A stretch of DNA of 64,000 nt from Steroidobacteraceae bacterium (GTDB taxonomy: Bacteria > Pseudomonadota > Gammaproteobacteria > Steroidobacterales > Steroidobacteraceae), in assembly GCA_017853175.1 (NCBI GenBank), contig JAFMKA010000002.1, positions 41,651 to 105,650 on the forward strand. Direction: 5' to 3'. The notes under the pieces were generated by a model, which was given only the letters and a program-made list of their open reading frames with translations, made no database searches and was not told where the DNA came from. Positions 1-64,000 of this stretch are shown piece after piece; positions within the stretch are counted from its first letter, which is position 1; the number at the start of each line of letters is the position of its first letter. The translations under genes were made by a program, and so were the position numbers.

Positions 1-45
1 CATGAGGCGGCAAAAGATAGCACGCCCGCGGGCACCCGGCGCCCG

Positions 46-705
46 TCAGGCAGAGCTGCGTGAGACTGCCGCCAGTCGCTGCACCCCGGAGAGCGTGGTT
101 TCCCAGAGGGCCGTGCGGTTCCCCGCTTTGGCTGCCTGAATGCGGCGACGCCAAAAGAGGACGTCTTCACCCCAGCGCAGACTCACACAGGGCCCCGCGG
201 TTTCAGCTAACTCGTCGATTTGTGGCAACTCGAGTGCGCGTAACGCCGCGCAACCCGCCGGGGACAAACCGAGCAAAAGGGACGCCGCTGCAGGACGCGA
301 CTGAGCCGTCTGCCAAGCGAAATAACACACGATGCGAGCAAAGCCCTGGCCCGCCTGCCCCTCGCACAAACCGGGAGGTAGACGCGGTAACCCGACCCCC
401 GTCTGCACCCGCCGCCACAGCGCGAAGGCCGTATCGGTGGAGAGGTCGAATAGCAGGTAAGGACAGTCGGCGACCGACGCGAGCACGCCGTCTTCGAGGC
501 CAAGCCATTCCTCGCGGAGCATGGACGCCGCCGACGGCAGAACGATTTTTGAGCTCTCGAGGGCGTCTCGAAGGATTCGCAAGCCGCGAAGGTTCATGCC
601 GCCGACTTGGCGGATGATCTCGCGATCGACACTGCGAGCGAAATCGGTTTCAGTGGTAGCGAGTGAGATGGGGTCGGGATTTGAGGGTTTTTTGTCGGTG
701 GCCAT
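46..705 (-). CDS. hypothetical protein (divergent partner of the FlhC-like gene)
   Basis: ORF 46..783 trimmed to the ATG at 703-705. GGAGG (711-715, coding strand) lies 5 nt upstream of that ATG. The 78 nt above it are AT-rich and look non-coding. No family recognised by eye. Confidence 0.55.
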   Translation of the reverse strand: MATDKKPSNPDPISLATTETDFARSVDREIIRQVGGMNLRGLRILRDALESSKIVLPSAASMLREEWLGLEDGVLASVADCPYLLFDLSTDTAFALWRRVQTGVGLPRLPPGLCEGQAGQGFARIVCYFAWQTAQSRPAAASLLLGLSPAGCAALRALELPQIDELAETAGPCVSLRWGEDVLFWRRRIQAAKAGNRTALWETTLSGVQRLAAVSRSSA

Positions 706-812
706 GCATTCCTCCGTTTTTTCGCCGGAAATGGTCGCCCAAACCAACTTGGAACGCAGCGTTTGTTTTGGGATATTTTCCATCGAAATACATTCTTTGA
801 CAGGCCCGCCCC

Positions 813-1418
813 ATGCACGTCACCGATGAGCGCTATAAGCGTGACCGTCTGCGTCTCGAACTCGCCCTGCGTCTCATCCGCCATGAGGCGCGTACGCATA
901 CCATCCGCCACTGGACGGGCCTAAGCGACGATCGAGTCCGCAAGCTCTACCGCTCGTACATCAAACCCGGCGCGGGCGTTCGCAGGCATCGTGGTAAATC
1001 ACCGGCACAGGTCAGTTATTTCCTCCGCGCCACGACCGTCGGTGCCGAAGCGCACGCCCTCGCCTCCATCCTGCTTCTGTTCGGCGCCATCAACGACCAG
1101 CCTGATCCCGCATCCCTTAAAAAAATTCCGACCATCGCTCGGGGTCGCCTGCTCTGCGATTCCTACGAAGCGTACCGGCGCGTCTCACCTCGCCCCCGCA
1201 TCGATTTCGAGCACGCCGCTTTTCTCGCTAAAGCGCTCACCCTCGGAGATGAAATTCGTTTGCGTTTCTGTGCGGCCTGTCAGGCGCTCAACATCGTCGA
1301 AACCGTCACCCTTCGCGATCCGTCGTGCCGAGCCTGCGAGGCGCCCATGCCCGAAAAACCGACCGGTAGCCGCGGGTCGGCGCGACTCTCGACCCACTCA
1401 CACGCCAAGCCAGACTGA
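813..1418 (+). CDS. FlhC-like transcriptional regulator (zinc-ribbon C-terminus)
   Basis: The N-terminal pattern RLRLELALRLIRHEARTHTIRHWTGLSDDRVRKLYRSY resembles the FlhC N-terminus. The C-terminal CAAC...CRAC pair matches the FlhC Cys4 zinc site. There is no flhD and no flagellar gene nearby. Confidence 0.5.
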   Translation: MHVTDERYKRDRLRLELALRLIRHEARTHTIRHWTGLSDDRVRKLYRSYIKPGAGVRRHRGKSPAQVSYFLRATTVGAEAHALASILLLFGAINDQPDPASLKKIPTIARGRLLCDSYEAYRRVSPRPRIDFEHAAFLAKALTLGDEIRLRFCAACQALNIVETVTLRDPSCRACEAPMPEKPTGSRGSARLSTHSHAKPD

Positions 1419-1482
1419 TAGAATTCCGGCACTTCGCAGGCGCGTGCCATGCGAGCACGTTCCTCACGCGAAGCCGCAATTC

Positions 1483-2469
1483 ATGCCGTCATCCTCAGAA
1501 CGCTCCGCAGCCAATTTTCTCGCCGGGTCTTACCTCGACCGGCGCGCCGAGCTACGCGAAGATCCGTATTGGCTCGAGTCGGCGCGGGCCGATGCCGAAA
1601 CGCTGTTCCTGCCTGCACAAGGCACCGCGCTCGGGGTCGTGGGTGATCCGCCCACCGCAGCCTTCATCGACCACTCTCACGATCTCGTTCGTTCGAGTCC
1701 CGACGACTCTCTGGTGTTGCTCGGCTGGTTTCGTGATCGACGCTGTGTCCTCGTTCAGCTCGATGAACACCCAATGGCCGATCGCTCGCGCGACGATGCC
1801 TTCCGGTTCGAAGAATTACGACCTCTAGCCGGTACGCTCGGCGCTGAGGAGGCCGGTTTACTCGCTTACGCGCGAGCCCTCGCGTTTTGGCAAAGGCGGC
1901 ATCGACATTGCGGAGTCTGCGGGTCGCCAACGCGACCGACTCGGGCAGGCCATGTCATGACCTGCCGAGATCCCGAGTGTGCCGCCGAATTTTTTCCTCG
2001 AATCGATCCGGCCATCATCGTTCTCGTGAGCGACGGCGAGCGGGCTCTGCTCGGCCGCCAAGCGTCTTGGCCAGAAGGTCGCTATTCAACCATCGCCGGG
2101 TTCGTCGAACCGGGTGAGAGTCTCGAAGATGCGGTCGCTCGCGAGGTACTCGAGGAAACGGGTGTCCGCGTCGTCGCAAGCGATTACCACTCCTCCCAAC
2201 CTTGGCCTTTCCCGTCATCGCTGATGCTGGGGTTCATGGCGACCGCAGAACCCGGCGCGATCGCCCGGGCTGGTAGCGAGCTCGAGGATGCACGCTGGGT
2301 CACTCGGGAGGACATCGCCTCGGGAGACGTCGTCCTTCCTCCACCGACTTCGATCTCGCATCGTTTGATCGCCAACTGGTTCGACGCAGGATCAACCGTG
2401 CCGCTGCGCACGATGCGATCCCGTAGTTGGGGCGCGACTGCGCCCCGAGGAAAGGCGGTAAGCGGGTAG
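1483..2469 (+). CDS. nudC: NAD+ diphosphatase / NADH pyrophosphatase
   Basis: ORF 991..2469 trimmed to ATG 1483, because the 5' part overlaps the FlhC-like gene. Zinc ribbon CGVCGSPT...CRDPEC is followed by Nudix box GFVEPGESLEDAVAREVLEETGV and SQPWPFPSS, which is typical of NudC. Confidence 0.85.
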   Translation: MPSSSERSAANFLAGSYLDRRAELREDPYWLESARADAETLFLPAQGTALGVVGDPPTAAFIDHSHDLVRSSPDDSLVLLGWFRDRRCVLVQLDEHPMADRSRDDAFRFEELRPLAGTLGAEEAGLLAYARALAFWQRRHRHCGVCGSPTRPTRAGHVMTCRDPECAAEFFPRIDPAIIVLVSDGERALLGRQASWPEGRYSTIAGFVEPGESLEDAVAREVLEETGVRVVASDYHSSQPWPFPSSLMLGFMATAEPGAIARAGSELEDARWVTREDIASGDVVLPPPTSISHRLIANWFDAGSTVPLRTMRSRSWGATAPRGKAVSG

Positions 2470-2479
2470 AATCCGGGGC

Positions 2480-4306
2480 GTGATCCGCATGATCCGCCGC
2501 CCCTTCATCCGAACGTTGTTCTGCCTCGCGAGCCTGGTTGTCGCGAGCAGTTCGGCCGTTGCGGACATCGACATCGAAATCAACGGTGTCGAAGGAGCGA
2601 TGCGTCGCAACGTGCTCACTTTTCTGAGCCTCGAACGATACAAGGGCCGTGACGATCTCGATCAAGCCCTGATCGAGCGTTTACAGGAGCGCGCAGAGCG
2701 CGAGGCGGCGAACGCGCTGCGCCCCTTCGGTTACTACGAGGCTCAAGTTACCTCCACCGTCGAGCTCGTCGGCGAAGGGCGATGGCGCGCGCGACTCAAT
2801 ATCGATCTTGGAAAACCGGTGATCTTGGAAAACGTCGAGATCGGCGTAACGGGCGCGGGAAGCGAGGATCCGGCCTTTCGTGCCTTGCTGTCTACGGCGC
2901 CGCTCAAGAACGGTAGCCGTCTGGACCACGCGAGCTACGACACGCTCAAAGATGGGCTGCGTCGAACGGCGGCCACGCTCGGTTATGTCGATGCAACTTT
3001 GACGGCGAGCGAATTATGGGTCGACCCCTCACGACATGCCGCCTCGGTACGGCTCGTCATGAATACAGGCGAGCGATATCGATTCGGAGCGACCACCATC
3101 GAGCAGCGCTCGCTCGAAGAGTCACTGCTTCGACGATTTCTTAGATATGAAGAATCCGCACCCTACGATGCCACGCAATTATTGAGGACGCAGTTCGCAC
3201 TCGATGACAGTCAATATTTTTCGAATGTCGAAGTGCTCGCCGGATCGCCGGATATCGACAAGCGCGTCATTCCGGTCAGCATTCGGGCAGAACCCAATCG
3301 TCGCAACCGTTATTCAGTGGGCGCGGGCTACGCCACAGACAGCAAAGCTCGCGGCACTCTGACTTGGGAAAATCGTCGCCTCAACGACCGAGGTCATCGC
3401 TCACGTGCCGAAATCAAGGCCGCACAACTCGAGCAGTCGGTCGAGGCGCGCTATATCGTTCCGATCGGCGATCCGGCGCTCGAGAAGCTCGGCTTCGAAT
3501 GGCGTTACTCGCGCGACGAGTTGGGCGATCTCGATACTCGAACTACTCGCTTCCAGCCCTCGGTCACTCAAGTTAACGGCGACTGGCAACGCGTGATGTT
3601 CGCTTCGCTGAGCCGTGTTCGAACCATCACAGCTGGCTCTTTGAGTCGTAGTGACATCGATGAATCGACGACGCTCGTGATTCCCGGAATCAGCTATGCC
3701 TCCATTCCACGCGGTTATCTGGGCGAGGCGTTGTTCTCGCGCGCGCTCTACGCGGAGCTTCGCGGCTCAGCGACGGGCCTCGGCGCCGAAGAGGATTACC
3801 TTCAACTGCGAATCGAAGCAGAGAGAGTTTTCGATCTCGGACCTCGTTGGCATCTTTTTTTGCGAGGCCAAGTGGGTGCAACGTTGGTATCGGATGCGAC
3901 GAAACTTCCGGGTACCGAGCGATTTTTCGCTGGTGGTGATCGCAGCGTCCGCGGCTTCGGATACAACGATCTCTCACCGATCGAGGAAGGCAGCACCAAA
4001 GTCGGTGGTCGACATCTCGCAACGGGAACTCTCGAAGTCATCCGCGATCTGCCGCGAAATCTCGGCATCGCAGCATTCGTCGACGCCGGTAACGCATTCA
4101 ATTCTTTCGGAGACCCCATTCAGTACTCGGTCGGCATCGGCGTGAGGCTTCGATTGCCGATCGTCACGCTCGGAATCGACATCGCTCAGCCGCTGACGAA
4201 TCCGGCGTGCCGCAGTGTCACGCCAGATCCGCGCTGCAATCTCGAGCCCGGCTTCGATAAGCGCCCGGGCCCGCGCTTGCACTTCAATTTCTCGCCGAAG
4301 CTCTGA
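2480..4306 (+). CDS. tamA: translocation and assembly module outer-membrane subunit TamA (Omp85 family)
   Basis: Signal peptide (FCLASLVVASSSAVA), POTRA-like N-terminus and an Omp85 barrel C-terminus ending in an aromatic-rich strand. tamB follows immediately. Start is GTG 2480 or ATG 2489. Confidence 0.85.
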   Translation: MIRMIRRPFIRTLFCLASLVVASSSAVADIDIEINGVEGAMRRNVLTFLSLERYKGRDDLDQALIERLQERAEREAANALRPFGYYEAQVTSTVELVGEGRWRARLNIDLGKPVILENVEIGVTGAGSEDPAFRALLSTAPLKNGSRLDHASYDTLKDGLRRTAATLGYVDATLTASELWVDPSRHAASVRLVMNTGERYRFGATTIEQRSLEESLLRRFLRYEESAPYDATQLLRTQFALDDSQYFSNVEVLAGSPDIDKRVIPVSIRAEPNRRNRYSVGAGYATDSKARGTLTWENRRLNDRGHRSRAEIKAAQLEQSVEARYIVPIGDPALEKLGFEWRYSRDELGDLDTRTTRFQPSVTQVNGDWQRVMFASLSRVRTITAGSLSRSDIDESTTLVIPGISYASIPRGYLGEALFSRALYAELRGSATGLGAEEDYLQLRIEAERVFDLGPRWHLFLRGQVGATLVSDATKLPGTERFFAGGDRSVRGFGYNDLSPIEEGSTKVGGRHLATGTLEVIRDLPRNLGIAAFVDAGNAFNSFGDPIQYSVGIGVRLRLPIVTLGIDIAQPLTNPACRSVTPDPRCNLEPGFDKRPGPRLHFNFSPKL

Positions 4307-4313
4307 GCGCGAT

Positions 4314-7300
4314 ATGAAACGGCGAAATACTTTGGTCGCGGTTTTGATCACGCTCTTGCTCGCGGTACCGATCGCAGGACTCTGGACGCTCGGCCACTCC
4401 GAATCGGCCTTACAGCGGCTCGTGTCGCTGGTACCCGAGAAATTCGGCACTTTGCAGAAGCTCTCGATTCGTGATGTCCGAGGCACGCTCGCAGACGGTT
4501 TCCAAATTGGCGCTGTTGATATCGAGCACGATATCGTGAGCCTGCAACTGCGTGACGTGAGGGCACGAGTCGATCTGATTCCTTTGCTTTGGCAATCGGT
4601 CGAGGCGTCCGAGCTCTCCGTCGGCGAGCTCGTCATCAAACAAGAGGAGCGCGATCAGCCGCCTCCCGACAAACCTCCGCGCTTTCTCCCTCGCTTGCTC
4701 ACCGTCGAGCTGCGCGCTGCCAAAATTCCCGTGATGGAAATTCATCCGATGAAGGGTGACCCGGTCGTCATCCGAAATATCGACTTCCAAGCCATGGTTC
4801 GCAGTACCACGATCAAGTTTGGGAAGCTCGATGCATCGCTCGGTGGAATGCGTCTCGAACTTACGGGATTGTTGAGCTCAGCGATGCCGCTCGAACTCGA
4901 GGGCGATATCCGCATGGCCTACGACCCTCGCCGCGGGCCGCGTTGGCGGGCCGAGGGGCGCTTCGACGGTGATCTCGATAACGCTCGTTTGCAGGCGACG
5001 CTGCTAGAACCTTTCGATGTCCGTCTCGAAGACGGCTCGATGAAATTGCTCGCACCGTGGAGCGTTCGCGGCGAGGCCTCGGTTGCTAATCTCGACGTCC
5101 GCAAATTCGGTGGCTCAGCGTTCCTGGGACTCATCGGCGGCAACGTGTCGATCATCGCCGACCGAGATGGCTATCGAGTGACAGGACGTCTTCTGCCACC
5201 CGGACTCGAAGCAGGCCCGATCGATGTCAGCTTCGATGGTTTTTACTTTCGTAACGTACTCACCGCACGCCGCATCACGCTCGCCCATGCCGGTGCGAAC
5301 ACGCAGGCTGAAATCTTCGGGACCTTCACTCCGACCGAAGAGGGTCTTGTGCTCGATCTTGAAGGGCGATGGACAAAGCTTCGCTGGCCCCTCGCCGACA
5401 CGACGCCGGCACTCGACAGCACTCGCGGACAATTTACGTTTCGCGGTTATGGTCCGTATGCGATCAGCGCCAAAGCCGATGCGCGTATCGGTGCGCTGCC
5501 TCGTATCGAGGCAAATCTCGAGGCCACTCTCGAACCTGGTCGATTCGAGTTGACGAGCATTGAAGCGCGCGCACTCGATGGGTCTGCAAGCTTAACCGGC
5601 GAGATCGCCTGGCGCCCGAGCGAGCGCTGGCAGATTAGCGGACCGGTCCGGGGAGTGAACCCGGGAAACATCCGCTCTGCTTTGCCAGGCAATGTGAATT
5701 TCTCACTCGACGCACGCGGCCGCGGTTTTGGCGCACGCAGCACCATCGACGTCGAGGTCAAAAATCTCTCAGGACGTTTACGAGGCACGCCCGCGCGAGG
5801 ATCGGGAGCGCTGACCGTCGCGGGCGACATGCTGCAGTTCAAAGATATCGATCTGTCGGCTGGCGGACTACGACTGGCTCTCGATGGAAGTCTGACACCC
5901 CGTCGGAACGACCTGAATTTCAGAATCTTCGCCGATGACCTTGGCGTACTTGCAGAAGGTGGAACGGGAAAATTACGCGCTAACGGAACCTTACGTGGTG
6001 CACCTAATGCGATGAAAGTGCGGCTCGACGCGAGTGGCGAGAACTTGACTCTCAATGACCTCAAGATCGGGCGACTCTCGGCAAATGTCGATCTCGACCC
6101 GACAGGAGGCGCTGAAGCGTCAGCGACGGCGCGCGTCGAAGTCGACGATATCCGTGCCTTGGGGCGTCGCGCCGAGCGCCTGAGACTCGACATCGCCGGT
6201 CGCAGCGCCGCACACACCATTGGCGTCGAGATCTCTGGCAATGACATCGGGCTTTCGGCGCAAGCCAATGGGCGTTTCGATGTTCAAGGCTGGACTCAGC
6301 AGTGGTCGACCCTCGCCTTGAGACTGCCGGATAACATCGTGCTCGGGCTCGAGCAGTCACTCGGCATTCAGCTCACGACCGACTCCATTACCGTGTCGCC
6401 CTTCTGTCTCCGCGGAGAGAAAGGCTCCAGCCTGACCGATGCGGCAACGCTCTGCGCGTCAGGCCGTCGAAACGATACCGGCTGGGCGATGGACGCTGCC
6501 GCGTCGCGCTTACCGATCGCGAGTCTTCTGCCTCCGCCTAACGCGAAGGCTCAATACCAGGGCTCGGTCAATGCATCGGTCAACCTACGCTCAGCAGTCG
6601 ATGGTTCTCCACGGGGCCTCGCGCGAGCGGACTTCGAGGGCGCCGCGCTACGCTGGCAGCGTGCCGGCGGCCGACAAGACCTCATTCCGCTCGGCTCCGG
6701 ATCCTTAATCGTCGAATCGAACGACGAAGGCCTCTTCGGCACGCTGGACGTTGCTGCCGATCAGCGAGGGCGCGCGCGCGGCGAACTCAAAGCTCTTCGC
6801 AGCGATGATCTCGAGTCGGTAGCGTGGCGCGATCTCCCGATCACGGCCACGTTACGCGCCGACTCCTCGGCCCTCGCACTTCTTTATCTTTACGTTCCGG
6901 AGATCGATCGATCCGCCGGAGAGCTGTCGATGGACTTGATCATCGGCGGAACGCTCGGCACGCCGCTCGTCAATGGCGTCGTGCGTCTCGAAAAAGGCGA
7001 GCTCGACTTCTATCAGGTGAATCTCGCACTCCGCGGTATTCGCGCTGAAGCCCGTCTCATCGACAATGGGTTCGTTCTCGATGCCTCGGCTCGCGCAGGT
7101 GAAGGCACCATTCAAGCTGACGCACAGCTGACTTGGCGCGGGGGTGAACCTTATGGCGAGCTTCAACTGAAAGGCTCCGACCTTGTCGTCATCGACGTGC
7201 CCGAGGCTCGAATCACCGCCTCTCCCGATCTGCGCTTCAAAGTTTCGGGTCGTGATCTCGAAGCGACGGGTACCGTACTGATTCCCGCCGCACGTATCAC

Positions 7301-8084
7301 CCCTGCCGATCTGACCGGTGCAACGCTGACCTCCGGTGATGAACGTCTCGTGGGAGCTGAGCCTCCAGATCCTGAAAGTTCCTTCCGGGTGTCGAGCAAC
7401 CTGCGTCTCACTCTCGGTGATCGTGTGACGCTCGACTCTTTTGGTCTATCTGGGCGTCTGGCCGGATCACTGAACCTGGTGACAACAGCCGATGGAACGA
7501 GTCGCGGATCGGGTGAACTCGGTGTTGCAGAAGGAAAGTATGCGGCACTCGGACGACGCCTCGACATCGAGCGCGGGCGACTGATTTTCTCGGGGGGACT
7601 GCTCAATGATCCGGGCGTGGAGATTCGCGCGACAAAAGAATTCCCCGATGTTCGCGCCGGCGTCAACGTGCGTGGCTCCCTGCGTGAACCACGAATGACC
7701 TTTTTTTCAGAGCCTTCACTGCCGCAATCGCAGGTGGTCTCGCTGATTCTCGCGGGCGGTACGTTGGAGTCGGCGCAGAGCAGCAGCCAGGGTAATGCAG
7801 GCCGTGACACCCTGCTCGCTCAAGGCGGAGCCATCCTCGCCCAACAACTTGGCCAGCGTATCGGCATCGAAGACGTGGGTATCGAGCAAAATCTTGCCAA
7901 CGAGACCTCTCTGGTTTTTGGAAAGTATCTCTCTAGCCGGCTATATGTGAGCTACGGTGTATCGCTCGCGGAAGCCATCAATACCCTAAAGCTCCGCTAC
8001 AGCATCAACGATCGCTGGACCTTGCGGACCGAGGCGGGCAAAGAGTCGAGCGCCGAGGTCGTTTACACCGTCGAGAAGAACTGA
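4314..8084 (+). CDS. tamB: translocation and assembly module inner-membrane subunit TamB
   Basis: ORF 4215..8084 trimmed to ATG 4314 (MKRRNTLVAVLITLLLAVPIAG anchor), 8 nt after the tamA stop. About 1250-aa beta-rich protein with a DUF490-type C-terminus (RYSINDRWTLRTEAG). Confidence 0.85.
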   Translation: MKRRNTLVAVLITLLLAVPIAGLWTLGHSESALQRLVSLVPEKFGTLQKLSIRDVRGTLADGFQIGAVDIEHDIVSLQLRDVRARVDLIPLLWQSVEASELSVGELVIKQEERDQPPPDKPPRFLPRLLTVELRAAKIPVMEIHPMKGDPVVIRNIDFQAMVRSTTIKFGKLDASLGGMRLELTGLLSSAMPLELEGDIRMAYDPRRGPRWRAEGRFDGDLDNARLQATLLEPFDVRLEDGSMKLLAPWSVRGEASVANLDVRKFGGSAFLGLIGGNVSIIADRDGYRVTGRLLPPGLEAGPIDVSFDGFYFRNVLTARRITLAHAGANTQAEIFGTFTPTEEGLVLDLEGRWTKLRWPLADTTPALDSTRGQFTFRGYGPYAISAKADARIGALPRIEANLEATLEPGRFELTSIEARALDGSASLTGEIAWRPSERWQISGPVRGVNPGNIRSALPGNVNFSLDARGRGFGARSTIDVEVKNLSGRLRGTPARGSGALTVAGDMLQFKDIDLSAGGLRLALDGSLTPRRNDLNFRIFADDLGVLAEGGTGKLRANGTLRGAPNAMKVRLDASGENLTLNDLKIGRLSANVDLDPTGGAEASATARVEVDDIRALGRRAERLRLDIAGRSAAHTIGVEISGNDIGLSAQANGRFDVQGWTQQWSTLALRLPDNIVLGLEQSLGIQLTTDSITVSPFCLRGEKGSSLTDAATLCASGRRNDTGWAMDAAASRLPIASLLPPPNAKAQYQGSVNASVNLRSAVDGSPRGLARADFEGAALRWQRAGGRQDLIPLGSGSLIVESNDEGLFGTLDVAADQRGRARGELKALRSDDLESVAWRDLPITATLRADSSALALLYLYVPEIDRSAGELSMDLIIGGTLGTPLVNGVVRLEKGELDFYQVNLALRGIRAEARLIDNGFVLDASARAGEGTIQADAQLTWRGGEPYGELQLKGSDLVVIDVPEARITASPDLRFKVSGRDLEATGTVLIPAARITPADLTGATLTSGDERLVGAEPPDPESSFRVSSNLRLTLGDRVTLDSFGLSGRLAGSLNLVTTADGTSRGSGELGVAEGKYAALGRRLDIERGRLIFSGGLLNDPGVEIRATKEFPDVRAGVNVRGSLREPRMTFFSEPSLPQSQVVSLILAGGTLESAQSSSQGNAGRDTLLAQGGAILAQQLGQRIGIEDVGIEQNLANETSLVFGKYLSSRLYVSYGVSLAEAINTLKLRYSINDRWTLRTEAGKESSAEVVYTVEKN

Positions 8085-8144
8085 ACCGCACGTTTCAGAT
8101 CATCGGAACTTGGCTCCGCATTCGGGCGAGGTAAACTTGAACTC

Positions 8145-8828
8145 GTGATCCGGGAACGCTATCTCAAGGTGCTGGCCATCGCTTTTGCGATGCTTTGGAT
8201 AACTTTGGCCATCGCTCCTTACGATCGGGACACGTGGCTACTCGAGAACGCTCTGCTGCTGCTCGGTGTGTTCGTTCTTTGGAAAACACGTCGATCACTC
8301 CCGCTTTCGACCGCGTCCTATACCTTGCTCTTCATATTTCTTTGTTTGCACGCTGTCGGGGCGCACTTCACCTACTCGCTCGTCCCCTACGACGACGCCA
8401 TTCGGACTCTCAGTGGCTCCTCGATCACCGAGGCCCTCGGATTGAATCGCAATCACTATGACCGACTCGTTCATTTCGCATACGGGCTTCTTCTCGTTCT
8501 GCCGGTCCGAGAGCTTCTGGTGTTATTCGCGAGAGTTCGCGGATTCTGGAGTTATTTCTTGCCGCTCGATATCGTCATGTCCACATCACTTCTGTATGAA
8601 CTGATCGAATGGGGTGCGGCCGTGACGTACGGCGGTGATCTCGGTGCTGCATTCCTCGGCACCCAAGGTGACGAATGGGATGCTCACCGGGACATGGCGC
8701 TCGCAGGACTCGGTGGGCTTATTGCTGCGCTCGCCATTTTCGCCGTGAACACCTGGCGCAGAAGCGATATCAGCCTCGACTGGTTTGCCTCGCTCGGTCG
8801 CCTCGACGATCACGAGAGTCGCCGATGA
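8145..8828 (+). CDS. DUF2238/YjdF-like inner membrane protein
   Basis: Multi-pass membrane protein. The N-terminal LAIAPYDRDTWLLEN... and HAVGAHFTYSLVPYDD patterns resemble DUF2238. GTG start. Confidence 0.6.
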   Translation: MIRERYLKVLAIAFAMLWITLAIAPYDRDTWLLENALLLLGVFVLWKTRRSLPLSTASYTLLFIFLCLHAVGAHFTYSLVPYDDAIRTLSGSSITEALGLNRNHYDRLVHFAYGLLLVLPVRELLVLFARVRGFWSYFLPLDIVMSTSLLYELIEWGAAVTYGGDLGAAFLGTQGDEWDAHRDMALAGLGGLIAALAIFAVNTWRRSDISLDWFASLGRLDDHESRR

Positions 8829-9289
8829 GTCGACACCTACTCATCGTTTACGGCGGTCACCCCGGTGGACGAACGGAAAAACTGCGCATCGCCGTGACGG
8901 ATGGCATACGCGAGGCTGCGACAGACATCGACGTTCGGGAACTCCGCGCCCTCGACGCCGGTGCGGACGATCTTTTGTGGGCTAACGCTGTCATTCTTGG
9001 TACACCCGAACATTTCGGTTATATGTCGGGTACACTCAAAGATTTTTTCGATCGAACGTTTTACCCTTGTGAAAACCGCACTGCGGGGCTGCCATGGGGC
9101 CTTTTCATCAGCGCCGGTAACGACGGCACAGGAACGCGCGCCGCCGTCGAACGCATCGTGTCGGGCTACCGATGGAAGAGCGTGACCGAACCCATCATCG
9201 TAGTGGGAGAGCCTGACGCTGCAGCACTCGACCGCTGTCGAGAGCTCGGCGCAACGCTCGCCGCAGGTCTCGCCGCCGAAATTTTTTAA
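8825..9289 (+). CDS. flavodoxin-like fold protein (NAD(P)H-dependent FMN reductase-like)
   Basis: ORF trimmed to ATG 8825, which overlaps the upstream stop (ATGA). LLIVYGGHPGGRTEKL ... AVILGTPEHFGYMSGTLKDFFDR is typical of flavodoxin-like quinone reductases. Confidence 0.6.
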   Translation: MSRHLLIVYGGHPGGRTEKLRIAVTDGIREAATDIDVRELRALDAGADDLLWANAVILGTPEHFGYMSGTLKDFFDRTFYPCENRTAGLPWGLFISAGNDGTGTRAAVERIVSGYRWKSVTEPIIVVGEPDAAALDRCRELGATLAAGLAAEIF

Positions 9290-10020
9290 CGACCTAGAGC
9301 TTTCGCCGCAGCAGCAAAATCGGGCGCCAGGGCGAGCGCGCGTTCAAATTCGCGTCGGGCGCCCGCCGCGTCGCCCGCATCTCGCGCACAACGACCCGAC
9401 CAATAATGTGACTCGGCTGCGCCCCAGCTCACCCCGGCAGGGGACGGCGCTGCTGAGGAGCCGGCGGCGTCGAAGCTCGAGGCGGCCTCCTTGAAGCGCG
9501 CGCAACCTTTGCCTTTGTCGCCGCCGACGAATTTCGGCCGGAAGTAGACGCCGAATCCGTCGATCAACATGACGCGCGGATTGCGTGCATCGAGCGCGAG
9601 CGCTGCCTCGATGCTCTTACCGCTGCGAGAACCGTTACGAATAGCGCCCATGCCACCGAGGTTGGCCAAGTAGCCATAGCAGGCCGACTGCAGGGCATGC
9701 GCCTCAGCCGATTTCGGATCACGCTTCAAGGCGAGATCGAGCGCCTCGTTGCACGCGTCGCCGGCGCGCTCGGCATCACTCTCTCGCTTGGTATAAATCG
9801 ACAGCTGAAGAATGCGGAACTGCACGTAAGCGTGGGTATAGAGCTCTTTTGGGTTTTGCGACTTCGACCAGGCTGAAGTCGTCGTCGCGAGCCGTGCCAG
9901 CTCTGCGGTGTTACCCGTCAAGTAAGCCGACTGCGCTTTGGTTGCAACCGAGGTGATGTCCTGCGCCGATGCGAAGTTAGCGGCGAGCAAAGATAGCGCA
10001 ATGAGTCCGATGCGGATCAT
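9286..10020 (-). CDS. secreted helical-repeat (TPR-like) protein
   Basis: Trimmed to ATG 10020 (MIRIGLIALSLLAANFASAQD signal peptide), which overlaps the upstream SDR stop (ATGA). Ala-rich helical repeats. No specific family recognised. Confidence 0.5.
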   Translation of the reverse strand: MIRIGLIALSLLAANFASAQDITSVATKAQSAYLTGNTAELARLATTTSAWSKSQNPKELYTHAYVQFRILQLSIYTKRESDAERAGDACNEALDLALKRDPKSAEAHALQSACYGYLANLGGMGAIRNGSRSGKSIEAALALDARNPRVMLIDGFGVYFRPKFVGGDKGKGCARFKEAASSFDAAGSSAAPSPAGVSWGAAESHYWSGRCARDAGDAAGARREFERALALAPDFAAAAKALGR

Positions 10021-11039
10021 GAGAGATACTCCGAGACGATTTCGGTGGATTTCTGCCAAAGCTTTTGTGCCAGGACAACATCATCCATGTGTTTGCCCGA
10101 CATGGGCACCACGGGATTGCAGTCTTCAAAATAGTGCCCGCTGACGCCCGAGAGCGCATCCGCAGTAGCCACATAGCACGTGGTCGCGGCGCCCTCAGGA
10201 ATGGTTTTCATGAAGGTCCAACCGATTAGCCGACCCATCGTGCGCTTCCATGGGTCGAAGTGTCGACCGAGGTTCGTCAGGATGATGCCCGGATGCACCG
10301 AGTTAGAGGTGGCGGCCGAGCCCGCCTCACGCAAGCGCCGCGAGAGCTCGAGCGAAAAGAGACCGTTAGCCAGCTTCGATTGCCCGTACATTTTGTTAGG
10401 AACGTAGTCGCGCGCACCATCAAGATTATCGAACTCGATGCCCCCTGCAGGCGCCCATTGATAACCGAGACTCGACACGACGACCACTCGTCCCTGAGGC
10501 GCAGCCTGAACTTGCGGTAACAACCGATTGGTCAAAATAAAGTGGCCGAGATGATTGACCACGAATTGCTTTTCTAGCCCATAGACCTGCTCGAGTGTCG
10601 GTAACGCCATGATGCCGGCGTTGCAGATGAGCATGTCGATCGGCATGCCGAGCGTCTTGATGAGATCGGTGGCGCTCACGATGGTGTCCCAGCGCTCGAG
10701 CTCGAGTGCGATGGGGGTCGTTCGCCCTTCTACACTCTCGCACGCGGCCTTTGCTTTCTCGAGTGTACGACCCGTACCAATAACGTGAGCACCTCGTAGC
10801 GCGAGCACTCGCATCGTCTCGAGGCCTAACCCCGACGTCGCGCCCGTGATGAGCACGGTCTTGCCTCGAAGATCGATGCCTGCCGTGACCTCCTCGGCGG
10901 TGCTCTCGTCGCCGAAGGGGCTGACCGGAACGCCCGGCGGCCGGCGAGCGTCATCACCACCACGTGAACAGGACGACAAGAGGGGAAGTGTCGTTGCGGC
11001 TCCGACCCCCGCGATGAACTTGCGGCGCTCCATATCCAT
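10017..11039 (-). CDS. short-chain dehydrogenase/reductase with Tat-type lipoprotein signal
   Basis: TGATSGLG dinucleotide motif and YGQSK catalytic YxxxK. The N-terminus ERRKFIAGVGAATTLPLLSSC looks like a twin-arginine signal plus a lipobox. Confidence 0.8.
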   Translation of the reverse strand: MDMERRKFIAGVGAATTLPLLSSCSRGGDDARRPPGVPVSPFGDESTAEEVTAGIDLRGKTVLITGATSGLGLETMRVLALRGAHVIGTGRTLEKAKAACESVEGRTTPIALELERWDTIVSATDLIKTLGMPIDMLICNAGIMALPTLEQVYGLEKQFVVNHLGHFILTNRLLPQVQAAPQGRVVVVSSLGYQWAPAGGIEFDNLDGARDYVPNKMYGQSKLANGLFSLELSRRLREAGSAATSNSVHPGIILTNLGRHFDPWKRTMGRLIGWTFMKTIPEGAATTCYVATADALSGVSGHYFEDCNPVVPMSGKHMDDVVLAQKLWQKSTEIVSEYLS

Positions 11040-11108
11040 GAGTTCGAGGCTAGCAGAACCTCGGGCGAGCGGCTAACTTGCCGATCAAGAACGGGGGGAT
11101 TAACGAAC

Positions 11109-11960
11109 ATGAACACCACTACACAAACGGCGAGCACCAAACTCGATGTCAAAACCATCACCGAGTTTCTCGCTGAGCAACCGAACGTCGATGTGAGCCG
11201 GGCCTGGGAACGATGCTGGGGCATTCATTCGGGCATCGTCGATCGCGTGAAGCAAAGATTTACGGTGAGTAAACACCCGGCGACCGCCGGTCACGAGTAC
11301 TTCACCTCGCTCGATAAGTCGATGGAGGGGTCGTTCAACGCTTGGACGGGTCCGCGCGTCGAATGGCTGGTGCATTCCTGGCTCGGCAATCGCAAGGCGA
11401 GCCTTCTCGATATGAACGCTACGGTGTTTTTGTCGCAGCAGAATCGCGTGCCGCACCTCGTCATCATTTTCGGCACCGTACCGAAACTTTTCTTTTATGC
11501 CGACTACACGCCGCGGGTCGATTTGCGTATGAATCTCGATTACGTCAATCACTACTACGAACCGGCCAATGCCAGCGCGATCCGTTTCAGAGGGCTCCCA
11601 GAGTTCACCTGGAACTGGAGTCACGGCACCTATCTCCGTGGGCTGATGTCGCCGGTCTGCACGAGTGTGATGGGCGAACTCAACGAAAAAAACATCGCCA
11701 CCTGCGAGTCTTATCTCGAAGAATTCGTCGGTCGTTGGTTTCAATGGCTCGATGAAGCCGATCGCCAACCGCTTTCGCGTGATGAACGACTCGAACAACA
11801 ACGCTACGATCACTATGTCCGGGAAGTGGGCTATCGCACCGACCCCATGAATGTGCTGGCTCAACGAGCCTTCGGGCCCGAAGAATTCAATCGTCGACTC
11901 GAACTCAGAATGGGCACCCAGCAAATGGCCGAGGCTCGCGGAAAGATCGCCGAGGATTGA
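11109..11960 (+). CDS. red chlorophyll catabolite reductase-like protein (bilin reductase fold)
   Basis: The plus frame has GC-rich third positions, so the 274-aa minus-strand ORF is a shadow. VPHLVIIFGTVPKLFFYADYTPRVDLRMNLDYVNHYY parallels the plant RCCR segment APNFVVELIQ...LILDLPHRKDLVLNPDYLKEYY. The C-terminal AQRAFGPEEF parallels FPRMFGEEV. These comparisons are from memory. Confidence 0.55.
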   Translation: MNTTTQTASTKLDVKTITEFLAEQPNVDVSRAWERCWGIHSGIVDRVKQRFTVSKHPATAGHEYFTSLDKSMEGSFNAWTGPRVEWLVHSWLGNRKASLLDMNATVFLSQQNRVPHLVIIFGTVPKLFFYADYTPRVDLRMNLDYVNHYYEPANASAIRFRGLPEFTWNWSHGTYLRGLMSPVCTSVMGELNEKNIATCESYLEEFVGRWFQWLDEADRQPLSRDERLEQQRYDHYVREVGYRTDPMNVLAQRAFGPEEFNRRLELRMGTQQMAEARGKIAED

Positions 11961-12514
11961 TGGCGCAGCAGCCTCCCCTTGTCACACGCGTGGCCCGTAC
12001 GGGCGATGCTCGTGCGCTCGTCGCATTAGTGAACTCAGCCTATCGCGGCGACAGTAGTCGCGCCGGCTGGACGACGGAAGCCGATCTACTCGGCGGCCAG
12101 CGCACCGACGAAGACGCCTTGATCGAATTCATCGGTCGTGGTGAAACGATGGGCGATCGGGCCATGCTCGTGCACGAACGCGACGGGCATCTCGTCGCCT
12201 GCGTACAGCTCGAGCGACGCGGCCAAGGGGCTTACCTCGGTATGCTGACCATCATGCCGACGCTTCAATCGGGTGGACTCGGCAAAGCGCTGTTAGCCTC
12301 CGCCGAAGAGTTCGTCGTCGATTCGTGGAAGGCCTCGAAAATCATCATGACCGTCATCGAGCAACGCTCTGAACTCATTGCCTGGTATGAGCGACGGGGT
12401 TACTCACGAACCGGCGAGACCGCCGCCTTTCCTTATGGCGATGTTCGATTTGGCGAACCCAAACGCCCCGACCTGCGCTTCGTCGTGCTCTCCAAGCAAC
12501 TGGCTACGCCGTGA
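11960..12514 (+). CDS. GNAT family N-acetyltransferase
   Basis: ATG 11960 overlaps the upstream TGA by 1 nt. The acetyl-CoA motif LQSGGLGKALL is present. 184 aa. Confidence 0.8.
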   Translation: MAQQPPLVTRVARTGDARALVALVNSAYRGDSSRAGWTTEADLLGGQRTDEDALIEFIGRGETMGDRAMLVHERDGHLVACVQLERRGQGAYLGMLTIMPTLQSGGLGKALLASAEEFVVDSWKASKIIMTVIEQRSELIAWYERRGYSRTGETAAFPYGDVRFGEPKRPDLRFVVLSKQLATP

Positions 12515-13569
12515 ATAGCGCGGCGGCTCCGCTCGTCATCGCCCATCGCGGAGCGTCGGGCTACCGCCCCGAGCACACGCTCGAGTCGTATCGACTCGCC
12601 ATCGAAATGGGTGCGGACTTCATCGAACCCGATCTCGTCGCGACCCGTGATGGATACCTCGTGGCACGTCACGAGCCCGAGATCGGAACGACCACAGACG
12701 TCGCGAGTCGCGCAGAGTTCGCTGACAGACAACGAACGCTCATCGTCGACGGCGTGACGGTGACGGGCTGGTTCACCGTAGATTTCACGCTCACCGAGTT
12801 GCGTACGCTCCGCGCAATCCAACCACGAGCAGATCGATCCAAAGAATTCGACGGGCAATTTTTGATCCCGACGCTCGAAGAGATCATCGATCTCGCCCGA
12901 AGCGAGTCGGAGGCCTGCGGACGGGCCATCGGAATCTACCCGGAGACCAAGCATCCCACCTGGCATTGCGAACGGGGTCTCCCGCTCGAGCCTCGTTTAC
13001 TCGAGACGCTGGCGGCGGTGGGCTGGACGACTCGTGACTCGCCCGTGTTCATTCAGTCGTTCGAGTCGGGAAATCTGCGGTGGCTGCGATCGCGGACCGA
13101 CGTTCGACTCATTCAGTTGCTGGACGGCGGCGAGCTTCGCGACGACGGCAGCGTCGCCCCTCGACCGCGTTGGACCTCCGCAGGCCAGTGCAACCTCTAC
13201 ACTCAAGGTGAGGTGCCCCAAGACTTCACCCGATCCGAGACCTTTGCCCTATTTCGCGAGTACGTCGATGGTTTGGGCCCCTGGAAACGCCATTTGATCG
13301 GCACGCGCCGCACGGACACCGCCGACAACACCGAACGTAGTCGACGAGCCGTTGAGCCGACTGAGTTCGTTCGGTTGGCTCACGCCGCAGGATTACAGGT
13401 TCATCCGTGGACGTTTAGGAACGAAGCCATACACCTCGCAGCCGATTACGACGGCGACCCCATCGCCGAATATCAGGCGTTCGCCGCGCTCGGTGTCGAC
13501 GCGGTATTCACGGATTTTCCCGATACGGCGATCGCCGCGTTCAACCGAGACCGCGCAACTGGTCGATGA
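12511..13569 (+). CDS. glycerophosphodiester phosphodiesterase
   Basis: GTG overlaps the upstream stop. [19 protein letters not shown]...[15 protein letters not shown] is the GDPD catalytic signature. Confidence 0.85.
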
Positions 13570-15502
13570 TGGCCGGATTTTCGAGGGTGCTGACGTCCTG
13601 AGTGATCGGCTCTCCGCGAGCGATGGCGCGCAACAGGCGACGCATGATCTTTCCCGATCGGGTTTTCGGAAGATTCTCGGCGAAGCGGATGTCATCCGGT
13701 TTGGCGATGGCCCCGAGTTGCTCGGTGACCCAATCTCGGAGCTCTTTCTCGAAAGCGCGCGTATCGCCGGTAGGCCGCGCACCGCGGCATACGACGAATG
13801 CAAACACCGATTCGCCCTTGATCTCGTGTTGCTTTCCGACCACGGCAGCTTCGGCGATGCGAGGATGAGCCACTAGCGCCGACTCGATTTCCATGGTGCC
13901 AAGCCGGTGGCCTGCAACGTTCAGGACGTCGTCGATACGACCCATGATCCAAAAATATCCGTCGGCATCGCGATGGGCGCTATCGCCTGCGACATAAAAC
14001 TTGTTCTGAAATTTTTCCCAGTAAGTTTTCAGGTAGCGCTCGTTGTCACCCCAGATCGTGCGCAGCATCGATGGCCAGGGTTTTCGAATCACGAGATATC
14101 CGCCCGCATCCGGCGTCGTCACGCTTCGCCCTTCGTCATCGACGATATCGGCGAATATGCCGGGGAGTGGCTGCGTGCAGGAACCCGGTTTGGTTGGAGT
14201 GACACCCGGAATCGGCGAAATCATGATCGCGCCGGTCTCGGTCTGCCACCACGTATCGACGATCGGACAGCGCCCCTGTCCGATGACGCGGTGGTACCAC
14301 ATCCAGGCCTCGGGGTTGATCGGCTCCCCTACGCTGCCGAGCAATCTGATCTTTGACAGATCGTATTTCGCAGGAATCTCTTCACCGAGTTTCATGAGCG
14401 CACGAATCGCCGTCGGCGCCGTGTAAAACACCGTCACGCCGTGACGTTCGCAGAGGCTCCAGAATCGTCCCCCGTCGGGATAGGTCGGCGCACCTTCGTA
14501 CATCACGATCGTCGCCGCTGCAGCGAGCGGCCCGTAGGTGACATAGCTGTGGCCTGTGATCCAACCCACATCGGCCGTACACCAGAAGACATCGTCGACT
14601 CGCAGGTCGAAGACCCATCGGCTCGTCATCTTGGCGCCGAGCAAATAGCCCGCGCTCGAATGTTGGATGCCTTTCGGCCTACCAGTAGAACCCGAGGTAT
14701 AGAGCAAAAAGAGCGGATGCTCGGCATCGACCCACTCAGGCTCGCATTGGTCGGATAGACCCACGATCGCCTCGTGCCACCAGATATCTCGGCCGGCCTG
14801 CATCGGCACGGGCTCGCCCGTGCGTTGCAACACGAACACCGACTCGACCGTCGGGCACCCTTCGGCCAGCGCTTTGTCGGTGGCCGCCTTGAGCTCGACG
14901 ATATTGCCACCGCGTCGCCCGCCGTCCGCCGTGATGACACAACGCGCACCAGCGCCTTCGATTCGGTCTTTCAAAGAAACGGCCGAAAAGCCACCGAACA
15001 CGACCGAGTGGATCGCACCGATGCGAGCACAGGCCTGCATCGCGATCACTGCCTCAGGGACGAGAGGCATGTAAATCACCACTCGATCACCTCGACGAAT
15101 GCCCCTCGCCTTGAGCGCATTGGCGAATAGGCAAACCTCGGCATGCAATTGCCGATAGGTTAGACGACGAGTGTCGCCCGGCTCGCCTTCAAAAATAATC
15201 GCTGTTCGATTCGCATGCTCGGCGAGATGTACATCGAGACAGTTGTACGACACGTTGAGCTCGCCATCGGCGAACCACCGATAATTGGGTGCTGCAGAGT
15301 CATCGAGCGTCTGCGTGAACGGCTTGTGCCAAGTGATCTCCGATCTTGCGAGATCGGACCAATAGCCGACCGGGTCGGACTCGGCTCGCCGATGCAGGGC
15401 GGCGAGGCTTTCATCTCCGATGCGCGCCTCACGCGCAAATTGTGGATTCGCGGGGAAGACTCTCGCCTCATGCAGAACCGACTCGATGTTGCTCTGGCTC
15501 AT
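13541..15502 (-). CDS. acs: acetyl-CoA synthetase
   Basis: Trimmed to ATG 15502 ([16 protein letters not shown]). Carries the AMP-binding motif [11 protein letters not shown] and the C-terminal [11 protein letters not shown]. About 650 aa, typical of Acs. Confidence 0.95.
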
Positions 15503-15519
15503 CGATGCACCTTGGACCC

Positions 15520-16419
15520 TCAGTAGCGGACAGAATACTCCGCACTCAAACCTTTGAACCGCTTGTGCAGCCAAAGATATTGTGCGGGCAAGCGTCGAAC
15601 TTCAGCCTCGATCAATTCGTGGTGTCGCAGCGTATCGGACACGCTATCGGCCCCGGGAAAATTTTCGAGCGCCGGCCCGATGCGTACGACGTAGCCCTCC
15701 TCGCCCGGCAAACGCTCGACGAAATAAGGCAGCACGGCAGCCCCCGTGAGTCGCGCGAGGCGCGATGTAGCGGTGTTCGTCGCGACGGGGATGCCGAAAA
15801 ACGGCACCATCTCAGCGCCTTTTCCGCGAAACGCCTGATCGGGTGCGTACCACACCGCTCCGCCCGCCTTCAGCGCGCGCACCATGGCCCGAATGTCATC
15901 GCTCGCGATCATGCTGGCGGCGACCGCGCCTCGATACTTTCGGAAAAACTCGCTGAGTAGAGGGTCGCTCGACGGTTTGTACACCGCGTGGACGTCGCGT
16001 GCAGCGGTGATGAAGCGCGCACCGATCTCAAGCGTCGTGAAGTGTGCGGCAAGGAGGATCACACCTCGACCCGATGCGATCAGACGATCGAATTCGTCGA
16101 GCCCTTCGAACCGAGCGAGCGAGAGTAATTTTTCGCGCGGCAAAAACCACGCGAACGCGGTCTCGGGCAACGAGATTCCGGCCTCGCAGAAATGCTGCTC
16201 TAACAGACGCTGGCGCTCCGCCTCGGACATCTCGGGGAAACACAACTCGATATTCCGCCGCACGACTTTTTTCTGAGGCAAAGGCAATCGCCTCGCAAAA
16301 TCGCCCAGTCGTCTGCCAAAACGCAGCGAAGCAGAGTAGTCGCGACGCGCGAGCGACTTGAGCATCCACAACGCAGCCCACATGGGCCAACGCTGAGGTA
16401 AGTAAAATCGCCAATTCAT
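15520..16419 (-). CDS. lipid A biosynthesis late acyltransferase (LpxL/HtrB family)
   Basis: Trimmed to ATG 16419 ([11 protein letters not shown]). [12 protein letters not shown] carries the HX4D/E acyltransferase motif. The size and N-terminal anchor fit LpxL/LpxM. Confidence 0.75.
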
Positions 16420-16426
16420 GTGATCG

Positions 16427-17326
16427 TCACTCGATCGCCGCGCCAGCCAACGCGGCGAGGCGCTCGCCCTGCTTGCGCAAAGTCGGTCCAAAGTTCTGCC
16501 GATCGAAGAACCCATTCAAAGAATCGAGATCGGGTGCTCGCGGACGCAGGGCGTTTCGATCGACCTCGATGGGCATGTCCCGAACGATCTCAGTGAGGCG
16601 ACGAGCCAGAAAAGCGTCGTCGCGATGACGCTCGAGTTTCTCGGGCAATTTGGCTGCCCCTCGAATGGGCAGTTGGGCAACCGCATCGAGATTGTCATAG
16701 AGCTCTTCGAGCGAAACGAAATCTCGAAGCAGTGCGGCTGCGGTCTTCGGCCCGACTCCCGGTACACCGCGAATGTTGTCGACGGCGTCGCCCGTTAACG
16801 CAAGGTAATCGGCATAGCGTTCCGGTGCGACACCGAAATGCGCCTCGATCTGATCGTAGGTGAGCCGCTGATTCTCGGTGTAGTTCCAATAGATATCGCC
16901 TTCGCGGATGAGCTGAGCGAGATCTTTGTCGCGGGTCACCACCGTAGCAGGCATACCTTCGGCGCGAAAACGCGCATGTAAGGTGCCAATGATGTCGTCA
17001 GCCTCGTACTCGCCGCTGCCGAAATTCGCGACGCCCAGGTGCCGACAAAACTCTCTGCACCGCTCGAACTGTAACTTGAGGTCGGGTGGAGCCGGCTCAC
17101 GGTTCGCTTTGTACGAGGGGTCGATGCGGTTCCGAAACGAGGTCGCGAGACTCTCATCGAAAGCCACCGCGAGGTAACGAGGTTTGGCACGCTCGACCAG
17201 ATCGCCGAGGAATCGGGCGAATCCGAAGAGCGCATGTACCGGGTTACCCTCATGGTCCACCATATCGGGGGGCAGCGAGTAATACGCGCGAAAAACGTAA
17301 ACCGAGGCGTCGACGAGATAAACCAC
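16427..17326 (-). CDS. 5'-3' exonuclease / flap endonuclease (Pol I N-terminal paralogue, Xni-like)
   Basis: VYLVDASVYVFRAYY, EADDIIGTL, TRDKDLAQL and the H3TH segment LTGDAVDNIRGVPGVGPKTAAALL are present. A full polA with its own 5' nuclease domain lies at 54310. Confidence 0.85.
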   Translation of the reverse strand: MVYLVDASVYVFRAYYSLPPDMVDHEGNPVHALFGFARFLGDLVERAKPRYLAVAFDESLATSFRNRIDPSYKANREPAPPDLKLQFERCREFCRHLGVANFGSGEYEADDIIGTLHARFRAEGMPATVVTRDKDLAQLIREGDIYWNYTENQRLTYDQIEAHFGVAPERYADYLALTGDAVDNIRGVPGVGPKTAAALLRDFVSLEELYDNLDAVAQLPIRGAAKLPEKLERHRDDAFLARRLTEIVRDMPIEVDRNALRPRAPDLDSLNGFFDRQNFGPTLRKQGERLAALAGAAIE

Positions 17327-17373
17327 GTCTCATTGTACCGACCGCGGCGCCACGATGACGCCCGCAAGAGCGG

Positions 17374-18027
17374 TCAAGTCATTAGATGCTTGATGCGCCC
17401 GTGCAACGGACTGCTGCGCGGGAAATGCGCAAGCAGATATTCCATCTGATCGAACAACACGCGGCGACCCTTCAAAAAAATGTATTCCGCATAAGTCGGC
17501 GAGAACGGTACCGCGAGCAACTGCATCTTGGCCTGCTCGGGCGTCCGCCAGGCTTTGAAGTTATTGCAGCGACGGCAGGCCGTCACGACGTTGGTCCAGA
17601 CGTCGCGGCCGCCCTGGCTGAAGGGGCGCACGTGATCACGTGACAGATCGCGGGTCGAGAATCTCTCCCCACAATATAGGCACAGGAAGGCATCCCTCCT
17701 GAACAAGGTCTGGTTATTGAGCGGCGGTACGTAATCGTTACGCAGATGCCCCGGATTGCCGCTCTGACCCACCGTTGCGATGATGGAGTTGACCTCGAGC
17801 ACGGTTCGACGACCGGTCAGGGCATTGGTACCGCCGAACAATCGGAAAAGCGGCGTGCCACAGGTGTAGGCGATCTGATCTTGGTGGTAGAGCCGCGCGG
17901 CTTCGCGGTAGTCGATCCATTCGAGGGGCATGCCGGCCACATCGGTTCGCAGCACATGCTGGTGCAACGACACCCCTTCGGCAGGACGCGCGACGATACC
18001 GAACTCTTCGTGATCCAGACTCGACAT
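17374..18027 (-). CDS. HNH endonuclease with uncharacterised N-terminal domain
   Basis: CLYCGERF...DHVRPFSQGGRDVWTNVVTACRRCNNFK is a beta-beta-alpha-metal HNH motif with a CxxC...CxxC zinc site. The first about 125 aa are unassigned. Confidence 0.75.
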   Translation of the reverse strand: MSSLDHEEFGIVARPAEGVSLHQHVLRTDVAGMPLEWIDYREAARLYHQDQIAYTCGTPLFRLFGGTNALTGRRTVLEVNSIIATVGQSGNPGHLRNDYVPPLNNQTLFRRDAFLCLYCGERFSTRDLSRDHVRPFSQGGRDVWTNVVTACRRCNNFKAWRTPEQAKMQLLAVPFSPTYAEYIFLKGRRVLFDQMEYLLAHFPRSSPLHGRIKHLMT

Positions 18028-18077
18028 CTCGGAACTAATTTACGGTAGTTTTGTTACAACATTCAACGGGTCTCACC

Positions 18078-19070
18078 ATGCGTCTGACACATCTGCTCAC
18101 CCCCTGCTTGGTCGCGGCCCTACTCTGGCCTGCGCGCCTCGTGGCGCAATCGGAAACCCCGGGTCAGGCCCCGCTCGTCGAGGAGCCGATCGAAGAGGTC
18201 ACGATCATCGGCGAAGCGGCAGGTCCCGGGCTCTGGAAGATACGTAATGGCGATAACACTCTTTACCTGCTCGGCACCCTGAGTCCGCTACCGAAGAAGA
18301 TGCAATGGCGCTCCCGCGAAGTTGAAAACGTCTTGTCGCGGGCCAAGCAGGTCATTCCGGCACGCAGTGACGTCGATGCAGATATCGGACCGATCAAGGC
18401 CATCCAGCTCTACATGCAATACCGAAAGCTGCGCGGCAACGAGGAGAAGCAGTCGCTCGAGGCGGTCCTGCCTCCCGATGTCTTCGGGCGTTTCGAAACG
18501 TTGAGGCAGAAATACGCCCCGCGCGAGCGCGATATGTTGAAGCGCCGTCCGCTGATCGCGGCGGGCGAGCTGTGGCGTGAAGCGCTCTCTCGCAGCGGGC
18601 TGACCGGCCGTAACGACGTGAGTCGGCAAGTCGAAAAACTCGCCAAGTCGCGCAAAGTGCCGATCGTCGTGCCCACCATCGTCATTGATGACCCCCAGGG
18701 GACGCTGGCCGAGGTCGGGAAGATCTCTCGCGAGGCAGAACTCGCCTGCATCCGTTCGACACTCTCGCGGATGGAGAGCGATCTCGATGCCGCGCGCCGC
18801 AAGGCCGAAGCCTGGGCGGTCGGCGACATCGATCTCCTCCGCTCTCCGAATGCCTCGGAGCAGCGTGAGGCCTGCTGGTCGGCTCTACAGCAAAGCCCGA
18901 AGATCGCCGGCATCCGCCAACAATTCGAGGATGGCTGGTTTCGTCTCGCCGTTGAAGCGGTCGAGAAACACGACGTGGCGCTCGCGGTCGTGCCCATCGA
19001 CGAGCTTTTCGGTCGTCAAGGCGTGATTGCGCGGATGAAGGCGCGCGGGTATTCCGTCGACGAGCCCTGA
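18078..19070 (+). CDS. TraB/GumN family protein
   Basis: Trimmed to ATG 18078 (signal peptide MRLTHLLTPCLVAALLWPARLVAQ). GPGLWKIRNGDNTLYLLGTLSPLP is the typical TraB/GumN opening. Confidence 0.7.
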   Translation: MRLTHLLTPCLVAALLWPARLVAQSETPGQAPLVEEPIEEVTIIGEAAGPGLWKIRNGDNTLYLLGTLSPLPKKMQWRSREVENVLSRAKQVIPARSDVDADIGPIKAIQLYMQYRKLRGNEEKQSLEAVLPPDVFGRFETLRQKYAPRERDMLKRRPLIAAGELWREALSRSGLTGRNDVSRQVEKLAKSRKVPIVVPTIVIDDPQGTLAEVGKISREAELACIRSTLSRMESDLDAARRKAEAWAVGDIDLLRSPNASEQREACWSALQQSPKIAGIRQQFEDGWFRLAVEAVEKHDVALAVVPIDELFGRQGVIARMKARGYSVDEP

Positions 19071-19108
19071 CGCGGCGCCTGACGAGGTGATATCGGTCGC
19101 GGCCGCGA

Positions 19109-19432
19109 CTAAAGCTGCATCGACTCCAGGTAGGCGCGCAGTTCGGCCAAAATCTTCCGCGTCTCGGGCGAAATGCGGACGGACTTTTCGCGACGGTCGT
19201 CCCGCTTACCCACTTCGATGACGAGAAAGTTGAGACGATGCAGGCGGTGGATCAGCTTGCGACACGCCCGATCTCCCCCGAGCCCGTTCAAGCGCAGCAC
19301 CATGACTAGTTCGGAAATCGAAATGGATTCATGCTGGGCGGCGAGGACCAGAGCCGGGGTGAGATGCAGATGACGAACCAGCGGCTCGGGCTGCGATTTT
19401 TTCGCCCGATCCGAACTATTCAAAGAGTCCAC
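19109..19432 (-). CDS. small winged-helix (MarR-like) transcriptional regulator
   Basis: 107 aa. ISISELVMVLRLNGLGGDRACRKLIHRLHRLNFLVIEVGKRDDRREKSVRISPETRKIL has the layout of a MarR-type wHTH. Confidence 0.5.
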   Translation of the reverse strand: MDSLNSSDRAKKSQPEPLVRHLHLTPALVLAAQHESISISELVMVLRLNGLGGDRACRKLIHRLHRLNFLVIEVGKRDDRREKSVRISPETRKILAELRAYLESMQL

Positions 19433-19637
19433 TCTTGGAAGCTCCGACTGATTGTTGTTTTTTTAATGCAAACCCTTCCTAAATGGGTCAAATTTCAGAC
19501 TTTTGAACCTTAACCGACTGCAAGACCCTTGTACGCCCCACTAGACCAAATTTACTGGTCGTTGTTAATCGTCTTTTTTGGGTATTTTTGTACCAAGGCG
19601 ACGTGATGACGGCCGCCGTACTTTAAGATTCAGCTCA

Positions 19638-20996
19638 ATGAAAACTCTTCAAAATCCATGGTCTCGCCGTTTTGGCACTCTTCACGCGTTACTGCTAATC
19701 GTCGCGTGGGTCGGCGCCCGCGAGGTGGCGGCTCAAAACCAAAACGCTACGGCCGTCGGGTCGGCCTGCTCCCTCGCCGTGAGGGCGGGTCGGCTGATCG
19801 ATCCCGACCGAGGTACGGTACTGCGCAATCAGATCGTCCGCATCGCGGGCGATCGCATTCTGGGTGTCTACCCTGCCGCTGAAGGAGCTCTTCGCGACTG
19901 CAGTCAGGTACTCGACCTCTCGCGTTCCACGGTGCTGCCGGGGCTGATCGACACTCATACTCATCTCACTTCGGACCCGACGATCCTTCGTTACGAGAGA
20001 CTCGGCCTCTCGATTCCCCGTCTCGCACTGATCGGTGCGGCTAACGCGCGTCGTACGCTGCTCGCCGGGTTCACGACGGTGCGTAATCTCGGAGCCGACG
20101 GTTATGCAGACGTCGCACTTCGCGATGCCATCAACGCCGGAGACGTGATCGGTCCGCGCCTCATCGTCTCAGGACCTGGCATCGGCATCACCGGCGGACA
20201 CTGCGGCAGCAATTTGCTCGCGCCCGAGTTCCGACAAACCTCGCTCGGTACCGCCGATGGTCCCGATGAAGTGCGAAAGGCCGTGCGACAAAACGTACGT
20301 TACGGTGCCGACGTCATCAAATATTGCGGTACGGGTGGCGTATTTTCCAAAGGAACCCAGCCCGGGATGCAGCAGTTCACACCCGAGGAGGTGGCCGCAC
20401 TCGTCGATGAAGCACGAATGCATGGTCGCAAAGTCGCGGTGCATGCGCACGGCGCGAACGGCATCAAGGTGGCACTGCGCGCGGGTGTCGACTCGATCGA
20501 ACACGCCAGTCTCATCGATGACGAGGGTCTCGAGCTGGCGAAGAAGTACAAGGTCTACTTCTCGATGGACATCTACAACACCGACTACACCCAGAGCGAA
20601 TCGAAACGTCGCGGAGAACTACCTGAATTTATCCGCAAAGACGCGATGATCGGCGAAATCCAGCGGCGCAACTTCGAGCGTGCGCTGAAGGCGGGCATCC
20701 GCATGACGCTCGGAACCGACGCAGGAATTTACCCACACGGCGACAACGCCAAGCAGCTAGCCGTGATGGTGCGTTATGGCATGACCCCTATGCAGGCCAT
20801 TCAAGCCGCGACGGTCAACAGCGCCGATGCCTTGGGTCTCGCAGGTCAGACAGGAACGCTCGCGACGGGCGCTTACGCCGATTTGATTGCGGTCGATGAC
20901 GATCCCCTTGCCGATATCCGCGCGCTCGAACGTGTGAGTGTCGTACTGAAAGGCGGCGAAGTGGTCAAGGGCGGAGCGACGAGCTCGATCCGATGA
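19638..20996 (+). CDS. amidohydrolase family metallo-hydrolase (secreted)
   Basis: Trimmed to ATG 19638 (signal peptide). PGLIDTHTHL metal-binding motif, later HAHG and a C-terminal ADLIAVDDDPL, as in imidazolonepropionase/Xaa-Pro dipeptidase-like amidohydrolases. Confidence 0.8.
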   Translation: MKTLQNPWSRRFGTLHALLLIVAWVGAREVAAQNQNATAVGSACSLAVRAGRLIDPDRGTVLRNQIVRIAGDRILGVYPAAEGALRDCSQVLDLSRSTVLPGLIDTHTHLTSDPTILRYERLGLSIPRLALIGAANARRTLLAGFTTVRNLGADGYADVALRDAINAGDVIGPRLIVSGPGIGITGGHCGSNLLAPEFRQTSLGTADGPDEVRKAVRQNVRYGADVIKYCGTGGVFSKGTQPGMQQFTPEEVAALVDEARMHGRKVAVHAHGANGIKVALRAGVDSIEHASLIDDEGLELAKKYKVYFSMDIYNTDYTQSESKRRGELPEFIRKDAMIGEIQRRNFERALKAGIRMTLGTDAGIYPHGDNAKQLAVMVRYGMTPMQAIQAATVNSADALGLAGQTGTLATGAYADLIAVDDDPLADIRALERVSVVLKGGEVVKGGATSSIR

Positions 20997-21862
20997 CGAC
21001 GAGTGGTCGAGGCGTCACGGCGATGTTCATCGCCGTCGCAGCGTTTTCGTTCATGGATGCGTTGCTGAAATTGTTTTCGGCTCACTATCCGCCGATGCAG
21101 GTGACGGCGATTCGTGGCGCGGCCTCGCTCCCGTTCGTGATTCTTCCGCTGTGGTACTCAGGTCGCCTGCGTGAACTCAAGCCCTCGCGCCTCGGGCTGC
21201 ACCTCGTGCGCGGCATACTCGGCATCATCATGTTGGCGACCTTCGTACTCGCGCTGCGCGAGGCTCCCCTCGCCTCGGTCTACTCCATCTATATGGCCGC
21301 TCCTTTGCTGATTGCGGCGCTCGCCGCAGGGTGGCTCGGCGAGAAAGTCGATGGAGGACGCTGGCTCGCCATCGTGATCGGACTCGTCGGTGTACTTGTG
21401 ATTCTCAGGCCTCGCCCCGATGGATTGCCGCTGATCGCAGGACTCGCCGCTGCAGCCTCCGCGCTGTGTTACGCGCTCGCCGCGATCACGGCGCGCGTCC
21501 TGACGCGCACCGAGCGCTCCTCGACGATGGTCTTCACTTTTCTAATGATCGTCACGCTCGTCGCCGGCGCGCTCGCGGCGCCAGGATGGATGACGATCCG
21601 CCCCTCCGACTGGTGGCTTATCGTGGCGGTCGGGGGTCTGGGCGCTGCGGGTCAGCACTACATCACCGAGGCTTTTCGTAATGCGCCTGCTGCCGTCGTG
21701 GCGCCCATCGAATATACGGCGCTACTTTGGGGGATCGCGATCGATTGGGTCGCTTGGGCGGTGTTACCAGGCGCCGTCATGTTGAGCGGAGCCTCGCTCG
21801 TGATCGCAGCGGGTCTTTATGTCGCGTGGCGAGAGCGAGTGGTGACACACTCTCCTTCGTGA
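20993..21862 (+). CDS. DMT (EamA) family transporter
   Basis: ATGA overlap with the upstream stop. About 10 hydrophobic helices in two EamA-like halves. Confidence 0.8.
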   Translation: MTTSGRGVTAMFIAVAAFSFMDALLKLFSAHYPPMQVTAIRGAASLPFVILPLWYSGRLRELKPSRLGLHLVRGILGIIMLATFVLALREAPLASVYSIYMAAPLLIAALAAGWLGEKVDGGRWLAIVIGLVGVLVILRPRPDGLPLIAGLAAAASALCYALAAITARVLTRTERSSTMVFTFLMIVTLVAGALAAPGWMTIRPSDWWLIVAVGGLGAAGQHYITEAFRNAPAAVVAPIEYTALLWGIAIDWVAWAVLPGAVMLSGASLVIAAGLYVAWRERVVTHSPS

Positions 21863-22746
21863 ACAGTCTCTACTTTCGGCTCGCGGGTGTCGCAGCGCTC
21901 TGGGGCGGTACCTTCATCGCCGGCCGCATCGCAGCGCCCGAGCTCCCGCATTTCACGGTATCCGCACTGAGATTCTGGGTGGCATTCGCCATCCTCGCCC
22001 CGTTGTTGATTGCCGTCGAAGGACGACTGCCCCGACTTCGGCCCCGTGATTTCGGCTTCACGGCACTTCTCGCGCTCTTCGGTCTGGTGTTCTACAACCT
22101 GCTTTTTCTCGGCGCGCTCGAATTGATTCCGGCGGGACGTACGGCTCTCGTCGTCGCGCTCAACCCCATCTTGACCGCGCTCACGATGGCACTCGTATTC
22201 GGAGAACGACTGCAGCGTCATCGATGGATGGGCATCCTCCTCGCGCTGACCGGCGTCTGGATCGTGCTCTCGAAGGGCGATCCCTCACTCTTGTTGCAGC
22301 GAGTGGGACGCGGCGAATGGCTGATGCTGGGTGGCGCCTGTTGCTGGGCGATCTACACAGTGGTGGGCCGCTATGCCCTCGACGGGGAGGCTGCCGCGTC
22401 GCCTCTGGCCATCACGACCGTCACCACGCTCTGGGGTGCCTTGATGCTGACGGCCGGTATGCCTTTCGAGTGGGAGGCCTGGCACGCGAGCGAGGTCTCC
22501 GTCGCCGCCTGGGCCTCGATCCTTTACCTGGGCGCCGGCGGCACCGCGCTGGGGTTCGTGTGGTACGCCGAGGGCCTGCAACGCCTCGGTGCGGCGCGCA
22601 CCGCGGTATTCAATAATCTCGTCCCCGTGTTCGGCGTATCGTTTGGCACACTCCTCTTGGGCGAGCCTCTGCTGATCTCGATGTGGGTGGGAGGCCTCGT
22701 CGCGATCGCCGGAGTCATGCTCACGAATCGGAGCAGTTCACGGTAA
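21859..22746 (+). CDS. DMT (EamA) family transporter
   Basis: ORF 21727..22746 trimmed to GTG 21859, which overlaps the upstream TGA. Second tandem EamA-type transporter (LWGGTFIAGR opening). Confidence 0.8.
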   Translation: MNSLYFRLAGVAALWGGTFIAGRIAAPELPHFTVSALRFWVAFAILAPLLIAVEGRLPRLRPRDFGFTALLALFGLVFYNLLFLGALELIPAGRTALVVALNPILTALTMALVFGERLQRHRWMGILLALTGVWIVLSKGDPSLLLQRVGRGEWLMLGGACCWAIYTVVGRYALDGEAAASPLAITTVTTLWGALMLTAGMPFEWEAWHASEVSVAAWASILYLGAGGTALGFVWYAEGLQRLGAARTAVFNNLVPVFGVSFGTLLLGEPLLISMWVGGLVAIAGVMLTNRSSSR

Positions 22747-22916
22747 ATCAGTGACTTGCGTGAGGTCGTGAAGAAACGGTTTTACAAATTCGTCATAAGC
22801 GTGTCCGATAACGGGTACACTCGTATTTAAATTATTGATTTAATTGAGTTTTTTCTGATCTGGTCAATCTTTAACCAAGCCAACGAAAATCCGCGAAAAA
22901 TGCGGCGATTTCTCGC

Positions 22917-25205
22917 TTGAAAAGCTCACTATCCACAACGTTATCCACATCCTCTGTGGACAAACTTCCGACGTCGAAACCGTCCATTTGCCGGGTGGCG
23001 CTCGACACGCCGTTGCGCCGAACGTTCGACTACCGGATCGAAGCCGATCGGGCGGCGCCGCCCCTCGGCAGTCGGGTTTCCGTTCCCTTCGGCCGACGCC
23101 AACTGGTCGGCGTCGCGATTTCGCTGGAGTCCGAGTCGGAGGTCGACGAGTCCAAGCTCAAGTCGATTTCGAGAACGCTCGACCCGGAGCCCACTTTCGA
23201 CGCCCCTCTCCTGAAGCTGCTTCGGTGGGCGACGGAGTACTACCACCACCCGATCGGCGAGGTGATCGCTGCTGCCTTACCCAAACTCTTACGCGAGGGG
23301 GCCCCGCTCGTTTCGCAGACTGAATACTGGGCGGCCACCGATGCCGGAATCGCGGCACTCGCGGCGGGTGAACCCAAGCGAGCACCGAAACGGCGCGAAC
23401 TTCTCGAGCGACTCGTCGCGGCGGGCACTCGGGGTCTCGACGTCGTAGAACTCAATGAGCAACTGCCCGGTTGGAGAGAGGCGGCAAAGGCTCTGGCCAA
23501 GCAAGAGTGGCTGATCTCCGGCTCACGCGACATTTTCTTTGAGCCGAGCAAACCCGTCATCGCGGAAAACTCGACCTCGACGGACATCCGCCCCGAACTC
23601 TCGGCGCAACAACGCCAGGTACTCGAGGCCATGCAATCGTCGGGTGTGACTCGATACCACGCGTGGCTGCTGCACGGTGTCACGGGCAGCGGCAAGACCG
23701 AGGTGTATCTGCGGCTCGCCGAACAGCAGCTGCAAGCAGGGCGGCGTGTACTCGTGCTGGTACCGGAAATCGGTCTCACGCCCCAACTGGTCGGGCGGTT
23801 CGCACGGCGGTTTCCGCAGACCCCTCTCGCTGTTCTGCATTCCGGGCTCACAGATTCGGAGCGACTCACCGCGTGGCGTGCCGCGCATCGTGGTCACGCA
23901 CAACTCGTGATCGGTACCCGCTCCGCAGTCTTCGCACCCATCCCGTCGCTCGGAATCATCATCGTCGATGAAGAGCATGATTCGTCCTTCAAGCAGCAAG
24001 AAGGTGGATTCCGTTATTCAGCGCGCGATCTCGCCTTGGTGCGCGCCCATCTGCTCGATATTCCGATCGTGCTCGGATCGGCGACTCCTTCACTCGAATC
24101 GCTGCATAACGCCGCTTCGGGACGACTGACTCGCCTTTCGCTTCCCGATCGCGCAGCCTCCGCATCGCCACCGACCTTGCGCCTTGTCGACTTACGGCAA
24201 GAACGCGTTCATGCGGGGCTATCCACCACTGCCGTATCCGCCATCCAGCGTCATCTCGCCGCGGACGGTCAGGTTCTCGTGTACATCAATCGACGCGGCT
24301 ATGCCCCGACTCTCGCCTGCACGGCCTGTGGCTGGGTGGCGCCCTGCCAGTCGTGTGATGCGCGCATGACCGTATACCGTCAGGCGGCACGACTGCGCTG
24401 CCATCACTGCGGTGCCGATCGCGACCTGCCACGCCAATGCCCCCAATGCGGCTACGCTGTGAAGACCGTCGGTCAGGGTACTGAGCGCATCGAAGAAAGT
24501 CTCGCTGAAACTTTCCCGGGGGTTGGAATCGCCCGACTCGATCGCGACGTCGTTCGACGTAGCGACGAACTCGAAGCCGTGGTGGCGCGTATGTCAGGCG
24601 GCGAGGCAAAGATTTTGGTGGGCACGCAGATGGTCGCGAAGGGTCACGATTTCCCCTCACTCACGCTCGTCGTCGTACTTAATGCCGATCAAGGCCTTTT
24701 TAGTACCGACTTTCGCGCCGCCGAGCGGCTCGCGCAAACCATCGTCCAAGTGGCCGGACGAGCAGGTCGGGCCAGTCGCCCGGGCGAAGTGCTGATCCAA
24801 ACCGAATATCCAGAACACCCCCTGCTTTCGGGTTTGCTCACGGGCGGCTACGACGCCTTTGCGTCGGCCGCACTCGAAGAACGGCGTAGCGCTGCCTGGC
24901 CGCCGTTCTCTCGACTCGCGGCGCTGCGCGCATCCGCCACCGAGGCGGAGACCGCCATTCAGTTTCTCGAAGCCGCGCGACGCGCAACCCGGACGCTCAA
25001 CCCCGGGGCCGTTCGACTGCTCGGGCCGGCGCCGGCGGCCATGGCTCGACGGGCGGACCGCCATCATGCTCAGCTGCTTCTGGAAAGCGCCGATCGCGGG
25101 GCGCTGCATCGGCTGCTCGATCAGTGGCTACCAGCCGTCGAGGCGCTGCCCGAAGCCAGGAGAGTTCGTTGGGCGCTCGATGTCGACCCGCTCGAATTGT
25201 TCTGA
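22917..25205 (+). CDS. priA: primosomal replication protein N' (PriA helicase)
   Basis: Walker A GVTGSGKTEVY, DEEH box and the Cys-rich zinc region CTACGW...CQSCD...CHHCG...CPQCG. The start is uncertain (TTG 22917 or GTG 22956). Confidence 0.9.
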   Translation: MKSSLSTTLSTSSVDKLPTSKPSICRVALDTPLRRTFDYRIEADRAAPPLGSRVSVPFGRRQLVGVAISLESESEVDESKLKSISRTLDPEPTFDAPLLKLLRWATEYYHHPIGEVIAAALPKLLREGAPLVSQTEYWAATDAGIAALAAGEPKRAPKRRELLERLVAAGTRGLDVVELNEQLPGWREAAKALAKQEWLISGSRDIFFEPSKPVIAENSTSTDIRPELSAQQRQVLEAMQSSGVTRYHAWLLHGVTGSGKTEVYLRLAEQQLQAGRRVLVLVPEIGLTPQLVGRFARRFPQTPLAVLHSGLTDSERLTAWRAAHRGHAQLVIGTRSAVFAPIPSLGIIIVDEEHDSSFKQQEGGFRYSARDLALVRAHLLDIPIVLGSATPSLESLHNAASGRLTRLSLPDRAASASPPTLRLVDLRQERVHAGLSTTAVSAIQRHLAADGQVLVYINRRGYAPTLACTACGWVAPCQSCDARMTVYRQAARLRCHHCGADRDLPRQCPQCGYAVKTVGQGTERIEESLAETFPGVGIARLDRDVVRRSDELEAVVARMSGGEAKILVGTQMVAKGHDFPSLTLVVVLNADQGLFSTDFRAAERLAQTIVQVAGRAGRASRPGEVLIQTEYPEHPLLSGLLTGGYDAFASAALEERRSAAWPPFSRLAALRASATEAETAIQFLEAARRATRTLNPGAVRLLGPAPAAMARRADRHHAQLLLESADRGALHRLLDQWLPAVEALPEARRVRWALDVDPLELF

Positions 25206-25223
25206 CCCGGTAGAATCGCGCCC

Positions 25224-26996
25224 GTGAAAGAAGACCTGCACATCCTGCTGCAGCGCGCGCTGCAGTCACTCGAGGGCTCGCTGCTCTCCGGCCCAGTCGA
25301 TCCGCAGATGATCGTTCTCGATCGGGCGCGCGATTCTGCGCACGGTGACTTTGCCTCGAACATCGCCATGCGTCTCGCCAAGACTGCAGGTAAACCACCG
25401 CGGGTGATCGCCGAAGCGATCATCGCCGCACTGCCCGCATCGCCCATCGTCGAACGCGTAGAGGTGGCAGGCGCAGGGTTCATCAACTTTTTTCTCGCTA
25501 AAGATCTCTACGCACGCGAACTCGTGCGCATCCACGAAGCAGGCGAGGCCTACGGACGCCATCGTCCCGAACATCCGCGAAAGGTACTGCTCGAGTTCGT
25601 CTCTGCCAATCCAACGGGGCCCATGCATGTGGGTCACGGACGTCAGGCCGCCTTCGGAGATGCCTTAGGAAATTTGCTCGCTGCTGCAGGCGATGTCGTC
25701 ACTCGTGAGTACTACATCAACGATGCGGGTCGCCAAACCGAGATTCTCGCGGTATCCGTCTGGATTCGTTACCTCGAAGTCTGCGGCGAAGTTCTGAAGT
25801 TCCCGGAAAACGGTTATCGGGGTGATTACATTCGGCCCGTCGCTGTCGCGTTACACGAGCGTGAGGGCGTTGCGCTGCGACACGCTGCAGCGACAGTAAT
25901 CGCCGGACTGCCTGAGGATGCGCCCGAAGGCGACAAAGAAAAGCACATCGATGCTTTGATCGCACGATGTCGTAAGTTGATCGGTGAGCCAGCGTGGGAG
26001 AGTCTGCTCGCCTCGAGCATCGCCGCGATGCTTGAAGAAATTCGCGATGATCTCGACGGTTATGGCGTTCACTTCGACAACTGGATTTCCGAAAGGGCCT
26101 TCACGCAGGGTGGCGCCGTCGAGCGCGCACTCGAACGACTACGCGCGAAAGATCTTCTTTACGTGAAAGACGGTGCGGAGTGGTTCAAAGCCACTCAATT
26201 CGGTGATGACGAAGATCGCGTCGTCGTACGCGAGAACGGCGTCAAAACGTATTTTGCCTCCGATATCGCCTATCACCTCGATAAGCGCGAGCGCGGCTTT
26301 GACATGCTGATTGACGTGCTCGGCGCCGATCATCACGGCTACGTCACCCGAGTACGCGGTGGCCTGCAAGCTTTCGGTCATCCCGGCGATTGCCTCCAAG
26401 CACCACTGATCCAACTTGTCGCCCTGTTCAGAAACGGCGTGAAGATGTCGATGGGCAAGCGAGAGGCCAACTTCGTCACGCTGCGTCAGTTGCGCGAAGA
26501 AGTGGGTAACGACGCGTGTCGCATTTTCTATTTGATGCGCAGCAACGATCAGTCACTCGACTTCGATCTCGACCTCGCGAAATCGAAGACCAATGAGAAC
26601 CCGGTGTTCTACGTGCAGTATGCGCATGCCCGCGTCGCAAGCGTTATGAAAGAACTGACTGCCCGAGGCTTTGCGTACGACGCAGAGAGTGCACGTACCC
26701 TCGTATTTGAACGAGGCGGCTCCTTACTCGCAGGTCCGCAAGCCGAGGCTATGCTCTCCTGCGTGTCGCGTTATCCAGAGGTTATCAGGCAGTCAGCCGC
26801 GCAGCATGCGCCCCATGCTCTCGTGCACTACTTGCGTGAGCTCGCGACCACCTTGCATGCGTTTTACAACGCTGAGCGCGTGCTCGTTCCAGAATCCGAC
26901 ACTCGCAGCGCGCGCGTTTACGCTTTGCTGGCTGTACAACGCGTTCTTCGCAATGGTCTCGCCATTCTCGGCGTATCGGCTCCGGAGTCGATGTGA
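25224..26996 (+). CDS. argS: arginine--tRNA ligase
   Basis: Class I signature ANPTGPMHVGHGR, a later MSMGKRE (KMSKS-like) and the C-terminal anticodon-binding domain. GTG start. Confidence 0.95.
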   Translation: MKEDLHILLQRALQSLEGSLLSGPVDPQMIVLDRARDSAHGDFASNIAMRLAKTAGKPPRVIAEAIIAALPASPIVERVEVAGAGFINFFLAKDLYARELVRIHEAGEAYGRHRPEHPRKVLLEFVSANPTGPMHVGHGRQAAFGDALGNLLAAAGDVVTREYYINDAGRQTEILAVSVWIRYLEVCGEVLKFPENGYRGDYIRPVAVALHEREGVALRHAAATVIAGLPEDAPEGDKEKHIDALIARCRKLIGEPAWESLLASSIAAMLEEIRDDLDGYGVHFDNWISERAFTQGGAVERALERLRAKDLLYVKDGAEWFKATQFGDDEDRVVVRENGVKTYFASDIAYHLDKRERGFDMLIDVLGADHHGYVTRVRGGLQAFGHPGDCLQAPLIQLVALFRNGVKMSMGKREANFVTLRQLREEVGNDACRIFYLMRSNDQSLDFDLDLAKSKTNENPVFYVQYAHARVASVMKELTARGFAYDAESARTLVFERGGSLLAGPQAEAMLSCVSRYPEVIRQSAAQHAPHALVHYLRELATTLHAFYNAERVLVPESDTRSARVYALLAVQRVLRNGLAILGVSAPESM

Positions 26997-27571
26997 GCAA
27001 CACCCCGATCGGTCGCGACTTCAAACGCGCAGGCCGGCGCGGTGGCACGGAATTCAGCTTTTCCAAGGAATTCTTTGCAGGTCTCGCAGCGGGTCTCGCC
27101 GTGGCAGTCGGCGTCTTTTTTTGGCAGCAACAGGCCGTCAAAGATGCCCGCGATGCCGTAGGAGAAGATCAGCCCACGCCTCGCCCAGTACGGCGTGAGC
27201 CCGCCTCCGCGGCTGCGGCCGAACCCGAACGCGAGTACGATTTTTACGGGATGCTGCCGAAGAGCGAAGTGGTCGTCCCGGAAACCGACCCTAAGGCACC
27301 CGTACCCGCAGTGCCCAATACGCCCATCGAAAGGCCGGGGGTCTACGTTCTTCAACTTGGAATGTTCAAAAAGCTGGAAGAGGCTGAACGCCTTCAGGCC
27401 AAGTTGCTGAGACTCGGCGTTCAATCGGCCGTGCAACGAATCTCGATCGAGAGTGAAGTGCTACATCGGGTTCGGATCGGGCCCGTCAGTAATCTCAGCG
27501 ATCTCAATCGAACTCGAGCTGCATTGCAGCGTGCGGAAATCGATGCTGTCGTAATTCGCGTCGGCGATTAA
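26993..27571 (+). CDS. SPOR domain-containing cell-division protein
   Basis: GTG overlaps the argS stop. Membrane anchor, Pro/Ala linker and a C-terminal SPOR fold (VYVLQLGMFKKLEEAERLQAKL...HRVRIGP). Confidence 0.8.
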   Translation: MSNTPIGRDFKRAGRRGGTEFSFSKEFFAGLAAGLAVAVGVFFWQQQAVKDARDAVGEDQPTPRPVRREPASAAAAEPEREYDFYGMLPKSEVVVPETDPKAPVPAVPNTPIERPGVYVLQLGMFKKLEEAERLQAKLLRLGVQSAVQRISIESEVLHRVRIGPVSNLSDLNRTRAALQRAEIDAVVIRVGD

Positions 27572-28917
27572 GTCTCGACGTCGTCCGATACGCTCCGGAA
27601 ATCGACGCCCAGAGCGCGCAACTTCCGGTAGAGATGTGTGCGCTCCATTCCGACTCGCTTGGCCAACTGACCGACTTTTCCGTGACAGAGCAAAAGCTGC
27701 TGTTGCAGATAAGCGCGCTCGAAATGCTCTCTCGCTTCACGTAAGCCCAGCGCCAAAAGATCTTGCTTCACTAAGGTCTCGGCGGGCGGCGCGACCTGTG
27801 ACAGTTCGCGCTCGATCTCTTCGAGTGAAACCTCTTCGCCGCCACCCTGCAGGAGCAACCGACGGACCATGGTTCGAAGTTCCTGCACATTGCCGGGCCA
27901 CGGATAATTGCGCAGACGATTTTGTGCGGCGATGCTGAAACGTCGAAACCCGAGGCCCTCACTGTCGACCAACCGATCGACATAGTGTCGAAGCAGATCC
28001 GGAACATCCTCCGCATACTCTCGAAGCGGAGGCACTCGGGCGATGGCGGCGCTCAGATGCGACAACAAATCACGACGCATCGCTCCTTGCTCGATCTCCG
28101 GCTGCGCCGAACATACGATGCGAGCCTGAAATGGTCGGGGTTTCGACTCTCCGAGCCGCGAATAGGTTCGAGTCTCGAGTAGTCCGAGCAATGCGCGTTG
28201 GGCCGTTTGCGGCAAATCGCCGATTTCATTGATGAATAAGGTTCCGTCGCCCACCTGATCGAGAAATCCGTCGTGGCTTGCACTGCCAAATAGCGCGGCT
28301 TCGGCATCGACCTCGCGCAGTGCGCTCGAAACGATCGCCACGAACGGTTTGACCGCGCGCGGACTATGATCGTGCACAAAACGAGCAAAGGCCTCACGAC
28401 CCGAGCCGAACTCACCGAGCAGCATCAGCGACGTAGTGCCATTGGCGTGCCGCAGCAGCTCGCTGCGCAACTGCTGAACCTGACGACTCTTTCCGACGGG
28501 TGCAGCGATCGCTCCCGCCTTCGACTTGACCGCCGCCCTACGCGCCCGAGCCCCCTCGAGCGCCTTCTCGACGGTCCGCAATAACTTGGCGAGCGACAGC
28601 GGCTTTTCGACGAAATCGATGGCGCCGAGCCGGGTTGCTTCGACGGCGGTATCAACCGTGCCGTGACCAGACATCATCACGACCGCACAGCCATCGGCAC
28701 TCGTCGAAGACCATTCACGGAGTAAGGTGATGCCATCGACATCGGGCATCCAAATATCGAGCAACACGAGATCGGGCTGCTGGCGTTGGCGCAACGATCG
28801 AGCTTCGGCGCCATTCGCCGCGACCTCAACCTCGTAACCCTCTTCGCTCAGGATTTCTTTGACGAGACCGCGGATATCCGCCTCGTCGTCCACCACAAGA
28901 ATGCGTGCTGCACTCAT
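27568..28917 (-). CDS. ntrX: NtrX-like response regulator (receiver + degenerate AAA+ + Fis-type HTH)
   Basis: Receiver ILVVDDEADIR...LVLLDIWMPDVDG. The central domain has GEFGSGRE instead of GESGTGKE, FINEIG instead of FLDEIG, and no GAFTGA. C-terminal HTH GQLAKRVGMERTHLYRKL. The stop overlaps the start of the kinase gene context. Confidence 0.7.
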   Translation of the reverse strand: MSAARILVVDDEADIRGLVKEILSEEGYEVEVAANGAEARSLRQRQQPDLVLLDIWMPDVDGITLLREWSSTSADGCAVVMMSGHGTVDTAVEATRLGAIDFVEKPLSLAKLLRTVEKALEGARARRAAVKSKAGAIAAPVGKSRQVQQLRSELLRHANGTTSLMLLGEFGSGREAFARFVHDHSPRAVKPFVAIVSSALREVDAEAALFGSASHDGFLDQVGDGTLFINEIGDLPQTAQRALLGLLETRTYSRLGESKPRPFQARIVCSAQPEIEQGAMRRDLLSHLSAAIARVPPLREYAEDVPDLLRHYVDRLVDSEGLGFRRFSIAAQNRLRNYPWPGNVQELRTMVRRLLLQGGGEEVSLEEIERELSQVAPPAETLVKQDLLALGLREAREHFERAYLQQQLLLCHGKVGQLAKRVGMERTHLYRKLRALGVDFRSVSDDVET

Positions 28918-31163
28918 GCCCGCTCCCTCCTCCGCTCCGGCTGCTCGGCGCCAGGGGCTGCCGCCCTCTCTTGCTCCGACACGGGAAACATAACACGGAC
29001 CATAGCACCGCCCGAGGGGCGATTGCCCACCTCGATACGCCCGCGATGGTCTTCGACGATCTTCTTAACGATGGCAAGCCCCAAACCGGTCCCCCGAGGC
29101 TTACTCGTGACATAGGGATCGAACACCTTCCCGATCATGTCGGACTGGAACCCCGGCCCATTGTCCGCGACGGTCAACTCGACAAACGGACGGCCCTCCA
29201 ACTCGATGGGTGTCGTTCTGATCTCGATCGCAGCCGGACGTATTCCCTCTAGAGCCTCGAAAGCATTGGTCAGCAAGTTGTTGAGTACCTGCCTTACACG
29301 GGAGCGATCCGCCTCCACAGGATCGATCGTCGAGGCCAAGGAGGTGGCGATCTCGATCGAGGCTTCTTGCGATCGGTAAAGGTCGGTCACCTCCGCGATG
29401 AGCTGATTGAGATCGAACGACGCCACCTGCATCGCCGGCGCTCGGGCGTACTCGCTGAAGTCGTTCACCATCTGCTTCATGGACTCGACTTGCTGAACGA
29501 TGGTGTGGGTCGAGCGCTCGACCATGTCGGCATCCGCTCCAGATAGTCCGGGCAACAGCTTTCGGCGAAGTCTCTCCGCTGAGAGTTGGATCGGTGTCAG
29601 CGGATTTTTAATCTCGTGCGCCAATCGCCGTGCCACTTCGCCCCATGCCGCATCACGCTGCGCTTGCAGCAGATGCGTGACATCATCGAACACAATCACA
29701 AACTGTTCCGCTCCGCTTTCCTCCTTGGGAAGCGGGACACAGGCACAGACCAGTACACGCGAACCCGTTTTGCCTGAGGCCGATTGCAACTCAATTTGCT
29801 CGCGCCACTCATCTCGCCCTGTCGCGAATCGAGCCCGCAATTCGGCAACGAACGCCGGTAGCAGACCCGTTTCGGTGTCGCTGCCCGAACCGAGCACACG
29901 CCCCACCGCCGAACTCAGATCTACACCGAGGATGCTGCCTGCCGACTCGTTGACACGCTGGACGATCAGATCACGATCGACCGTCAGAACACCCGCCGAG
30001 AGGCGAGCCAGGATGATCGCGAGTCGCTCTCGTTCACGCTCGACGGCTGCACGGCTACTTTCGGTTTCTTCACGCGCTCGGCGCAGCCGCTTGGTCATAT
30101 CGTTGAACGACTGCACCAGAAAGCCCATCTCGTCATGTGACGTAAGCGGAACGCGCATGCCGAAATCACCCTTCGCCACGGCGCGAGTACCGGCCATCAG
30201 ATCTTGCACCGGCTTGAACAAGACCTCCGCTGAGTAAATGGCACCATAGATGGCGCCGAGCAAGGTCACGAGCAACACCATCGTCAGCGTCAATCTGAAG
30301 CTGTACTTCAACGGTTCGCGCAATTCGGCGAGATCGCCATACTGCGAATACGATCGCTGGACGGTATCGGTCAGCTCGGCAAATTGTCGGGGAAGTTCGT
30401 AGACCACGACGATAAATCGCGCAGTACCACTTGCGAACGGCACACCCGGAATCGGCGCAGCGGTCCGGATGAGATAGCGTGAATCACCGACAGGCTCGAG
30501 ACTGAGATAGGTTGTTCCACTCGAGACGGCGCGGACGAGATCTGCGGGTGGTCGATCGGGAAGCGAGTCGGGAACCTCCTGACTTGCCGCACCGATGATT
30601 CTTTCGTACTCCCCGTAGAGGACGATCTCGCTCGCTCCCGAGCTACGCAACTCTTCGTCCAAAGCGAACAATGCTCCGCCAGCGCTCTGGTTCGCAAGCG
30701 ATGCGGCAAAGCGTTGTGTGCGCTCGCCATATTCACGCATACGCAGGTCGAGCGCCGAACGCGACAACACCACGGCGTCGTTGAGTCCTTGCTTGATCTC
30801 GATACGAAACCAACTATCGATGCCGCGATTCAAAAATTCGAGCGAGAACACGTAGACCGTAAGCAAGGGCAGCGCCACCAAGGCGCTGAATACGATGACA
30901 GTGCGTGAGGTCAGTCGGGAGCCCGGAACTCCACTTCGATAAGCCGAGACTAGCTGAAATATCTTCCGCGCAAGCAGTCCGATGATCACGACTACCGCTG
31001 CGGCACTCGCCAATAAGATCCAAGGCTGCAACCGCCCGAATTGCTCGGAATTTTGAGCCGAGAGAAATAGAGCGAAAAGTGCGCCAACGACGACCGCGAT
31101 CCAAATCGCGATCAAAATTCGGGTTCGACGACTACTCAGCGAGGCAGCGACCATGAATACCAC
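28914..31163 (-). CDS. ntrY: NtrY-like sensor histidine kinase (TM-HAMP-PAS-HisKA-HATPase)
   Basis: Four N-terminal TM helices, a HAMP-like segment, PAS, the H-box RLAHEIKNPLTPI and the N/G boxes NLLTNAFEA, DNGPGF, GTGLGLAIV. About 750 aa, as for NtrY. Confidence 0.7.
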   Translation of the reverse strand: MVFMVAASLSSRRTRILIAIWIAVVVGALFALFLSAQNSEQFGRLQPWILLASAAAVVVIIGLLARKIFQLVSAYRSGVPGSRLTSRTVIVFSALVALPLLTVYVFSLEFLNRGIDSWFRIEIKQGLNDAVVLSRSALDLRMREYGERTQRFAASLANQSAGGALFALDEELRSSGASEIVLYGEYERIIGAASQEVPDSLPDRPPADLVRAVSSGTTYLSLEPVGDSRYLIRTAAPIPGVPFASGTARFIVVVYELPRQFAELTDTVQRSYSQYGDLAELREPLKYSFRLTLTMVLLVTLLGAIYGAIYSAEVLFKPVQDLMAGTRAVAKGDFGMRVPLTSHDEMGFLVQSFNDMTKRLRRAREETESSRAAVERERERLAIILARLSAGVLTVDRDLIVQRVNESAGSILGVDLSSAVGRVLGSGSDTETGLLPAFVAELRARFATGRDEWREQIELQSASGKTGSRVLVCACVPLPKEESGAEQFVIVFDDVTHLLQAQRDAAWGEVARRLAHEIKNPLTPIQLSAERLRRKLLPGLSGADADMVERSTHTIVQQVESMKQMVNDFSEYARAPAMQVASFDLNQLIAEVTDLYRSQEASIEIATSLASTIDPVEADRSRVRQVLNNLLTNAFEALEGIRPAAIEIRTTPIELEGRPFVELTVADNGPGFQSDMIGKVFDPYVTSKPRGTGLGLAIVKKIVEDHRGRIEVGNRPSGGAMVRVMFPVSEQERAAAPGAEQPERRRERA

Positions 31164-31747
31164 TCGCTCTCTCGTTGCCAGTCATCGGACCAGAACATGA
31201 GCGCGCGCAGCGCATCGGTGAGACGTCCACGCTGCACACTGGCGCGGACGCTGACGAGATAGGTTCCGGGCTCCGCCACTTGCGATGCCACCAAAATCGG
31301 CCAGCTTTCGATACTGCCCAAGGCAGTGAGCGCTTCATCGAGTGTGGCGTACGATTTTTGCTCCCCATCGAGTAACGGGTCACGCACCACGAAGCGCTCA
31401 CTGACGGAGTGATAACTCAGTTCACGCTTCAATTGAAGTGTGACGATGGTTTCGTTGGTCCAGAAGCGACGCTCGCGCGACACTTCGACATCCACGTCAT
31501 AAGACAGTGAGACCCCATCACGCAACGCGCTGGCGGTCTCGTCGCTGGACGGATATCGCGTACGCACGTGTAATTGATAAACCCCGCCCACCACGTTGAC
31601 GAACGCAGACTGCACTTCGAGAGTTCCCTCGAGAGGGTCGGCACGTGACTCGGGCCACTGCCAAGGCATCGCTCCTGCGAGCCAAAGACACGCAACGGTC
31701 ATGAATCTGACCCACAGACGCCGGGCTTTTTCGTCTTTTGCGGTCAT
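31136..31747 (-). CDS. DUF4390 domain-containing protein
   Basis: Signal peptide plus an about 170-aa beta-rich protein. The ATGA overlap with the rsmB stop supports the start. The position between rsmB and ntrY matches the DUF4390 synteny known from Betaproteobacteria. Confidence 0.6.
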   Translation of the reverse strand: MTAKDEKARRLWVRFMTVACLWLAGAMPWQWPESRADPLEGTLEVQSAFVNVVGGVYQLHVRTRYPSSDETASALRDGVSLSYDVDVEVSRERRFWTNETIVTLQLKRELSYHSVSERFVVRDPLLDGEQKSYATLDEALTALGSIESWPILVASQVAEPGTYLVSVRASVQRGRLTDALRALMFWSDDWQRESEWYSWSLPR

Positions 31748-33129
31748 GCGCCTCTACCCCGAACGAGGCAAGCATAATAGAAGCCATCCGTAGACGCTTG
31801 ACCCGGTCCCGGAATCAGCTGGATACCCACCTCCCGACGTAGCGCCCCCGGGGGTAAAGCGATGCCATCCGGCCACGGCTGCACCGATGCCGCCGGAGTC
31901 GCAGCCAAAAATGTCTGTACTACCGATTCATTCTCTTCGGGCAAAACGGAGCACGTTGCGTAAACGAGCTTTCCACCCGGAGCAAGCTTCGAAAAGCAGT
32001 TGGCGAGAATCCGTTTTTGAAGCGATGCGAATCGCGTCGCGTCTTCTGGGCGACGAAGCAGCTTGATATCCGGATGACGGCGGATCACGCCCGTCGCCGA
32101 GCACGGTGCATCGACGAGGATGCGATCAAAGGTCGACTCCGCTGCGAGCGCCTTCGGATCGGCGAGATCCGCCACTAAAGTCCGAGCACGAGCCGGAGAC
32201 GCTCCGATACGTTCGAACGTTGAAGCTACGAGCGCGAGACGCGATGCATCGTCATCGACCGCGAGCAATTCGACCTGCGGTTGTCGCTGAAGAATATGTG
32301 CACTCTTGCCTCCCGGTGCCGCACAGGCATCGAGTACACGATGCCCAGGCTGCGCATCGAGCAACAAGGCGGCAAACTGCGCGCCTGCGTCCTGCACTGA
32401 CACACGACCCTCCGCGAAGCCCGGTAAGCTTGCGACCGGAATCGATTGCGTGAGCACGATCGAACCGGGTGGCGTATCGAGCGCGAAAGCCTCTCGCCCG
32501 GCTGCGGCAAGTTCAGCAAGATACCCTTCGACAGTCGTCGAAGGCGCGACTCGTAGCGTCATGGGCGGATGCTCGTTGTTCGCTGCGAGCATCGACGCCG
32601 TTCGATCACCATAGACCGACTCGAGTCGATCGACCAACCACTGCGGATGTGCGACGCGGGTGGCGAGATTTCGATCTGCGCGCTCGAGCAACTCGCCTCG
32701 CTCACGAACGAAGCGGCGCAGCACGGCATTTACGAATCCCGTGGCTCGTCCGAGTCCGAGCGCTCGAGCAGCGTCCACTGCGAGGTGCACGCTGACCTCC
32801 GGGGCTGAGCGCGAATATTCGATCTGATGAGCAGCCGTCACGAGCAGCGAACGAAGGAGAGGCGGAATATCTTCGGCGGGACGATCGACGATAGACGACA
32901 AGGCCGGGGCGAGTCGCAGGTACCAACGAAGCGTACCCAGCGCGATCGCACGCACCGCAGCACGATCACCGCGCTCGTCCGCGGCTTGCAGGGCAAAATC
33001 CGCCGAGCGACCGGAATGAGCCACGGCACTTACGGCCTCAACTGCAGCCGCCAAAGTCGCAGCGCCCGGCGCAAGTCGAGAACCGCCTTTTGAGGACTGC
33101 GAGTCCATGACACCTACATCAGCATTCAT
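31744..33129 (-). CDS. rsmB: 16S rRNA (cytosine967-C5)-methyltransferase
   Basis: NusB-like N-terminus, SAM motif DACAAPGGKS and catalytic DAPCSATG / TCS. ATGA overlap with fmt. Confidence 0.9.
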   Translation of the reverse strand: MNADVGVMDSQSSKGGSRLAPGAATLAAAVEAVSAVAHSGRSADFALQAADERGDRAAVRAIALGTLRWYLRLAPALSSIVDRPAEDIPPLLRSLLVTAAHQIEYSRSAPEVSVHLAVDAARALGLGRATGFVNAVLRRFVRERGELLERADRNLATRVAHPQWLVDRLESVYGDRTASMLAANNEHPPMTLRVAPSTTVEGYLAELAAAGREAFALDTPPGSIVLTQSIPVASLPGFAEGRVSVQDAGAQFAALLLDAQPGHRVLDACAAPGGKSAHILQRQPQVELLAVDDDASRLALVASTFERIGASPARARTLVADLADPKALAAESTFDRILVDAPCSATGVIRRHPDIKLLRRPEDATRFASLQKRILANCFSKLAPGGKLVYATCSVLPEENESVVQTFLAATPAASVQPWPDGIALPPGALRREVGIQLIPGPGQASTDGFYYACLVRGRGA

Positions 33130-34058
33130 TCAAAAGATTCCTCGGTGGAACGCAGGCCATTAGCGAATTCGCGTGCCGTCATGCTGCGACGCCCAGCGCG
33201 CTGCAGTTCGGCAATTCCGAGCACGGCTTCACCACATGCGACGAGTAGAAGATCGTCCTTCAGCCCTAGAATTGATCCTGGCGGATGAGACGTGATTGCC
33301 GCGTCACCTACAACCCGTGCTCGATGTACTCGAACCTGCTCGCCACGATGGGTCGTTTCGGCAATCGGCCAAGGTCTAAAAGCCCGAATTTGACGATCGA
33401 TCTTCGACGCGGAACGCTTCCAATCGATGCGGGCTTCCGATTTCTCTATTTTTTTGGCGTAGGTGGCGCCTTCAGAAGGCTGAGCTCTCGCCAAGACGGA
33501 CCCAGAATCGATGCTCGAGAGCACTTCGAGTAGCGCGGGCGCGCCGAGCGCCGCAAGCTTATCGAGCACGGAAACTGAGTCATCCGTATCGCCGATGGGT
33601 AATGCTCGCTGCAAAAGAATTGGCCCCGTATCGAGCCCCGCATCCATTTGCATGATAGTCACGCCCGTTTCGTCGTCGCCCTCGAGAATGGCGCGCTGTA
33701 CGGGCGCCGCGCCGCGCCAACGCGGCAGCAAAGAAGCGTGAATGTTGAGACATCCATGTTTCGGAATGGCAAGCGCTTCGGGGGGCAAAATGAGCCCGTA
33801 GGCGACGACTACCAGCACATCAGGTCGCCAGGTCTCGAGTGCCGCTCGACCTTCCGTCGTACGCAAGGTTTGCGGTTGTGCAAGCGGCAACGAATTTTCA
33901 AGCGCGAATTCTTTGACCGCACTCATCGAGAGATTTCGGCCGCGACCAGCCGGGCGATCGGGTTGCGTCAGTACGCCGATGATCTCGTGATGCGACCGCA
34001 CAAGCGCGGCAAGCGGCGGCACCGCAAATTCCGGCGTACCGGCAAAGACGATTCGCAT
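33126..34058 (-). CDS. fmt: methionyl-tRNA formyltransferase
   Basis: MRIVFAGTPEFAVP, NIHASLLPRWRGAAP and the C-terminal domain are present. Located downstream of def. Confidence 0.95.
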   Translation of the reverse strand: MRIVFAGTPEFAVPPLAALVRSHHEIIGVLTQPDRPAGRGRNLSMSAVKEFALENSLPLAQPQTLRTTEGRAALETWRPDVLVVVAYGLILPPEALAIPKHGCLNIHASLLPRWRGAAPVQRAILEGDDETGVTIMQMDAGLDTGPILLQRALPIGDTDDSVSVLDKLAALGAPALLEVLSSIDSGSVLARAQPSEGATYAKKIEKSEARIDWKRSASKIDRQIRAFRPWPIAETTHRGEQVRVHRARVVGDAAITSHPPGSILGLKDDLLLVACGEAVLGIAELQRAGRRSMTAREFANGLRSTEESFE

Positions 34059-34077
34059 TGGAATAACGCGATGGACG

Positions 34078-34629
34078 TCAGCGACCGAGCGCAGCGCCCG
34101 CCGAAACCTCGGCAGAGTCTGGCTTGGCGGGACGATCGCGACGCTCTTTCTCCAACTTCTTGCGGATTCGGTCCCGCTTCAACGTGGAGAGGTAGTCGAC
34201 GAACAACTTACCGTCGAGATGATCCATCTCGTGCTGCAGACATACAGCACGAATTCCGTCGAGCTCGCATTCGAAGGCCTTACCGTCGCGATCTTTTGCC
34301 CGAACACGTACGCGCTGGGCGCGCTCAACCTCGTCGAAAATTCCGGGGACGGATAAACAGCCCTCCTCCATCACGCCGACATTCTCGCGCGAGAGGATTT
34401 CCGGATTGATGAACACGAGGGGATCACTGCGATCATTGCTGCAATCCATCACGATGAGCTGGCGATGAACATCGACTTGCGATGCGGCGAGGCCGATGCC
34501 CGGCGCGGCGTACATGGTCTCGAACATATCGTCGATCAACCGCGAGAGCGCGGCATCGAAGATCGTGATTGGAACAGCCCGGGTCCGAAGTCGGGGATCT
34601 GGAAATTCGAGAATGTCGAGCAATGCCAT
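34078..34629 (-). CDS. def: peptide deformylase
   Basis: Trimmed to ATG 34629 ([15 protein letters not shown]). Carries the three Def motifs [14 protein letters not shown] and HEMDHL. Confidence 0.9.
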
Positions 34630-34739
34630 CGGAGGAGACCCCTGCCAGAAAGGTAGTTCGTTGGACATCATTATATCAGTGAGGTTTCGTGGCTTTTCGG
34701 GCTCGCCGAAATCGCGGCGCTCCGTACCCTTTTGCGCCC

Positions 34740-35861
34740 ATGGCCACACCCGAACATTACCGCTTCGCCTGCCTCCCGCGACTCGACGCGAGTTTGTGGT
34801 GTCGCCTCATCGATCGCGTACCTTTCCCTCTCCAGCTCATCGGTCTGCCTGAAGATCGCCTTCTGTCGCTCGGTCTATCTAAACCCGCAGCGCTGGCCCT
34901 TCAGCGCGAAGATCCATCGCGACATCGCGCGACGCTCGACGCGCTCGCCCGCCACCATATCGAAATCATTGCCGCACACGAGCCCGACTACCCTCCACAG
35001 CTTCTCGAAATCCGCGGCGCACCCGCAGTGATTTTCATCCGAGGTCATCGCGAAGTGCTGAAACTGCCCCAGCTGGCGATGGTCGGCAGCCGACATCCGA
35101 CCGCCAACGGGGCGCTCACCGCCCGTGATCTCGCCTTTCATTTCGCTCGATGCGGGCTCGCCATCACGAGCGGACTCGCCATCGGCATCGACGCGGCGAG
35201 TCACTCGGGCGCCTTGGCGGCTGAGGGCATCAGCCTCGCCGTCTGCGGAACCGGCCTAGATCGCATCTACCCTGACGCCCACATCGATCTTGCCGAACGC
35301 CTCCTCGAACGCGGCGTCCTAGTCAGCGAATTCCCGCCCGGGACCGCACCTCTTCCACACCATTTCGTGCAACGAAATCGCCTTATCAGCGGGCTGTCGA
35401 TGGGGGTGCTCGTCATCGAGGCGGCCTTCAAAAGCGGCTCCTTATCGACCGCCCGATACGCGGGCGATCAAGGACGTGAGGTCTTCGCCGTCCCCGGATC
35501 CATCCATAGTCCCCTGTCGCGGGGATGCCACCAGCTACTCCGGGAGGGTGCCACCCTCGTGGAAAATGCCGAAGATGTTTTTAGAGAGCTTAAAATTAGT
35601 CAATTAAATCAAGTATTTAGTACGTCCGACCGACTCGTCCTACCCGAGTCTGTCGGGGGGTCGCGGTTGGACAACCCTTCCGAAATCCTGTTAGATGCCA
35701 TCGGCTTCGAGCCTACGAGCCTCGATGCGCTCATCGCGAGCACCGGCCTCTCCAGCACATCTGTAGCGTCCCTGCTCCTCTCCCTCGAGCTCGAGGGGCG
35801 TGTCGCATCAGATTCGTCAGGCCGGTTTTACAGAGTGCTCCAGCTGACCCATAAAGAATGA
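34740..35861 (+). CDS. dprA: DNA-processing protein DprA (Smf)
   Basis: Trimmed to ATG 34740. Rossmann-like DprA core (GSRHPT...[11 protein letters not shown]...[18 protein letters not shown]...[10 protein letters not shown]) plus a C-terminal winged helix. Confidence 0.9.
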
Positions 35862-36349
35862 CCCAAACGACCGACAACGGCAGCGTCCTCGACATCCTCA
35901 TATATGTGTTCGACCGGTACATGCTGGCCGACGCCCCCGAGGTGCCCGAGCGTGACGCCTTGGCCGAAGACCTTGAGCGCGCCGGTTTCCCGGGCGATAA
36001 CGTCGAGCGCGCACTCGATTGGCTCGCCGATCTCGCCTACGAACGCCATCGCCCGTCGCTCGCCGAATCCGGCCCGCGCGCCATGCGAGTGTTCACGGAA
36101 GCCGAGCACAATCATTTGCCGGCAGACTGCCGCGGTTACCTGCTCGAACTCGAGCGCACCGGCATCCTCTCGCCGCAGCAACGTGAAATCGTCATCGAGC
36201 GCCTGCTGGCGCTCGATTCCTCCGAACTCGATGTCGACCAGCTGAAGTGGGTTGCCCTCATGGTGCTCTCCAGCCAGCCCGGCGAAGAACTCGCCTGCTC
36301 GCGCATGGAGAATCTCGTGTTCGATTTGCCGGTCGAACGGCCCCACTGA
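35858..36349 (+). CDS. smg: Smg (DUF494) protein
   Basis: ATGA overlap with dprA. VLDILIYVFDRYM...DLERAGFPGDNVERALDWLADLA parallels E. coli Smg. Confidence 0.85.
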   Translation: MTQTTDNGSVLDILIYVFDRYMLADAPEVPERDALAEDLERAGFPGDNVERALDWLADLAYERHRPSLAESGPRAMRVFTEAEHNHLPADCRGYLLELERTGILSPQQREIVIERLLALDSSELDVDQLKWVALMVLSSQPGEELACSRMENLVFDLPVERPH

Positions 36350-36370
36350 CCCAGCGCCGGAGACGGCCCC

Positions 36371-38929
36371 ATGGCTGAAAACCTCGTCATCGTCGAATCA
36401 CCGGCGAAGGCCAAGACCATCAAGAAATACCTCGGCCCCAAATTCGAGGTGCTTGCCTCGTACGGCCACGTCCGCGATCTCGTGCCGAAAGAGGGCGCTG
36501 TCGATCCGTCGCGTCGTTTCGCGATGAAGTACGACATCATCGAGCGTAACGAGCGTCACGTCGACGCTATCTCGCGCGCGCTACGCAAGGCCAAGGCGCT
36601 TTATCTTGCGACTGACCCCGATCGCGAAGGCGAAGCCATTTCTTGGCACCTGCGCGAGCTACTGCAAGATCGCGGCGATCTCGATGGCAAAGAAGTACAT
36701 CGAGTCGAATTCTTTGAAATTACGCGTAACGCAGTGCGCCAGGCCATCGAGGCACCGCGCGATTTGTCGCTCGATCTCGTCAACGCCCAGCAGGCACGTC
36801 GTGCGCTCGACTACCTTGTCGGGTTCAACCTTTCGCCGCTGCTCTGGAAGAAAGTTCGTCGAGGTCTCTCGGCCGGTCGCGTACAAAGCCCCGCGCTACG
36901 CATGATCTGCGAGCGCGAGGCTGAGATTCAGGCCTTCATTCCGCGCGAATATTGGTCGCTCGATGCGCAAGGTGAACGCGAGACTCAGTCTTTCCCCTTG
37001 AAGCTCGTCGAATTCGAGGGCCGTAAGGTCGAGCAGTTCAGTTTCACCAACGCAGATCAAGCACAAACTGTCGAACGCGCATTGTGTAAAGCGAGCGGTG
37101 CAGGCACCCCTGCCGGCGAAGCGCCGCTGTCACCTTCCGGAAAGTTGCGCGTGCTCTCGGTCGATCGCAAGCAGCGCAATCGCAACCCTGCGCCACCGTT
37201 CACGACATCGACGCTGCAACAGGAAGCCGCGCGCAAGCTCGGCTTTTCGGCGCAGCGCACCATGCGTCTCGCACAGCAGCTTTATGAAGGTGTCGATTAC
37301 GGTGAAGGTGCCGTAGGTCTCATCACCTATATGCGTACCGACGCCGTGAACCTCGCCAACGAGGCCATCGCCGAGATCCGTGAGGTCATCGGACGCGTGT
37401 ACGGAGCAGACTCTCTGCCGGAGTCGCCACGCTTCTACAAGAACAAATCTCGCAACGCTCAAGAGGCTCACGAGGCTATTCGTCCGACGTCAGCCTCCGT
37501 GTTGCCGCAGATGCTCGAGGGCAAGATCGATGCGGATCAACACAAACTCTATTCGCTCATCTGGAAGCGCGCAGTCGCTTGCCAAATGACTCACGCGGTG
37601 TTCGACACCGTCGCCATCGATCTGCTGGCTGGGCCCGACGGCCCGCAGCGTCACTTGCTGCGCGCCAACGGCTCAACTTTGCTCAAAGCCGGCTTCATTG
37701 CGGTTTATCTCGAGGGTCAAGACGACTCGTCGGACGACGAAAGCGATCGCATTCTGCCGGCCATGAACGAAGGCGACGAAGTCAAACTCGTCAACCTTCG
37801 CGGTACGCAACATTTCACCGAACCACCGCCGCGCTACTCCGAAGCGTCTCTCGTGAAAGCGCTCGAAGAGCATGGCATCGGTCGTCCGTCGACTTATGCA
37901 TCCATCATCTCGACACTTAAAGACCGCGAATATGTCGATATGGATGGTCGTCGCTTCATTCCGACGGATATCGGCAAGATCGTCAACAACTTCTTGAGCT
38001 CGAATTTCGGCGAGTACGTCGACTACGGTTTCACGGCAGCCATGGAAGACGAGCTCGATGCCATTTCGCGTGGCGAAGAATCATGGACCGATCCGCTGCA
38101 GAAATTTTGGCAGCCGTTCATCGATCGCGTCGAGCACATCGAAAAAACCGTTACTCGCGATGAGGCGGCCCAAGCTCGCGAACTCGGTACCGACCCGGCG
38201 AGTGGCAAGCCCATTTCGGTTCGCATGGGTCGTTTTGGTCCGTTCGTCCAAATCGGCACGCGCGATGACGAAGACAAACCACGCTTTGCGGGTCTACGGC
38301 CCGGTCAGAGTATGGACAAAATCACGCTGCCCGAAGCGCTGCAGCTTTTCCAGTTGCCGCGGAAACTCGGTGAGAGCCCCGAGGGCGAGCCGCTCGAAGC
38401 GAACATCGGGCGCTTCGGTCCGTACATCAAGTACGGTAGCAAGTACGCTTCGCTCAAAGCTGAAGATGATCCGTACACGATCACTCTCGAGCGAGCGATC
38501 GAGGTGGTGGCGGCGAAGAAACTCGCCGACGCCAACCGCATCATTCAGGATTTCGGCATCGATGATATTCAAGTGCTGAACGGCCGCTACGGTCCGTACA
38601 TCACCGACAAGCAGCGCAATGCGCGCATCCCGAAAGACCGCGATCCGAAAACCTTGACGCTAGACGAGTGTCGCGCGTTGCTCGCTGCGGCGCCGCAACG
38701 CCCCGGCCGTGGTCGATTCGGCGGCAAGGCCGCGAAATCTGCCGGCAAGAAAGCCGTCTCGAAGAAGGCTGCGAAAACAGAGACGCCTGACCTAGCAGAG
38801 GGTGCCGTAGCGGACGCCGAATCCGCCAAGAAGCCTTCTCGCGCCAAAGCCGCACTGAAGGCCAAGGCGGCGCCCAAGAAAAAAGCCAAAGCCAAAAGCA
38901 AGAAATCGGCGACGGACGCTGCAGACTGA
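36371..38929 (+). CDS. topA: DNA topoisomerase I (Cys-less C-terminal repeats, Lys/Ala-rich tail)
   Basis: Toprim LVIVESPAKAKTI, DPDREGEAISWH and the active-site region GLITYMRTD. The C-terminal RFGPF/RFGPY/RYGPY repeats lack zinc-ribbon cysteines. The tail is basic. Confidence 0.95.
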   Translation: MAENLVIVESPAKAKTIKKYLGPKFEVLASYGHVRDLVPKEGAVDPSRRFAMKYDIIERNERHVDAISRALRKAKALYLATDPDREGEAISWHLRELLQDRGDLDGKEVHRVEFFEITRNAVRQAIEAPRDLSLDLVNAQQARRALDYLVGFNLSPLLWKKVRRGLSAGRVQSPALRMICEREAEIQAFIPREYWSLDAQGERETQSFPLKLVEFEGRKVEQFSFTNADQAQTVERALCKASGAGTPAGEAPLSPSGKLRVLSVDRKQRNRNPAPPFTTSTLQQEAARKLGFSAQRTMRLAQQLYEGVDYGEGAVGLITYMRTDAVNLANEAIAEIREVIGRVYGADSLPESPRFYKNKSRNAQEAHEAIRPTSASVLPQMLEGKIDADQHKLYSLIWKRAVACQMTHAVFDTVAIDLLAGPDGPQRHLLRANGSTLLKAGFIAVYLEGQDDSSDDESDRILPAMNEGDEVKLVNLRGTQHFTEPPPRYSEASLVKALEEHGIGRPSTYASIISTLKDREYVDMDGRRFIPTDIGKIVNNFLSSNFGEYVDYGFTAAMEDELDAISRGEESWTDPLQKFWQPFIDRVEHIEKTVTRDEAAQARELGTDPASGKPISVRMGRFGPFVQIGTRDDEDKPRFAGLRPGQSMDKITLPEALQLFQLPRKLGESPEGEPLEANIGRFGPYIKYGSKYASLKAEDDPYTITLERAIEVVAAKKLADANRIIQDFGIDDIQVLNGRYGPYITDKQRNARIPKDRDPKTLTLDECRALLAAAPQRPGRGRFGGKAAKSAGKKAVSKKAAKTETPDLAEGAVADAESAKKPSRAKAALKAKAAPKKKAKAKSKKSATDAAD

Positions 38930-38938
38930 CGCGGGCCG

Positions 38939-39844
38939 GTGAAATATCGACACGCGTTCCATGCTGGAAATTTCGCGGATGTGCTGAAGCACGTCACGCT
39001 GCTTGCCCTGCTCCGTTCGCTCACCAAAAAAGATAAGGGACTACTACTGCTCGACACCCATGCGGGTCGTGGTCTCTATGATTTGTCATCCAGCGAATCG
39101 AAACAGGCTAACGAGGCGGCAACCGGTATCGAGCGCTTGCTTGTTCAGGCTGCGCAAGGCGATGCGACATTCACTGGTTTGCCCGAGATCACCGATTTCC
39201 TAAATGCCGTTCGCGAAACGCGCCAACGTACGTCCTTTCGTCAGGCGTATCCCGGGTCACCCCTCATCGCACTCGCGGCTCTTCGACCTCAAGATCGACT
39301 TACCCTGATCGAGTCGCAGCCCACCGAACATGCGGCGCTGCGAGAGGCTGTCAAAAACGCAAGCAGATACGCGCGGGGGCATGGCGGAACGCCCGAATCG
39401 ATCACCATCGAATGCGCCGATGGCTACGCGCGACTATCCGCATGGCTGCCGCCCATGGAACGACGCGCACTCATCGTGATCGATCCTCCTTACGAAGATA
39501 CGGTAAGTGACTTCAAGGCCGCCGAGCGAGCCTCACAAGAGGCGTTGCGACGATTGGCTAACGCAGTGATCGCCATCTGGTATCCCATCAAGCAGGTCAA
39601 AGATACTGATGCTTGGCGATCAAGGTTGATTTCCGCGCTGCCGCAAAAGGCTGGCGGTGAGGCCCTCTCAACTCTTACCCTCGAGCTTTGGATCCATCCT
39701 CTCGACACGCGGGTCGGGCTGAACGGATCTGGGATGTCAATCATTAATCCGCCGTTTCAATTCGAGGAGCACGCCCGCCGATGGTTGCCTGCGCTGCATG
39801 CGATGCTCGATCCGCAGTGCCGCGGCGGCTGCGCCGTGAGATAA
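38939..39844 (+). CDS. rlmJ: 23S rRNA (adenine2030-N6)-methyltransferase
   Basis: The opening YRHAFHAGNFADVLKH and the later IDPPYE motif match RlmJ. GTG start. Confidence 0.85.
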   Translation: MKYRHAFHAGNFADVLKHVTLLALLRSLTKKDKGLLLLDTHAGRGLYDLSSSESKQANEAATGIERLLVQAAQGDATFTGLPEITDFLNAVRETRQRTSFRQAYPGSPLIALAALRPQDRLTLIESQPTEHAALREAVKNASRYARGHGGTPESITIECADGYARLSAWLPPMERRALIVIDPPYEDTVSDFKAAERASQEALRRLANAVIAIWYPIKQVKDTDAWRSRLISALPQKAGGEALSTLTLELWIHPLDTRVGLNGSGMSIINPPFQFEEHARRWLPALHAMLDPQCRGGCAVR

Positions 39845-39857
39845 CATCGCTCAAGTC

Positions 39858-40691
39858 ATGACGCGATCCGACAGCACTGCCTCGTCCACACTCGATCGTT
39901 ATGGCGTTGTCGGCCATCCGATCGCGCACAGTCTCTCGCCCCTGATTCATGGCGCATTTGCAGAGGCCACTCGACAACGGATGACCTATGACCGGTACGA
40001 CGTTACACCAGAAAACTTTGAGCGTGACGTCTCTGCGTTTTTCGAAAGTGGTGGTCGTGGTCTCAACGTCACGGTGCCTCACAAAGAGCGCGCCGCGGCC
40101 TGGGTCGACGAACTGACGCCGCGCGCTCGACATGCAGGCGCCGTCAATACACTCATCAAGCTCGAAGATGGTCGCATCCGAGGCGATAACACGGATGGCG
40201 CGGGACTCATGTCGGATCTTTCGAGACTGGGCGTCGCAGTGACGGGCCGTCGCCTGCTCATTCTCGGTGCTGGCGGCGCCACACGCGGCATTCTCGGACC
40301 GTTACAAGAATGTAGTCCCGCTGAAATCGTCGTCGCGAATCGTACGGCGGAGCGAGCGCGGGCCTTGGCCGGAGGCCAAGGTTGCGGTTATGACCAACTC
40401 GGTCCTTTTTTGAGTCGCGGTGGCTTTGACCTCGTGATTCATGCCACGCCGCTCGGTCTAAGCGGCGGCCTACCGGAAGTGGACTCGCGAATCATCGGAA
40501 CACGTACGTTCGCGTACGACCTCGGTTATGGGAAGCCCGACACGCCGTTCATCCGCTGGGCGCGAGAGTACGGCGCAGCCGGTGTGGCTCAAGGACTCGG
40601 GATGTTAGTGGAACAAGCGGCAGAGTCTTTCCGAATCTGGCGGGGTATCGCACCCGACACGCGAGAGGTTCACCGCAAGATCGCGGTATGA
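39858..40691 (+). CDS. aroE: shikimate dehydrogenase
   Basis: YGVVGHPIAHSLSPLIHG, NVTVPHKE, GDNTDG and GAGGATRG motifs. Confidence 0.9.
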   Translation: MTRSDSTASSTLDRYGVVGHPIAHSLSPLIHGAFAEATRQRMTYDRYDVTPENFERDVSAFFESGGRGLNVTVPHKERAAAWVDELTPRARHAGAVNTLIKLEDGRIRGDNTDGAGLMSDLSRLGVAVTGRRLLILGAGGATRGILGPLQECSPAEIVVANRTAERARALAGGQGCGYDQLGPFLSRGGFDLVIHATPLGLSGGLPEVDSRIIGTRTFAYDLGYGKPDTPFIRWAREYGAAGVAQGLGMLVEQAAESFRIWRGIAPDTREVHRKIAV

Positions 40692-40697
40692 GACGCC

Positions 40698-41003
40698 TTA
40701 CTCGTCGTTCGATCTGAAAAGTTGGTGACGCCGCGCATACCAAAAGAAGAGCGGCAGCTCCATTAACAAAAATGTCATGACCGTGAAGCCGAACCAGCCT
40801 ACCTCGGTGACGAGCAAATCGAAGCGCACTTCGGTGCCCCAGAAATTGACCCCCACCACAAGCAGCGCACAGGCATTGGCGACGAGGTCGTTGATGGCAA
40901 GTCGGTTCTGGTCAGCGCCTGCGAAGCGCGGATAGACGATGAAGTACGCGCAGAGCAGGATGACTGCATTGACCATCAGCACGAACTGTTCGGGACTGCT
41001 CAT
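40698..41003 (-). CDS. small hypothetical membrane protein (3 TM)
   Basis: 101-aa ORF with three hydrophobic helices. No family recognised. Confidence 0.45.
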   Translation of the reverse strand: MSSPEQFVLMVNAVILLCAYFIVYPRFAGADQNRLAINDLVANACALLVVGVNFWGTEVRFDLLVTEVGWFGFTVMTFLLMELPLFFWYARRHQLFRSNDE

Positions 41004-41121
41004 CGGGGGTTCCGTACGTCTTCAAAGTGTCGCATTCTATCGTGAGTGGCTCGGTTATCCTGCCGAGCTGTAATCACTGACCTTGCTTGGCAGTTCACAT
41101 TCGTCTGCTTCGGGAGTACGC

Positions 41122-42747
41122 ATGACCTCACGCATCGATCGCCGCCAGTTGATCCACGCTGCCATGTTCGGACTCGGCGCCCTGTCTTTGCCCGCCATGG
41201 GCAGTCTGCTCTCGGCGCGTGGTTTCACTCATGGCGTCGCCAGCGGCGAGCCCGATATCGACTCCGTACTGCTCTGGACGCGATTCGTCGCGGAGAGTGA
41301 TGTCCGCCTGAAGGTGGAGGTGGCTCGCGACGTGGCGTTCACTCGCATCGTGAGCGGCGGCGATGCGATCGCCGAAGTTCAGCGTGACCATACTGCGCGC
41401 CTCACGGTTCGCGGTCTCGAGCCCGGCCGTTGGTATTTTTACCGCTTCATAGCGCCGGACGGATCCATGAGTGTGACGGGGCGCACACGTACGCTACCGA
41501 CCGGCGAGGTGTCGAAATTCGGTATCGGCCTCTTCTCATGCTCCAACCTCGGTTTCGGTTGGTTCAACGCCTACGCCCACGCCTGTGAACGCAGTGACCT
41601 CGATGTCATCGTCCACGTGGGCGATTACATCTATGAGTATCCCCTTGGTAGCTATCCCGATCTGAAATCTTTGATACCTGGTCGACACATTGAGCCGGAG
41701 CACGAACTCGTCTCACTCGCCGACTACCGGTTGCGCTATGCAAGTTACCGCGTTGATCCCGATCTACAACGCCTCCATCAGTTCTATCCGATGATCGCCC
41801 AATGGGACGACCATGAATTCGCCAACGATACATGGACAGACGGCGCTGAAAATCATCAGCCCGCCACCGAAGGCGATTGGTCTGTACGAAGGGCCGCTGC
41901 TGAAAAGGTATATCGCGAATGGATGCCCGTCAGCGACTTGCGTTGGCGCGACTATCAGATCGGCTCGCTAGCCACACTCTTCAAACTCGAAACACGCATC
42001 TCGGGTCGCAGCGCTCCGCCAGATCTCGAAAGCGCACTTAAAGATCGCGAAGACATCGCTAAGGCGCTCGTCGAGTTTCGTGAGGGTACGGTCAAGTCGT
42101 CGAGTCGAACGATGCTCGGTGCAGAGCAAGAGCAGTGGCTACGTCGCGGCTTACGACGATCAACGGCATTCAAAACTCGATGGCAGGTCTTGGCGCAGCA
42201 GGTGTTGATGGGTGAAATCATCATGCCGCAGGACGCCGCGAAATGGATCGGACCCGATTCTCCTGAATTCATTCGCCGCAGACTTCGCGCGGGTCTTGCC
42301 GCTGCGCGCGCGGGCTTACCGTACAACCTCGACAGCTGGGGCGGATATCCGGCCGCCCGAGAACGTCTTCTCAAAGATGCGGCAGACGCCAACGCCGACC
42401 TCGTCGTTCTCGCCGGCGATACTCACAATGCGTGGGCGCAAAACCTGACTCTCGGAAAGCAGCGAGTGGGTGTCGAGTTCGCCACTCAGTCCGTGGCATC
42501 TCCCGGCTTCGAATACAATCTGCCAGGAGTCGATCCGCGCGAGGTTGCTTGCGCCATCACGGCACACAACCCTGGCCTCGTGTACATGGACGCGAGCCGA
42601 CGGGGTTATACGAGCATTCAACTTACGCCCGAGTCGGTGTCCGGCCAGTTCCATTTTCTCCAGACGGTTCGCACACGCAGTACGGCACTCGAGGAAACAC
42701 GAACTCTTCGCGTAGATCGCGGCATCCGAAAACTTGAAATCGTCTGA
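41122..42747 (+). CDS. phoD: alkaline phosphatase D family protein (Tat-exported)
   Basis: Trimmed to ATG 41122. Twin-arginine signal SRIDRRQLIHAAMFGLGALSLPA. GVASGEP, HVGDYIYE, WDDHEF and GDTHNAW are PhoD metallophosphatase motifs. Confidence 0.85.
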   Translation: MTSRIDRRQLIHAAMFGLGALSLPAMGSLLSARGFTHGVASGEPDIDSVLLWTRFVAESDVRLKVEVARDVAFTRIVSGGDAIAEVQRDHTARLTVRGLEPGRWYFYRFIAPDGSMSVTGRTRTLPTGEVSKFGIGLFSCSNLGFGWFNAYAHACERSDLDVIVHVGDYIYEYPLGSYPDLKSLIPGRHIEPEHELVSLADYRLRYASYRVDPDLQRLHQFYPMIAQWDDHEFANDTWTDGAENHQPATEGDWSVRRAAAEKVYREWMPVSDLRWRDYQIGSLATLFKLETRISGRSAPPDLESALKDREDIAKALVEFREGTVKSSSRTMLGAEQEQWLRRGLRRSTAFKTRWQVLAQQVLMGEIIMPQDAAKWIGPDSPEFIRRRLRAGLAAARAGLPYNLDSWGGYPAARERLLKDAADANADLVVLAGDTHNAWAQNLTLGKQRVGVEFATQSVASPGFEYNLPGVDPREVACAITAHNPGLVYMDASRRGYTSIQLTPESVSGQFHFLQTVRTRSTALEETRTLRVDRGIRKLEIV

Positions 42748-44021
42748 TGAACGCTCATCTCGTCACTGTAGTTTTCGTCACCGTCCTCAGTCTCAGCCTG
42801 TTGTTGAGAGTGTGGCTTGCCCGAAGACAAATCGCACACGTCAGTGCGCATCGCGATCGAGTCCCTGAGGGCTTTCGAGACGTCATCAGCGCCGAGGCCC
42901 ATGCCAAAGCCGCCGACTACACCTGCGCGAATCAAAGATTCGGACTGATCCAGTTGGGGTTCGGCACGCTGGTACTGATTGGGTGGACAGTCGGCGGCGG
43001 ACTCAATCTTCTGAACGATGGCGTACAGCGTTTTTTCGGAGGCGATGAAGGCGCCTCAGCCAGTCTTCTCTATCCCGTCACCCTAGTCGTGCTCTTCACA
43101 CTCATCGGTAGCGTCATAGAACTACCCTTCGAGTGGTATCAGAACTTTCGAATCGAAGAGAAGTTCGGTTTCAACCGAATGACGCATCGATTGTGGGTCA
43201 GCGACATCATCAAAAATACGTTGCTTTCGCTCGCGATCGGCATACCGCTCATCGCCGCGGTCCTTTGGTTGATGGGCGCTGCGGGTCCTGCGTGGTGGCT
43301 GTGGGCTTGGGCGCTGTGGATGGCGTTCAATTTATTACTCATGGTCATCTACCCGCTCTTCATTGCGCCACTCTTCAATGAATTCAAACCACTCGAAGAC
43401 GAAACACTTCGCGCTCGAGTTAATGATTTGATACAGCGCTGTGGCTTTTCGGCGAAAGGTCTATTCGTGATGGATGGCAGTAAGCGATCAGCCCAGTCGA
43501 ATGCGTACTTCACCGGCATCGGGCGATCCAAGCGGGTCGTCTTCTACGACACGCTGCTCGCACGCCTATCGACCGGCGAACTCGAGGCGGTGCTCGCGCA
43601 TGAGCTCGGACACTTTCATCACAAGCACATCGTCAAGTTGATCGCCGGACTCTTCATCATGAGCCTGATCGGACTTGCCACGCTCGGCTGGCTGGCGCAG
43701 CAGCCTGCGTTCTATCTTGGTCTAGGGGTAACGCCCAATGCGTCGGCTTCCAACGATGCGCTCGCGTTATTGCTTTTCCTTTTGGTCTTGCCCTGCGTGA
43801 GCGTCGTCTTCGGGCCGCTCTCGAGTCGTCGGTCGCGTCAGTACGAGTTTCAGGCTGACGCCTACGCCAAGAAGCAGTCGAGTGGCGCGGACCTCGGTAC
43901 CGCCCTCGTCAAATTGACCGAGGACAACGCGAGCACCCTGACCCCAGACCCGTGGTACGTCCGGTTCAACTACTCGCACCCCCCGGTCATCGAGCGACTG
44001 GCGGCTCTCAAATCGGGGTAA
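42747..44021 (+). CDS. M48 family zinc metallopeptidase (Ste24-like)
   Basis: ATG overlaps the phoD stop by 1 nt. Multi-TM N-terminus and HELGHFHHKH (HExxH), with a downstream Glu region as in Ste24/HtpX-type M48 peptidases. Confidence 0.85.
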   Translation: MNAHLVTVVFVTVLSLSLLLRVWLARRQIAHVSAHRDRVPEGFRDVISAEAHAKAADYTCANQRFGLIQLGFGTLVLIGWTVGGGLNLLNDGVQRFFGGDEGASASLLYPVTLVVLFTLIGSVIELPFEWYQNFRIEEKFGFNRMTHRLWVSDIIKNTLLSLAIGIPLIAAVLWLMGAAGPAWWLWAWALWMAFNLLLMVIYPLFIAPLFNEFKPLEDETLRARVNDLIQRCGFSAKGLFVMDGSKRSAQSNAYFTGIGRSKRVVFYDTLLARLSTGELEAVLAHELGHFHHKHIVKLIAGLFIMSLIGLATLGWLAQQPAFYLGLGVTPNASASNDALALLLFLLVLPCVSVVFGPLSSRRSRQYEFQADAYAKKQSSGADLGTALVKLTEDNASTLTPDPWYVRFNYSHPPVIERLAALKSG

Positions 44022-44067
44022 CCCCTCGCCCGCTCCCAAAACGCCCGTTCCGGGCGTACCCCGACTA

Positions 44068-44114
44068 TTGACTCGGGTGCATTAATATGCATAATTCACG
44101 CACTTTTATGCATA
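44068..44114 (+). promoter_or_regulatory. candidate sigma-70 promoter overlapped by tandem ARG-box-like palindromes (ArgR autoregulation of the arg operon)
   Basis: TTGACT (44068-73), 16-17 nt spacer, then CATAAT/ATAATT (44090-96). TGCAT-TAAT-ATGCA lies at 44078-44091 and CGCAC-TTTT-ATGCA at 44099-44112, 21 bp apart. The perfect palindrome TATGCATA occurs twice (44086-93, 44107-14). Confidence 0.5.
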
Positions 44115-44557
44115 CCGACCTCCAACAGAACGAGCGCCGAAACGCCATCCTCCGCCTGCTGCGGGGTAGTGCCGTTCGCAAACAGGAGGAGATCGTCGAC
44201 CTGCTGAAGGAGCAGGGTTTTCCCGTGACTCAGTCGTCGGTGAGTCGAGATCTGCGTGATCTCGGCGTGCTCAAGGCTGGGGGGCGCTATCTCGCGCCCG
44301 ATGCCACGCAACGCTCGCTCGACGACTTCGGCACCCTGCGGCAGTTCGTCCGAGGGATCGCGACCGCAGGCGGCTCACTCACCGTACTAAGAACCACCGT
44401 CGGCGCGGCCCAGAGTGTCGCGATCGCCATCGACAAGGCCGAGTGGCCCGAAATCATCGGAACGATCTCGGGTGACGACACTATTTTCATCGCCACCGAC
44501 AGCGCCGCTGCGCAGACGGCCGTCGTCGCGCGTCTGCGCGAACTTTTCCGCGTCTAA
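44108..44557 (+). CDS. argR: arginine repressor
   Basis: The wHTH RRNAILRLLRGSAVRKQEEIVDLLKEQGFPVTQSSVSRDLRDLG and the C-terminal oligomerisation/arginine-binding domain (GTISGDDTIFI) match ArgR. The first in-frame ATG (44087) lies inside the putative -10, so ATG 44108 is preferred. Confidence 0.85.
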   Translation: MHTDLQQNERRNAILRLLRGSAVRKQEEIVDLLKEQGFPVTQSSVSRDLRDLGVLKAGGRYLAPDATQRSLDDFGTLRQFVRGIATAGGSLTVLRTTVGAAQSVAIAIDKAEWPEIIGTISGDDTIFIATDSAAAQTAVVARLRELFRV

Positions 44558-44566
44558 GGATTTTCC

Positions 44567-45793
44567 ATGTCTCAGCCTATCGTTCTCGCCTACTCGGGCG
44601 GCCTAGATACCTCTTTCCTGGTTCCGTGGCTCAAGGAGCAATACCAGCGTCCGATCATCACGGTCACGGTCGACACGGGAGGTATCGATGCCGAGACGGC
44701 CAAGACGCTCGAACAGCGAGCGCTCGCCCTCGGTGCCGTCGAGCACCATCAGATCGACGCCCGTGCCGATTACTTTGATCAAGTGCTGCGATTTCTCATC
44801 ATGGGTAACGTCCGACGCGGTCAGCTTTATCCGCTTTGCGTCGGCGCCGAGCGCGTCATGCAGGCCCAGACCATCGCGGTCATGGCACGAAAGCTGGGAA
44901 CCAGCAGCATCGCTCACGGCTGTACGGCAGCAGGAAATGATCAAGTTCGCTTCGAAGTCGCCCTGCGAACGCTCGCGCCCGAACTCGAGGTGATCGCGCC
45001 GGTTCGAGACAGGCACTTCAAGCGACAAGAAGAGTTGGAATTTCTACAGACTCGAAAACTACCCGTACCTCCCTTTGGAGCCGCTTACTCGATCAATCGC
45101 GGTCTCTGGGGCGTGAGCATCGGCGGTAAAGAAACGCTGACCTCGCAAGGCAGCATTCCCGATGACGCCTGGGTGCTCTCAAAAGAGGCCTTCACCAAAC
45201 CACGAGCGCCCGAGAGACATACGGTGCACTTTCAGAACGGCGTGCCCTGCGGTCTCGATGGCAAGACGATGTCGCCCGTAGAAGTGATTGAGTCGCTTGA
45301 AGCACTCGCCGGTCCTTTCGGAATCGGTCGGGGCATCCATCTCGGCGACACCATCATCGGTACCAAAGGGCGCGTGGCCTTCGAAGCGCCCGCAGCCGAA
45401 GTGCTGCTCAATGCCCATCGCGAACTGGAGAAGCTCGTACTCACCGGGCGACAACAGCGTATCAAAGAAATGCTGTCGGGCCCGTATGGCGACTGGGTTC
45501 ATGAAGGGCAACTACTCGATCCGGTATGCCGCGACATCGAGGCGCTCTTCATCTCGTCTCAGCAACGCGTAACGGGCATCGTAACCGTGCTCTTCCGTCC
45601 CGGATCCGTTTTCGTCGAGGGCGTGGACTCTCCGTACTCGCTGATGGCCGCCTCAAAGGGTGTGTATGGCGAAGCCACGGGAGAATGGACTGCCGCCGAC
45701 GCACTCGGCTTTTCGCGCATCGTCGGACTTACAGGTGTTTTCCATCGTCGAGCGGGTGAACTCGCAACAGCTCAGGGGACTTCCAAGAAATGA
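44567..45793 (+). CDS. argG: argininosuccinate synthase
   Basis: The N-terminal PP-loop VLAYSGGLDTS, then AHGCTAAGNDQVRFE. Confidence 0.95.
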   Translation: MSQPIVLAYSGGLDTSFLVPWLKEQYQRPIITVTVDTGGIDAETAKTLEQRALALGAVEHHQIDARADYFDQVLRFLIMGNVRRGQLYPLCVGAERVMQAQTIAVMARKLGTSSIAHGCTAAGNDQVRFEVALRTLAPELEVIAPVRDRHFKRQEELEFLQTRKLPVPPFGAAYSINRGLWGVSIGGKETLTSQGSIPDDAWVLSKEAFTKPRAPERHTVHFQNGVPCGLDGKTMSPVEVIESLEALAGPFGIGRGIHLGDTIIGTKGRVAFEAPAAEVLLNAHRELEKLVLTGRQQRIKEMLSGPYGDWVHEGQLLDPVCRDIEALFISSQQRVTGIVTVLFRPGSVFVEGVDSPYSLMAASKGVYGEATGEWTAADALGFSRIVGLTGVFHRRAGELATAQGTSKK

Positions 45794-46869
45794 GAACCAT
45801 CGTCGTCGACAAGATCGCCTCCGTCACGCAGGCCTGTGGTCTCGGACAAGAGGTGCGCATCGCCACGGAAAATCTACCTTCTGAAGAAGGTGTCGTGGTG
45901 GTCGTGGAAATCCTGAACACCAAGTCGAGCTACAACACGCTCGAACTGACGAGCGGCCGCATGGCGAAGGTTACGAAGGGCGACATCGTGGTGGGCGCCC
46001 TCGGACATCGCAAAGCGCTCTTCGGCTATTCGGGTCACGTACCCGAAAAACTCGCGGTCGGCGATGTGATCCAGATGCTCAACATCGGCGGCGTCTTGGG
46101 CGTTTGCGACTCAGCCAACCCTGACAAAGGCAAACCCTTCGACTGTCGCGTACTGGGTGTGGTGCTGCACTTCCCCTACCTCGGCGAGCGTATCGGCGTA
46201 CCGGCACGAGCCGGTTATCGAAAACTCGATCTCGCAGCGCCGCTCGATGCTCAAGGCGTGCCCGTCGTGGCGCTCGCCGGTACCTGCATGGAAGCGGGCA
46301 AAACCGCCGCAGCGTGCGCGATGGTGAGCCGCATGCGGCACCGTGGTCTCGTGGTCGATTGTTTCAAGGCGACCGGCGTCTCGCTCCGTCGCGACATCCT
46401 CGCCATGGAAGATGCGGGCGCGAGAAATTCGATGATCTTCACCGACCTCGGGATCATCACCACGACCCGCACCGTCGGCCCTGCGCTAACACGTACGATG
46501 ATCACCGACATTGCCGTCAAGAAACCCGATGTCATCGTCTTCGAGCTCGGCGATGGCATTCTCGGCACCTATGGCGTCGACTCAATCCTCGAATGCGCCG
46601 ATATTCGTAAAGCGCTGACGGGCGTCGTGCTGTCTGCGAACGATCCGGTCGCGGCTTGGGGCGGCGTCAAATTGCTGCGTGAGCGCTTCGGTATCGAGCC
46701 TTGCGCCGTGACGGGTCCAGCCACCGACAACGCCGTCGGTGTCGACATCATTCGCGAGCAGATGAACGTCGCCGCGTTCAATGCGCTCTCGGATGGTGCA
46801 GCGCTCGGCGACTGCGTCATCGATGCCATCGGACTCGGCGCTCGATTCCCAGTGGTGGCTGCATCGTGA
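45790..46869 (+). CDS. uncharacterised protein embedded in the arg operon (N-terminal beta-rich domain + P-loop-like domain, possibly DUF1611-like)
   Basis: ATGA overlap with argG and GTGA overlap with argC. High GC3. The central VVALAGTCMEAGKTAAACAMVSRMRHRGL looks like a Walker-A-like loop, followed by DVIVFELGDGIL (Walker-B-like). No GNAT, ArgJ or M20 deacylase motifs seen. Confidence 0.75.
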   Translation: MRTIVVDKIASVTQACGLGQEVRIATENLPSEEGVVVVVEILNTKSSYNTLELTSGRMAKVTKGDIVVGALGHRKALFGYSGHVPEKLAVGDVIQMLNIGGVLGVCDSANPDKGKPFDCRVLGVVLHFPYLGERIGVPARAGYRKLDLAAPLDAQGVPVVALAGTCMEAGKTAAACAMVSRMRHRGLVVDCFKATGVSLRRDILAMEDAGARNSMIFTDLGIITTTRTVGPALTRTMITDIAVKKPDVIVFELGDGILGTYGVDSILECADIRKALTGVVLSANDPVAAWGGVKLLRERFGIEPCAVTGPATDNAVGVDIIREQMNVAAFNALSDGAALGDCVIDAIGLGARFPVVAAS

Positions 46870-47933
46870 ACAAGATTCCGACACTGGTACTCGGCGGTAC
46901 GGGCTACGTCGCGGGCGAAGTCCTTCGCCTCGTGGCGGGTCATCCGCAACTCGAGATCGTCGGTGTCATGTCCGACTCGCAACCCGGGGAATCCGTTGCG
47001 AAAGCGTTCTCTCATCTTGCGCCAGCGCTGGGTGATCTGCGCTTTCTCTCTGAATCCGACATCACGACACTCATCACGACGCTACCGACGAGTGCTGTCT
47101 TTTCTGCAGCGCCACATGGCGTAAGTGCGGCACTCATCGACAAGCTGTTACGAGCTGCGGAAGCCGCGGGGACACACCCTCACGTGGTCGATATCTCGGC
47201 GGACTACCGCTACGCCTCAGCTGAGGCGTATGCCGCGGTCTATAAGCATCCGCACGGCGCGCCGTCACGACTCAAAGATTTCACCTGTGCCCTACCCGAA
47301 CATTTGAAAAAATCGCCTACACTGCACGTCGCCCACCCGGGCTGCTTCGCGACGGCGACCTTACTGGCGAGTGTCCCGCTGCTCTCGTTGGGTCTCATCC
47401 AGCCAACGTTATTCGTCAGCGGCGTCACGGGCAGCACGGGCTCAGGTCGAAAACCGGTCGACGGCACTCATCATCCGACCCGGCACAGTGATCTTTACGC
47501 TTACAACGCCCTCGCCCATCGTCACGCACCGGAAATCACCGCCTGTGCTGCGGCGGCGAGCGGCATCACGGCGAACTTCGCCTTCGTGCCCCACTCTGGT
47601 CCGTTCGCACGCGGTATCCATGTCACCGTACAAGCCACTCTCGCGACGGCGCATTCCGGCCTCGACACCCAAACACTCCTCGCCAAGTTGCGAAATTTTT
47701 ATGAGGGCTCGACGTTCGTTAACGTTGTCGACGCTCCGCCCCGCCTAAAAGACGTGGTCGCAAGCAACTACGCGCGCCTTCATGCCTCCACCGACGGTCG
47801 AACGATCGCCGTGATGTGCGTGATCGACAACCTCACCAAAGGCGCTGCAGGTGGCGCAGTTCAGTGGATGAACCGATTGCTCAATTTGCCTGAGCACACC
47901 GGTCTCACCGCGCCGGCTGCAGGCTGGACCTGA
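46866..47933 (+). CDS. argC: N-acyl-gamma-glutamyl-phosphate reductase
   Basis: ORF 46701..47933 trimmed to GTG 46866, which overlaps the upstream TGA. LVLGGTGYVAGE NAD motif and catalytic Cys context HPGCFATA. Confidence 0.9.
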   Translation: MNKIPTLVLGGTGYVAGEVLRLVAGHPQLEIVGVMSDSQPGESVAKAFSHLAPALGDLRFLSESDITTLITTLPTSAVFSAAPHGVSAALIDKLLRAAEAAGTHPHVVDISADYRYASAEAYAAVYKHPHGAPSRLKDFTCALPEHLKKSPTLHVAHPGCFATATLLASVPLLSLGLIQPTLFVSGVTGSTGSGRKPVDGTHHPTRHSDLYAYNALAHRHAPEITACAAAASGITANFAFVPHSGPFARGIHVTVQATLATAHSGLDTQTLLAKLRNFYEGSTFVNVVDAPPRLKDVVASNYARLHASTDGRTIAVMCVIDNLTKGAAGGAVQWMNRLLNLPEHTGLTAPAAGWT

Positions 47934-47958
47934 CCTTATTCCTTACGAGTCATCACTC

Positions 47959-49095
47959 ATGAGCCCCGCCGATCATCTCGCTCCGGTTTTTGCGCAATAC
48001 CCCATTGAAGTCGTCGATGCGGAAGGCGTCTGGCTACATACGCGCGATGGCCGCCGTGTACTCGATCTGTATGGCGGTCACGCCGTCGCGGCACTCGGCT
48101 ACAAGCATCCGGGCTGGACGAGCGCGCTAACTCGACAGGCCAACGCCTGCAGCTTTCAGAGTAATGCTGTACCCATGGATGTACGAGTGCGCGCTGCCAC
48201 TCGCCTTGCACGCTTCGCAGGTGATCACTTCGACAGCATTTTTTTTGTGAACTCTGGCGCTGAAGCTAACGAGAACGCGCTACGAATGGCGTTCAAGATG
48301 ACGCGCCGCTCCAAAGTTATTGCCATCGAAGGGGCGTTTCATGGACGGACCGCTGCAGCCGGCGCAGTGACCTGGGGTGCAGACAAAAAATGGTACGAGT
48401 TCCCGCGTCCGCCCTTCGATATCGGCTGGATACCACGTCGCGACGTAAGCGCGATCGCGAGTCAGGTCGATTCCGAAACGGCGGCGGTCATCGTCGAACC
48501 GGTTCAGGGTGTCGGCGGTGCCTTCGACATGGGTCGCGAATTCCTCGCCGCCCTTCGCGCCCGCTGCAACGAGACCGGCACCGTGCTCATCTTCGACGAA
48601 GTGCAGATCGGCGTCGGCCGTAGTGGTCAGCCCTTCGCGGCTCAATTTTATGACGTCATGCCAGACATGATCACTACCGCCAAAGCGCTCGGTAACGGCT
48701 TCCCGTGCGGCGCCTTGCTCATGACGCCTCGCGTCACGGACGCGCTCAAGCTGGAAGGACTCGGCACGACCTTCGGTGGCGGACCGATGGCGTGCGCAGC
48801 CATCGAGGCGGTGATCGAAGCGATCGAGGACGAAAAACTTCTCGAAAACGTTCGTCGCGTCGCGAAGTACTTGCGCGACACCTGCACCGTGGGTCCCGTC
48901 ACAGGTCACCAGGGTGCCGGTTTCTTACACGGTCTGATTTGCTCACGGCCGGCCAAAGATATTCAAAAGACCCTGCTCGAAAGAAACATTCTCGTCGGCA
49001 CGAGTGGCGATCCGAATGTCGTCCGACTCTTGCCTCCGTACATTCTTCAAGAAAAACACGTTGACCTCCTCAGAGAGGCCTTGCTAGACCTATGA
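47959..49095 (+). CDS. argD: acyl-ornithine aminotransferase (class III PLP aminotransferase)
   Basis: GGHAVAALGY, FFVNSGAEANE, IFDEVQIGVGRSG and TTAKALGNGFP (PLP lysine), in arg operon context. Confidence 0.85.
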   Translation: MSPADHLAPVFAQYPIEVVDAEGVWLHTRDGRRVLDLYGGHAVAALGYKHPGWTSALTRQANACSFQSNAVPMDVRVRAATRLARFAGDHFDSIFFVNSGAEANENALRMAFKMTRRSKVIAIEGAFHGRTAAAGAVTWGADKKWYEFPRPPFDIGWIPRRDVSAIASQVDSETAAVIVEPVQGVGGAFDMGREFLAALRARCNETGTVLIFDEVQIGVGRSGQPFAAQFYDVMPDMITTAKALGNGFPCGALLMTPRVTDALKLEGLGTTFGGGPMACAAIEAVIEAIEDEKLLENVRRVAKYLRDTCTVGPVTGHQGAGFLHGLICSRPAKDIQKTLLERNILVGTSGDPNVVRLLPPYILQEKHVDLLREALLDL

Positions 49096-50105
49096 AACGA
49101 TTTCTCGATCTCGCCGATTTCAGTCGTGAGGAGATCCTCGATCTGCTCGCGCTCGCCCGTCGCCTCGAAGAACACCCCGAGCCGCGCGCGCTCGCTGGGA
49201 AGATTCTCGGACTCGTGTTCTTTAACCCCTCGCTGCGCACGCTTTCGTCCTTTCAGGTCGGAATGATGCGACTCGGAGGGCAATCCTTCGTGATCACACC
49301 GGGACAGGGAACTTGGCAACTAGAAACACGCACGGGAGCGATCATGAACGGTGCGGCTGCCGAGCATGTGCGCGAAGGGCTCCCCGTACTCGCATCTTAT
49401 GCCGATGCGCTCGGCATCCGAGCGTTCGCAGAGGGCAAAGATCTTCGTCATGATTTGGCCGAGACCAACTTCAAAGCGATGTCGTCGGTCGTCGACAAGC
49501 CGCTCATTAATCTCGAGTCGGCGATGAATCACCCATGTCAGGCGCTCGCCGACTGGAAGACGCTAGAAGATCTTAGAGTTCCGCAGCGTGCGAAGTTCGT
49601 GCTGACCTGGGCGAATCATCCGCGCGTCACACCGCTCGCCGTTCCCGCCGCCACCGTGCACATGGCGGCTCAGCGCGGCATGGAGGTCGTTGTACTTCGC
49701 CCCGAGGGATTCGCGCTCCCGCCAGAAATCATGGATAAAGCGCGCGCGGCTGCAGCAGCGTCCGGCGGCTCGGTCCGCGAAACCAATGATCGATCGGAAG
49801 CGCTGAACGGCGCTCACGTGGTGTACGCCAAAGAATGGGGCTCGACAACGCACTATGGCGACTCCGTCGGCGACGCCACGCTACGCGCGGGCCTCACCGA
49901 CTGGTGCGTACGCGAGAACTGGTTTTCAAAATCTGCGAGCGACTGCAAGTTCATGCATTGTCTGCCGGTGCGTCGCAACGTAGCCGTCGCGGATGAAGTA
50001 CTCGATGGCCCGCGCAGCGTAGTTCAACGCGAGGCGCACAACCGTTTACCCGCACAGATGGCGGTGCTGCACCGCATGCTTTCGAATGGAGGAGCCGAAC
50101 GATGA
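49092..50105 (+). CDS. argF': N-acyl-L-ornithine carbamoyltransferase (acetyl/succinyl-ornithine type, not classical OTC)
   Basis: FFNPSLRT replaces the OTC STRTR motif. HPCQALAD, HCLPVRRN and the overall similarity to the Xanthomonas AOTCase sequence as I remember it support the call. Confidence 0.8.
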   Translation: MKRFLDLADFSREEILDLLALARRLEEHPEPRALAGKILGLVFFNPSLRTLSSFQVGMMRLGGQSFVITPGQGTWQLETRTGAIMNGAAAEHVREGLPVLASYADALGIRAFAEGKDLRHDLAETNFKAMSSVVDKPLINLESAMNHPCQALADWKTLEDLRVPQRAKFVLTWANHPRVTPLAVPAATVHMAAQRGMEVVVLRPEGFALPPEIMDKARAAAAASGGSVRETNDRSEALNGAHVVYAKEWGSTTHYGDSVGDATLRAGLTDWCVRENWFSKSASDCKFMHCLPVRRNVAVADEVLDGPRSVVQREAHNRLPAQMAVLHRMLSNGGAER

Positions 50106-51049
50106 TCATGCACAGAGCCGACCCCGCCGCCGTCATCCGGGCGCTGCGTAGCGCGGCCCCGTATATCCGCCTATATAAGGGTAAAACTTTCGTTGTGAAA
50201 GCAGGCGGTGGTGTGTTCGGTGATCCCGATGCCACGAGAGGGCTGATCGAGCAAATCGCCATTCTTCACTCGCTCGGAATCCGTGTCGTGTTCGTGCACG
50301 GCGGCGGGCCGCAGCTCACCGAAGTGACCGAAAAGCTCGGTGTACCCACTCAAATGGTGGAAGGTCGGCGCGTCACCGACGCGCGCTCCATCGATGCCAC
50401 CGCTATGGTGCTTTCGGGGCTCATCAATACACGCATCCTCGCGACCTGTCGCGAACTCGAGATTCGAGCGATCGGTCTCAGCGGAGTTGACGCGGGTCTC
50501 ATCCAGGCTCACAAGCGTGCTCCCGTTAAACTGCAAACGGGCGATGCGACCATCGACTACGGTTTCGTGGGCGATATCGACTACATCGATACCGACGTGC
50601 TGCGTAAATTGCTCGATAACGGACTCATGCCGGTGATCTCGCCGCTTTCCAGCGACGGTTCCGGCACCTTGCTGAACATCAATGCCGATACGGTCGCCTC
50701 GGCCATCGGTGCAGCACTCGGGGCGGAGAAGCTCATTCTTTGTACCGGCGCACCGGGCATCCTCGAACGTGTCGAAGATCCCTCGTCGGTCATTTCGTAC
50801 ACCGATCTCGCAGGCGTCAAACGCCTGCGGGACGAGAAGCGCATCATCGACGGCATGCTGCCAAAAGCTAAAGCTATCGAGAATGCCATTCAGGGTGGTG
50901 TCAAACGGGTTCACGTCATCTCTTATAAATCGCCCGATGCCATCCTCGCCGAGGTATTCACCAACGAGGGAACCGGCACGCTCGTCGTCGCGGACATCGG
51001 TAAGCTCGCCCCGGCCGAGCTCGCGGCTGGCAGCGTCGCGAAGCCATGA
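50102..51049 (+). CDS. argB: acetylglutamate kinase (kinase domain only, no fused GNAT)
   Basis: Amino-acid-kinase fold: FVVKAGGG, VFVHGGGPQ, NINADTVA. 315 aa, so there is no room for a C-terminal NAGS domain. Confidence 0.9.
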   Translation: MIMHRADPAAVIRALRSAAPYIRLYKGKTFVVKAGGGVFGDPDATRGLIEQIAILHSLGIRVVFVHGGGPQLTEVTEKLGVPTQMVEGRRVTDARSIDATAMVLSGLINTRILATCRELEIRAIGLSGVDAGLIQAHKRAPVKLQTGDATIDYGFVGDIDYIDTDVLRKLLDNGLMPVISPLSSDGSGTLLNINADTVASAIGAALGAEKLILCTGAPGILERVEDPSSVISYTDLAGVKRLRDEKRIIDGMLPKAKAIENAIQGGVKRVHVISYKSPDAILAEVFTNEGTGTLVVADIGKLAPAELAAGSVAKP

Positions 51050-52251
51050 GCCGGCTATGGGACAAAGGCGCGCCGCTCGATGAGCGGGTGCTCGCCTTCA
51101 CGGCGGGAGAAGATCACGCGCTCGACGAACGACTTGTCCCCTATGACGCCCGCGCCTCGATCGCACACGCGCAAATGCTGAACGATCAAGGTCTGCTCTC
51201 GGATGCCGATTGCGAAGCCATCGAGAATGGCCTCGAAGCACTGGCCGCATCACATGCTAAAGGCGAGTGGAAGATCGAGCTCTCTGACGAGGACGGTCAG
51301 ACCGCGCTCGAGCGGCGCCTCACTGCAAAAATAGGTGAAGCCGGTGGTCGCGTTCACCTCGGACGCTCTCGTAACGATCAAGTACTGACGGCGCTGCGCC
51401 TTTACTTGCGTGATGTCACCGAGCAACTGGCGCAAGGGGCAGAAGACGTGGCCGCAGCGCTCGATCGTCTTGCTGCGCGCCAAGGCGATATCGAATTGCC
51501 GGGCTACACTCACATGCAGCAGGCGATGCCGAGTTCCGTCGGTCTCTGGGCTAACGGTTTTTCAGCAGAGCTACGTGACGACGCGTCGGGCTTGCGTGCC
51601 GTGCAACGGCGCCTCGGAAAAAATCCGCTCGGCTCGGCGGCGGGCTATGGCACGCCAGGCCTGCCCATCGATCGAGAGTCGACTCGTCAGGCGCTCGACT
51701 TCGACGAGACTCATGAGCCGGTCACGGCAGTGCAACTTTCGCGTGGCAAAGCCGAAGCACAGCTGCTTTTCGAAATCACCTTGCTGATGCAAGACCTCGG
51801 GCGCTTTGCTACCGATACCTGTCTCTTTTACACGCAGGAGTTTGCCTTCCTCGAACTACCCGATGAATTCACAACGGGCTCTTCGATCATGCCGCAAAAG
51901 CGCAATCCTGACGTATTCGAACTGCTGCGCGCTCGAACCGCATCGGCACATGGCTGCCTAGTCGAAGCACTCGGGATCTTCGCCAAATTGCCGTCGGGTT
52001 ATCAGCGCGATCTGCAGTTGCTCAAGGCACCGCTCTTTCGCGGCATCGATCTCGCTCTCGCGAGCACTTCGATCATTGCTCCGGCCATCCATGCGATGGC
52101 CTTCAAGCCAGAGAACATCATGATGGATCCGGCGATTCACGCCGCCGAACGTGCCAACGAACTCGTCGTGAAAGAAGGCATCCCCTTCAGAGAGGCTTAC
52201 CGACGAGTCGGCGCGGCGCTACGCACCGACAACGCAGGTAGCAAATCGTGA
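51046..52251 (+). CDS. argH: argininosuccinate lyase (short form, 401 aa)
   Basis: Fumarate-lyase family: GRSRNDQV, TGSSIMPQKRNPD signature. ATGA overlap with argB. Confidence 0.9.
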   Translation: MSRLWDKGAPLDERVLAFTAGEDHALDERLVPYDARASIAHAQMLNDQGLLSDADCEAIENGLEALAASHAKGEWKIELSDEDGQTALERRLTAKIGEAGGRVHLGRSRNDQVLTALRLYLRDVTEQLAQGAEDVAAALDRLAARQGDIELPGYTHMQQAMPSSVGLWANGFSAELRDDASGLRAVQRRLGKNPLGSAAGYGTPGLPIDRESTRQALDFDETHEPVTAVQLSRGKAEAQLLFEITLLMQDLGRFATDTCLFYTQEFAFLELPDEFTTGSSIMPQKRNPDVFELLRARTASAHGCLVEALGIFAKLPSGYQRDLQLLKAPLFRGIDLALASTSIIAPAIHAMAFKPENIMMDPAIHAAERANELVVKEGIPFREAYRRVGAALRTDNAGSKS

Positions 52252-52688
52252 AAGGGCAAAGAATTTCCTGGCGCCCGGAGGCGACTCTCGCGGCGATGAA
52301 TGCGAAAGCCCACGACACCATGGTCGAAATGCTTGGTATCGTGCTCACCGAGGTAGGAGACGACTATCTCAAAGGTACGATGCCAGTCACCTCGCGCAAC
52401 TGCCAACCGATGCGGATCTTGCACGGCGGCGCGTCGGTTGCGTTTGCAGAGTCTTTGGCGAGCATCGCTGCCAATTGGTCTCTCAACGACGAGCAGGCGG
52501 CGGTCGGTCAAGAAATCAACGCTAATCACCTACGTCCTGCGCGCGAGGGCGAGACCGTGACGGGTATCACGCGACTCGTTCATGCGGGTGCCCGTAGCCA
52601 AGTCTGGACGATCGATATCTACAACGAGCAGGGCCAGCCCGTTTGCATTTCTCGAATCACCATCGCCATCATCAAGCGACGCTCATGA
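52248..52688 (+). CDS. PaaI/YbdB-type hotdog-fold thioesterase
   Basis: GTG overlaps the argH TGA. MPVTSRNCQPMRILHGGASVAFAESLAS is typical of PaaI-family thioesterases. Confidence 0.75.
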   Translation: MKGQRISWRPEATLAAMNAKAHDTMVEMLGIVLTEVGDDYLKGTMPVTSRNCQPMRILHGGASVAFAESLASIAANWSLNDEQAAVGQEINANHLRPAREGETVTGITRLVHAGARSQVWTIDIYNEQGQPVCISRITIAIIKRRS

Positions 52689-53092
52689 ACGATCTCCAAC
52701 GAACACCCGATCCGTCCCTACTGACCTGGACACATGTCATCTACGGACTGCATGCGCTATCGGTGCTGATTGGCATCACAGGGCCCGCAACGATTGTCGG
52801 TAGTTTTATCTTTGGTCTGCCATCCATCGCAGCGGTCATCATGAACTACGCACGGCGACGTGACGTCGCCGACACCTGGCTCGCCTCCCACTTCACGTGG
52901 CAAATCCGGACGTTTTGGATCGCCTTTATCGCAAGTGCTTTGGTGCTCATTATTTCGGCACCACTGATGTTGATCCTCGTCGGCTTCGCCACCGCCGCGA
53001 TCGGCTTCCTGATCGTCGGCGCCTGGGTGCTCTATCGCGTGGCTCGTGGCTGGCTCGCCTTGCGCGATGGCCGAACGATGTCCGTGCCATGA
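52685..53092 (+). CDS. small integral membrane protein (DUF4870-like layout)
   Basis: Trimmed to ATG 52685 (ATGA overlap). Four predicted TM helices. Family assignment is tentative. Confidence 0.55.
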   Translation: MNDLQRTPDPSLLTWTHVIYGLHALSVLIGITGPATIVGSFIFGLPSIAAVIMNYARRRDVADTWLASHFTWQIRTFWIAFIASALVLIISAPLMLILVGFATAAIGFLIVGAWVLYRVARGWLALRDGRTMSVP

Positions 53093-53289
53093 GTGTCATC
53101 TTCAAATGGATGGCCGCAGTCGCACTCGCGCTGCTGCTTTCAGCCTGCGGACAAACGGGTCCGCTCTATCTGCCGGACCAACCCCAACAAGTCATCATCC
53201 GAGAGCGTGAGACTCGCACGGCGCCGTCCACCCCGGACGTCCCTGCTCAATCAACAGCCGAACCGAGGGCCGATCCTCGTAGCCTCTGA
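53089..53289 (+). CDS. lptM: LptM (YifL)-like small lipoprotein
   Basis: Trimmed to ATG 53089 (ATGA overlap). The lipobox plus signature LLLSACGQTGPLYLPD matches the YifL/LptM pattern GCGxKGPLYLP. 66 aa. Confidence 0.65.
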   Translation: MSVIFKWMAAVALALLLSACGQTGPLYLPDQPQQVIIRERETRTAPSTPDVPAQSTAEPRADPRSL

Positions 53290-53348
53290 CCGACCCCTCG
53301 GTTTTCCGCAGCATCGATTTTTTCTTTGTCTGCCTATGATGGCAGGCG

Positions 53349-53819
53349 ATGTCCACCCTGGTCGCCGAACTCCGTTGTCACGCTCCTACTCCATCACGCG
53401 TCGCGCCTCGAATGGGCGTGTCTTCCCGCGACTCTCGGCAACGGCATCGCGCGATCGTGATGCTGAGCCTCTTTGGGTTCGTGTTACTGCGTACGCTCAC
53501 AATCTGTCACGAGCCCGGATCTCCCTCGAGCGCTCGCAGCGGGACACAAGCGGGCATCGATGCATTAATTTCGAGTGCATTTTGCGGCACGCTCGATGCT
53601 CCCATCAGCTCGCGCAACGAAGGAACGCCTTCTCACGCTTCGAGCGCGATGTGTTTGCACTGCGCAAGCGGCTGCCACGGCGTGACAGCATTCAGAACGT
53701 TCTGGATCGTGCTGGCTTTCGGTCTCACTGTGCGTCACTTAATGAGAATCAATCTCGATAAGATGCAACGCACTGCGCATCATCGCGACAATAAAGTCCG
53801 AGGTCCGCCCGCCGGTTGA
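53349..53819 (+). CDS. possible small Cys/His-rich membrane protein (start uncertain; DUF2946-like layout?)
   Basis: Moderate GC3. One N-terminal TM (AIVMLSLFGFVLLRTL) and one C-terminal TM. The central FCGT...MCLHCASGCHG cluster stands out. It overlaps another plus-frame ORF and has no clear RBS. Confidence 0.3.
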   Translation: MSTLVAELRCHAPTPSRVAPRMGVSSRDSRQRHRAIVMLSLFGFVLLRTLTICHEPGSPSSARSGTQAGIDALISSAFCGTLDAPISSRNEGTPSHASSAMCLHCASGCHGVTAFRTFWIVLAFGLTVRHLMRINLDKMQRTAHHRDNKVRGPPAG

Positions 53820-53872
53820 GACGACGCGTATAATTACGTCGTTACTCGACCTCTCACCAAAAGGATTTGCCC

Positions 53873-54229
53873 ATGAAGTCTGACAAGCTCTCTCGCCGTC
53901 AGGTACTCGGTGCCACCGTGCTGGGTCTGCCGGCCATTCCGGTCGTCGTCGACACCGCTTTCGCGCAAGCTAAGCCGGCCGCCGGCGCTCTGCCCGTTCT
54001 CAGCCCGACTGAGCCGGCTGCCAAAGCCCTCGGTTATACCGAGGACTCCAAAAAGGTCGACCAGAAAGCCAACCCGAACCACAAGCCCGAGCAACATTGC
54101 GGCAACTGCCTGCAGTGGGCCGACAAAGATCGCAAGGCTCCGCTCGCCAAGTGCAACCTCTTCCCGGGCAAGCTCGTGAAGAACCCGGCCTGGTGCAAAG
54201 TTTGGGTCAAGGCTCCCGGCGTCGCCTGA
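53873..54229 (+). CDS. high-potential iron-sulfur protein (HiPIP), Tat-exported
   Basis: Trimmed to ATG 53873 with AAAGGA upstream. Twin-arginine signal LSRRQVLGATVLG. Four Cys in the HiPIP spacing CGNC...C...WC. Confidence 0.85.
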   Translation: MKSDKLSRRQVLGATVLGLPAIPVVVDTAFAQAKPAAGALPVLSPTEPAAKALGYTEDSKKVDQKANPNHKPEQHCGNCLQWADKDRKAPLAKCNLFPGKLVKNPAWCKVWVKAPGVA

Positions 54230-54241
54230 TTCGTCCGCCAC

Positions 54242-54289
54242 GAACGCCGGGCCGCGTGAGTCTTCTCGCGCTGCCCGGCGTTCTCTTTT
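54242..54289 (+). terminator. Rho-independent terminator after the HiPIP gene
   Basis: GAACGCCGGGC (54242-52) pairs with GCCCGGCGTTC (54273-83), followed by TCTTTT. Confidence 0.6.
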
Positions 54290-54309
54290 AAGGGCATGAT
54301 TGCCGCCGC

Positions 54310-57096
54310 ATGAGTGCCTTACCGACTTCGCCGCCCGATCTCGTCCTCGTAGACGGGTCCTCCTATCTCTATCGCGCCTTCCACGCGCTTCCGCCGCTCA
54401 CCAACTCGAAAGGCGAGCCTACCGGCGCCGTGCTCGGCGTGATCAACATGCTGCTCAAGCTGATGCGCGAAACTGCGCCGGCTCGATTTGCCGTCGTATT
54501 CGATGCGCCAGGAAAAACGTTCCGCGACGAGCTCTTCGCGGAATACAAATCGCATCGACCACCGATGCCCGACGATTTACGTTCGCAAGTCGAACCCTTG
54601 CTCGAAGTCGTTCGCGCGCTCGGTCTGCCTTTGCTGCGAATTTCTGGAGTCGAGGCCGACGATGTCATAGGCACCCTCGCCCGACGCGCATCGAGCACGG
54701 GGCAAAACGTTCTGATTTCGACGGGCGACAAAGATATGTGCCAACTCGTCGAACCGCGCATCACTCTCGTCAATACGATGAGCGGCAGCCTTTACGATCG
54801 TGAGGGGGTGAAAGCGAAATTCGATGTATGGCCTGAGCAAATCATCGATTACCTCGCATTGGTCGGCGACAGTTCAGACAACATTCCGGGCATCGATAAA
54901 GTCGGACCGAAAACCGCGGCGAAGTGGCTAGGGCAATACCAAACGCTCGATCAGCTCATCGCGAACGCCCACGAGGTGACGGGGAAAGTTGGCGACAACT
55001 TACGCGCGGGCCTCGAAACACTCGAGCTGTCTCGAAAACTCGCAACGATTCGGGGTGATCTCGAATTGCCGATCGAAGCCGAGACGCTCGACCGCAGACC
55101 CGCCGATGACGAGACCCTACGCTCGCTATACACGCGCCTCGAATTCCGAGCATTACTGCGTACACTCGACGGCGGCAAAGAATCGGACGACTCCAACGGA
55201 AGCCCCGCGGGGACGAAAACTGCACAAAGTACACCGGATGCCTCAGGTCTCGAACTTCGTCCCGATATTGCCAATGCTCCGCGGCAATACGAAACCGTAC
55301 TCGATCAAACCGCTTTCGAGCGTTGGTGCCAGACACTCGAGCGCACAGAGATCTTCGCCTTCGATACTGAAACGACCAGTCTCGATTACATGGCCGCGCA
55401 GATCGTCGGCGTCTCGTTCTGCATCGAGCCCGGTATCTCCGCTTATGTGCCCCTGAGGCACGACTATGTCGGGGCACCGGCGCAACTCGATCGCGACACC
55501 TTTCTTGCGCGTCTGAAACCTCTGCTCGAGAGCGAGTCCCATCACAAGATCGGCCACAACTTGAAATACGATGCGCACGTACTCGCCAATCACGGCATCA
55601 CACTGCGCGGCATGCGTCATGACACCATGCTCGAGTCGTATGTATGGAATAGCGTCGCCACCCGACACGATATGGACTCCGCAGCCCTGCGCTATCTAGG
55701 TCTGACGACGATCACGTATGAAGACGTCGCCGGAAAAGGCGCTAAGCAGATTTCTTTCGAGCAGGTATCCATCGAGCGCGCCGGTGAATACGCCGCCGAG
55801 GATGCTGACGTCACGCTGCGATTACATCGCACGCTTTGGCCTGCAATTACACAGCAGCCTCAACTTAAGCGTCTCTATGAAGAATTCGAGCAGCCGCTCG
55901 TCGGTGTCTTGCAGCGGATGGAAAGGCGCGGCGTGCTGATCGATCGAGAGATGCTACGCCTGCAGAGCAGCGAACTCGCACGTCGAGCCGAGGAACTCAA
56001 AGCACAGGCTCATGCGGAGGCGGGTACGGACTTCAATCTCGACTCACCCAAGCAGTTGCAGCAAATCTTGTTCGAAAAGATGCAGATTCCGGTGTTGCGA
56101 AAGACACCGACCGGTCAGCCCTCGACCGCCGAGGATGTACTTGAAGAGCTTGCGGATGCCTACGCTCTACCACGACTGATCCTGGACTATCGAAGCATCG
56201 CGAAGCTGCGCAGCACCTACACGGAAAAGCTTCCCTTGCAGGTCAATGCCGAAACCGGGCGCGTTCACACGTCTTACCATCAAGCCGTCGCGCAAACTGG
56301 TCGACTCTCGTCGACCGACCCGAACCTTCAAAATATTCCCATCCGCACACCCGAAGGGCGTCGTATTCGAAAGGCCTTCATCGCGCCGCCGAAGCACGTA
56401 TTGCTGGCTGCAGACTACTCGCAAATCGAGCTGCGGATCATGGCCCATCTGTCGGCAGACGCGGGACTGCTCGGTGCATTCGAAGCGGATCGCGACGTAC
56501 ACCAAGCCACGGCGGCAGAGGTATTCGGTGTGCCGCTCGATTCGGTATCTGCCGATCAGCGGCGATCGGCCAAGGCCATCAACTTCGGGCTCATCTACGG
56601 TATGTCCGCCTTCGGACTCGCACGGCAACTCGGCATCGACCGCAGTTCAGCTCAAAGATATGTCGATTTGTATTTCGAGCGATATCCCGGCGTGAAGGCG
56701 TACATGGATCGCACTCGAGAACAGGCCAAAGACACGGGCTTCGTCGAGACGGTCTTCGGGCGTCGTCTTTATCTGCCTGATATCCGCTCGCGCAATCGGG
56801 CCCTGCAGCAGTACGCCGAGCGCAGCGCGATCAACGCACCGATGCAGGGTACGGCGGCGGATCTCATCAAGCTCGCCATGATCCATGTCGATAGTTGGTG
56901 CGAGCGCGAATCGATGAGCAAAGCCCAACTCATCATGCAGGTGCACGACGAGCTCGTGCTCGAAGTGCGAGAGGATGCCGTCGTCGAGGTCACCGACGCC
57001 GTGCGTCGCTGCATGATCGACGCCGGCCGAAACGCGCTGCGCGTACCCCTGAAGGTGGACGTCGGTGTGGGTCAGAACTGGGACGAAGCCCACTGA
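54310..57096 (+). CDS. polA: DNA polymerase I
   Basis: 5' nuclease domain (LVDGSSYLYRAFHA), 3'-5' exo (FAFDTETTSLD) and polymerase motifs (DYSQIELR, RRSAKAINFGLIYG, QVHDEL). Confidence 0.97.
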   Translation: MSALPTSPPDLVLVDGSSYLYRAFHALPPLTNSKGEPTGAVLGVINMLLKLMRETAPARFAVVFDAPGKTFRDELFAEYKSHRPPMPDDLRSQVEPLLEVVRALGLPLLRISGVEADDVIGTLARRASSTGQNVLISTGDKDMCQLVEPRITLVNTMSGSLYDREGVKAKFDVWPEQIIDYLALVGDSSDNIPGIDKVGPKTAAKWLGQYQTLDQLIANAHEVTGKVGDNLRAGLETLELSRKLATIRGDLELPIEAETLDRRPADDETLRSLYTRLEFRALLRTLDGGKESDDSNGSPAGTKTAQSTPDASGLELRPDIANAPRQYETVLDQTAFERWCQTLERTEIFAFDTETTSLDYMAAQIVGVSFCIEPGISAYVPLRHDYVGAPAQLDRDTFLARLKPLLESESHHKIGHNLKYDAHVLANHGITLRGMRHDTMLESYVWNSVATRHDMDSAALRYLGLTTITYEDVAGKGAKQISFEQVSIERAGEYAAEDADVTLRLHRTLWPAITQQPQLKRLYEEFEQPLVGVLQRMERRGVLIDREMLRLQSSELARRAEELKAQAHAEAGTDFNLDSPKQLQQILFEKMQIPVLRKTPTGQPSTAEDVLEELADAYALPRLILDYRSIAKLRSTYTEKLPLQVNAETGRVHTSYHQAVAQTGRLSSTDPNLQNIPIRTPEGRRIRKAFIAPPKHVLLAADYSQIELRIMAHLSADAGLLGAFEADRDVHQATAAEVFGVPLDSVSADQRRSAKAINFGLIYGMSAFGLARQLGIDRSSAQRYVDLYFERYPGVKAYMDRTREQAKDTGFVETVFGRRLYLPDIRSRNRALQQYAERSAINAPMQGTAADLIKLAMIHVDSWCERESMSKAQLIMQVHDELVLEVREDAVVEVTDAVRRCMIDAGRNALRVPLKVDVGVGQNWDEAH

Positions 57097-57164
57097 TCTT
57101 TCGGTGTTGCGAGCACGCGACAGCGAAATCTATAACTCATTGATTATTAATTAATTTTATTTCT

Positions 57165-57192
57165 GAACTTTCTCAGTTCTCGGCGGGTCTTA
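57165..57192 (+). promoter_or_regulatory. candidate sigma-E/AlgU-type (ECF) promoter for the downstream sRNA
   Basis: GAACTT (57165-70), 17 nt spacer, then TCTTA (57188-92), against the consensus GAACTT-N16/17-TCnnA. It is preceded by a 35-nt AT-rich tract. Confidence 0.5.
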
Positions 57193-57197
57193 ATGCT

Positions 57198-57307
57198 TGA
57201 ACGTAGAGCGTTCCCCGCTTCTATCCCTCCCTGAGCGGGCCCCGGCCATGAGACCTGTGCCGGGTTCGTCTGCCCCCGGTCACCGCAAGGTTTCCGGGGG
57301 TTTTTTT
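57198..57307 (+). ncRNA. candidate sRNA in the polA-engB spacer (positional equivalent of Spot 42 / ErsA)
   Basis: No ORF. Four consecutive hairpins: GAACG/CGTTC 57199-57213; CCCGCT/AGCGGG 57214-57239 with loop UCUAUCCCUCCCUG; CCCGGC/GCCGGG 57241-57264; CCCCCGG/CCGGGGG 57273-57300. A T7 run follows. The 5' end is inferred from the promoter. Confidence 0.55.
57273..57307 (+). terminator. Rho-independent terminator of the sRNA candidate
   Basis: A 7-bp GC stem (57273-79 / 57294-300), a 14-nt loop, then TTTTTTT (57301-07). It abuts the engB stop codon on the other strand. Confidence 0.7.
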
Positions 57308-57986
57308 ATGACCTAGCGCTCGCCCAAAGTTCATCGAGCCGATCGCGCGCCTCGTCTACCCCCAAACCCGAATGCGCCGAGAATAACTGGGCCGTCGCGA
57401 CCTCGCCGAGGGTCGCCTGAGCCTCCCGCAACGCTGCAGCCCGCTCCGCCTGATTGAGCTTGTCCGCCTTGGCGATCAGCACGTGAATTCGGCGCCGAGT
57501 GGGGTCGGCCCACTCGATTAGCCCGAGATCCTCGTCCCGCAGACCCCGTCGACAATCGACCACCAGAAGCAGCCCCCGAAGGCTCTCCCTCTCTCGCAAC
57601 GCATCGAGTAGCGGGACCCATTTGCTGCGTTCATCGGCTCGGATGTCGGCATAACCGTATCCGGGAAGATCGACGATCCGATGCCCCGCCTCCAGCTCGA
57701 AATAATTAAGCAAACGGGTCTGCCCCGGAGTCTTGCTCGTCCGAGCCAAGGCCTTGCGCCCCGAAATGGCGTTGATGGCGCTCGACTTACCCGCATTGGA
57801 GCGGCCTGCAAAGGCCACCTCCGCCCCCGCGTCGGCCGGAAACTGCACGGGCGCCGCCACGCTCAGGATGAAGTTCGCCTTTGGAAAACGCGACACGATA
57901 GGACCGCCCGCACAGGCACGAAAAAGGGGCGTTAGTGTAAACTCCTCGGCCTGAAATCGACGTTCGGAGCCTGCAGAAATGTTCAT
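57306..57986 (-). CDS. engB: ribosome biogenesis GTPase EngB (YihA)
   Basis: EVAFAGRSNAGKSSAIN (G1), DLPGYGY (G3) and KADK (G4). ORF 57306..58133 trimmed to ATG 57986. An in-frame GTG at 57896 would give an N-terminus of E. coli-like length and remove the 8-bp divergent overlap with the cytochrome gene. Confidence 0.85.
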   Translation of the reverse strand: MNISAGSERRFQAEEFTLTPLFRACAGGPIVSRFPKANFILSVAAPVQFPADAGAEVAFAGRSNAGKSSAINAISGRKALARTSKTPGQTRLLNYFELEAGHRIVDLPGYGYADIRADERSKWVPLLDALRERESLRGLLLVVDCRRGLRDEDLGLIEWADPTRRRIHVLIAKADKLNQAERAAALREAQATLGEVATAQLFSAHSGLGVDEARDRLDELWASARS

Positions 57987-58629
57987 CGCCAAGCCCTTCG
58001 CTGCCGCACTGGCCACCGCTGCCCTCGCCGTCCTGATGGCGCCCGCAGCCCTCGCCAAGGGCAATGCCGAAGCAGGCGCTACCAAAGCTGCGGTATGTGC
58101 AGCCTGCCACGGCGTCAATGGCAGCAGCGTCAACCCCGAGTGGCCGAATCTCGCGGGTCAAAGCCCCGTCTACATTCAGGAGCAGTTGCGCCTGTTCCGC
58201 GCCGGACATCGAAACAACATGGTGATGTACCCGCTCGCCATGGCGCTGACCGACGAAGACATCGCTGACCTCGCGGCGTACTTCTCCACGCAGACCCCCA
58301 CGGGTCTAGAAGCCGATCCGACCAACTACAAATTAGGCGAAGCCCTTTATCGAGGCGGTGATCGCACGCGTAATCTGCCGTCATGCGCCTCGTGCCACGG
58401 CCCGGTGGGTCTCGGCAACGCAACCGCGGGTTATCCCGCGCTTCGCGCTCAGCACGCGACCTACACGCTCAAGCAACTAACCGATTACACAAACGATCAG
58501 CGTTACGTCGATATCGCCACCGGCACGCCGACCAAGTCGCGCAATGGACACATGATGTCCACGATCGCGAAGCGCCTCACCGAAGAAGACAAGAAGGCCT
58601 TGGCAAGCTACATCCAGGGTCTTCGCTGA
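57979..58629 (+). CDS. dihaem cytochrome c4
   Basis: Signal peptide and two CxxCH haem sites (CAACHG, CASCHG) in duplicated domains. Confidence 0.85.
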   Translation: MFIAKPFAAALATAALAVLMAPAALAKGNAEAGATKAAVCAACHGVNGSSVNPEWPNLAGQSPVYIQEQLRLFRAGHRNNMVMYPLAMALTDEDIADLAAYFSTQTPTGLEADPTNYKLGEALYRGGDRTRNLPSCASCHGPVGLGNATAGYPALRAQHATYTLKQLTDYTNDQRYVDIATGTPTKSRNGHMMSTIAKRLTEEDKKALASYIQGLR

Positions 58630-59318
58630 TGAAGGCTTTTCGAGCGGCGTGGTTGGCGGCCGTGGGTGTCGCCCTGATCGGCACGGCGATCACGCCCGCC
58701 CCGGTTGAGGCGCAAGACGCCGCTCAAGGTTTGTCGCGTTGGCAGGAAGGGCGACACTATCGCCGTATCTCACCCGTCATTCCGACCAATGTCGCTCCGG
58801 GAAAGGTCGAAATCATCGAAATTTTTTGGTACGGCTGTAGCCACTGCTACACGCTCGACCCCTTCCTCGAGCGCTGGAAGAAAAGCGGCAAACCCTCTCA
58901 TGTCGAGTTTGTTCGTGTTCCGGTCACCTGGAACGCCGGAGCCAAACTGCACGCTCGGCTTTACTACACGCTGCAAGCGCTGAAACAAGACGAGCGTCTT
59001 CATACCAAGGTGTTCGACACCATCTTCCGCACGGGTAACGGTCTTCTGGGTCGCGATGAAGCGTCGACTCTCGAGGTCATGGTCGACTGGGCGAAGCAAA
59101 ACGGTATCCAGGAAAAAGCGTTCCGCGATGCCTGGAACTCCATGTGGGTGAGCACCAAGCTGCGCCAGGCCGACGACATCGTTCGTCGCTACCGCGCGGA
59201 AGGCACGCCTTTCATGGCCGTGAACGGTCGCTACTCGACCGATGTCGGTATGGCGGGCGGCACACAGCAGATGCTGAATCTCATCAACGATCTCGCCAAC
59301 GCGGAGAAGGCTCGCTGA
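58629..59318 (+). CDS. dsbA: thiol:disulfide interchange protein DsbA
   Basis: ORF trimmed to ATG 58629 (1-nt overlap with the upstream TGA). Signal peptide. The thioredoxin active site FWYGCSHCY reads CSHC rather than the canonical CPHC. Confidence 0.85.
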   Translation: MKAFRAAWLAAVGVALIGTAITPAPVEAQDAAQGLSRWQEGRHYRRISPVIPTNVAPGKVEIIEIFWYGCSHCYTLDPFLERWKKSGKPSHVEFVRVPVTWNAGAKLHARLYYTLQALKQDERLHTKVFDTIFRTGNGLLGRDEASTLEVMVDWAKQNGIQEKAFRDAWNSMWVSTKLRQADDIVRRYRAEGTPFMAVNGRYSTDVGMAGGTQQMLNLINDLANAEKAR

Positions 59319-59349
59319 GCCTTTTGCGCGCGACTCTCGGATAGCGCGC

Positions 59350-60324
59350 GTGATCCGGTTTTTTAGGCTAGACGATACCGGGCTGCACGGCGAAACCCTG
59401 CGCGACGGCATTGTCGTTCCCGACGATGCGATCTGGATCGATCTCGTCGAGCCTTCGGCAGAAGAAGAAGCGCGTATCGAACAATTCTTGCGCATCGACG
59501 TTCCGACTCGTGAAGAGATGCGCGAGATCGAAACGTCAAATCGCTTCTATCAGGAGGGCGACACCCTCTATATGACGGCGACGGTGGTCACTAAACTAGA
59601 TACGGCTCGTCCTGAAAATAGTCAGATCACTTTTATTCTCACGCCAGATCGACTCATCACCAACCGGTATGTCGATCCGCTGCCGTTCCGTCGGTACATC
59701 GCCTATGCCGAGCGACATCCGGCGGTCTGCAATTCGGCCGCGGCAGTGCTCGCCGGTTTGCTCGAAGCCATGGTCAATCGAATCGCCGACGTGCTCGAGA
59801 GAACGGGCGACGAGATGGATGCTCTTTCGGCGGAGGTCTTCGGCTCCCCTAACGTCGTTCGACGGCGTGACCGTGATTATCGCGCGATCCTCGAGCGTGT
59901 CGGTCGAAATGGCGACCTGAACTCCAAGGCTCGCGAAACTCTGGGCAGCCTCGCCCGACTGATCGGATTTTTGCAGCAATCGACAGGACATCGATTCGAA
60001 GATGATCTGAAGGGTCGCCTTCACTCGATTCTCCGCGATGCCGAACAACTGAGCAGTCACGCGGCGTTCATGAGTAACAAGGTGCAATTCCTGCTCGACG
60101 CCACCCTAGGAATGATCAACATCGATCAGAACAATATTCTGAAAATTTTCTCGGTAGCTACCGTCGTGCTGTTGCCGCCCTCGGTGATCGGAGCAATTTT
60201 CGGCATGAACTTTGATGTCATTCCGAGCGCCCACGCAGAGTGGGGGTTTTGGGGCGCCCTCGCCATAATGACGATTTCCGCCGTCGTTCCGTTCGTCTAC
60301 TTCAAGAAGCGCGGCTGGCTCTAA
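59350..60324 (+). CDS. corA: CorA family divalent-metal transporter
   Basis: Cytoplasmic N-domain plus two C-terminal TM helices carrying the GMNF signature ([10 protein letters not shown]). GTG start. Confidence 0.85.
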
Positions 60325-60403
60325 AAAATCGCTTAGTGGGGCGTCCCTAGTTAAGGGCTTGACTGCCGGCTCCACCGGCGGAAACTTGGGGATGGAGGAT
60401 GCC

Positions 60404-62560
60404 ATGACCCGAGCCTTTCGTTTCCTGACGTTCTATTTTTTGACCGCTCTCGTTTGGCCGGAACAATCGATCGCGGCAGAATCTGACGACTTCCGCCACG
60501 CGCTGATCATCGGAGTCGCAGTGTATCGCGACGAGGAAGTCCCCCCGCTTTTTGGCGTCCCCAACGATATGGACAGCGCGCGCGAAATCGCTACAGCGAT
60601 GGGTATTCCTGCCGCGAACATCACCGAACTTTTCAACGAGCAAGCAACCAAGAACAACATCATCGCCGAGCTACGAAAACTCTCTCAGCGAAAAACTGAT
60701 GGCGGACGCATCCTCATCTATTTCTCTGGACATTGCACGCGCTGGCGCGAAGCGAGCTCCGGGGGTTGCGTCGAGGGTCTGCTCACCTGGGACAGACAAG
60801 TCATCGTCAATCGTGAGTTTGCACAGTTCGCAAGACCGCTAGGCTTGAAAGCCGACAAACTCATCATCATGTTCGACGCATGCCACTCCGGAGGCGTTGC
60901 GGGTGTGGCTCGCAATACGAGGTCGCTCGGTGGCAACGCGCTTTCCCCAAAATTCTTTATGCGTGCCGATGCCACAGACGCGGCATGTAGTAAGCCCTCG
61001 AACGTTCGCACGAGAAGTCTGATCGGCCCTGCTCAAGACGGCATCGAACCGCTGCCCGAAAACGTCGTGCATATCATGTCGGCCCGCCCCGACGAGGTGA
61101 GCTTCGATGAGCCAAGTCGCGGCGGCCTTGCCACACAGGCCGTTAAGCGGTGCCTACTCGGCGGTGCGACGGATACCGATGGCAGCGGAGGAGTGTCTCT
61201 GGCAGAAGTCGAAAACTGTTCTCAGGGCTTCATCCGCGAAAAAGTCGCGCGCTTCCCTGACTTACTACCCCACCATATTTCTATCTCAGGTCTCCGCAAT
61301 CTCGTGCCGGTCGCCGCGCAGAGCAGCGGTGCCACCCCTTCGGCCGAAGCCGTCCGCCTCGAAAAAGAACGACTCGCCAAAGAACAGCAAGAAGCCGAGC
61401 AACGTCGGAGAGCCGAAGAGGAACGAATCGCGACTCAGCGTGCCGAGCAGGTTCGGCTCGAGCAAGCGCGAGCGGCTGAAGAGCGGGCGCGAGCCGAAGC
61501 TGAACAATCGAGACTCGCCGCTGAACGTGCCGAAGCCGAAAAAGCTCGCCTCGCAGCGGAACGAGCCGAGGCCGAAAAACAGCGGCTCGCCGCCGAGCGC
61601 GCCGAGCAAGCCAAGCGCGAGCAAGAGCGCCTCGCCAAAGAACGCGCTCAGGCCGAAGCTGAAAAAGCTCGCCTCGCGGCAGAGCGAGCCGAGGCCGAGA
61701 AGCAGCGACTTGCCGCCGAGCGTGCCGAGCAGGCTAAACGCGATCAGGAGCGTATCGCTAAAGAACGGGCCCGAGCGGAGGCGGAGCAGGCCCGTCTCGC
61801 GGCGGAGCGAGCGGCTGCCGAAAAAGCCCGCCTCGTAGCGGAGCGTGCAGAAGCCGAGAAGCAACGACTCGCCGCAGAACGCCTCGCGCAGGCCCGACTC
61901 GAACAAGAAAGGCTCGCTGCGGAGGCGGCACTCGCCACAGCAGCCCAGGCCGCAGCAGCTCAAGCCGCAGCAGCCCAGACCGCAGCAGCGCAGGCCGCTG
62001 CACTACAGGCGAACACCCCTACGGCGGCGACCGGACCCAGCAGCGCGCCTTCAGCACCTGCAGCGGTCGGGGCTCTGGCCTCGCTCAAAGATATCTATGC
62101 TCAACGGGATACCCGGAGGAGCGTTACCGTCACCGTACCGAAGGACACTTTGCGCATCGATCAAGACCCGTTCACGATGACCGTGACCTCTTCGCATGCG
62201 GGGTACGTCTATGTGCTACTTCTCGGAAGTGATGAAACGAGCTTCTACATGCTCTTCCCTAACGCACTCGACGAAGCCAATCGCATCGAAGCTAACAAAC
62301 CCCTGAAACTTCCGCGCCCCCACTGGGGGGTCAATGCGGCGGGGCCGCCGGGGACGGATCAAATCTTGGTCATCGTTTCGGAGACGGCTCGAAACCTCGC
62401 CGTCTTGCCAAACCAAGCGAGCGGTGCCGAAAATACGTTCATCCTGACCCCCGCAGATTTGGGCGGACGTCGCCAACTCGTGAACTTCGTCATTGGCTCG
62501 GGTGTTTCGGGTGCCTCGCGTTTCGGTGCGAACTGGATAACCGTCAAGGAGGTTCAATGA
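60404..62560 (+). CDS. exported caspase-family (peptidase C14) protein with long coiled coil and DUF4384-like C-terminal domain
   Basis: ORF 60359.. trimmed to ATG 60404, with GGAGG at 60394-98. Signal-like [26 protein letters not shown]. Catalytic dyad contexts ILIYFSGHC and [11 protein letters not shown]. An E/R/A/K/Q helix of about 220 aa. The C-terminal [27 protein letters not shown] resembles DUF4384. Confidence 0.85.
61344..62010 (+). repeat. coding tandem repeat (41-codon/123-bp units plus a 15-bp Ala/Gln repeat) encoding a TolA-like helical spacer
   Basis: Units start at 61544, 61667 and 61790 ([41 protein letters not shown] and variants). They are flanked by looser ERLAKE-type heptads. 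GCAGCAGCNCARRCC x4 lies at about 61940-62003. Confidence 0.8.
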
Positions 62561-63060
62561 TTACCTTTCAATTCGTTTTTTTGGTCGCCCTTCTTGCGGC
62601 TCCTCCACCGAACCCGACGGCTCAAGACATCATTGACCGCCTGAGCGACGCGCCTGCCAAAGAAGCTCAGGGCAACCTTGGGCAAACGAGAAGTCTTCGA
62701 AATCTCGCTCCTAAGATGCGTGCCATCGACATGAACATTCAGTTCGAGTTCAACTCGGCAAAGATCACCCAAGAAGGGAGCGATGCGCTTCAGCAACTCT
62801 CGATCGCGATGAAGTCTGCGCAACTCCTCGAGTCTCGATTCGTTATCGTAGGCCACACCGACGCGAAAGGCACAGCCCAGTACAACCTCGACCTGTCTTC
62901 ACGACGCGCTCAGTCCGTTTTGGGTTATCTCAAGTCGCAAGGCATCGATATCGGCCGTCTCGAAGCGGTCGGCAAGGGGTTCAACGAGTTACTCAACGAA
63001 GATGATCCTCTCGCCGCCGAAAACCGCCGGGTCCGGATCGTCGCGGTGTCTACGCCATGA
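62557..63060 (+). CDS. OmpA-family peptidoglycan-binding protein
   Basis: ATGA overlap with the caspase gene. N-terminal hydrophobic signal. OmpA_C-like core FEFNSAKIT...[26 protein letters not shown]...ENRRVRI. Confidence 0.85.
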
Positions 63061-63515
63061 AACGCCTTCGACTCCCGGTCGTCACCTTGGCGATGCTGCT
63101 GATCGCACGCGCTCTGCCGGCGGCCGAGCCTCTTCTGCTCGTCACCGAGGAGGAACTTCAAGCCTCCATGGCTGCCCCGGAGCCTTTATTCCCACGCTTT
63201 ACGCCAGAGCCCGGTGCACCACGCATTCTGGTAGAGACGCCGAAACTGAATGCGGCTCTGCCATCGCCTATCGCCATGAGATTGCGGTTTCAGGCCGCCG
63301 ATGGCACTGCCATCCGACCCGAGACCTTCAAGGTACGGTACGGGTCGCTGCGGATCGACATCACCGCCCGGATCACCGGGTCGACGGCGGTCACGGCGGA
63401 CGGCCTGGAGATCTCTCAAGCCGCCCTTCCCAAGGGTAAACACAGGATCATCTTCGCCGTGGAAGACGCCGCGGGACGTCTCAACGAGCGCCAACTTCAG
63501 TTCGAAATCATCTGA
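63057..63515 (+). CDS. small secreted beta-rich protein, no recognisable family
   Basis: ATGA overlap with the OmpA-like gene. Signal peptide [25 protein letters not shown]. About 125 mature residues with alternating beta-type patterns. Confidence 0.6.
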   Translation: MKRLRLPVVTLAMLLIARALPAAEPLLLVTEEELQASMAAPEPLFPRFTPEPGAPRILVETPKLNAALPSPIAMRLRFQAADGTAIRPETFKVRYGSLRIDITARITGSTAVTADGLEISQAALPKGKHRIIFAVEDAAGRLNERQLQFEII

Positions 63516-63530
63516 CCCTAGAATGGGGAC

Positions 63531-64000
63531 ATGCGTAACCCCATACAGCTGCTGAGCCCGAAACTCGTTCTCTCTTTGATCATCGCGTTACTCGTCACCG
63601 CCTGCGGAGGCGGCGGAGGCGGCGGAGGCACCAGCGGCGGCAGCGGAGACACCGGTTCCAGCTGCTCACTGACGAATCGACAAAATTGGGTCGTCTCGCA
63701 GATGAACGAGTGGTATCTCTACCCCGATACCCTCCCCAAAAATATCAACGTCGCAAACTACAACTCCGTCGATGCGCTCATCAGCGCAATGATCGCGACG
63801 GCAAAATCGCAGAACAAAGATCGCGACTTCACCTATATCACTTCAGCCTCGCAGGAAGACGCCCTCATCCGCTCTGGCTCGACGGCCGGCTTTGGCATCT
63901 TGCTCTATTACGATTTGACCGCTCGGCGCGTATTCATTCTTGAGGCTTATGAAACCGCGCCCGCTTACGCGACAGCCAACATCGACCGCGGCGACGAAAT
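63531..64000 (+). CDS. S41 family (C-terminal processing) peptidase lipoprotein, 5' part only (runs off the window)
   Basis: My own translation from ATG 63531, since no stop falls in the window and it is absent from the ORF track. Lipobox LLVTAC, then a Gly8 linker encoded by (GGAGGCGGC)n at 63606-63629. NRQNWVVSQMNEWYLYPDTLP and a PDZ-like FILEAYETAPAYATANIDRGDE are typical of S41 lipoprotein peptidases. Confidence 0.65.
   Translation, partial: MRNPIQLLSPKLVLSLIIALLVTACGGGGGGGGTSGGSGDTGSSCSLTNRQNWVVSQMNEWYLYPDTLPKNINVANYNSVDALISAMIATAKSQNKDRDFTYITSASQEDALIRSGSTAGFGILLYYDLTARRVFILEAYETAPAYATANIDRGDE

Follow-up and report, generated by a model that had tools for sequence, protein, structure and literature searches.

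N-acylglutamate is made by several types of enzymes, namely, the canonical ArgA (AAK and GNAT domains), the short GNAT form of ArgA, the bifunctional ArgA/B protein of Xanthomonas, ArgJ and the GNAT N-succinylglutamate synthase of Bacteroidota. Glutamate is also N-acylated by DgcN, a member of the DUF1611 family (PF17396 and PF07755; PDB 7XRJ, homologue 2obn), which is listed as D-glutamate N-acetyltransferase in the enzyme class entry EC 2.3.1.312 and reportedly depends on acetyl-CoA. Steroidobacter denitrificans is able to grow on minimal medium although it encodes no known ArgA; canonical ArgA and ArgJ are both absent, and ArgE is missing as well (GapMind 2026, bioRxiv 10.1101/2024.10.14.618325). 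The same preprint independently predicted an N-succinylglutamate-forming ArgA role for the S. denitrificans protein ACG33_RS14135. Homologues of this protein never co-occur with homologues of ArgA, and the prediction leans on a weak Foldseek match (E = 1.4e-7) between the preprint's own model and the DgcN structure 7XRJ (bioRxiv 10.1101/2024.10.14.618325).

The gene described here, termed X, is located in an arginine operon of the window, i.e. the whole 64-kb stretch of Steroidobacteraceae DNA that was analysed. The operon has the order argR-argG-X-argC-argD-argF'-argB-argH and consists of the following genes:

44087-44557, + strand: argR, arginine repressor (PF01316 and PF02863)
44567-45793, + strand: argG, argininosuccinate synthase (TIGR00032, 290 bits)
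45790-46869, + strand: gene X, open reading frame with a translation of 359 aa, overlapping argG and argC
46866-47933, + strand: argC (TIGR01850, 264 bits)
47959-49095, + strand: argD, N-acylornithine aminotransferase (PF00202; TIGR00707)
49092-50105, + strand: argF', N-acylornithine carbamoyltransferase (NF003384, 344 bits at a cut-off of 288)
50102-51049, + strand: argB, N-acylglutamate kinase of 315 aa (TIGR00761; PF00696 over residues 28-274)
51046-52251, + strand: argH, argininosuccinate lyase, short form of 401 aa (TIGR00838, 303 bits, model positions 11-392 of 455)

The first-pass annotation had placed X between argG and argC, linked by ATGA and GTGA overlaps, and this was borne out with the reading frame, its length and its strand. 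The ATG start of X (45790-45792) overlaps the TGA stop of argG (45791-45793), and its TGA stop (46867-46869) overlaps the GTG start of argC at 46866. All of the proposed neighbours were confirmed by Pfam or NCBIfam matches, including the kinase-only argB product that carries no fused synthase domain. The operon thus encodes, as had been claimed, every step except N-acylglutamate synthesis and deacylation, and Pfam and NCBIfam searches detected no homologue of ArgA, ArgJ or ArgE in it. Canonical ArgA and ArgJ were also absent from the scanned larger open reading frames of the window. A tblastn search for M20/ArgE covered the window and, in 80 relatives, the region up to 10 kb from the operon; neither had such a gene, and the matches were confined to distant loci. 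A scan for promoters and terminators gave no more sites than were present in shuffled sequence.

X is not the orphan it had been taken for. It has 6,478 homologues in a 90%-clustered database, all annotated as hypothetical; clustering at 50% identity leaves 1,427 representatives, and at least 594 GTDB species have a relative in their genome. The comparison with S. denitrificans used the copy from a metagenome-assembled genome (MAG), not that of the type strain, and gave a full-length identity of 73% (residues 1-358). Full-length homology, location in an arginine cluster and a succinyl-type ArgF' neighbour were all found for X, as in the "alternative ArgA" family of GapMind. It belongs to the same family and is very probably an orthologue of ACG33_RS14135, from which it differs in nothing substantive; it is another member. 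The operons are the same as well and share the succinyl-type switch residue in ArgF'. The basic idea is already in the literature as a prediction, so that the gene in the window adds no new concept to it.

The genomic context was studied in a genome collection scanned with an alignment of 11 closer sequences as query, which gave 80 loci, all of them Steroidobacteraceae-like. X lies directly upstream of argC in every one of these species loci (80/80). The same position was found in all eight of the more distant contexts, which were gathered separately from contigs encoding X homologues and contain X at 36-65% identity. In seven species the cluster is reduced to X-argC-argB, preceded by argR in one case (locus L009). 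One genome of 5.98 Mb contains X-argC-argD-argB-M20, a five-step set from glutamate to ornithine in which X would fill the ArgA slot. In distant lineages, M20 ArgE-like genes share the operon with X, so that ArgA is the sole slot left empty there. Furthermore, an in-frame X-ArgB fusion was detected in three independent samples, analogous to the known bifunctional synthase-kinases. Together, the minimal X-argC-argB clusters and the fusion place X at the ArgA step. Other long "fusions", such as P0181, were dropped because their low-complexity tails rich in Arg, Ala and Ser look like frameshift artefacts. Insertions between argB and argH at two loci (L017 and L059) were considered as alternative deacylases and rejected; their products are FkbM methyltransferases, a RES toxin and proteins of unknown function.

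The acyl type of the pathway can be read from ArgF'. By the criterion that bioRxiv 10.1101/2024.10.14.618325 cites from Shi et al. 2007, residue 92 sets the specificity for acetyl or succinyl, with A, P, S or V denoting the succinyl type. In the alignment to PDB 3kzc/3l02, the residue of the window ArgF' that corresponds to Xanthomonas E92 is Ala90, and the best PDB match of this ArgF' is the E92A mutant. The sequence predicts an ArgF' specific for N-succinylornithine. In 67 related loci, this position is occupied by Ala in 66 and by Ser in one, which indicates succinylated intermediates; judged by this residue, the evidence points to a succinyl-type pathway.

The AlphaFold2 model of X is confident (pLDDT 94.8, pTM 0.91) and comprises two domains, with the beta-rich part at about residues 1-130 and the alpha/beta P-loop part at residues 157-346. 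Their features are as follows:

45790-46257, + strand: N-terminal all-beta domain, residues 1-156 (AlphaFold2 models)
46258-46866, + strand: C-terminal SIMIBI-class P-loop domain, residues 157-359 (Foldseek, hhalign)
46279-46305, + strand: Walker A or BioD-type P-loop, G164-T-C-M-E-A-G-K-T172, aligned to G8-TDTEVGK-T16 of BioD
46366-46368, + strand: second lysine K193 in the motif K-x-T-G, corresponding to K37 of BioD (hhalign, hmmsearch) and invariant in both family alignments
46528-46557, + strand: Walker B strand D247-VIVFELGDG-256, with E252 corresponding to E115 of BioD (sequence, alignment to BioD)

The beta-rich N-terminal domain and the motifs GTCMEAGKT (residues 164-172) and DVIVFELGDG (residues 247-256) had all been named in the first-pass annotation and are present. 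The absence of GNAT, ArgJ and M20 motifs was confirmed too, as no such domain was matched in Pfam or NCBIfam even at E ≤ 10. X in general gave no match in these two databases at E < 0.01, nor in a PDB sequence search with X alone as query. Walker A, a Walker B E252 following a hydrophobic strand and the P-loop fold assign it to the SIMIBI-class P-loop NTPases. Among 118 diverse members, G170 and K171 are invariant in the P-loop, T172 is conserved in at least 90%, and E252, G254, D255 and G256 are invariant in the Walker B region, as are D202 and D285 elsewhere. X looks like an active enzyme because K171, K193, D202, E252 and D285 are invariant, T172 is highly conserved and the model is confident. 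In the N-terminal domain, G34, Y48, E52, G56, R74, P85 and N98 are invariant in the 118 sequences, of which at least 90% also have R57. This domain, presumed to bind the substrate, had no significant PDB neighbour when it was submitted to Foldseek alone (best E = 1.1, TM ≤ 0.22).

The best Foldseek matches of X in the PDB are BioD structures (E = 2e-6, TM on target 0.54-0.57), followed by SRP GTPases and HypB; the Foldseek probability is 1.00 for BioD, FtsY, Ffh and HypB. BioD from M. tuberculosis is also the best PDB profile match (E = 4e-4). With hhalign, E. coli BioD is aligned at a probability of 72% (E = 3.5e-5), and the P-loop GTxxExGKT, K193 (K37) and E252 (E115) are matched. However, the alignment spans no more than about 100 residues (19% identity), and the roughly 225 aa of BioD form a single domain, while X has an extra beta domain of 156 aa.

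The proposed resemblance to DUF1611 holds only as a weak P-loop likeness at the superfamily level. PF07755 scored 15.2 bits on X (E = 0.015) against a cut-off of 25, covering residues 157-196 only, and DUF1611_N (PF17396) gave no Pfam match. PF07755 was matched weakly by 37 of the 118 relatives at E ≤ 0.01, and with 29 for MobB and 21 for CbiA it is not more specific than these. BioD, SRP GTPases and HypB all ranked ahead of the DUF1611 structure 2obn, which came 29th in Foldseek (E = 1.1e-4, TMt 0.40), and 7XRJ was absent from the best 50 Foldseek matches of X, in contrast to the GapMind result. The N-domain of DUF1611 is Rossmann-like, while that of X is all-beta. As far as sequence and model can tell, X falls outside DUF1611 on account of its N-domain, for which the PDB offers no detectable neighbour. 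Plasmid proteins labelled "DUF1611 domain-containing protein" were likewise rejected as canonical members; they are X-like paralogues with P-loop matches that are all below threshold. X and DgcN nevertheless share a catalytic P-loop SIMIBI-like domain with a GTxxxxGK motif, and the chemistry proposed for X, N-acylation of glutamate, is that of DgcN. DgcN acts on D-glutamate with an acetyl group in catabolism, whereas X is predicted to act on L-glutamate with a succinyl group in biosynthesis.

X is probably the enzyme that is missing at the start of a succinyl-type arginine pathway, and that it makes an N-acylglutamate of some kind is likely. It would succinylate L-glutamate at the alpha-amino group, and the resulting N-succinyl-L-glutamate would then be handled by the co-transcribed ArgB, ArgC, ArgD and succinyl-specific ArgF'. 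The fold put to this use would be unrelated to GNAT or ArgJ: X contains none of the GNAT, ArgJ or AAK domains of the canonical synthases and would share with all of the types listed at the outset the role but not the fold. The all-beta domain may hold the dicarboxylate substrates via R57, which is highly conserved, and the invariant R74, Y48, E52 and N98, and the BioD-like domain may be the site for the nucleotide portion of the acyl donor. Succinyl-CoA is considered the likeliest donor, with its ADP-3'-phosphate moiety sitting in the P-loop, and DgcN, a P-loop enzyme that N-acetylates D-glutamate, is the precedent; this choice is tentative, with somewhat less than even chances. The role is favoured by an operon that contains every step but ArgA and the deacylase, and by the lack of a match of X to any known family. 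The missing M20 gene in the window and the 80 loci counts against it, as deacylation stays unexplained in this lineage. The analogy to DgcN is weakened by its restriction to the P-loop domain, with PF07755 below threshold and a different N-domain, and an acyltransferase is also disfavoured by the closest characterised relatives in sequence and structure, BioD, SRP GTPases, HypB and MobB, which use ATP or GTP.

These relatives suggest another way to the same product. X could be an ATP- or GTP-dependent succinate:L-glutamate ligase that works independently of CoA by phosphorylating the succinate carboxylate, so that the glutamate amine attacks the acyl phosphate, like BioD, CobB/CobQ, CTP synthase and PurA. 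The profile, Foldseek and hhalign matches to BioD would fit such chemistry, and K171, K193, E252 and several aspartates, invariant in the 118 sequences, together with T172 amount to a full phosphoryl-transfer set. An ATP-dependent N-protection step already exists in arginine and lysine pathways with the LysW/ArgX system, and paralogues of X adjoin ATP-grasp ligases in plasmid gene clusters. On the other hand, a CoA-binding P-loop could keep the same residues, acetyl-CoA use on glutamate by a related P-loop domain has a precedent in DgcN, no BioD-family Pfam model such as PF13500 (AAA_26) is reached by X and no nucleotide-specificity motif can be assigned in it. The ligase, which is one variant of the ArgA role, is considered rather unlikely. 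It is improbable that X is an accessory NTPase, for instance a G3E-like metallochaperone or a partner of ArgC/ArgB in regulation or assembly, and that the true synthase is encoded elsewhere. Many of the SIMIBI relatives in Foldseek and Pfam are indeed GTPases or chaperones (SRP, HypB, MobB), and the absence of ArgA was read here from 64 kb of the genome; yet S. denitrificans lacks ArgA according to GapMind, which also reports a strict anti-correlation with ArgA homologues, X has no GTP-specificity motif NKxD, and its N-domain, which is large, conserved and substrate-like and has invariant Arg, Tyr and Glu, speaks for a catalytic role.

The first-pass annotation had left three functions side by side: a non-GNAT synthase, an ArgJ-like transacylase and a deacylase. 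The synthase is the best-supported of them, given the operon, ArgF' and the earlier prediction. A transacylase transferring succinyl from N-succinylcitrulline or N-succinylornithine to glutamate would cover both the synthase and the deacylase in Steroidobacteraceae, where no M20 gene was found in the window or, in 80 relatives, up to 10 kb from the operon, and where ArgA and ArgE are both reported missing in S. denitrificans (bioRxiv 10.1101/2024.10.14.618325). It found no positive support and is highly improbable: other lineages keep an M20 deacylase in the X operon, amide-to-amine acyl transfer has no known precedent in a P-loop fold with intact Walker A and B, and the cycle would still need a priming synthase. 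Least probable of all is an N-succinylcitrulline (or N-acylornithine) deacylase in place of ArgE. This step also has no gene in the operon, but X occurs together with M20 ArgE-like genes in distant operons, its tightest partners are the early-step genes argC and argB, and the P-loop NTPase shows neither a hydrolase fold nor a metal-site motif.

Thus, X is most likely a P-loop enzyme for N-succinylglutamate synthesis that has no relation to the usual acetyltransferases, and this role was already predicted in the 2026 preprint. To this, the present analysis adds the fusion of X with ArgB, two kinds of minimal clusters (X-argC-argB and X-argC-argD-argB-M20), the N-domain with no detectable PDB neighbour and the BioD-type motif set. 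It also adds paralogues in plasmid natural-product-like clusters, where they adjoin carbamoyltransferases and, in a Priestia cluster, an M20 peptidase too. The choice of donor decides between a second DgcN-like P-loop acyl transfer and a new ligase chemistry in a core pathway. A ligase would be a third way of glutamate N-protection beside the acyl-CoA transferases (GNAT/ArgJ) and the LysW/ArgX carrier, and the same type of enzyme may then N-acylate as a "protection" step in the plasmid-borne natural-product clusters. Organisms carrying X are currently scored as arginine auxotrophs by automated reconstructions. If the proposed role is true, the family would close the gap at ArgA for hundreds of species, among them Steroidobacteraceae, Woeseiaceae, Acidobacteriota and Myxococcota, and would add a non-GNAT, P-loop-based route to N-acylglutamate.

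The open reading frame of X was read at positions 45790-46869 (+) of the window and comprises 359 codons with an ATG start. This ATG and the TGA stop of the preceding gene overlap as ATGA (45790-45793), and the TGA stop of X overlaps the downstream GTG start at 46866 (GTGA). The coordinates and overlaps given in the first-pass annotation were thereby borne out on the sequence, and Pfam and NCBIfam confirmed its gene order argR-argG-X-argC-argD-argF'-argB-argH with an unfused ArgB. The following neighbours were assigned, by Pfam/NCBIfam unless stated otherwise:

44087-44557, ArgR
44567-45793, ArgG
46866-47933, ArgC
47959-49095, ArgD
49092-50105, ArgF', N-acylornithine carbamoyltransferase (NF003384, 344 bits, cut-off 288)
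50102-51049, ArgB, kinase-only, 315 aa
51046-52251, ArgH

ArgH is short with 401 aa; it covers positions 11-392 of the 455 of TIGR00838 and lacks about 55-60 C-terminal residues, while ArgH of distant operons has 454-461 aa. The spacing of about 1.2 kb between argH and the next gene suggests that a short ArgH is common to the Steroidobacteraceae loci. A hotdog-fold thioesterase (4HBT; MenI/EntH/PaaI-like) is encoded at 52248-52688, starting 4 bp ahead of the argH stop. Among 80 related loci, about 19 have this gene directly after argH; in the others it is located elsewhere or missing. An acyl-CoA thioesterase joined to an operon that possibly consumes succinyl-CoA is intriguing, but may be a coincidence. 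About 25 kb upstream of the operon lies the gene of a 472-aa Amidohydro_1 family protein, conceivably an N-succinylcitrulline amidohydrolase, with an EamA transporter gene after it (19578-21862).

X is a real and widespread gene and was wrongly labelled an orphan. Its homologues number 6,478 in a 90%-clustered database, all of them named 'hypothetical'. When the representatives of 50%-identity clusters were searched exhaustively, 1,427 clusters matched at E<=1e-3, of which 203 reached E<=1e-30, and relatives occur in at least 594 GTDB species genomes. An identical protein is on deposit (MEY2624572.1, Pseudomonadota MAG). The nearest relatives belong to MAGs of Steroidobacteraceae, Acidibacter and Nevskiaceae, and remoter members to Woeseiaceae, Thermoanaerobaculia, Blastocatellia, Pyrinomonadaceae, Myxococcota, Planctomycetota and others. 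The JGI names of members P0296 ('DNA-directed RNA polymerase subunit H') and P0434 ('CheY-like chemotaxis protein') are evidently spurious automatic annotations.

In all 80 listed species-representative loci (72-89% identity), argC lies directly 3' of X, and most of them retain the full gene order of the window. Seven Steroidobacteraceae species (L006, L009, L012, L015, L016, L036 and L065) have X-argC-argB alone, L009 with an additional upstream argR, and argG, argD, argF' and argH were not found within 10 kb. The operon was therefore split in one sub-lineage, with X staying with the early-step genes. In shrunken clusters, the remaining partners of X are the first-step genes argC and argB. 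More distant loci were arranged as follows (identity to X in brackets):

L084 (65%): argR-X-argC-argD-argF'-argB
L087 (49%): argR-X-argC-argD-argF'-argB
L088 (49%): argR-argG-X-argC-argD-argF'-argB-M20-(one more gene)-argH
P0301 contig (47%): argG-X-argC
L081 (45%): argG-X-argC-argD-argF'-argB-M20-argH
L085 (45%): argG-X-argC
L082/L083 (41%): argG-X-argC-argD-argF'-argB-M20-argH
L092, 5.98-Mb contig (36%): X-argC-argD-argB-M20-argR-argG-argH

In one lineage, X is fused in frame to ArgB (P0230, AA_kinase at residues 363-597). The fusion gene was found on contigs of three separate samples differing by single nucleotides, and its reading frame is open upstream, taking in the N-terminus of the X domain. 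Its start was called too late (L, X residue 44); about 150 nt more of open frame upstream encode the N-terminal motif of X. At L089 (about 7848-9881, JGI 3300040949), L090 and L091, the gene stands outside any arg operon, divergent from an arginase-family gene (PF00491). No further X-ArgB fusion was found among the family clusters, and other over-long 'fusions' were set aside as they look like frameshift artefacts.

X-like two-domain paralogues are located on plasmids of Priestia megaterium (L093 6899-7960, NZ_CP085446.1) and Bacillus paranthracis (L096 4761-5789, NZ_CP116206.1); they are about 31-34% identical to the family member used as tblastn query (P0444). Both clusters are natural-product-like and contain a carbamoyltransferase as well as ATP-grasp ligases and split TPP enzymes. 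A TauD dioxygenase is also present in the Bacillus cluster, and a PEP-mutase-family gene and an M20 peptidase in the Priestia cluster, whose pairing of an X-like gene with carbamoyltransferase and M20 echoes the arg operon. A second subfamily on Paracoccus and Sulfitobacter plasmids (L094 6902-7954, L095 6893-7945, L097 5914-7011) is followed by an ABC transporter gene. On the two Paracoccus plasmids, an alpha/beta hydrolase precedes it, and genes for S8 peptidase and sigma factor lie close by. The PGAP name of the proteins of this subfamily is 'DUF1611 domain-containing protein' or 'dethiobiotin synthase', although their Pfam matches are sub-threshold (<=21 bits).

X itself had no Pfam or NCBIfam match at E<0.01, in agreement with the reported absence of GNAT, ArgJ and M20 motifs, and as a single query it matched no PDB sequence. 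The proposed DUF1611 membership was not supported. The sole relevant match at E<=10 was PF07755 (DUF1611_C) with 15.2 bits (cut-off 25), confined to residues 157-196, essentially the P-loop. The AlphaFold2 model (91-sequence alignment; pLDDT 94.8, pTM 0.91) comprises an all-beta N-domain (strands to about residue 127), where the first-pass annotation had placed a beta-rich one, and an alpha/beta domain (157-346). Foldseek matches in the PDB were confined to the latter and were SIMIBI-class P-loop proteins, led by dethiobiotin synthetase BioD (3of5, 1dts, 1dbs; E=2e-6 to 6e-6, TM on target 0.54-0.57) and followed by SRP GTPases, HypB and FleN. The DUF1611 structure 2obn ranked 29th (E=1.1e-4, TM on target 0.40) and DgcN (7XRJ) was outside the top 50. 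The N-domain modelled separately (pLDDT 88.8) had no PDB neighbour (best E-value 1.1, TM <=0.22). Among PDB sequences, a profile built from 49 diverse family members matched M. tuberculosis BioD best (E=4e-4, 3fgn) and none from DUF1611. Against E. coli BioD (hhalign, probability 72%, E=3.5e-5), it paired G164-TCMEAGK-T172 with G8-TDTEVGK-T16, K193 (K-x-T-G) with K37 and E252 (VIVFELGDG) with E115. X shares the P-loop, second lysine and Walker B Glu with BioD, and the P-loop domain alone with DgcN. Among 118 sequences with identities as low as about 34%, G34, Y48, E52, G56, R74, P85 and N98 are invariant in the N-domain and G170, K171, K193, G196, D202, D208, E252, G254, D255, G256, Y261, D285, G309, D313 and N331 in the C-domain; T172 and R57 are conserved in >=90%. 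Weak PF07755 matches were obtained for 37 members and matches to MobB for 29 and to CbiA for 21, and none of the 118 matched an N-terminal domain family. The N-domain of DUF1611 is Rossmann-like according to its Pfam description. From fold, profile and Pfam results, X is a distinct two-domain family within the SIMIBI P-loop class, outside DUF1611.

Neither ArgA nor ArgJ nor M20 was present among the scanned ORFs of the window, and tblastn with two operon-encoded M20 proteins found no M20 in the window; nor did tblastn find one close to the operon in any of the 80 relatives. DapE, which acts on N-succinyl-L,L-diaminopimelate, may be suggested as one candidate deacylase for this lineage. Since X shares its operon with an M20 ArgE-like gene in L081, L082/L083, L088 and L092, X itself is not the deacylase, an option raised earlier that is now extremely improbable, and ArgA is the one unfilled slot. 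Judged from this context, X probably takes the ArgA role and forms N-succinyl-L-glutamate; the earlier N-acylglutamate synthase reading was supported to this extent. That X is a transacylase is very improbable, and a non-catalytic NTPase is improbable as well.

As acyl donor of this putative synthase, succinyl-CoA is tentatively favoured by the precedent of DgcN (EC 2.3.1.312, acyl-CoA-dependent class); the ADP-3'-phosphate of CoA would be seated in the P-loop. BioD-type chemistry phosphorylates a carboxylate or carbamate, which is then attacked by an amine. In this way X might form N-succinylglutamate from free succinate, glutamate and ATP, as its nearest characterised relatives are BioD-type enzymes by two independent measures and no residue of the phosphoryl-transfer set is missing from it (Lys/Thr of Walker A, K37-equivalent lysine, Walker B Glu); we consider this route rather unlikely. 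The invariant Arg, Tyr, Glu and Asn of the N-domain may bind the two dicarboxylates.

The acyl group was deduced from ArgF'. Aligned to Xanthomonas N-acetylornithine carbamoyltransferase structures, Ala90 occupies the E92 position, and the single best PDB match is the E92A mutant 3l02. Of 67 related loci, 66 have Ala at this position and one has Ser. By the rule of Shi et al. 2007, as cited by GapMind (bioRxiv 10.1101/2024.10.14.618325), E specifies acetyl- and A/P/S/V succinyl-ornithine, and N-succinyl intermediates are therefore predicted to carry the pathway.

In the same preprint, the Steroidobacter denitrificans protein ACG33_RS14135 (A0A127FCT3) is predicted to take the ArgA role, on the grounds of its conserved arg-operon location, the growth of the strain on minimal medium without ArgA, the mutual exclusion of the family and ArgA homologues, a weak Foldseek match to DgcN 7XRJ (rmsd 5.6 A, E=1.4e-7) and the ArgF' residue. 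ArgE is likewise reported missing. Literature searches found no other work on the family. Full-length comparison with X gives 73% identity for the copy in an S. denitrificans MAG (L077), which lies in the same operon. The concept is already published as a prediction, and the gene in the window is another member of that predicted family.

Follow-up and report, generated by a model that had tools for sequence, protein, structure and literature searches.

Small RNAs (sRNAs) are encoded next to polA, the gene for DNA polymerase I, in Escherichia coli (Spot 42), Pseudomonas (ErsA) and Xanthomonas (sX13). sX13 lies just 3′ of polA and has three stem–loops whose C-rich (4C/5C) loops target G-rich sites near the ribosome-binding site (RBS), and the study in question asked whether the polA locus elsewhere encodes related sRNAs (PMC3771888). 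The same question is raised by a 64-kb stretch of DNA from a Steroidobacteraceae-like gammaproteobacterium (the window), in which an intergenic gap separates polA from engB (also known as yihA). An initial annotation, made from the sequence alone, had placed in this gap a candidate structured sRNA with an ECF-type promoter and a loop complementary to RBSs, in the position of ErsA and Spot 42. Here we ask what this RNA is, how it is likely to be controlled and what it may do.

The polA–engB gap

The coordinates given in the initial annotation proved correct; the 209-bp ORF-free gap spans 57097–57305, and the gene order in the window is polA, sRNA, engB, cytochrome c4 and dsbA (Table 1). The window PolA is 82–84% identical to proteins encoded in metagenome-assembled genomes of Steroidobacteraceae and Acidibacter (tblastn), and the polA orthologues of loci L001 and L009 carry the Pfam domains 5_3_exonuc, DNA_pol_A_exo1 and DNA_pol_A. 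The exact PolA protein of the window is without a database record, and EngB homologues were used for the neighbourhood comparison instead. These homologues are named YihA/EngB and contain PF01926; the window protein, of 226 amino acids, has the same length as homologue P0001. The engB stop codon (57306–57308, minus strand) shares the last two T residues of the sRNA U tract. A 13-codon ORF (57193–57234) was considered as a small-protein gene and rejected: its ATG lies 5′ of the predicted transcription start and is absent in loci L001 and L012. Spot 42 also encodes a small protein, SpfP, whereas the 13-codon ORF of the window is not conserved.

Table 1 Features of the polA–engB region, in window coordinates
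Feature	Position	Strand	Basis and remarks
polA, DNA polymerase I, 928 aa	54310–57096	+	ORF; same strand as sRNA, 5′ neighbour
AT-rich tract resembling an UP element	57140–57164	+	Sequence; 5′ of −35 element
−35 element GAACTT, RpoE/AlgU-type (ECF)	57165–57170	+	Sequence; family consensus ggAACTttt
−10 element TCTTA	57188–57192	+	17 nt after −35 element
Predicted sRNA transcript, about 110 nt	57198–57307	+	5′ end inferred, uncertainty about 2 nt
Hairpin 1, GAACGU-AGA-GCGUUC	57199–57213	+	Fold
Hairpin 2, stem CCCGCUU/GAGCGGG, apical loop CUAUCCCUCCCU	57214–57239	+	Fold, Rfam consensus
C-rich run CCCUCCCUG, likely seed	57225–57233	+	Hairpin 2
Hairpin 3, CCCGGCC…GCCGGG, conserved loop GAGACCUGUG	57241–57264	+	Fold, alignment
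Intrinsic terminator hairpin and U7	57272–57307	+	Fold; hairpin 57272–57301, T7 57301–57307
engB/yihA, ribosome-biogenesis GTPase	57306–57986	−	Translation; convergent with sRNA

A match to the anti-hemB/ncS04 family

At curated thresholds, Rfam gave no match anywhere in the window. When run in E-value mode, which alone revealed the similarity, the anti-hemB model (RF02837), built independently of the window sequence, matched 57212–57309 over its full length (model positions 1–81 of 81) with 46.6 bits and an E value of 5.5e-10, which is 2.9 bits under the gathering cut-off of 49.5, an operational threshold rather than a biological feature. Orthologues from Steroidobacteraceae (L102, 56.0 bits) and Acidibacter (L130, 51.1 bits) score above the cut-off, and other passing members range from 50.9 up to 84.6 bits. 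The RF02837 description names only Burkholderia; an unbroken series of orthologues, by way of Steroidobacteraceae, connects the window with Burkholderia. A family model of our own (R1) scored 63.8 bits on the window sRNA, its sole copy in the window. The family, which the initial annotation had not recognised, is therefore one already described, and we are highly confident that the window sRNA is a real, expressed member of it. The window thus adds a new member to a known family, and the conserved promoter and the link to ErsA described below are added, testable points.

The hemB and anti-hemB strands were reported as a motif in 2007, when a free-standing non-coding RNA was proposed for the anti-hemB strand (Weinberg 2007, PMC1950547). 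In Burkholderia cenocepacia the family member ncS04 is an RNA of 105 nt, with a transcription start site mapped by differential RNA sequencing (dRNA-seq) and a 3′ end mapped by RACE, which is detected on Northern blots and was reported to bind Hfq (PMC5688073). In strain J2315 it is encoded between hemB (BCAL0264) and engB (BCAL0265). The known 5′ start of ncS04 reads CGAGCGG.

Several defining features of anti-hemB recur in the window. The conserved hairpin with the loop CCUCCCUG is present as CCCGCUU-CUAUCCCUCCCU-GAGCGGG, and, as in the 2007 description, an intrinsic terminator is followed by a downstream gene on the opposite strand; the divergent position upstream of hemB is taken by polA instead, a difference of context rather than of the RNA. 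The two RNAs share the hairpin CCCGC-loop-CCUCCCUGAGCGGG, the terminator with its U tail, a convergent engB, the −35/−10 motif and the distance of this motif to the 5′ end. They differ in the hairpin-2 loop, which is longer in the window (CUAUCCCUCCCU versus UCUCCUCCCU in anti-hemB), in hairpin 3 (CCCGGCC…GAGACCUGUG…GCCGGG versus GCCUGUCG…) and in the terminator loop, which in the window is without the CUCCCCUU motif often seen in Betaproteobacteria.

A genome scan with the hairpin pattern CCCGC…CCUCCCUGAGCGGG returned at least 120 stretches in species genomes, and the species that have this hairpin, all from the Beta- and Gammaproteobacteria, number well over 100. From the matches listed we drew 112 usable loci and 97 representatives; the hairpin-2 element is present in all 112, although the search pattern requires it. 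Pseudomonas, Xanthomonas and true enterobacteria do not appear among the matches listed, which is not evidence of absence there.

Fold and conservation of the RNA

We set the 5′ end of the sRNA 6 nt past the −10 element, following the 5′ end of ErsA (T7_ErsA_Fw primer and loci) and, as a second basis, a comparison of the mapped 5′ end of ncS04 with Paraburkholderia orthologues; in close orthologues the ncS04 end lies 6 nt past TCATA. The resulting RNA (57198–57307) is predicted to form exactly four hairpins in a row, with linkers of 0–7 nt between them, at a minimum free energy (MFE) of −50.2 kcal/mol and a z score of −3.44. None of 200 shuffled sequences folded as well, and the interval 57190–57310 gave the same result. 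The architecture described in the initial annotation, four hairpins of which the last precedes T7, was thus reproduced.

A hairpin is predicted at the position of hairpin 1 in 97/97 representatives among the matches listed (91 distinct sequences). Its stem carries compensatory changes in a gammaproteobacterial subset of 20 sequences: at pair 10–23, 13 sequences have GC and 6 have AU, and at pair 11–22, 12 have CG and 8 have UA. Hairpin 2 agrees in stem and loop with the Rfam anti-hemB consensus. Its loop (57221–57232, closed by a U·G pair) is complementary to GGGAGGG and predicted to be unpaired, and the MFE structures leave the C-rich loop motif unpaired in all 97 representatives among the matches listed. 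The stem is invariant, but it is fixed by the homologue search pattern, so that covariation cannot be judged there.

The 3′ half is more variable. Aligned with MAFFT, the 97 members yielded only hairpins 1 and 2 in RNAalifold, because the lengths of hairpin 3 and the terminator vary, and in the 20-sequence subset the 3′ half was mis-paired; hairpin 3 and the terminator were therefore checked sequence by sequence. Hairpin 3 is replaced by other stems in parts of the family (for example, CUGUCCGG…CCCGACAG in L040) and is absent in L005. Of the 97 representatives among the matches listed, 96 end in a hairpin and a U tail, with inner stems that differ by lineage, and we count the terminator, like hairpin 1, as covarying. 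A simple terminator rule (loop of 3–8 nt) misses the window terminator, which has such an inner stem. The minus strand of the region also folds (z score of −2.2); we assign the sRNA to the plus strand because of the U tract, the promoter and the U·G pair of hairpin 2, which is kept in 20/20 sequences.

An RpoE/AlgU-type promoter motif

Both the AT-rich tract and the motif GAACTT-N17-TCTTA were found where the initial annotation had put them. In orthologues, A+T makes up 54% of the 25 nt 5′ of the AAC, in loci with a mean G+C content of 63%. At the same place, AAC-N17-19-TCnnA occurs in 56 of 71 engB-linked orthologous loci among the matches listed, compared with 2.4 on average, and never more than 8, over 200 shuffles. 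The family promoter consensus is GAACTT-N16/17-TCnnA, in which TCTTA is the commonest −10 element (16 loci), followed by TCATA, TCTCA, TCTGA and TCAGA, and the GGAAC at −35 is kept in both Beta- and Gammaproteobacteria. Within the 64-kb window alone, GAACN18-19TCTNA is no rarer than chance (4 occurrences versus 3.6 expected), and the significance of the motif comes from its conservation across loci, not from its rarity inside the window.

This chance-level frequency would fit a reading in which there is no sRNA gene and the gap is a polA 3′ untranslated region with stacked terminator hairpins and a fortuitous promoter-like match, since hairpins arise easily in GC-rich genomes and the minus strand folds too. 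We regard this as extremely unlikely and as effectively refuted by the comparative data: the Rfam E value, the occurrence behind differing upstream genes in over 100 species, the conserved promoter, the covarying hairpin 1 and the mapped primary 5′ end of a homologue all speak against it.

Which sigma factor uses the promoter is a separate matter. A scan of the polA–engB gap for sigma-70 promoters called no sigma-70-like site, and the window −10 region, read as TCTTA or as CTTAAT, does not have the A that a sigma-70 hexamer carries at position 2. The ErsA promoter consists of CTGAACTTTC, a 17-nt spacer and TCAGA, and that of the window of CTGAACTTTC, a 17-nt spacer and TCTTA, so that the −35 context is identical; ErsA of Pseudomonas aeruginosa is under the control of sigma-22, also called AlgU (PMC13613067). 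The loci of the Burkholderia group and Cupriavidus have the −10 region TATCATA, similar to a sigma-70 −10 element as well, with TGATA instead in one locus; in Comamonadaceae the promoter of the RNA is plainly sigma-70-like, TTGAAA-N17-TAAATT. Control by sigma-E is therefore not universal in the anti-hemB family. A search of the literature for an RpoE consensus from Burkholderia, or for an RpoE regulon including this locus, gave nothing usable.

The same sRNA might then be constitutive or driven by another sigma factor (basal sigma-E, a different ECF factor or sigma-70) and serve as a housekeeping modulator of translation. Besides these sigma-70-like promoters, this alternative draws on ncS04, which was not induced by SDS (0.01%), H2O2, NaCl, low pH or low iron and was also unchanged in biofilm growth and stationary phase (PMC5688073), and on the polA-adjacent sX13 with its C-rich loops, which is constitutive (PMC3771888). 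In Burkholderia at least, the ncS04 data speak against a strong induction by stress. Against a constitutive or sigma-70-driven gene in the window stand the −10 element without the sigma-70 A, the retention of GGAAC at −35 in two proteobacterial classes and a promoter nearly identical to the sigma-22-dependent one of ErsA. We consider the constitutive reading unlikely, though not negligibly so, and RpoE-type control of the window sRNA, judged from its promoter sequence, reasonably likely; the sRNA would then probably belong to the envelope-stress (sigma-E) regulon.

Neighbouring genes and possible action in cis

Convergent engB follows the sRNA in 71 of the 112 usable loci among the matches listed and is the one neighbour common to Beta- and Gammaproteobacteria. 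Upstream, the window has polA, as does every Steroidobacteraceae-type locus among the matches listed, and hemB (ALAD by Pfam) lies divergently in at least 74 loci, which make up virtually the whole betaproteobacterial set. Individual rearrangements separate the RNA from each partner: a gene is inserted before engB in L005–8, where the sRNA stays with polA; polA is gone in L015–17, where it stays with engB; and in Comamonadaceae it is kept without engB. Persistence without polA and conservation of its own promoter support the earlier proposal of an independent sRNA gene over read-through from polA.

The engB linkage invites the explanation that the element acts mainly in cis, as a bidirectional terminator or an antisense or interference element for the engB 3′ end. 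Such a role would account for the great age of the linkage, and it would suit the overlap of the U tract with the engB stop codon and the minus-strand hairpin directly after that stop. Yet that hairpin is followed by no U tract on the minus strand, the RNA occurs without engB in Comamonadaceae and at a distance from it in L005–8, and its most conserved part is not the terminator but the hairpin-2 loop, some 70 nt from engB. For ncS04, moreover, binding to Hfq is reported, and the RNA accumulates as a distinct species. We judge a role mainly in cis on engB to be improbable.

Still less probable is regulation of heme synthesis through hemB, in cis or by antisense pairing, as the name of the motif implies and as a 2026 preprint suggests by linking anti-hemB to hemB and low salinity (bioRxiv 10.64898/2026.09.01.748597). 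The frequent divergent hemB and the 2007 motif study count in its support; that study itself, however, proposed a free-standing RNA (PMC1950547), the sRNA is transcribed away from hemB and so does not overlap its mRNA, and the window and its Steroidobacteraceae-type relatives have polA in place of hemB.

Comparison with other sRNAs

The positional equivalence to ErsA and Spot 42 that the initial annotation had drawn, in the orientation of polA, was borne out in Pseudomonas loci and in E. coli K-12. The window sRNA occupies the same slot as ErsA, on the same strand and in the same five-gene order (polA, sRNA, engB, cytochrome c4, dsbA), and the two RNAs are alike in having a 5′-end hairpin and in length. 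ErsA pairs with its targets via a U-rich unstructured region, nt 26–56 (PMC5819304); the window RNA has none and presents a C-rich hairpin loop instead. Searched over 57050–57400 with E values up to 10, the ErsA model (RF01719, Pseudomon-1/ErsA) gave no match, and as a control it scored 134–137 bits on Pseudomonas loci. In the reverse direction our family model recovered only the terminator of ErsA (14–20 bits), and one family member, L020, aligned with the two 3′-most hairpins in the ErsA model (26 bits, E value of 0.003 in a 301-nt search). These matches make homology between the family and ErsA suggestive. Because ncS04 is uninduced and the ErsA-type U-rich region is absent, functional equivalence of the window sRNA to ErsA is something that we infer rather than observe.

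Spot 42 (spf, RF00021) resembles the window sRNA in position: it is flanked by polA and yihA/engB and shares the strand of polA. The initial annotation had thought the sequence unlike Spot 42, and rightly so: RF00021 has no match in the window, and model R1 meets only the spf terminator, at 11 bits, and we rejected homology to Spot 42 on these grounds. As for the Rfam models that it had named for comparison, Spot_42 and ErsA, neither matches the window, whereas anti-hemB does. The spf promoter is repressed by CRP and is not of the ECF type. The title of reference 79 in PMC3771888 agrees with this. sX13 shares with the window sRNA its place beside polA and its C-rich loops, but the Xanthomonadaceae model RF02232 reached only 16.8 bits on the window (E value of 0.56, versus a cut-off of 50). 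In Xanthomonas sX13 is constitutive and Hfq-independent, and its downstream gene is hypothetical, not engB (PMC3771888).

Two further groups resemble the window sRNA in design. The Betaproteobacteria toxic small RNAs (RF02278; ncS03, ncS05, ncS27 and ncS62) have CU-rich, unpaired stretches complementary to RBSs, like the window loop, and a similarly short hairpin-plus-terminator architecture, but they form a double hairpin at unrelated loci and belong to another family, the sole link being a weak 22.9-bit match of RF02278 to L020. The enterobacterial sRNAs MicA, RybB and MicL are short Hfq-type RNAs that have an RpoE promoter (GGAACTT-N16-TCnnA type), end in an intrinsic terminator and, through a single-stranded 5′ seed, repress mRNAs for envelope proteins. 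They are like the window sRNA in their ECF-type promoter sequence and terminator; they have no sequence relation to it, and their seed is a single-stranded 5′ end rather than a C-rich loop. For the RF02278 member ncS27, overexpression attenuated growth and, when its CU-rich region was silenced, the opposite was seen (PMC5688073).

Proposed mode of action

We think it likely that the locus encodes a trans-acting sRNA of the anti-hemB/ncS04 family that works as follows. The sRNA would be transcribed from its own RpoE/AlgU-type ECF promoter, GAACTT-N17-TCTTA with the AT-rich tract before it. Transcription would start at about 57198 and stop at the intrinsic terminator abutting the engB stop codon, to yield a four-hairpin transcript of about 110 nt. 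In hairpin 2 the apical loop would display CCCUCCCUG, a mimic of the 16S anti-Shine–Dalgarno sequence, and most likely pair with GGGAGG-type RBSs of target mRNAs, thereby blocking translation initiation; the terminator and U tail would serve as the handle for Hfq. There are good grounds for supposing both the dependence on RpoE and the pairing with RBSs, and we lean slightly towards anti-Shine–Dalgarno repression of targets. Within the window, only one Shine–Dalgarno site complementary to the loop precedes a long ORF (at about 28930, minus strand), a count that is uninformative.

Discussion

The anti-hemB motif has been known since 2007, and in Burkholderia its RNA is expressed and bound by Hfq; its name and the recent preprint point towards heme. 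The comparative picture leads elsewhere: engB, and not hemB, is the neighbour common to both classes, the engB-linked members have a conserved RpoE/AlgU-type promoter and the gammaproteobacterial gene sits in the exact slot of ErsA. On this picture, targets might be sought among envelope and outer-membrane mRNAs with GGGAGG-type RBSs. It also bears on the question, raised with sX13, of whether related sRNAs occupy the polA locus across bacteria. As a tentative view, which we put forward as possible rather than probable, anti-hemB/ncS04 of Betaproteobacteria, the form found in Steroidobacteraceae and Ectothiorhodospiraceae, and ErsA would all descend from one ancient sigma-E-driven sRNA gene, convergent with engB and older than the split between Beta- and Gammaproteobacteria. 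Its seed would have been remodelled by lineage, to a C-rich loop in most and, in Pseudomonas, to a U-rich linker. It is conceivable that sX13 and Spot 42 are of this ancient lineage too. If a single ancestor is the correct reading, anti-hemB would be a core member of the envelope-stress regulon and not a regulator of heme synthesis.

A conserved small RNA gene between polA and engB

Every element reported in the initial annotation is present in the 209-bp gap between polA and engB: an AT-rich tract, GAACTT-N17-TCTTA, four hairpins, the hairpin-2 loop and, directly 3′ of the last hairpin, T7. The small RNA (sRNA) observation is real. The approximately 110 nt downstream of the promoter motif are predicted to fold into four consecutive hairpins (MFE −50.2 kcal/mol, z −3.44), and 0 of 200 shuffles folded as well. 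Hairpin 2 combines a CCCGCUU/GAGCGGG stem with a CUAUCCCUCCCU loop. R1, a covariance model of the family built here, found one copy in the window, where the gene order is HIPIP, polA, sRNA, engB, cytochrome c4, DsbA and CorA.

Coordinates of the sRNA and associated features (in the window unless a comparison locus, L, is named)
Feature	Position	Strand	Description
Sigma-54-dependent response regulator	27568–28917	−	ORF behind SD GGAGGAGGGAG; Response_reg, Sigma54_activat, HTH_8
SD GGAGGAGGGAG	RBS near 28930		
polA (PolA, 928 aa)	end 57096	+	ORF
AT-rich tract	57140–57164	+	sequence
GAACTT	57165–57170	+	then 17-nt spacer to −10
TCTTA	57188–57192	+	−10-type element
13-codon ORF	57193–57234	+	MLERRAFPASIPP*
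sRNA	57198–57307	+	four predicted hairpins
Hairpin-3 loop and GUCU	57250–57271		
engB/yihA (EngB/YihA)	stop codon 57306–57308	−	ORF after polA
engB, extended ORF	57306–58133	−	275 aa, TTG start
Cytochrome c4, extended ORF	57979–58629	+	216 aa
Caspase-domain and OmpA-family genes	60359–63060	+	
TonB_C/Sel1 gene	L005:4119–5513		
sRNA	L005:5557–5655	−	
TonB-dependent receptor	L015:4345–6771		
sRNA, chimeric-looking	L020:2782–2912	−	uncultured gammaproteobacterial MAG
Tandem sRNA copies	L137:1720–2064	+	Ectothiorhodospira mobilis DSM 4180
SpfP	L180:3418–3465		E. coli Spot 42 locus

A 13-codon ORF overlapping hairpins 1 and 2 is probably not coding, because its start codon is located 5′ of the predicted transcript start and the comparison loci L001 and L012 lack this ATG; E. 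coli Spot 42 contains an annotated small protein, SpfP. The engB and cytochrome c4 ORFs overlap and are both over-extended: homologue lengths suggest 196–226 aa for EngB (start at or before 57986) and about 197 aa for the cytochrome, and starts trimmed accordingly would leave a short divergent promoter region between the two genes. The window also encodes a 733-aa protein with caspase (Peptidase_C14) and DUF4384 domains, and an OmpA-family protein is encoded directly after it; in L001, this caspase-domain gene likewise occurs, downstream of corA.

The sRNA belongs to the anti-hemB family

At curated thresholds, Rfam gave no match in the whole window. In E-value mode, however, RF02837 (anti-hemB, ‘Burkholderia RNA 7’) matched the gap at full length with 46.6 bits (E = 5.5e-10), below its cut-off of 49.5 bits, and the stem and CCUCCCUG loop lined up exactly with the model. 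The closest named relatives among the matches listed in the genome scan described below, L102 (a Steroidobacteraceae MAG) and L130 (an Acidibacter MAG), have EngB 78% and PolA 82–84% identical to those of the window; they and members from both Beta- and Gammaproteobacteria score above the cut-off (50.9–84.6 bits). By these model scores, the window sRNA is a slightly sub-threshold member of the anti-hemB family. The initial reading, a positional and probably functional equivalent of Spot 42 and ErsA acting in envelope stress, largely holds but is incomplete, since it did not identify this previously described family.

The anti-hemB motif was described by Weinberg et al. in 2007, who proposed a free-standing non-coding RNA ending in a terminator (PMC1950547). 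Its Burkholderia cenocepacia J2315 representative, the 105-nt ncS04, has a transcription start site mapped by dRNA-seq and a 3′ end mapped by RACE, is detected by Northern blot, reportedly binds Hfq, and lies between hemB (BCAL0264) and engB (BCAL0265), converging on engB; its level is unchanged in biofilm, stationary phase, starvation, SDS, H2O2, NaCl, low pH and low iron (PMC5688073).

engB is the shared neighbour

Among EngB homologues, the nearest are from uncultured Gammaproteobacteria (nearest named, Steroidobacteraceae), and the sRNA occurs in all 17 metagenomic loci around them. In L005–8, where a TonB_C/Sel1 gene is inserted between the sRNA and engB, the sRNA remains beside polA; in L015–17, where a TonB-dependent receptor replaces polA, it remains beside engB. 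We therefore rejected the reading of the sRNA as a polA 3′ UTR.

Scanning species genomes with the pattern CCCGC-N3-12-CCTCCCTGAGCGGG returned at least 120 stretches. Among the matches listed, eight lie inside coding sequence and are chance; the others include Betaproteobacteria (Paraburkholderia, Caballeronia, Pandoraea, Cupriavidus, Bordetella, Rhodocyclaceae, Methylophilaceae, Gallionellaceae, Comamonadaceae and Vogesella) and Gammaproteobacteria (Steroidobacteraceae, Acidibacter, Ectothiorhodospira, Immundisolibacter, Rudaea and MAGs). Of the 112 usable loci in the same set, 71 have a convergent engB 67–955 nt downstream. There, polA lies upstream in gammaproteobacterial loci only, and hemB (ALAD by Pfam) is divergently upstream in 74 loci, essentially all Betaproteobacteria, Comamonadaceae included; engB is therefore the only neighbour common to both classes among these matches. 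The Comamonadaceae subgroup (L052, L046, L024, L033 and others) keeps hemB upstream, has no engB at the site and carries its own conserved hairpin 3, GCCUUGAUGUGUGACAGCAAAAAGGC. E. mobilis has two tandem sibling copies. Both have a GAACTT-N16-TC… promoter and a terminator of their own; the loop is UUAACCCCCUGA in copy 1 and CCUCCCUG in copy 2.

Structure is conserved

Hairpin 1 is present in all 97 representatives (91 distinct sequences), CCUCCCUG is unpaired in every one, 96 end in a U-tailed terminator, and in 50 the apex of the terminator bears another C-rich motif. Compensatory changes occur in hairpin 1 among 20 gamma-subgroup sequences (pair A, GC 13/AU 6; pair B, CG 12/UA 8). A U·G pair in hairpin 2 is retained in 20/20, which favours the + strand; the hairpin 2 stem was fixed by the search pattern, so its conservation is no independent test of covariation. 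Hairpin 3 varies across relatives and is missing in the L005–8 lineage, L005 included. In the Steroidobacteraceae subgroup, its loop GAGACCUGUG and a downstream GUCU are nearly invariant; because AGAC is complementary to GUCU, they might form a pseudoknot or an alternative pairing, or might act as a second seed.

A conserved promoter motif of the RpoE type

AAC-N17–19-TCnnA precedes hairpin 1 in 56 of 71 engB-linked loci (shuffles: mean 2.4, maximum 8). Across loci, the consensus is ggAACTttt…TCtnA, with spacing equivalent to GAACTT-N16 in 46 and N17 in 22, −10 variants TCTTA, TCATA, TCTCA, TCTGA and TCAGA, and AT enrichment in the 25 nt upstream. It agrees with the RpoE/AlgU consensus. Within the window alone such motifs are not unusual (4 matches versus 3.6 expected); a sigma-70-like site was sought in the polA–engB gap and not found. 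The conserved motif also agrees with the ErsA promoter at Pseudomonas loci, CTGAACTTTC-N-TCAGA with a 17-nt spacer, and ErsA is controlled by sigma-22 (PMC13613067). Because the 5′ ends of ErsA (published primer and fetched loci) and ncS04 (mapped end, judged against Paraburkholderia orthologues) both lie 6 nt after the −10 element, the window sRNA is predicted by analogy to start near 57198. Burkholderia-group and Cupriavidus copies have TATCATA, which is sigma-70-like too (one copy, TGATA), and Comamonadaceae copies a sigma-70-like TTGAAA-N17-TAAATT; such features may explain the apparently constitutive ncS04.

Relation to ErsA, Spot 42 and sX13

Pseudomonas loci, fetched with a 25-nt stretch of the published ErsA primer, read polA, ErsA, engB, cytochrome c4, dsbA, oriented as in the window, and E. 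coli K-12 reads polA, spf, yihA, bearing out the proposal that the sRNA shares their slot and the polA orientation. Neither the Rfam Spot_42 nor the ErsA (RF01719) model, both suggested as searches, matched the gap even at E up to 10, and R1 recovers only the terminators of ErsA (14–20 bits) and Spot 42 (11 bits); the sequence is, as first supposed, unlike Spot 42. The ErsA seed is a U-rich unstructured region (PMC5819304), which the window RNA lacks.

The L020 sRNA looks chimeric: its 5′ half is anti-hemB-like (49 bits), the ErsA model aligns to its two 3′ hairpins (26 bits, model positions 34–113; E = 0.003 locally, 0.58 in a 58-kb search), and its terminator loop CUUCCCCCCCCC resembles CUUCCCCCUCCCC of ErsA. 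This match, together with the common slot, strand, promoter and 5′ hairpin, makes common descent of ErsA and anti-hemB plausible. Xanthomonas-type sX13 also adjoins polA and has C-rich loops (PMC3771888); its model scores a weak 16.8 bits in the window and 20–24 bits in L020, L050 and L137.

Proposed mechanism and significance

The most conserved, always-exposed element is the CCCUCCCUG loop, which is similar to the anti-SD sequence of 16S rRNA and complementary to GGGAGG-type Shine–Dalgarno (SD) sequences. Most economically, the loop would pair in trans with target ribosome-binding sites and occlude them, as proposed for sX13 (PMC3771888) and for CU-rich Burkholderia sRNAs (PMC5688073). The conserved ECF promoter would place the sRNA in the envelope-stress regulon, beside ErsA. 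Within the 64-kb window, the sole loop-complementary SD before a long ORF precedes the sigma-54-dependent response regulator, a possible target.

Our analysis adds to the anti-hemB family a conserved RpoE-type promoter, an anchoring to engB rather than hemB, and a positional, possibly evolutionary, link between the window sRNA and ErsA.

Follow-up and report, generated by a model that had tools for sequence, protein, structure and literature searches.

All bacterial caspase-fold proteases with assigned roles are, to our knowledge, cytoplasmic. The window analysed here, a 64,000-nucleotide stretch of a Steroidobacteraceae genome, ends in a gene cluster that raises the question of what a protease of this type might do outside the cytoplasm. 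A first-pass annotation had read the cluster as a cell-wall-tethered, periplasm-spanning machine built from an exported orthocaspase, an OmpA-like anchor and an orphan secreted protein, possibly joined by an S41 lipoprotein protease. We found no published description of such a module in a literature search, and we know of no member of this protease subfamily that has been studied so far.

Gene layout and predicted domains

ORF calling reproduced the coordinates first reported for the cluster, including ATGA overlaps at both the ORF1-ORF2 (62557-62560) and ORF2-ORF3 (63057-63060) junctions and an ORF4 start codon at 63531, 15 nt past the ORF3 stop, from which the frame runs off the window (Table 1). 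ORF1 could alternatively begin at a TTG (60359), but its orthologues open at the ATG at 60404. A promoter and terminator scan of the unit detected no plus-strand terminator inside it and was otherwise uninformative.

Table 1. Features of the exported protease locus, in window coordinates.
Feature	Position	Strand	Description	Basis
ORF1	60404..62560	+	718 aa, exported metacaspase/orthocaspase-like protease with C-terminal DUF4384	ORF calls, Pfam PF00656 and PF14326
ORF1 signal	60404..60478	+	predicted Sec signal peptide, 25 residues, followed by ES	read from sequence
ORF1 protease	60494..61303	+	C14 caspase-fold domain	His110 at 60731-60733, Cys160 at 60881-60883
TRSL site A	60917..60928	+	T172-R173-S174-L175, candidate autoprocessing site	ORF1 p20-p10 linker
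TRSL site B	61010..61021	+	T203-R204-S205-L206, candidate autoprocessing site	ORF1 p20-p10 linker
EF-hand-like loop	61172..61207	+	D257-E268, candidate Ca2+ site	pattern conservation; function inferred
Helical spacer	61349..61930	+	Ala/Glu/Arg/Gln/Lys-rich, predicted helical, ~200 aa	helicity predicted from composition
Low-complexity linker	61931..62060	+	Ala/Gln/Pro-rich	sequence; 15-nt repeat 61934-62002
DUF4384	62060..62557	+	beta-sandwich with two flanking helices	Pfam; AF2 pLDDT 85.7, pTM 0.84
ORF2	62557..63060	+	167 aa, periplasmic OmpA_C-like peptidoglycan-binding protein	Pfam; GHTD...NLDLSSRRA motif in sequence
ORF2 motif	62686..62706	+	T44-R45-S46-L47-R48-N49-L50, candidate cleavage site	directly N-terminal of OmpA domain
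ORF3	63057..63515	+	152 aa, exported protein from an unnamed family: signal peptide, conserved LVTxxE segment, exposed linker, Ig-like sandwich	
ORF3 Arg47	63195..63197	+	LFPR/FTP, basic position in exposed linker	degenerate counterpart of RTRSLP elsewhere
ORF4, partial	63531..64000	+	lipoprotein, S41-peptidase N-terminal domain; module neighbour, non-core	Pfam

ORF1 matched Peptidase_C14 (PF00656; E=1.6e-15, 57.9 bits, cut-off 21.4, aa 31-255) and DUF4384 (PF14326; E=6.1e-14, 52.3 bits, cut-off 27, aa 588-661) and had zero matches in NCBIfam. Together with the sequence itself, the Pfam matches confirmed the domain order originally proposed, with a C14 domain, an Ala/Gln/Pro linker and DUF4384. 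The motifs YFSGH(110)C and FDAC(160)HSGG align with SGHG and DSCHSGG of Arabidopsis metacaspase-4 (AtMC4), and Cys160 occupies the column that is mutated to Ala in AtMC4 entry 6w8r. The His motif was present in 120/120 family members and D[AS]CHS in 118/120. This alignment and conservation place the predicted His/Cys dyad at catalytic positions, as first suggested, and indicate that it is intact and of the metacaspase type. Asp158, two residues N-terminal of Cys160, occurs as in metacaspases, where we take such a residue to be part of the acidic S1 pocket that gives Arg/Lys specificity. The family also has four conserved non-catalytic cysteines (C122, C195, C250 and C272), and an EF-hand-like pattern, D.[DN].[DNSG]G.[ILVM]...[ED], was found in 107 of 113 full-length members.

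The linker of ORF1 consists of 35% Ala, 20% Glu, 16% Arg, 10% Gln, 8% Leu and 5% Lys, and its helical spacer contains a 123-nt tandem repeat (61529-61825, 2.4 copies, 79% match). Close relatives have spacers of 219 to 296 aa, and the linker between C14 and DUF4384 varies from 32 to 296 residues. The charged helix of ~220 residues described at first, predicted in ORF1, is not general; it is a clade-specific expansion driven by tandem repeats. Given this variation in linker length, spanning the periplasm does not hold as a property of the system. In the AF2 model of the ORF1 C-terminal region, pLDDT is <50 for the first 10 residues, and a Foldseek search with the DUF4384 model returned generic Ig-like, MSP and macroglobulin-domain neighbours only (E of at least 4e-3).

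ORF2 matched OmpA (PF00691; E=4.9e-19, 68.9 bits, cut-off 27.2, aa 63-157) and stayed far under the cut-off of every NCBIfam equivalog (YiaD, Pal, YfiB and others), which leaves it in no named subfamily. Its translation contains GHTDAKG and matches the TD...LS..RA motif of OmpA_C domains, whose Asp and Arg contact the peptide stem. The Pfam match and these motif residues bear out the description of ORF2 as carrying a predicted wall-binding domain of the OmpA_C type. The ORF2 signal encoded in the window departs from the usual pattern, with no basic residue. Sec-type N-terminal signals nevertheless recur in the homologues of ORF2 and ORF3, and those of ORF1 homologues are canonical and end immediately before the caspase domain, which supports export of all three proteins; the four extra cysteines of the protease family fit such a location.

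ORF3 had no Pfam match over threshold (Big_13, 18 bits against a cut-off of 27) and zero NCBIfam matches, in keeping with the view that it does not belong to a well-known unrelated family. It is no orphan, since it belongs to an unnamed family of ~1,300 clusters at 50% identity. The AF2 model has an Ig-like fold. A search of the family profile against PDB sequences gave no match at E<=10, and Foldseek returned generic Ig, CopC and PKD neighbours only. An invariant polar cluster (D101, T103, R105, H129, D137 and R141) runs through the family. We rejected a common origin of ORF3 and DUF4384, for which hhalign gave a probability of 0.6%.

Conservation of the three genes and their neighbours

We observed a C14-DUF4384 protease, an OmpA-like protein and an ORF3 homologue together in ~35 of 39 genome loci, from Steroidobacteraceae, Nevskiaceae and many Burkholderiales; conservation in related genomes, which the first-pass annotation had set as its own test, was therefore found. 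A second subfamily has the permuted order ORF3-OmpA-C14, and among the 21 of its loci flanked by 3 kb or more in both directions, 14 hold the complete trio and 18 a C14 protease. Co-inheritance of the trio extends over two proteobacterial classes and two gene orders. Overlapping stop and start codons are frequent in operons. The 4-nt ORF1-ORF2 overlap is nevertheless retained in 39/43 loci, a level that chance does not account for. Neighbourhood and overlap retention together support translational coupling of the three exported genes as one conserved unit. In addition, natural OmpA::ORF3 fusions exist (P0166, P0174, P0183 and P0316), in which the ORF3 part is C-terminal; P0316, found on 10 contigs, belongs to a syntenic locus.

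These observations bear on whether we are looking merely at adjacent envelope genes with unrelated functions. Start/stop overlaps are common enough in operons to allow this, and the S41 gene is an example of simple synteny at this very locus. We nonetheless hold mere adjacency to be very unlikely, in view of a trio kept across two classes and two gene orders, the natural fusions and the motif common to the three proteins (see below). As for the S41 gene, the lipobox (LVTAC) and Pept_S41_N match (E=6e-10) of ORF4 agree with its first description as an S41-type lipoprotein; the window ends before its catalytic domain, and its orthologues carry fn3 and Peptidase_S41 domains. The gene adjoins the trio in 7/39 loci, all from one Steroidobacteraceae/Nevskiaceae synteny group with corA, dsbA and engB. 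This lineage-limited distribution ruled it out as a fourth component and marks it as a syntenic neighbour.

Extra exported CHAT/C14 paralogues, one to three in variable number and order, accompany the trio in 27/39 genome loci. TPR-CHAT proteins are encoded in Nevskiaceae and some Burkholderiales relatives, and most relatives additionally carry a small lipoprotein that is absent from the window. No CHAT homologue or second C14 gene was found in the 64-kb window. The paralogues would fit an effector arm of an envelope system for conflict or cell death, aimed at phage, predators or kin, in which TPR-CHAT/C14b sensors start a periplasmic caspase cascade and the window holds a decayed or minimal remnant. 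The CRISPR-linked protease Csx29 also has a TPR-CHAT architecture, and its substrate Csx30 ends in some cases in a DUF4384 domain. However, PADLOC defence models yielded generic caspase and ZorB/MotB-domain matches only, no toxin-like effector domain was found, and the surroundings of the module in this lineage are a stable block of housekeeping genes (engB, cytochrome c, dsbA, corA), not a defence island. The minimal version is 77-94% identical among relatives, which speaks against decay. We therefore consider a role in conflict quite unlikely. Neither Pfam nor PADLOC matched ORF2 or ORF3 to gasdermin, and the Pfam lists of five loci with called genes contained no Cas domains.

A shared arginine motif

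Sequence comparison shows one Arg-containing motif in all three protein families, and it is newly recognised here. In the ORF1 family, site A is fixed at +10..14 and site B at +40..49 from the catalytic Cys, and TRS[LMI] has 89 occurrences at these linker sites among 111 proteins, where 2.0 would be expected. The second-subfamily protease has FRTRSL twice in its linker. Among ORF2 homologues, 28/38 distinct sequences carry TR[SG][LM], and the remainder have close variants. The motif is looser in ORF3. RxR[SGNQA][LMFVWI], covering the RTRSLP-type sites, is present in 57/68 ORF3 linkers of the second subfamily; among the 103 closest family representatives, only 8 have strict TR[SG][LMF] and 37 the loose motif (10 expected). 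The window's own ORF3 site is degenerate, with PR/F instead of TRSL. Its Arg47 position is K/R in 74% of 138 diverse family members and lies in the lowest-confidence, unstructured part of the AF2 model. Covariation of Ser/Gly at P1' between protease and ORF2 motifs was partial and confounded by relatedness, and was discarded as evidence.

Published passages on orthocaspases describe cutting after basic residues and a requirement for autoprocessing (PMC6426788; PMC5756287). Co-inheritance, fusions and the linker motif support the proposal that ORF3 is a dedicated partner, plausibly a substrate. The motif also occurs where no C14 gene lies within 6 kb, in ORF3 at loci L100 and L102 and in ORF3 and OmpA at L087, so that it might be read by a different protease or mediate binding. 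ORF3 is likewise found with C14b-type proteases alone, which are without TRSL sites of their own.

The motif can be read in two further ways. ORF3 might be dedicated to inhibiting or regulating exported C14 proteases instead of being consumed as a substrate, with the Arg loop acting as bait or pseudosubstrate and OmpA keeping the inhibited complex at the wall pending a release signal. Ig-like inhibitors of cysteine proteases exist, chagasin being an example, and ORF3 combines a small Ig-like fold with an invariant polar cluster. Moreover, ORF3-family genes adjoin every exported C14 type, including C14b-only loci and paralogue pairs. Yet ORF3 has no Pfam inhibitor-family match and no chagasin-type (I42) match (Pfam at E<=0.1, PDB profile at E<=10, and Foldseek, where no chagasin-like entry is among the top matches), and the presence of the motif in the protease linker and in ORF2 is read more simply as a cleavage site. 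We give this inhibitor role a minor share of probability. Alternatively, ORF1 could be mainly a transpeptidase or maturase like PorU or GPI transamidase, which cuts TRSL and joins ORF2/ORF3 covalently to peptidoglycan or an outer-membrane component. Clan CD enzymes can transpeptidate, and both the wall-binding partner and the cleavage-type motifs at domain boundaries would suit such a role, but nothing observed is specific to ligation and the C14-family members so far characterised are hydrolases. We find this idea distinctly improbable.

Proposed mechanism and related systems

The reading that we prefer is that ORF1-ORF3 form a conserved extracytoplasmic proteolytic module, in which an Arg-specific, self-processing protease would cut wall-anchored partners; we hold it tentatively, at a little under an even chance. 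Exported ORF1 would activate itself by cutting after Arg173 and/or Arg204, in the way that orthocaspases and type II metacaspases process their own linkers behind basic residues. ORF2 would bind peptidoglycan and hold ORF3, and DUF4384, on a flexible or rod-like leash, may bring the protease near both, although a docking role is a guess. The protease would then cleave ORF2 behind Arg45 and ORF3 behind Arg47, so that their conserved N-terminal segments would come away from the wall-bound or Ig-like parts. The module would therefore behave as a wall-tethered, self-contained proteolytic switch. Roles in envelope surveillance or lysis, as first suggested, are speculative. The extra exported TPR-CHAT or C14 proteases of most relatives are probably upstream sensors or initiators, and the window may hold a minimal version without them.

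A more ambitious form of this proposal, which we think unlikely, is an extracytoplasmic caspase cascade. Exported TPR-CHAT/C14b sensors would activate a wall-tethered C14-DUF4384 executioner that finds an RTRSL degron both in its own sequence and in partners anchored to peptidoglycan, and cleavage would switch the state of the envelope (defence, lysis or signalling). The window would then be a sensor-less core, with the repeat-expanded rod setting the reach of the protease across the periplasm.

The closest known enzymes are the orthocaspases and type II metacaspases of C14B (Microcystis MaOC1, Arabidopsis AtMC4), which share with ORF1 the caspase fold, the aligned His/Cys dyad, the Asp that precedes the catalytic Cys by two residues, a possible Ca2+ loop and, as candidates in ORF1, Arg self-cleavage sites in the linker after that Cys. 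Unlike them, ORF1 has a predicted Sec signal, conserved extra cysteines and a variable leash to DUF4384, and it is genetically locked to wall-binding and Ig-like proteins. The partner-cutting logic proposed here resembles that of the type III-E Craspase, where the TPR-CHAT protein Csx29 cuts Csx30 in a flexible linker and parts an N-terminal portion from the C-terminal domain. In some Csx30 proteins that domain is DUF4384, whereas here DUF4384 sits on the protease and not on the substrate. Relatives of the trio locus encode TPR-CHAT proteins, although the window itself does not; the trio proteins, in contrast to Craspase, all carry export signals and have no evident CRISPR link or RNA trigger.

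In Prc-NlpI, CtpA-LbcA and YfiB-YfiR, a periplasmic protease or regulator is placed by an OmpA-like or lipoprotein partner, as would be the case here. An S41 protease gene adjoins the trio but is not conserved with it, and the protease class differs, ORF1 being a Cys protease of caspase fold. Presumed peptidoglycan binding is also seen in Bradyrhizobium A5ECX2, an exported C14 domain with putative wall-binding YARHG repeats (PMC3355149). That architecture was noted in passing and lies in a single protein, whereas the anchor of the trio is a separate coupled gene, accompanied by a third partner and a common motif.

In conclusion, the trio is a conserved, uncharacterised set of proteins predicted to lie outside the cytoplasm of freshwater proteobacteria. 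The analysis provides named candidate substrates, exact candidate sites (R173/R204 in ORF1, R45 in ORF2 and R47 in ORF3) and a predicted recognition motif, so that a few experiments with recombinant proteins could test the module. It gives a context to two large protein sets without assigned function, DUF4384 and the ORF3 family, both of which occur commonly among the abundant freshwater Burkholderiales and Steroidobacteraceae, groups known mostly through metagenomes. If the proposed reading is true, the trio would mark the first caspase-type system defined outside the cytoplasm.

Layout and conservation of the three-gene unit

We observed that ORF1, ORF2 and ORF3 are chained by ATGA overlaps and followed closely by a fourth ORF, as the first-pass annotation had described. 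Pfam searches also bore out its domain calls, with Peptidase_C14 (E=1.6e-15) and DUF4384 (E=6.1e-14) in ORF1, OmpA (E=4.9e-19) in ORF2 and Pept_S41_N (E=6e-10) in ORF4, which carries a lipobox. ORF3 gave no Pfam match above threshold, and NCBIfam returned no name for any of ORF1-4.

Features of the caspase locus and the block upstream of it
Feature	Positions	Strand	Remarks
Upstream block	54310-60324	engB minus	928-aa ORF, engB, dihaem cytochrome c, dsbA, corA
ORF1	60404-62560	+	ATGA overlap with ORF2
ORF2	62557-63060	+	ATGA overlaps with ORF1 and ORF3
ORF3	63057-63515	+	ATGA overlap with ORF2
ORF4	from 63531	+	begins 15 nt past ORF3; incomplete at window end

An ORF3 profile search of species-representative genomes yielded 39 loci, all metagenome-assembled, from Acidibacter and Steroidobacteraceae (at most 93% identity), Nevskiaceae and many freshwater Burkholderiales. 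The order C14-DUF4384, OmpA, ORF3 occurs in about 35 of these 39; the exceptions are mostly cut by contig ends, and ORF3 stands alone at three loci. Of 43 loci, 39 retain the 4-nt overlap between ORF1 and ORF2. When metagenomes were scanned with a distant ORF3 subfamily (the second subfamily), 80 further loci emerged, and there the same three genes are permuted to ORF3, OmpA, C14-DUF4384. Twenty-one metagenome loci extend 3 kb or more to each side; a C14 protease is present in 18 of them and the full trio in 14. The trio is a conserved unit, and the expectation that it would recur across related genomes holds. Two trio-bearing contigs (L035, L040) were binned as Planctomycetota and Terrimicrobiaceae, reflecting either horizontal transfer or binning error.

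The S41 gene, initially grouped with the module, is not a general part of it, as it is found beside the trio only at loci that also carry corA, dsbA, cytochrome c and engB. Relatives in Nevskiaceae and Steroidobacteraceae share the synteny of the upstream block, and their counterpart of the 928-aa ORF encodes DNA polymerase I. Between corA and the caspase gene, Nevskiaceae have a gene for another caspase-fold protease type, TPR-CHAT, which is absent from the window.

Export signals and the ORF3 family

Export was judged by comparing N-termini across homologues of ORF1, ORF2 and ORF3. All three families open with a short run of basic residues, then a hydrophobic core and an AxA-type site, ahead of the first conserved residue, and this recurrence upholds the export signals proposed earlier. 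In the ORF1 family the signal leads straight into the caspase domain. The window ORF2 is atypical, having the hydrophobic core without a basic residue: the usual basic residues of this region (62557-62625) are lost in the window's clade. Homologues from outside the clade carry canonical signals, so ORF2 may be exported with another efficiency, or anchored differently in the membrane, in this clade. The protease family has four conserved non-catalytic cysteines, which suits an oxidising compartment.

ORF3 had been taken for an orphan. An exhaustive profile search instead recovered 1,314 clusters at E≤1e-3 (679 at E≤1e-10), none with a Pfam family. In its AF2 model (pLDDT 84.5) the signal peptide is followed, at the start of the mature protein, by a conserved LVTxxE segment, then by a linker without structure and by an Ig-like sandwich. 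The invariant polar residues D101, T103, R105, H129, D137 and R141 are grouped in this sandwich, and a structural search with the model gave only generic neighbours. Natural OmpA::ORF3 fusions occur among relatives, one of them, recorded on 10 contigs, at a locus in synteny with the window, and they are good evidence that ORF2 and ORF3 physically cooperate. In one homologous protein (P0231, 380 aa), the ORF3-type domain follows a stretch of 240 residues, similar in sequence to a trypsin-like fold (…GAPILDGKGRLIGIHGG…) and without a Pfam match.

Between one and three additional exported proteases are encoded in 27 of the 39 genome loci, either TPR-CHAT or proteins with a C-terminal C14 domain after an uncharacterised 330-620-residue region, and a 169-residue lipoprotein gene is added in 17. 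These extra genes were not found in the window or its closest relatives. Second ORF3-like copies adjoin exported proteases of an extra C14-type class, C14b (L016 16706-18619, L023 4012-5906, L034 5571-6853, L007 9102-11371), and the ORF3 family thus pairs with several exported caspase kinds, not with C14-DUF4384 alone. In another arrangement (L107, L109-L114; e.g. L111 1520-5132), a 169-aa lipoprotein, ORF3 and C14b are combined without OmpA or C14-DUF4384; the ORF3 linker still reads PPRTRSLP. At Hydrogenophaga-type loci (L005 10604-13217, L006 10512-13125) a VanZ-like gene comes after the module, together with a pair formed by a LuxR-type response regulator and a histidine kinase; these genes may represent a regulatory link.

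The ORF1 protease

ORF1 belongs to peptidase family C14. The His/Cys dyad recognized in the first pass is confirmed, as SGH110 and DAC160HSGG line up with the catalytic pair of Arabidopsis metacaspase-4, and Cys160 falls in the column mutated in entry 6w8r. An EF-hand-like loop, D257-E268, is kept in 107 of 113 homologues and may be a Ca2+ site. The DUF4384 region was modelled with confidence as a beta sandwich (pLDDT 85.7), and specific neighbours were not found by structural search. Kinship between DUF4384 and ORF3 was considered and rejected; the domains are unrelated.

The long charged helix noted earlier is predicted in the window (linker composition Ala 35%, Glu 20%, Arg 16%, Gln 10%, Leu 8%, Lys 5%) but is not general to the family. 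A 123-nt tandem repeat lies in its coding part (2.4 copies, 61529-61825), and the C14-to-DUF4384 linker spans 32-296 residues across homologues, with 219, 226, 250 and 296 aa in close relatives. The long predicted helix arose recently by expansion of repeats. At the closest relative (L008, 7211-9501) the C14 and DUF4384 parts lie in separate frames, which may be an assembly error within the repeat or a genuine disruption.

A shared TRSL motif and the proposed mechanism

The motif TRS[LMI] occurs 89 times in 111 ORF1 homologues, against 2.0 expected. Its positions are fixed at 10-14 and 40-49 residues past the catalytic Cys, in the p20-p10 linker, and both occur in the window ORF1, as NTR173SL and RTR204SL. 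Among ORF2 homologues, TRSLRNL stands directly ahead of the OmpA domain (QTR45SLRNL in the window), with a strict match in 28 of 38 and close variants in the rest. The exposed linker of ORF3 proteins has a site that is occupied by a basic residue in 74% of them, the window version FPR47F being a weak form of the motif. In the second subfamily the motif is explicit, with RTRSLP in 57 of 68 ORF3 linkers and FRTRSL twice in the proteases.

Orthocaspases are described (PMC6426788; PMC5756287) as cleaving after basic residues and as requiring self-cleavage for activity. In its proposed working the trio most resembles self-activating orthocaspases joined to the dedicated-substrate logic of Craspase. 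A window search rejected membership of Craspase itself, and the trio belongs to none of the defence families tested. In the literature searched, we found no description of the module; DUF4384 and secreted caspase domains are mentioned there only in passing.

The simplest reading of these motifs is that a single recognition sequence would serve both self-activation of ORF1 and cutting of ORF2 and ORF3. We infer a mechanism in which ORF1 would cut its own p20-p10 linker at TRSL and so activate itself, and the active protease would then cut both partners at the same motif.
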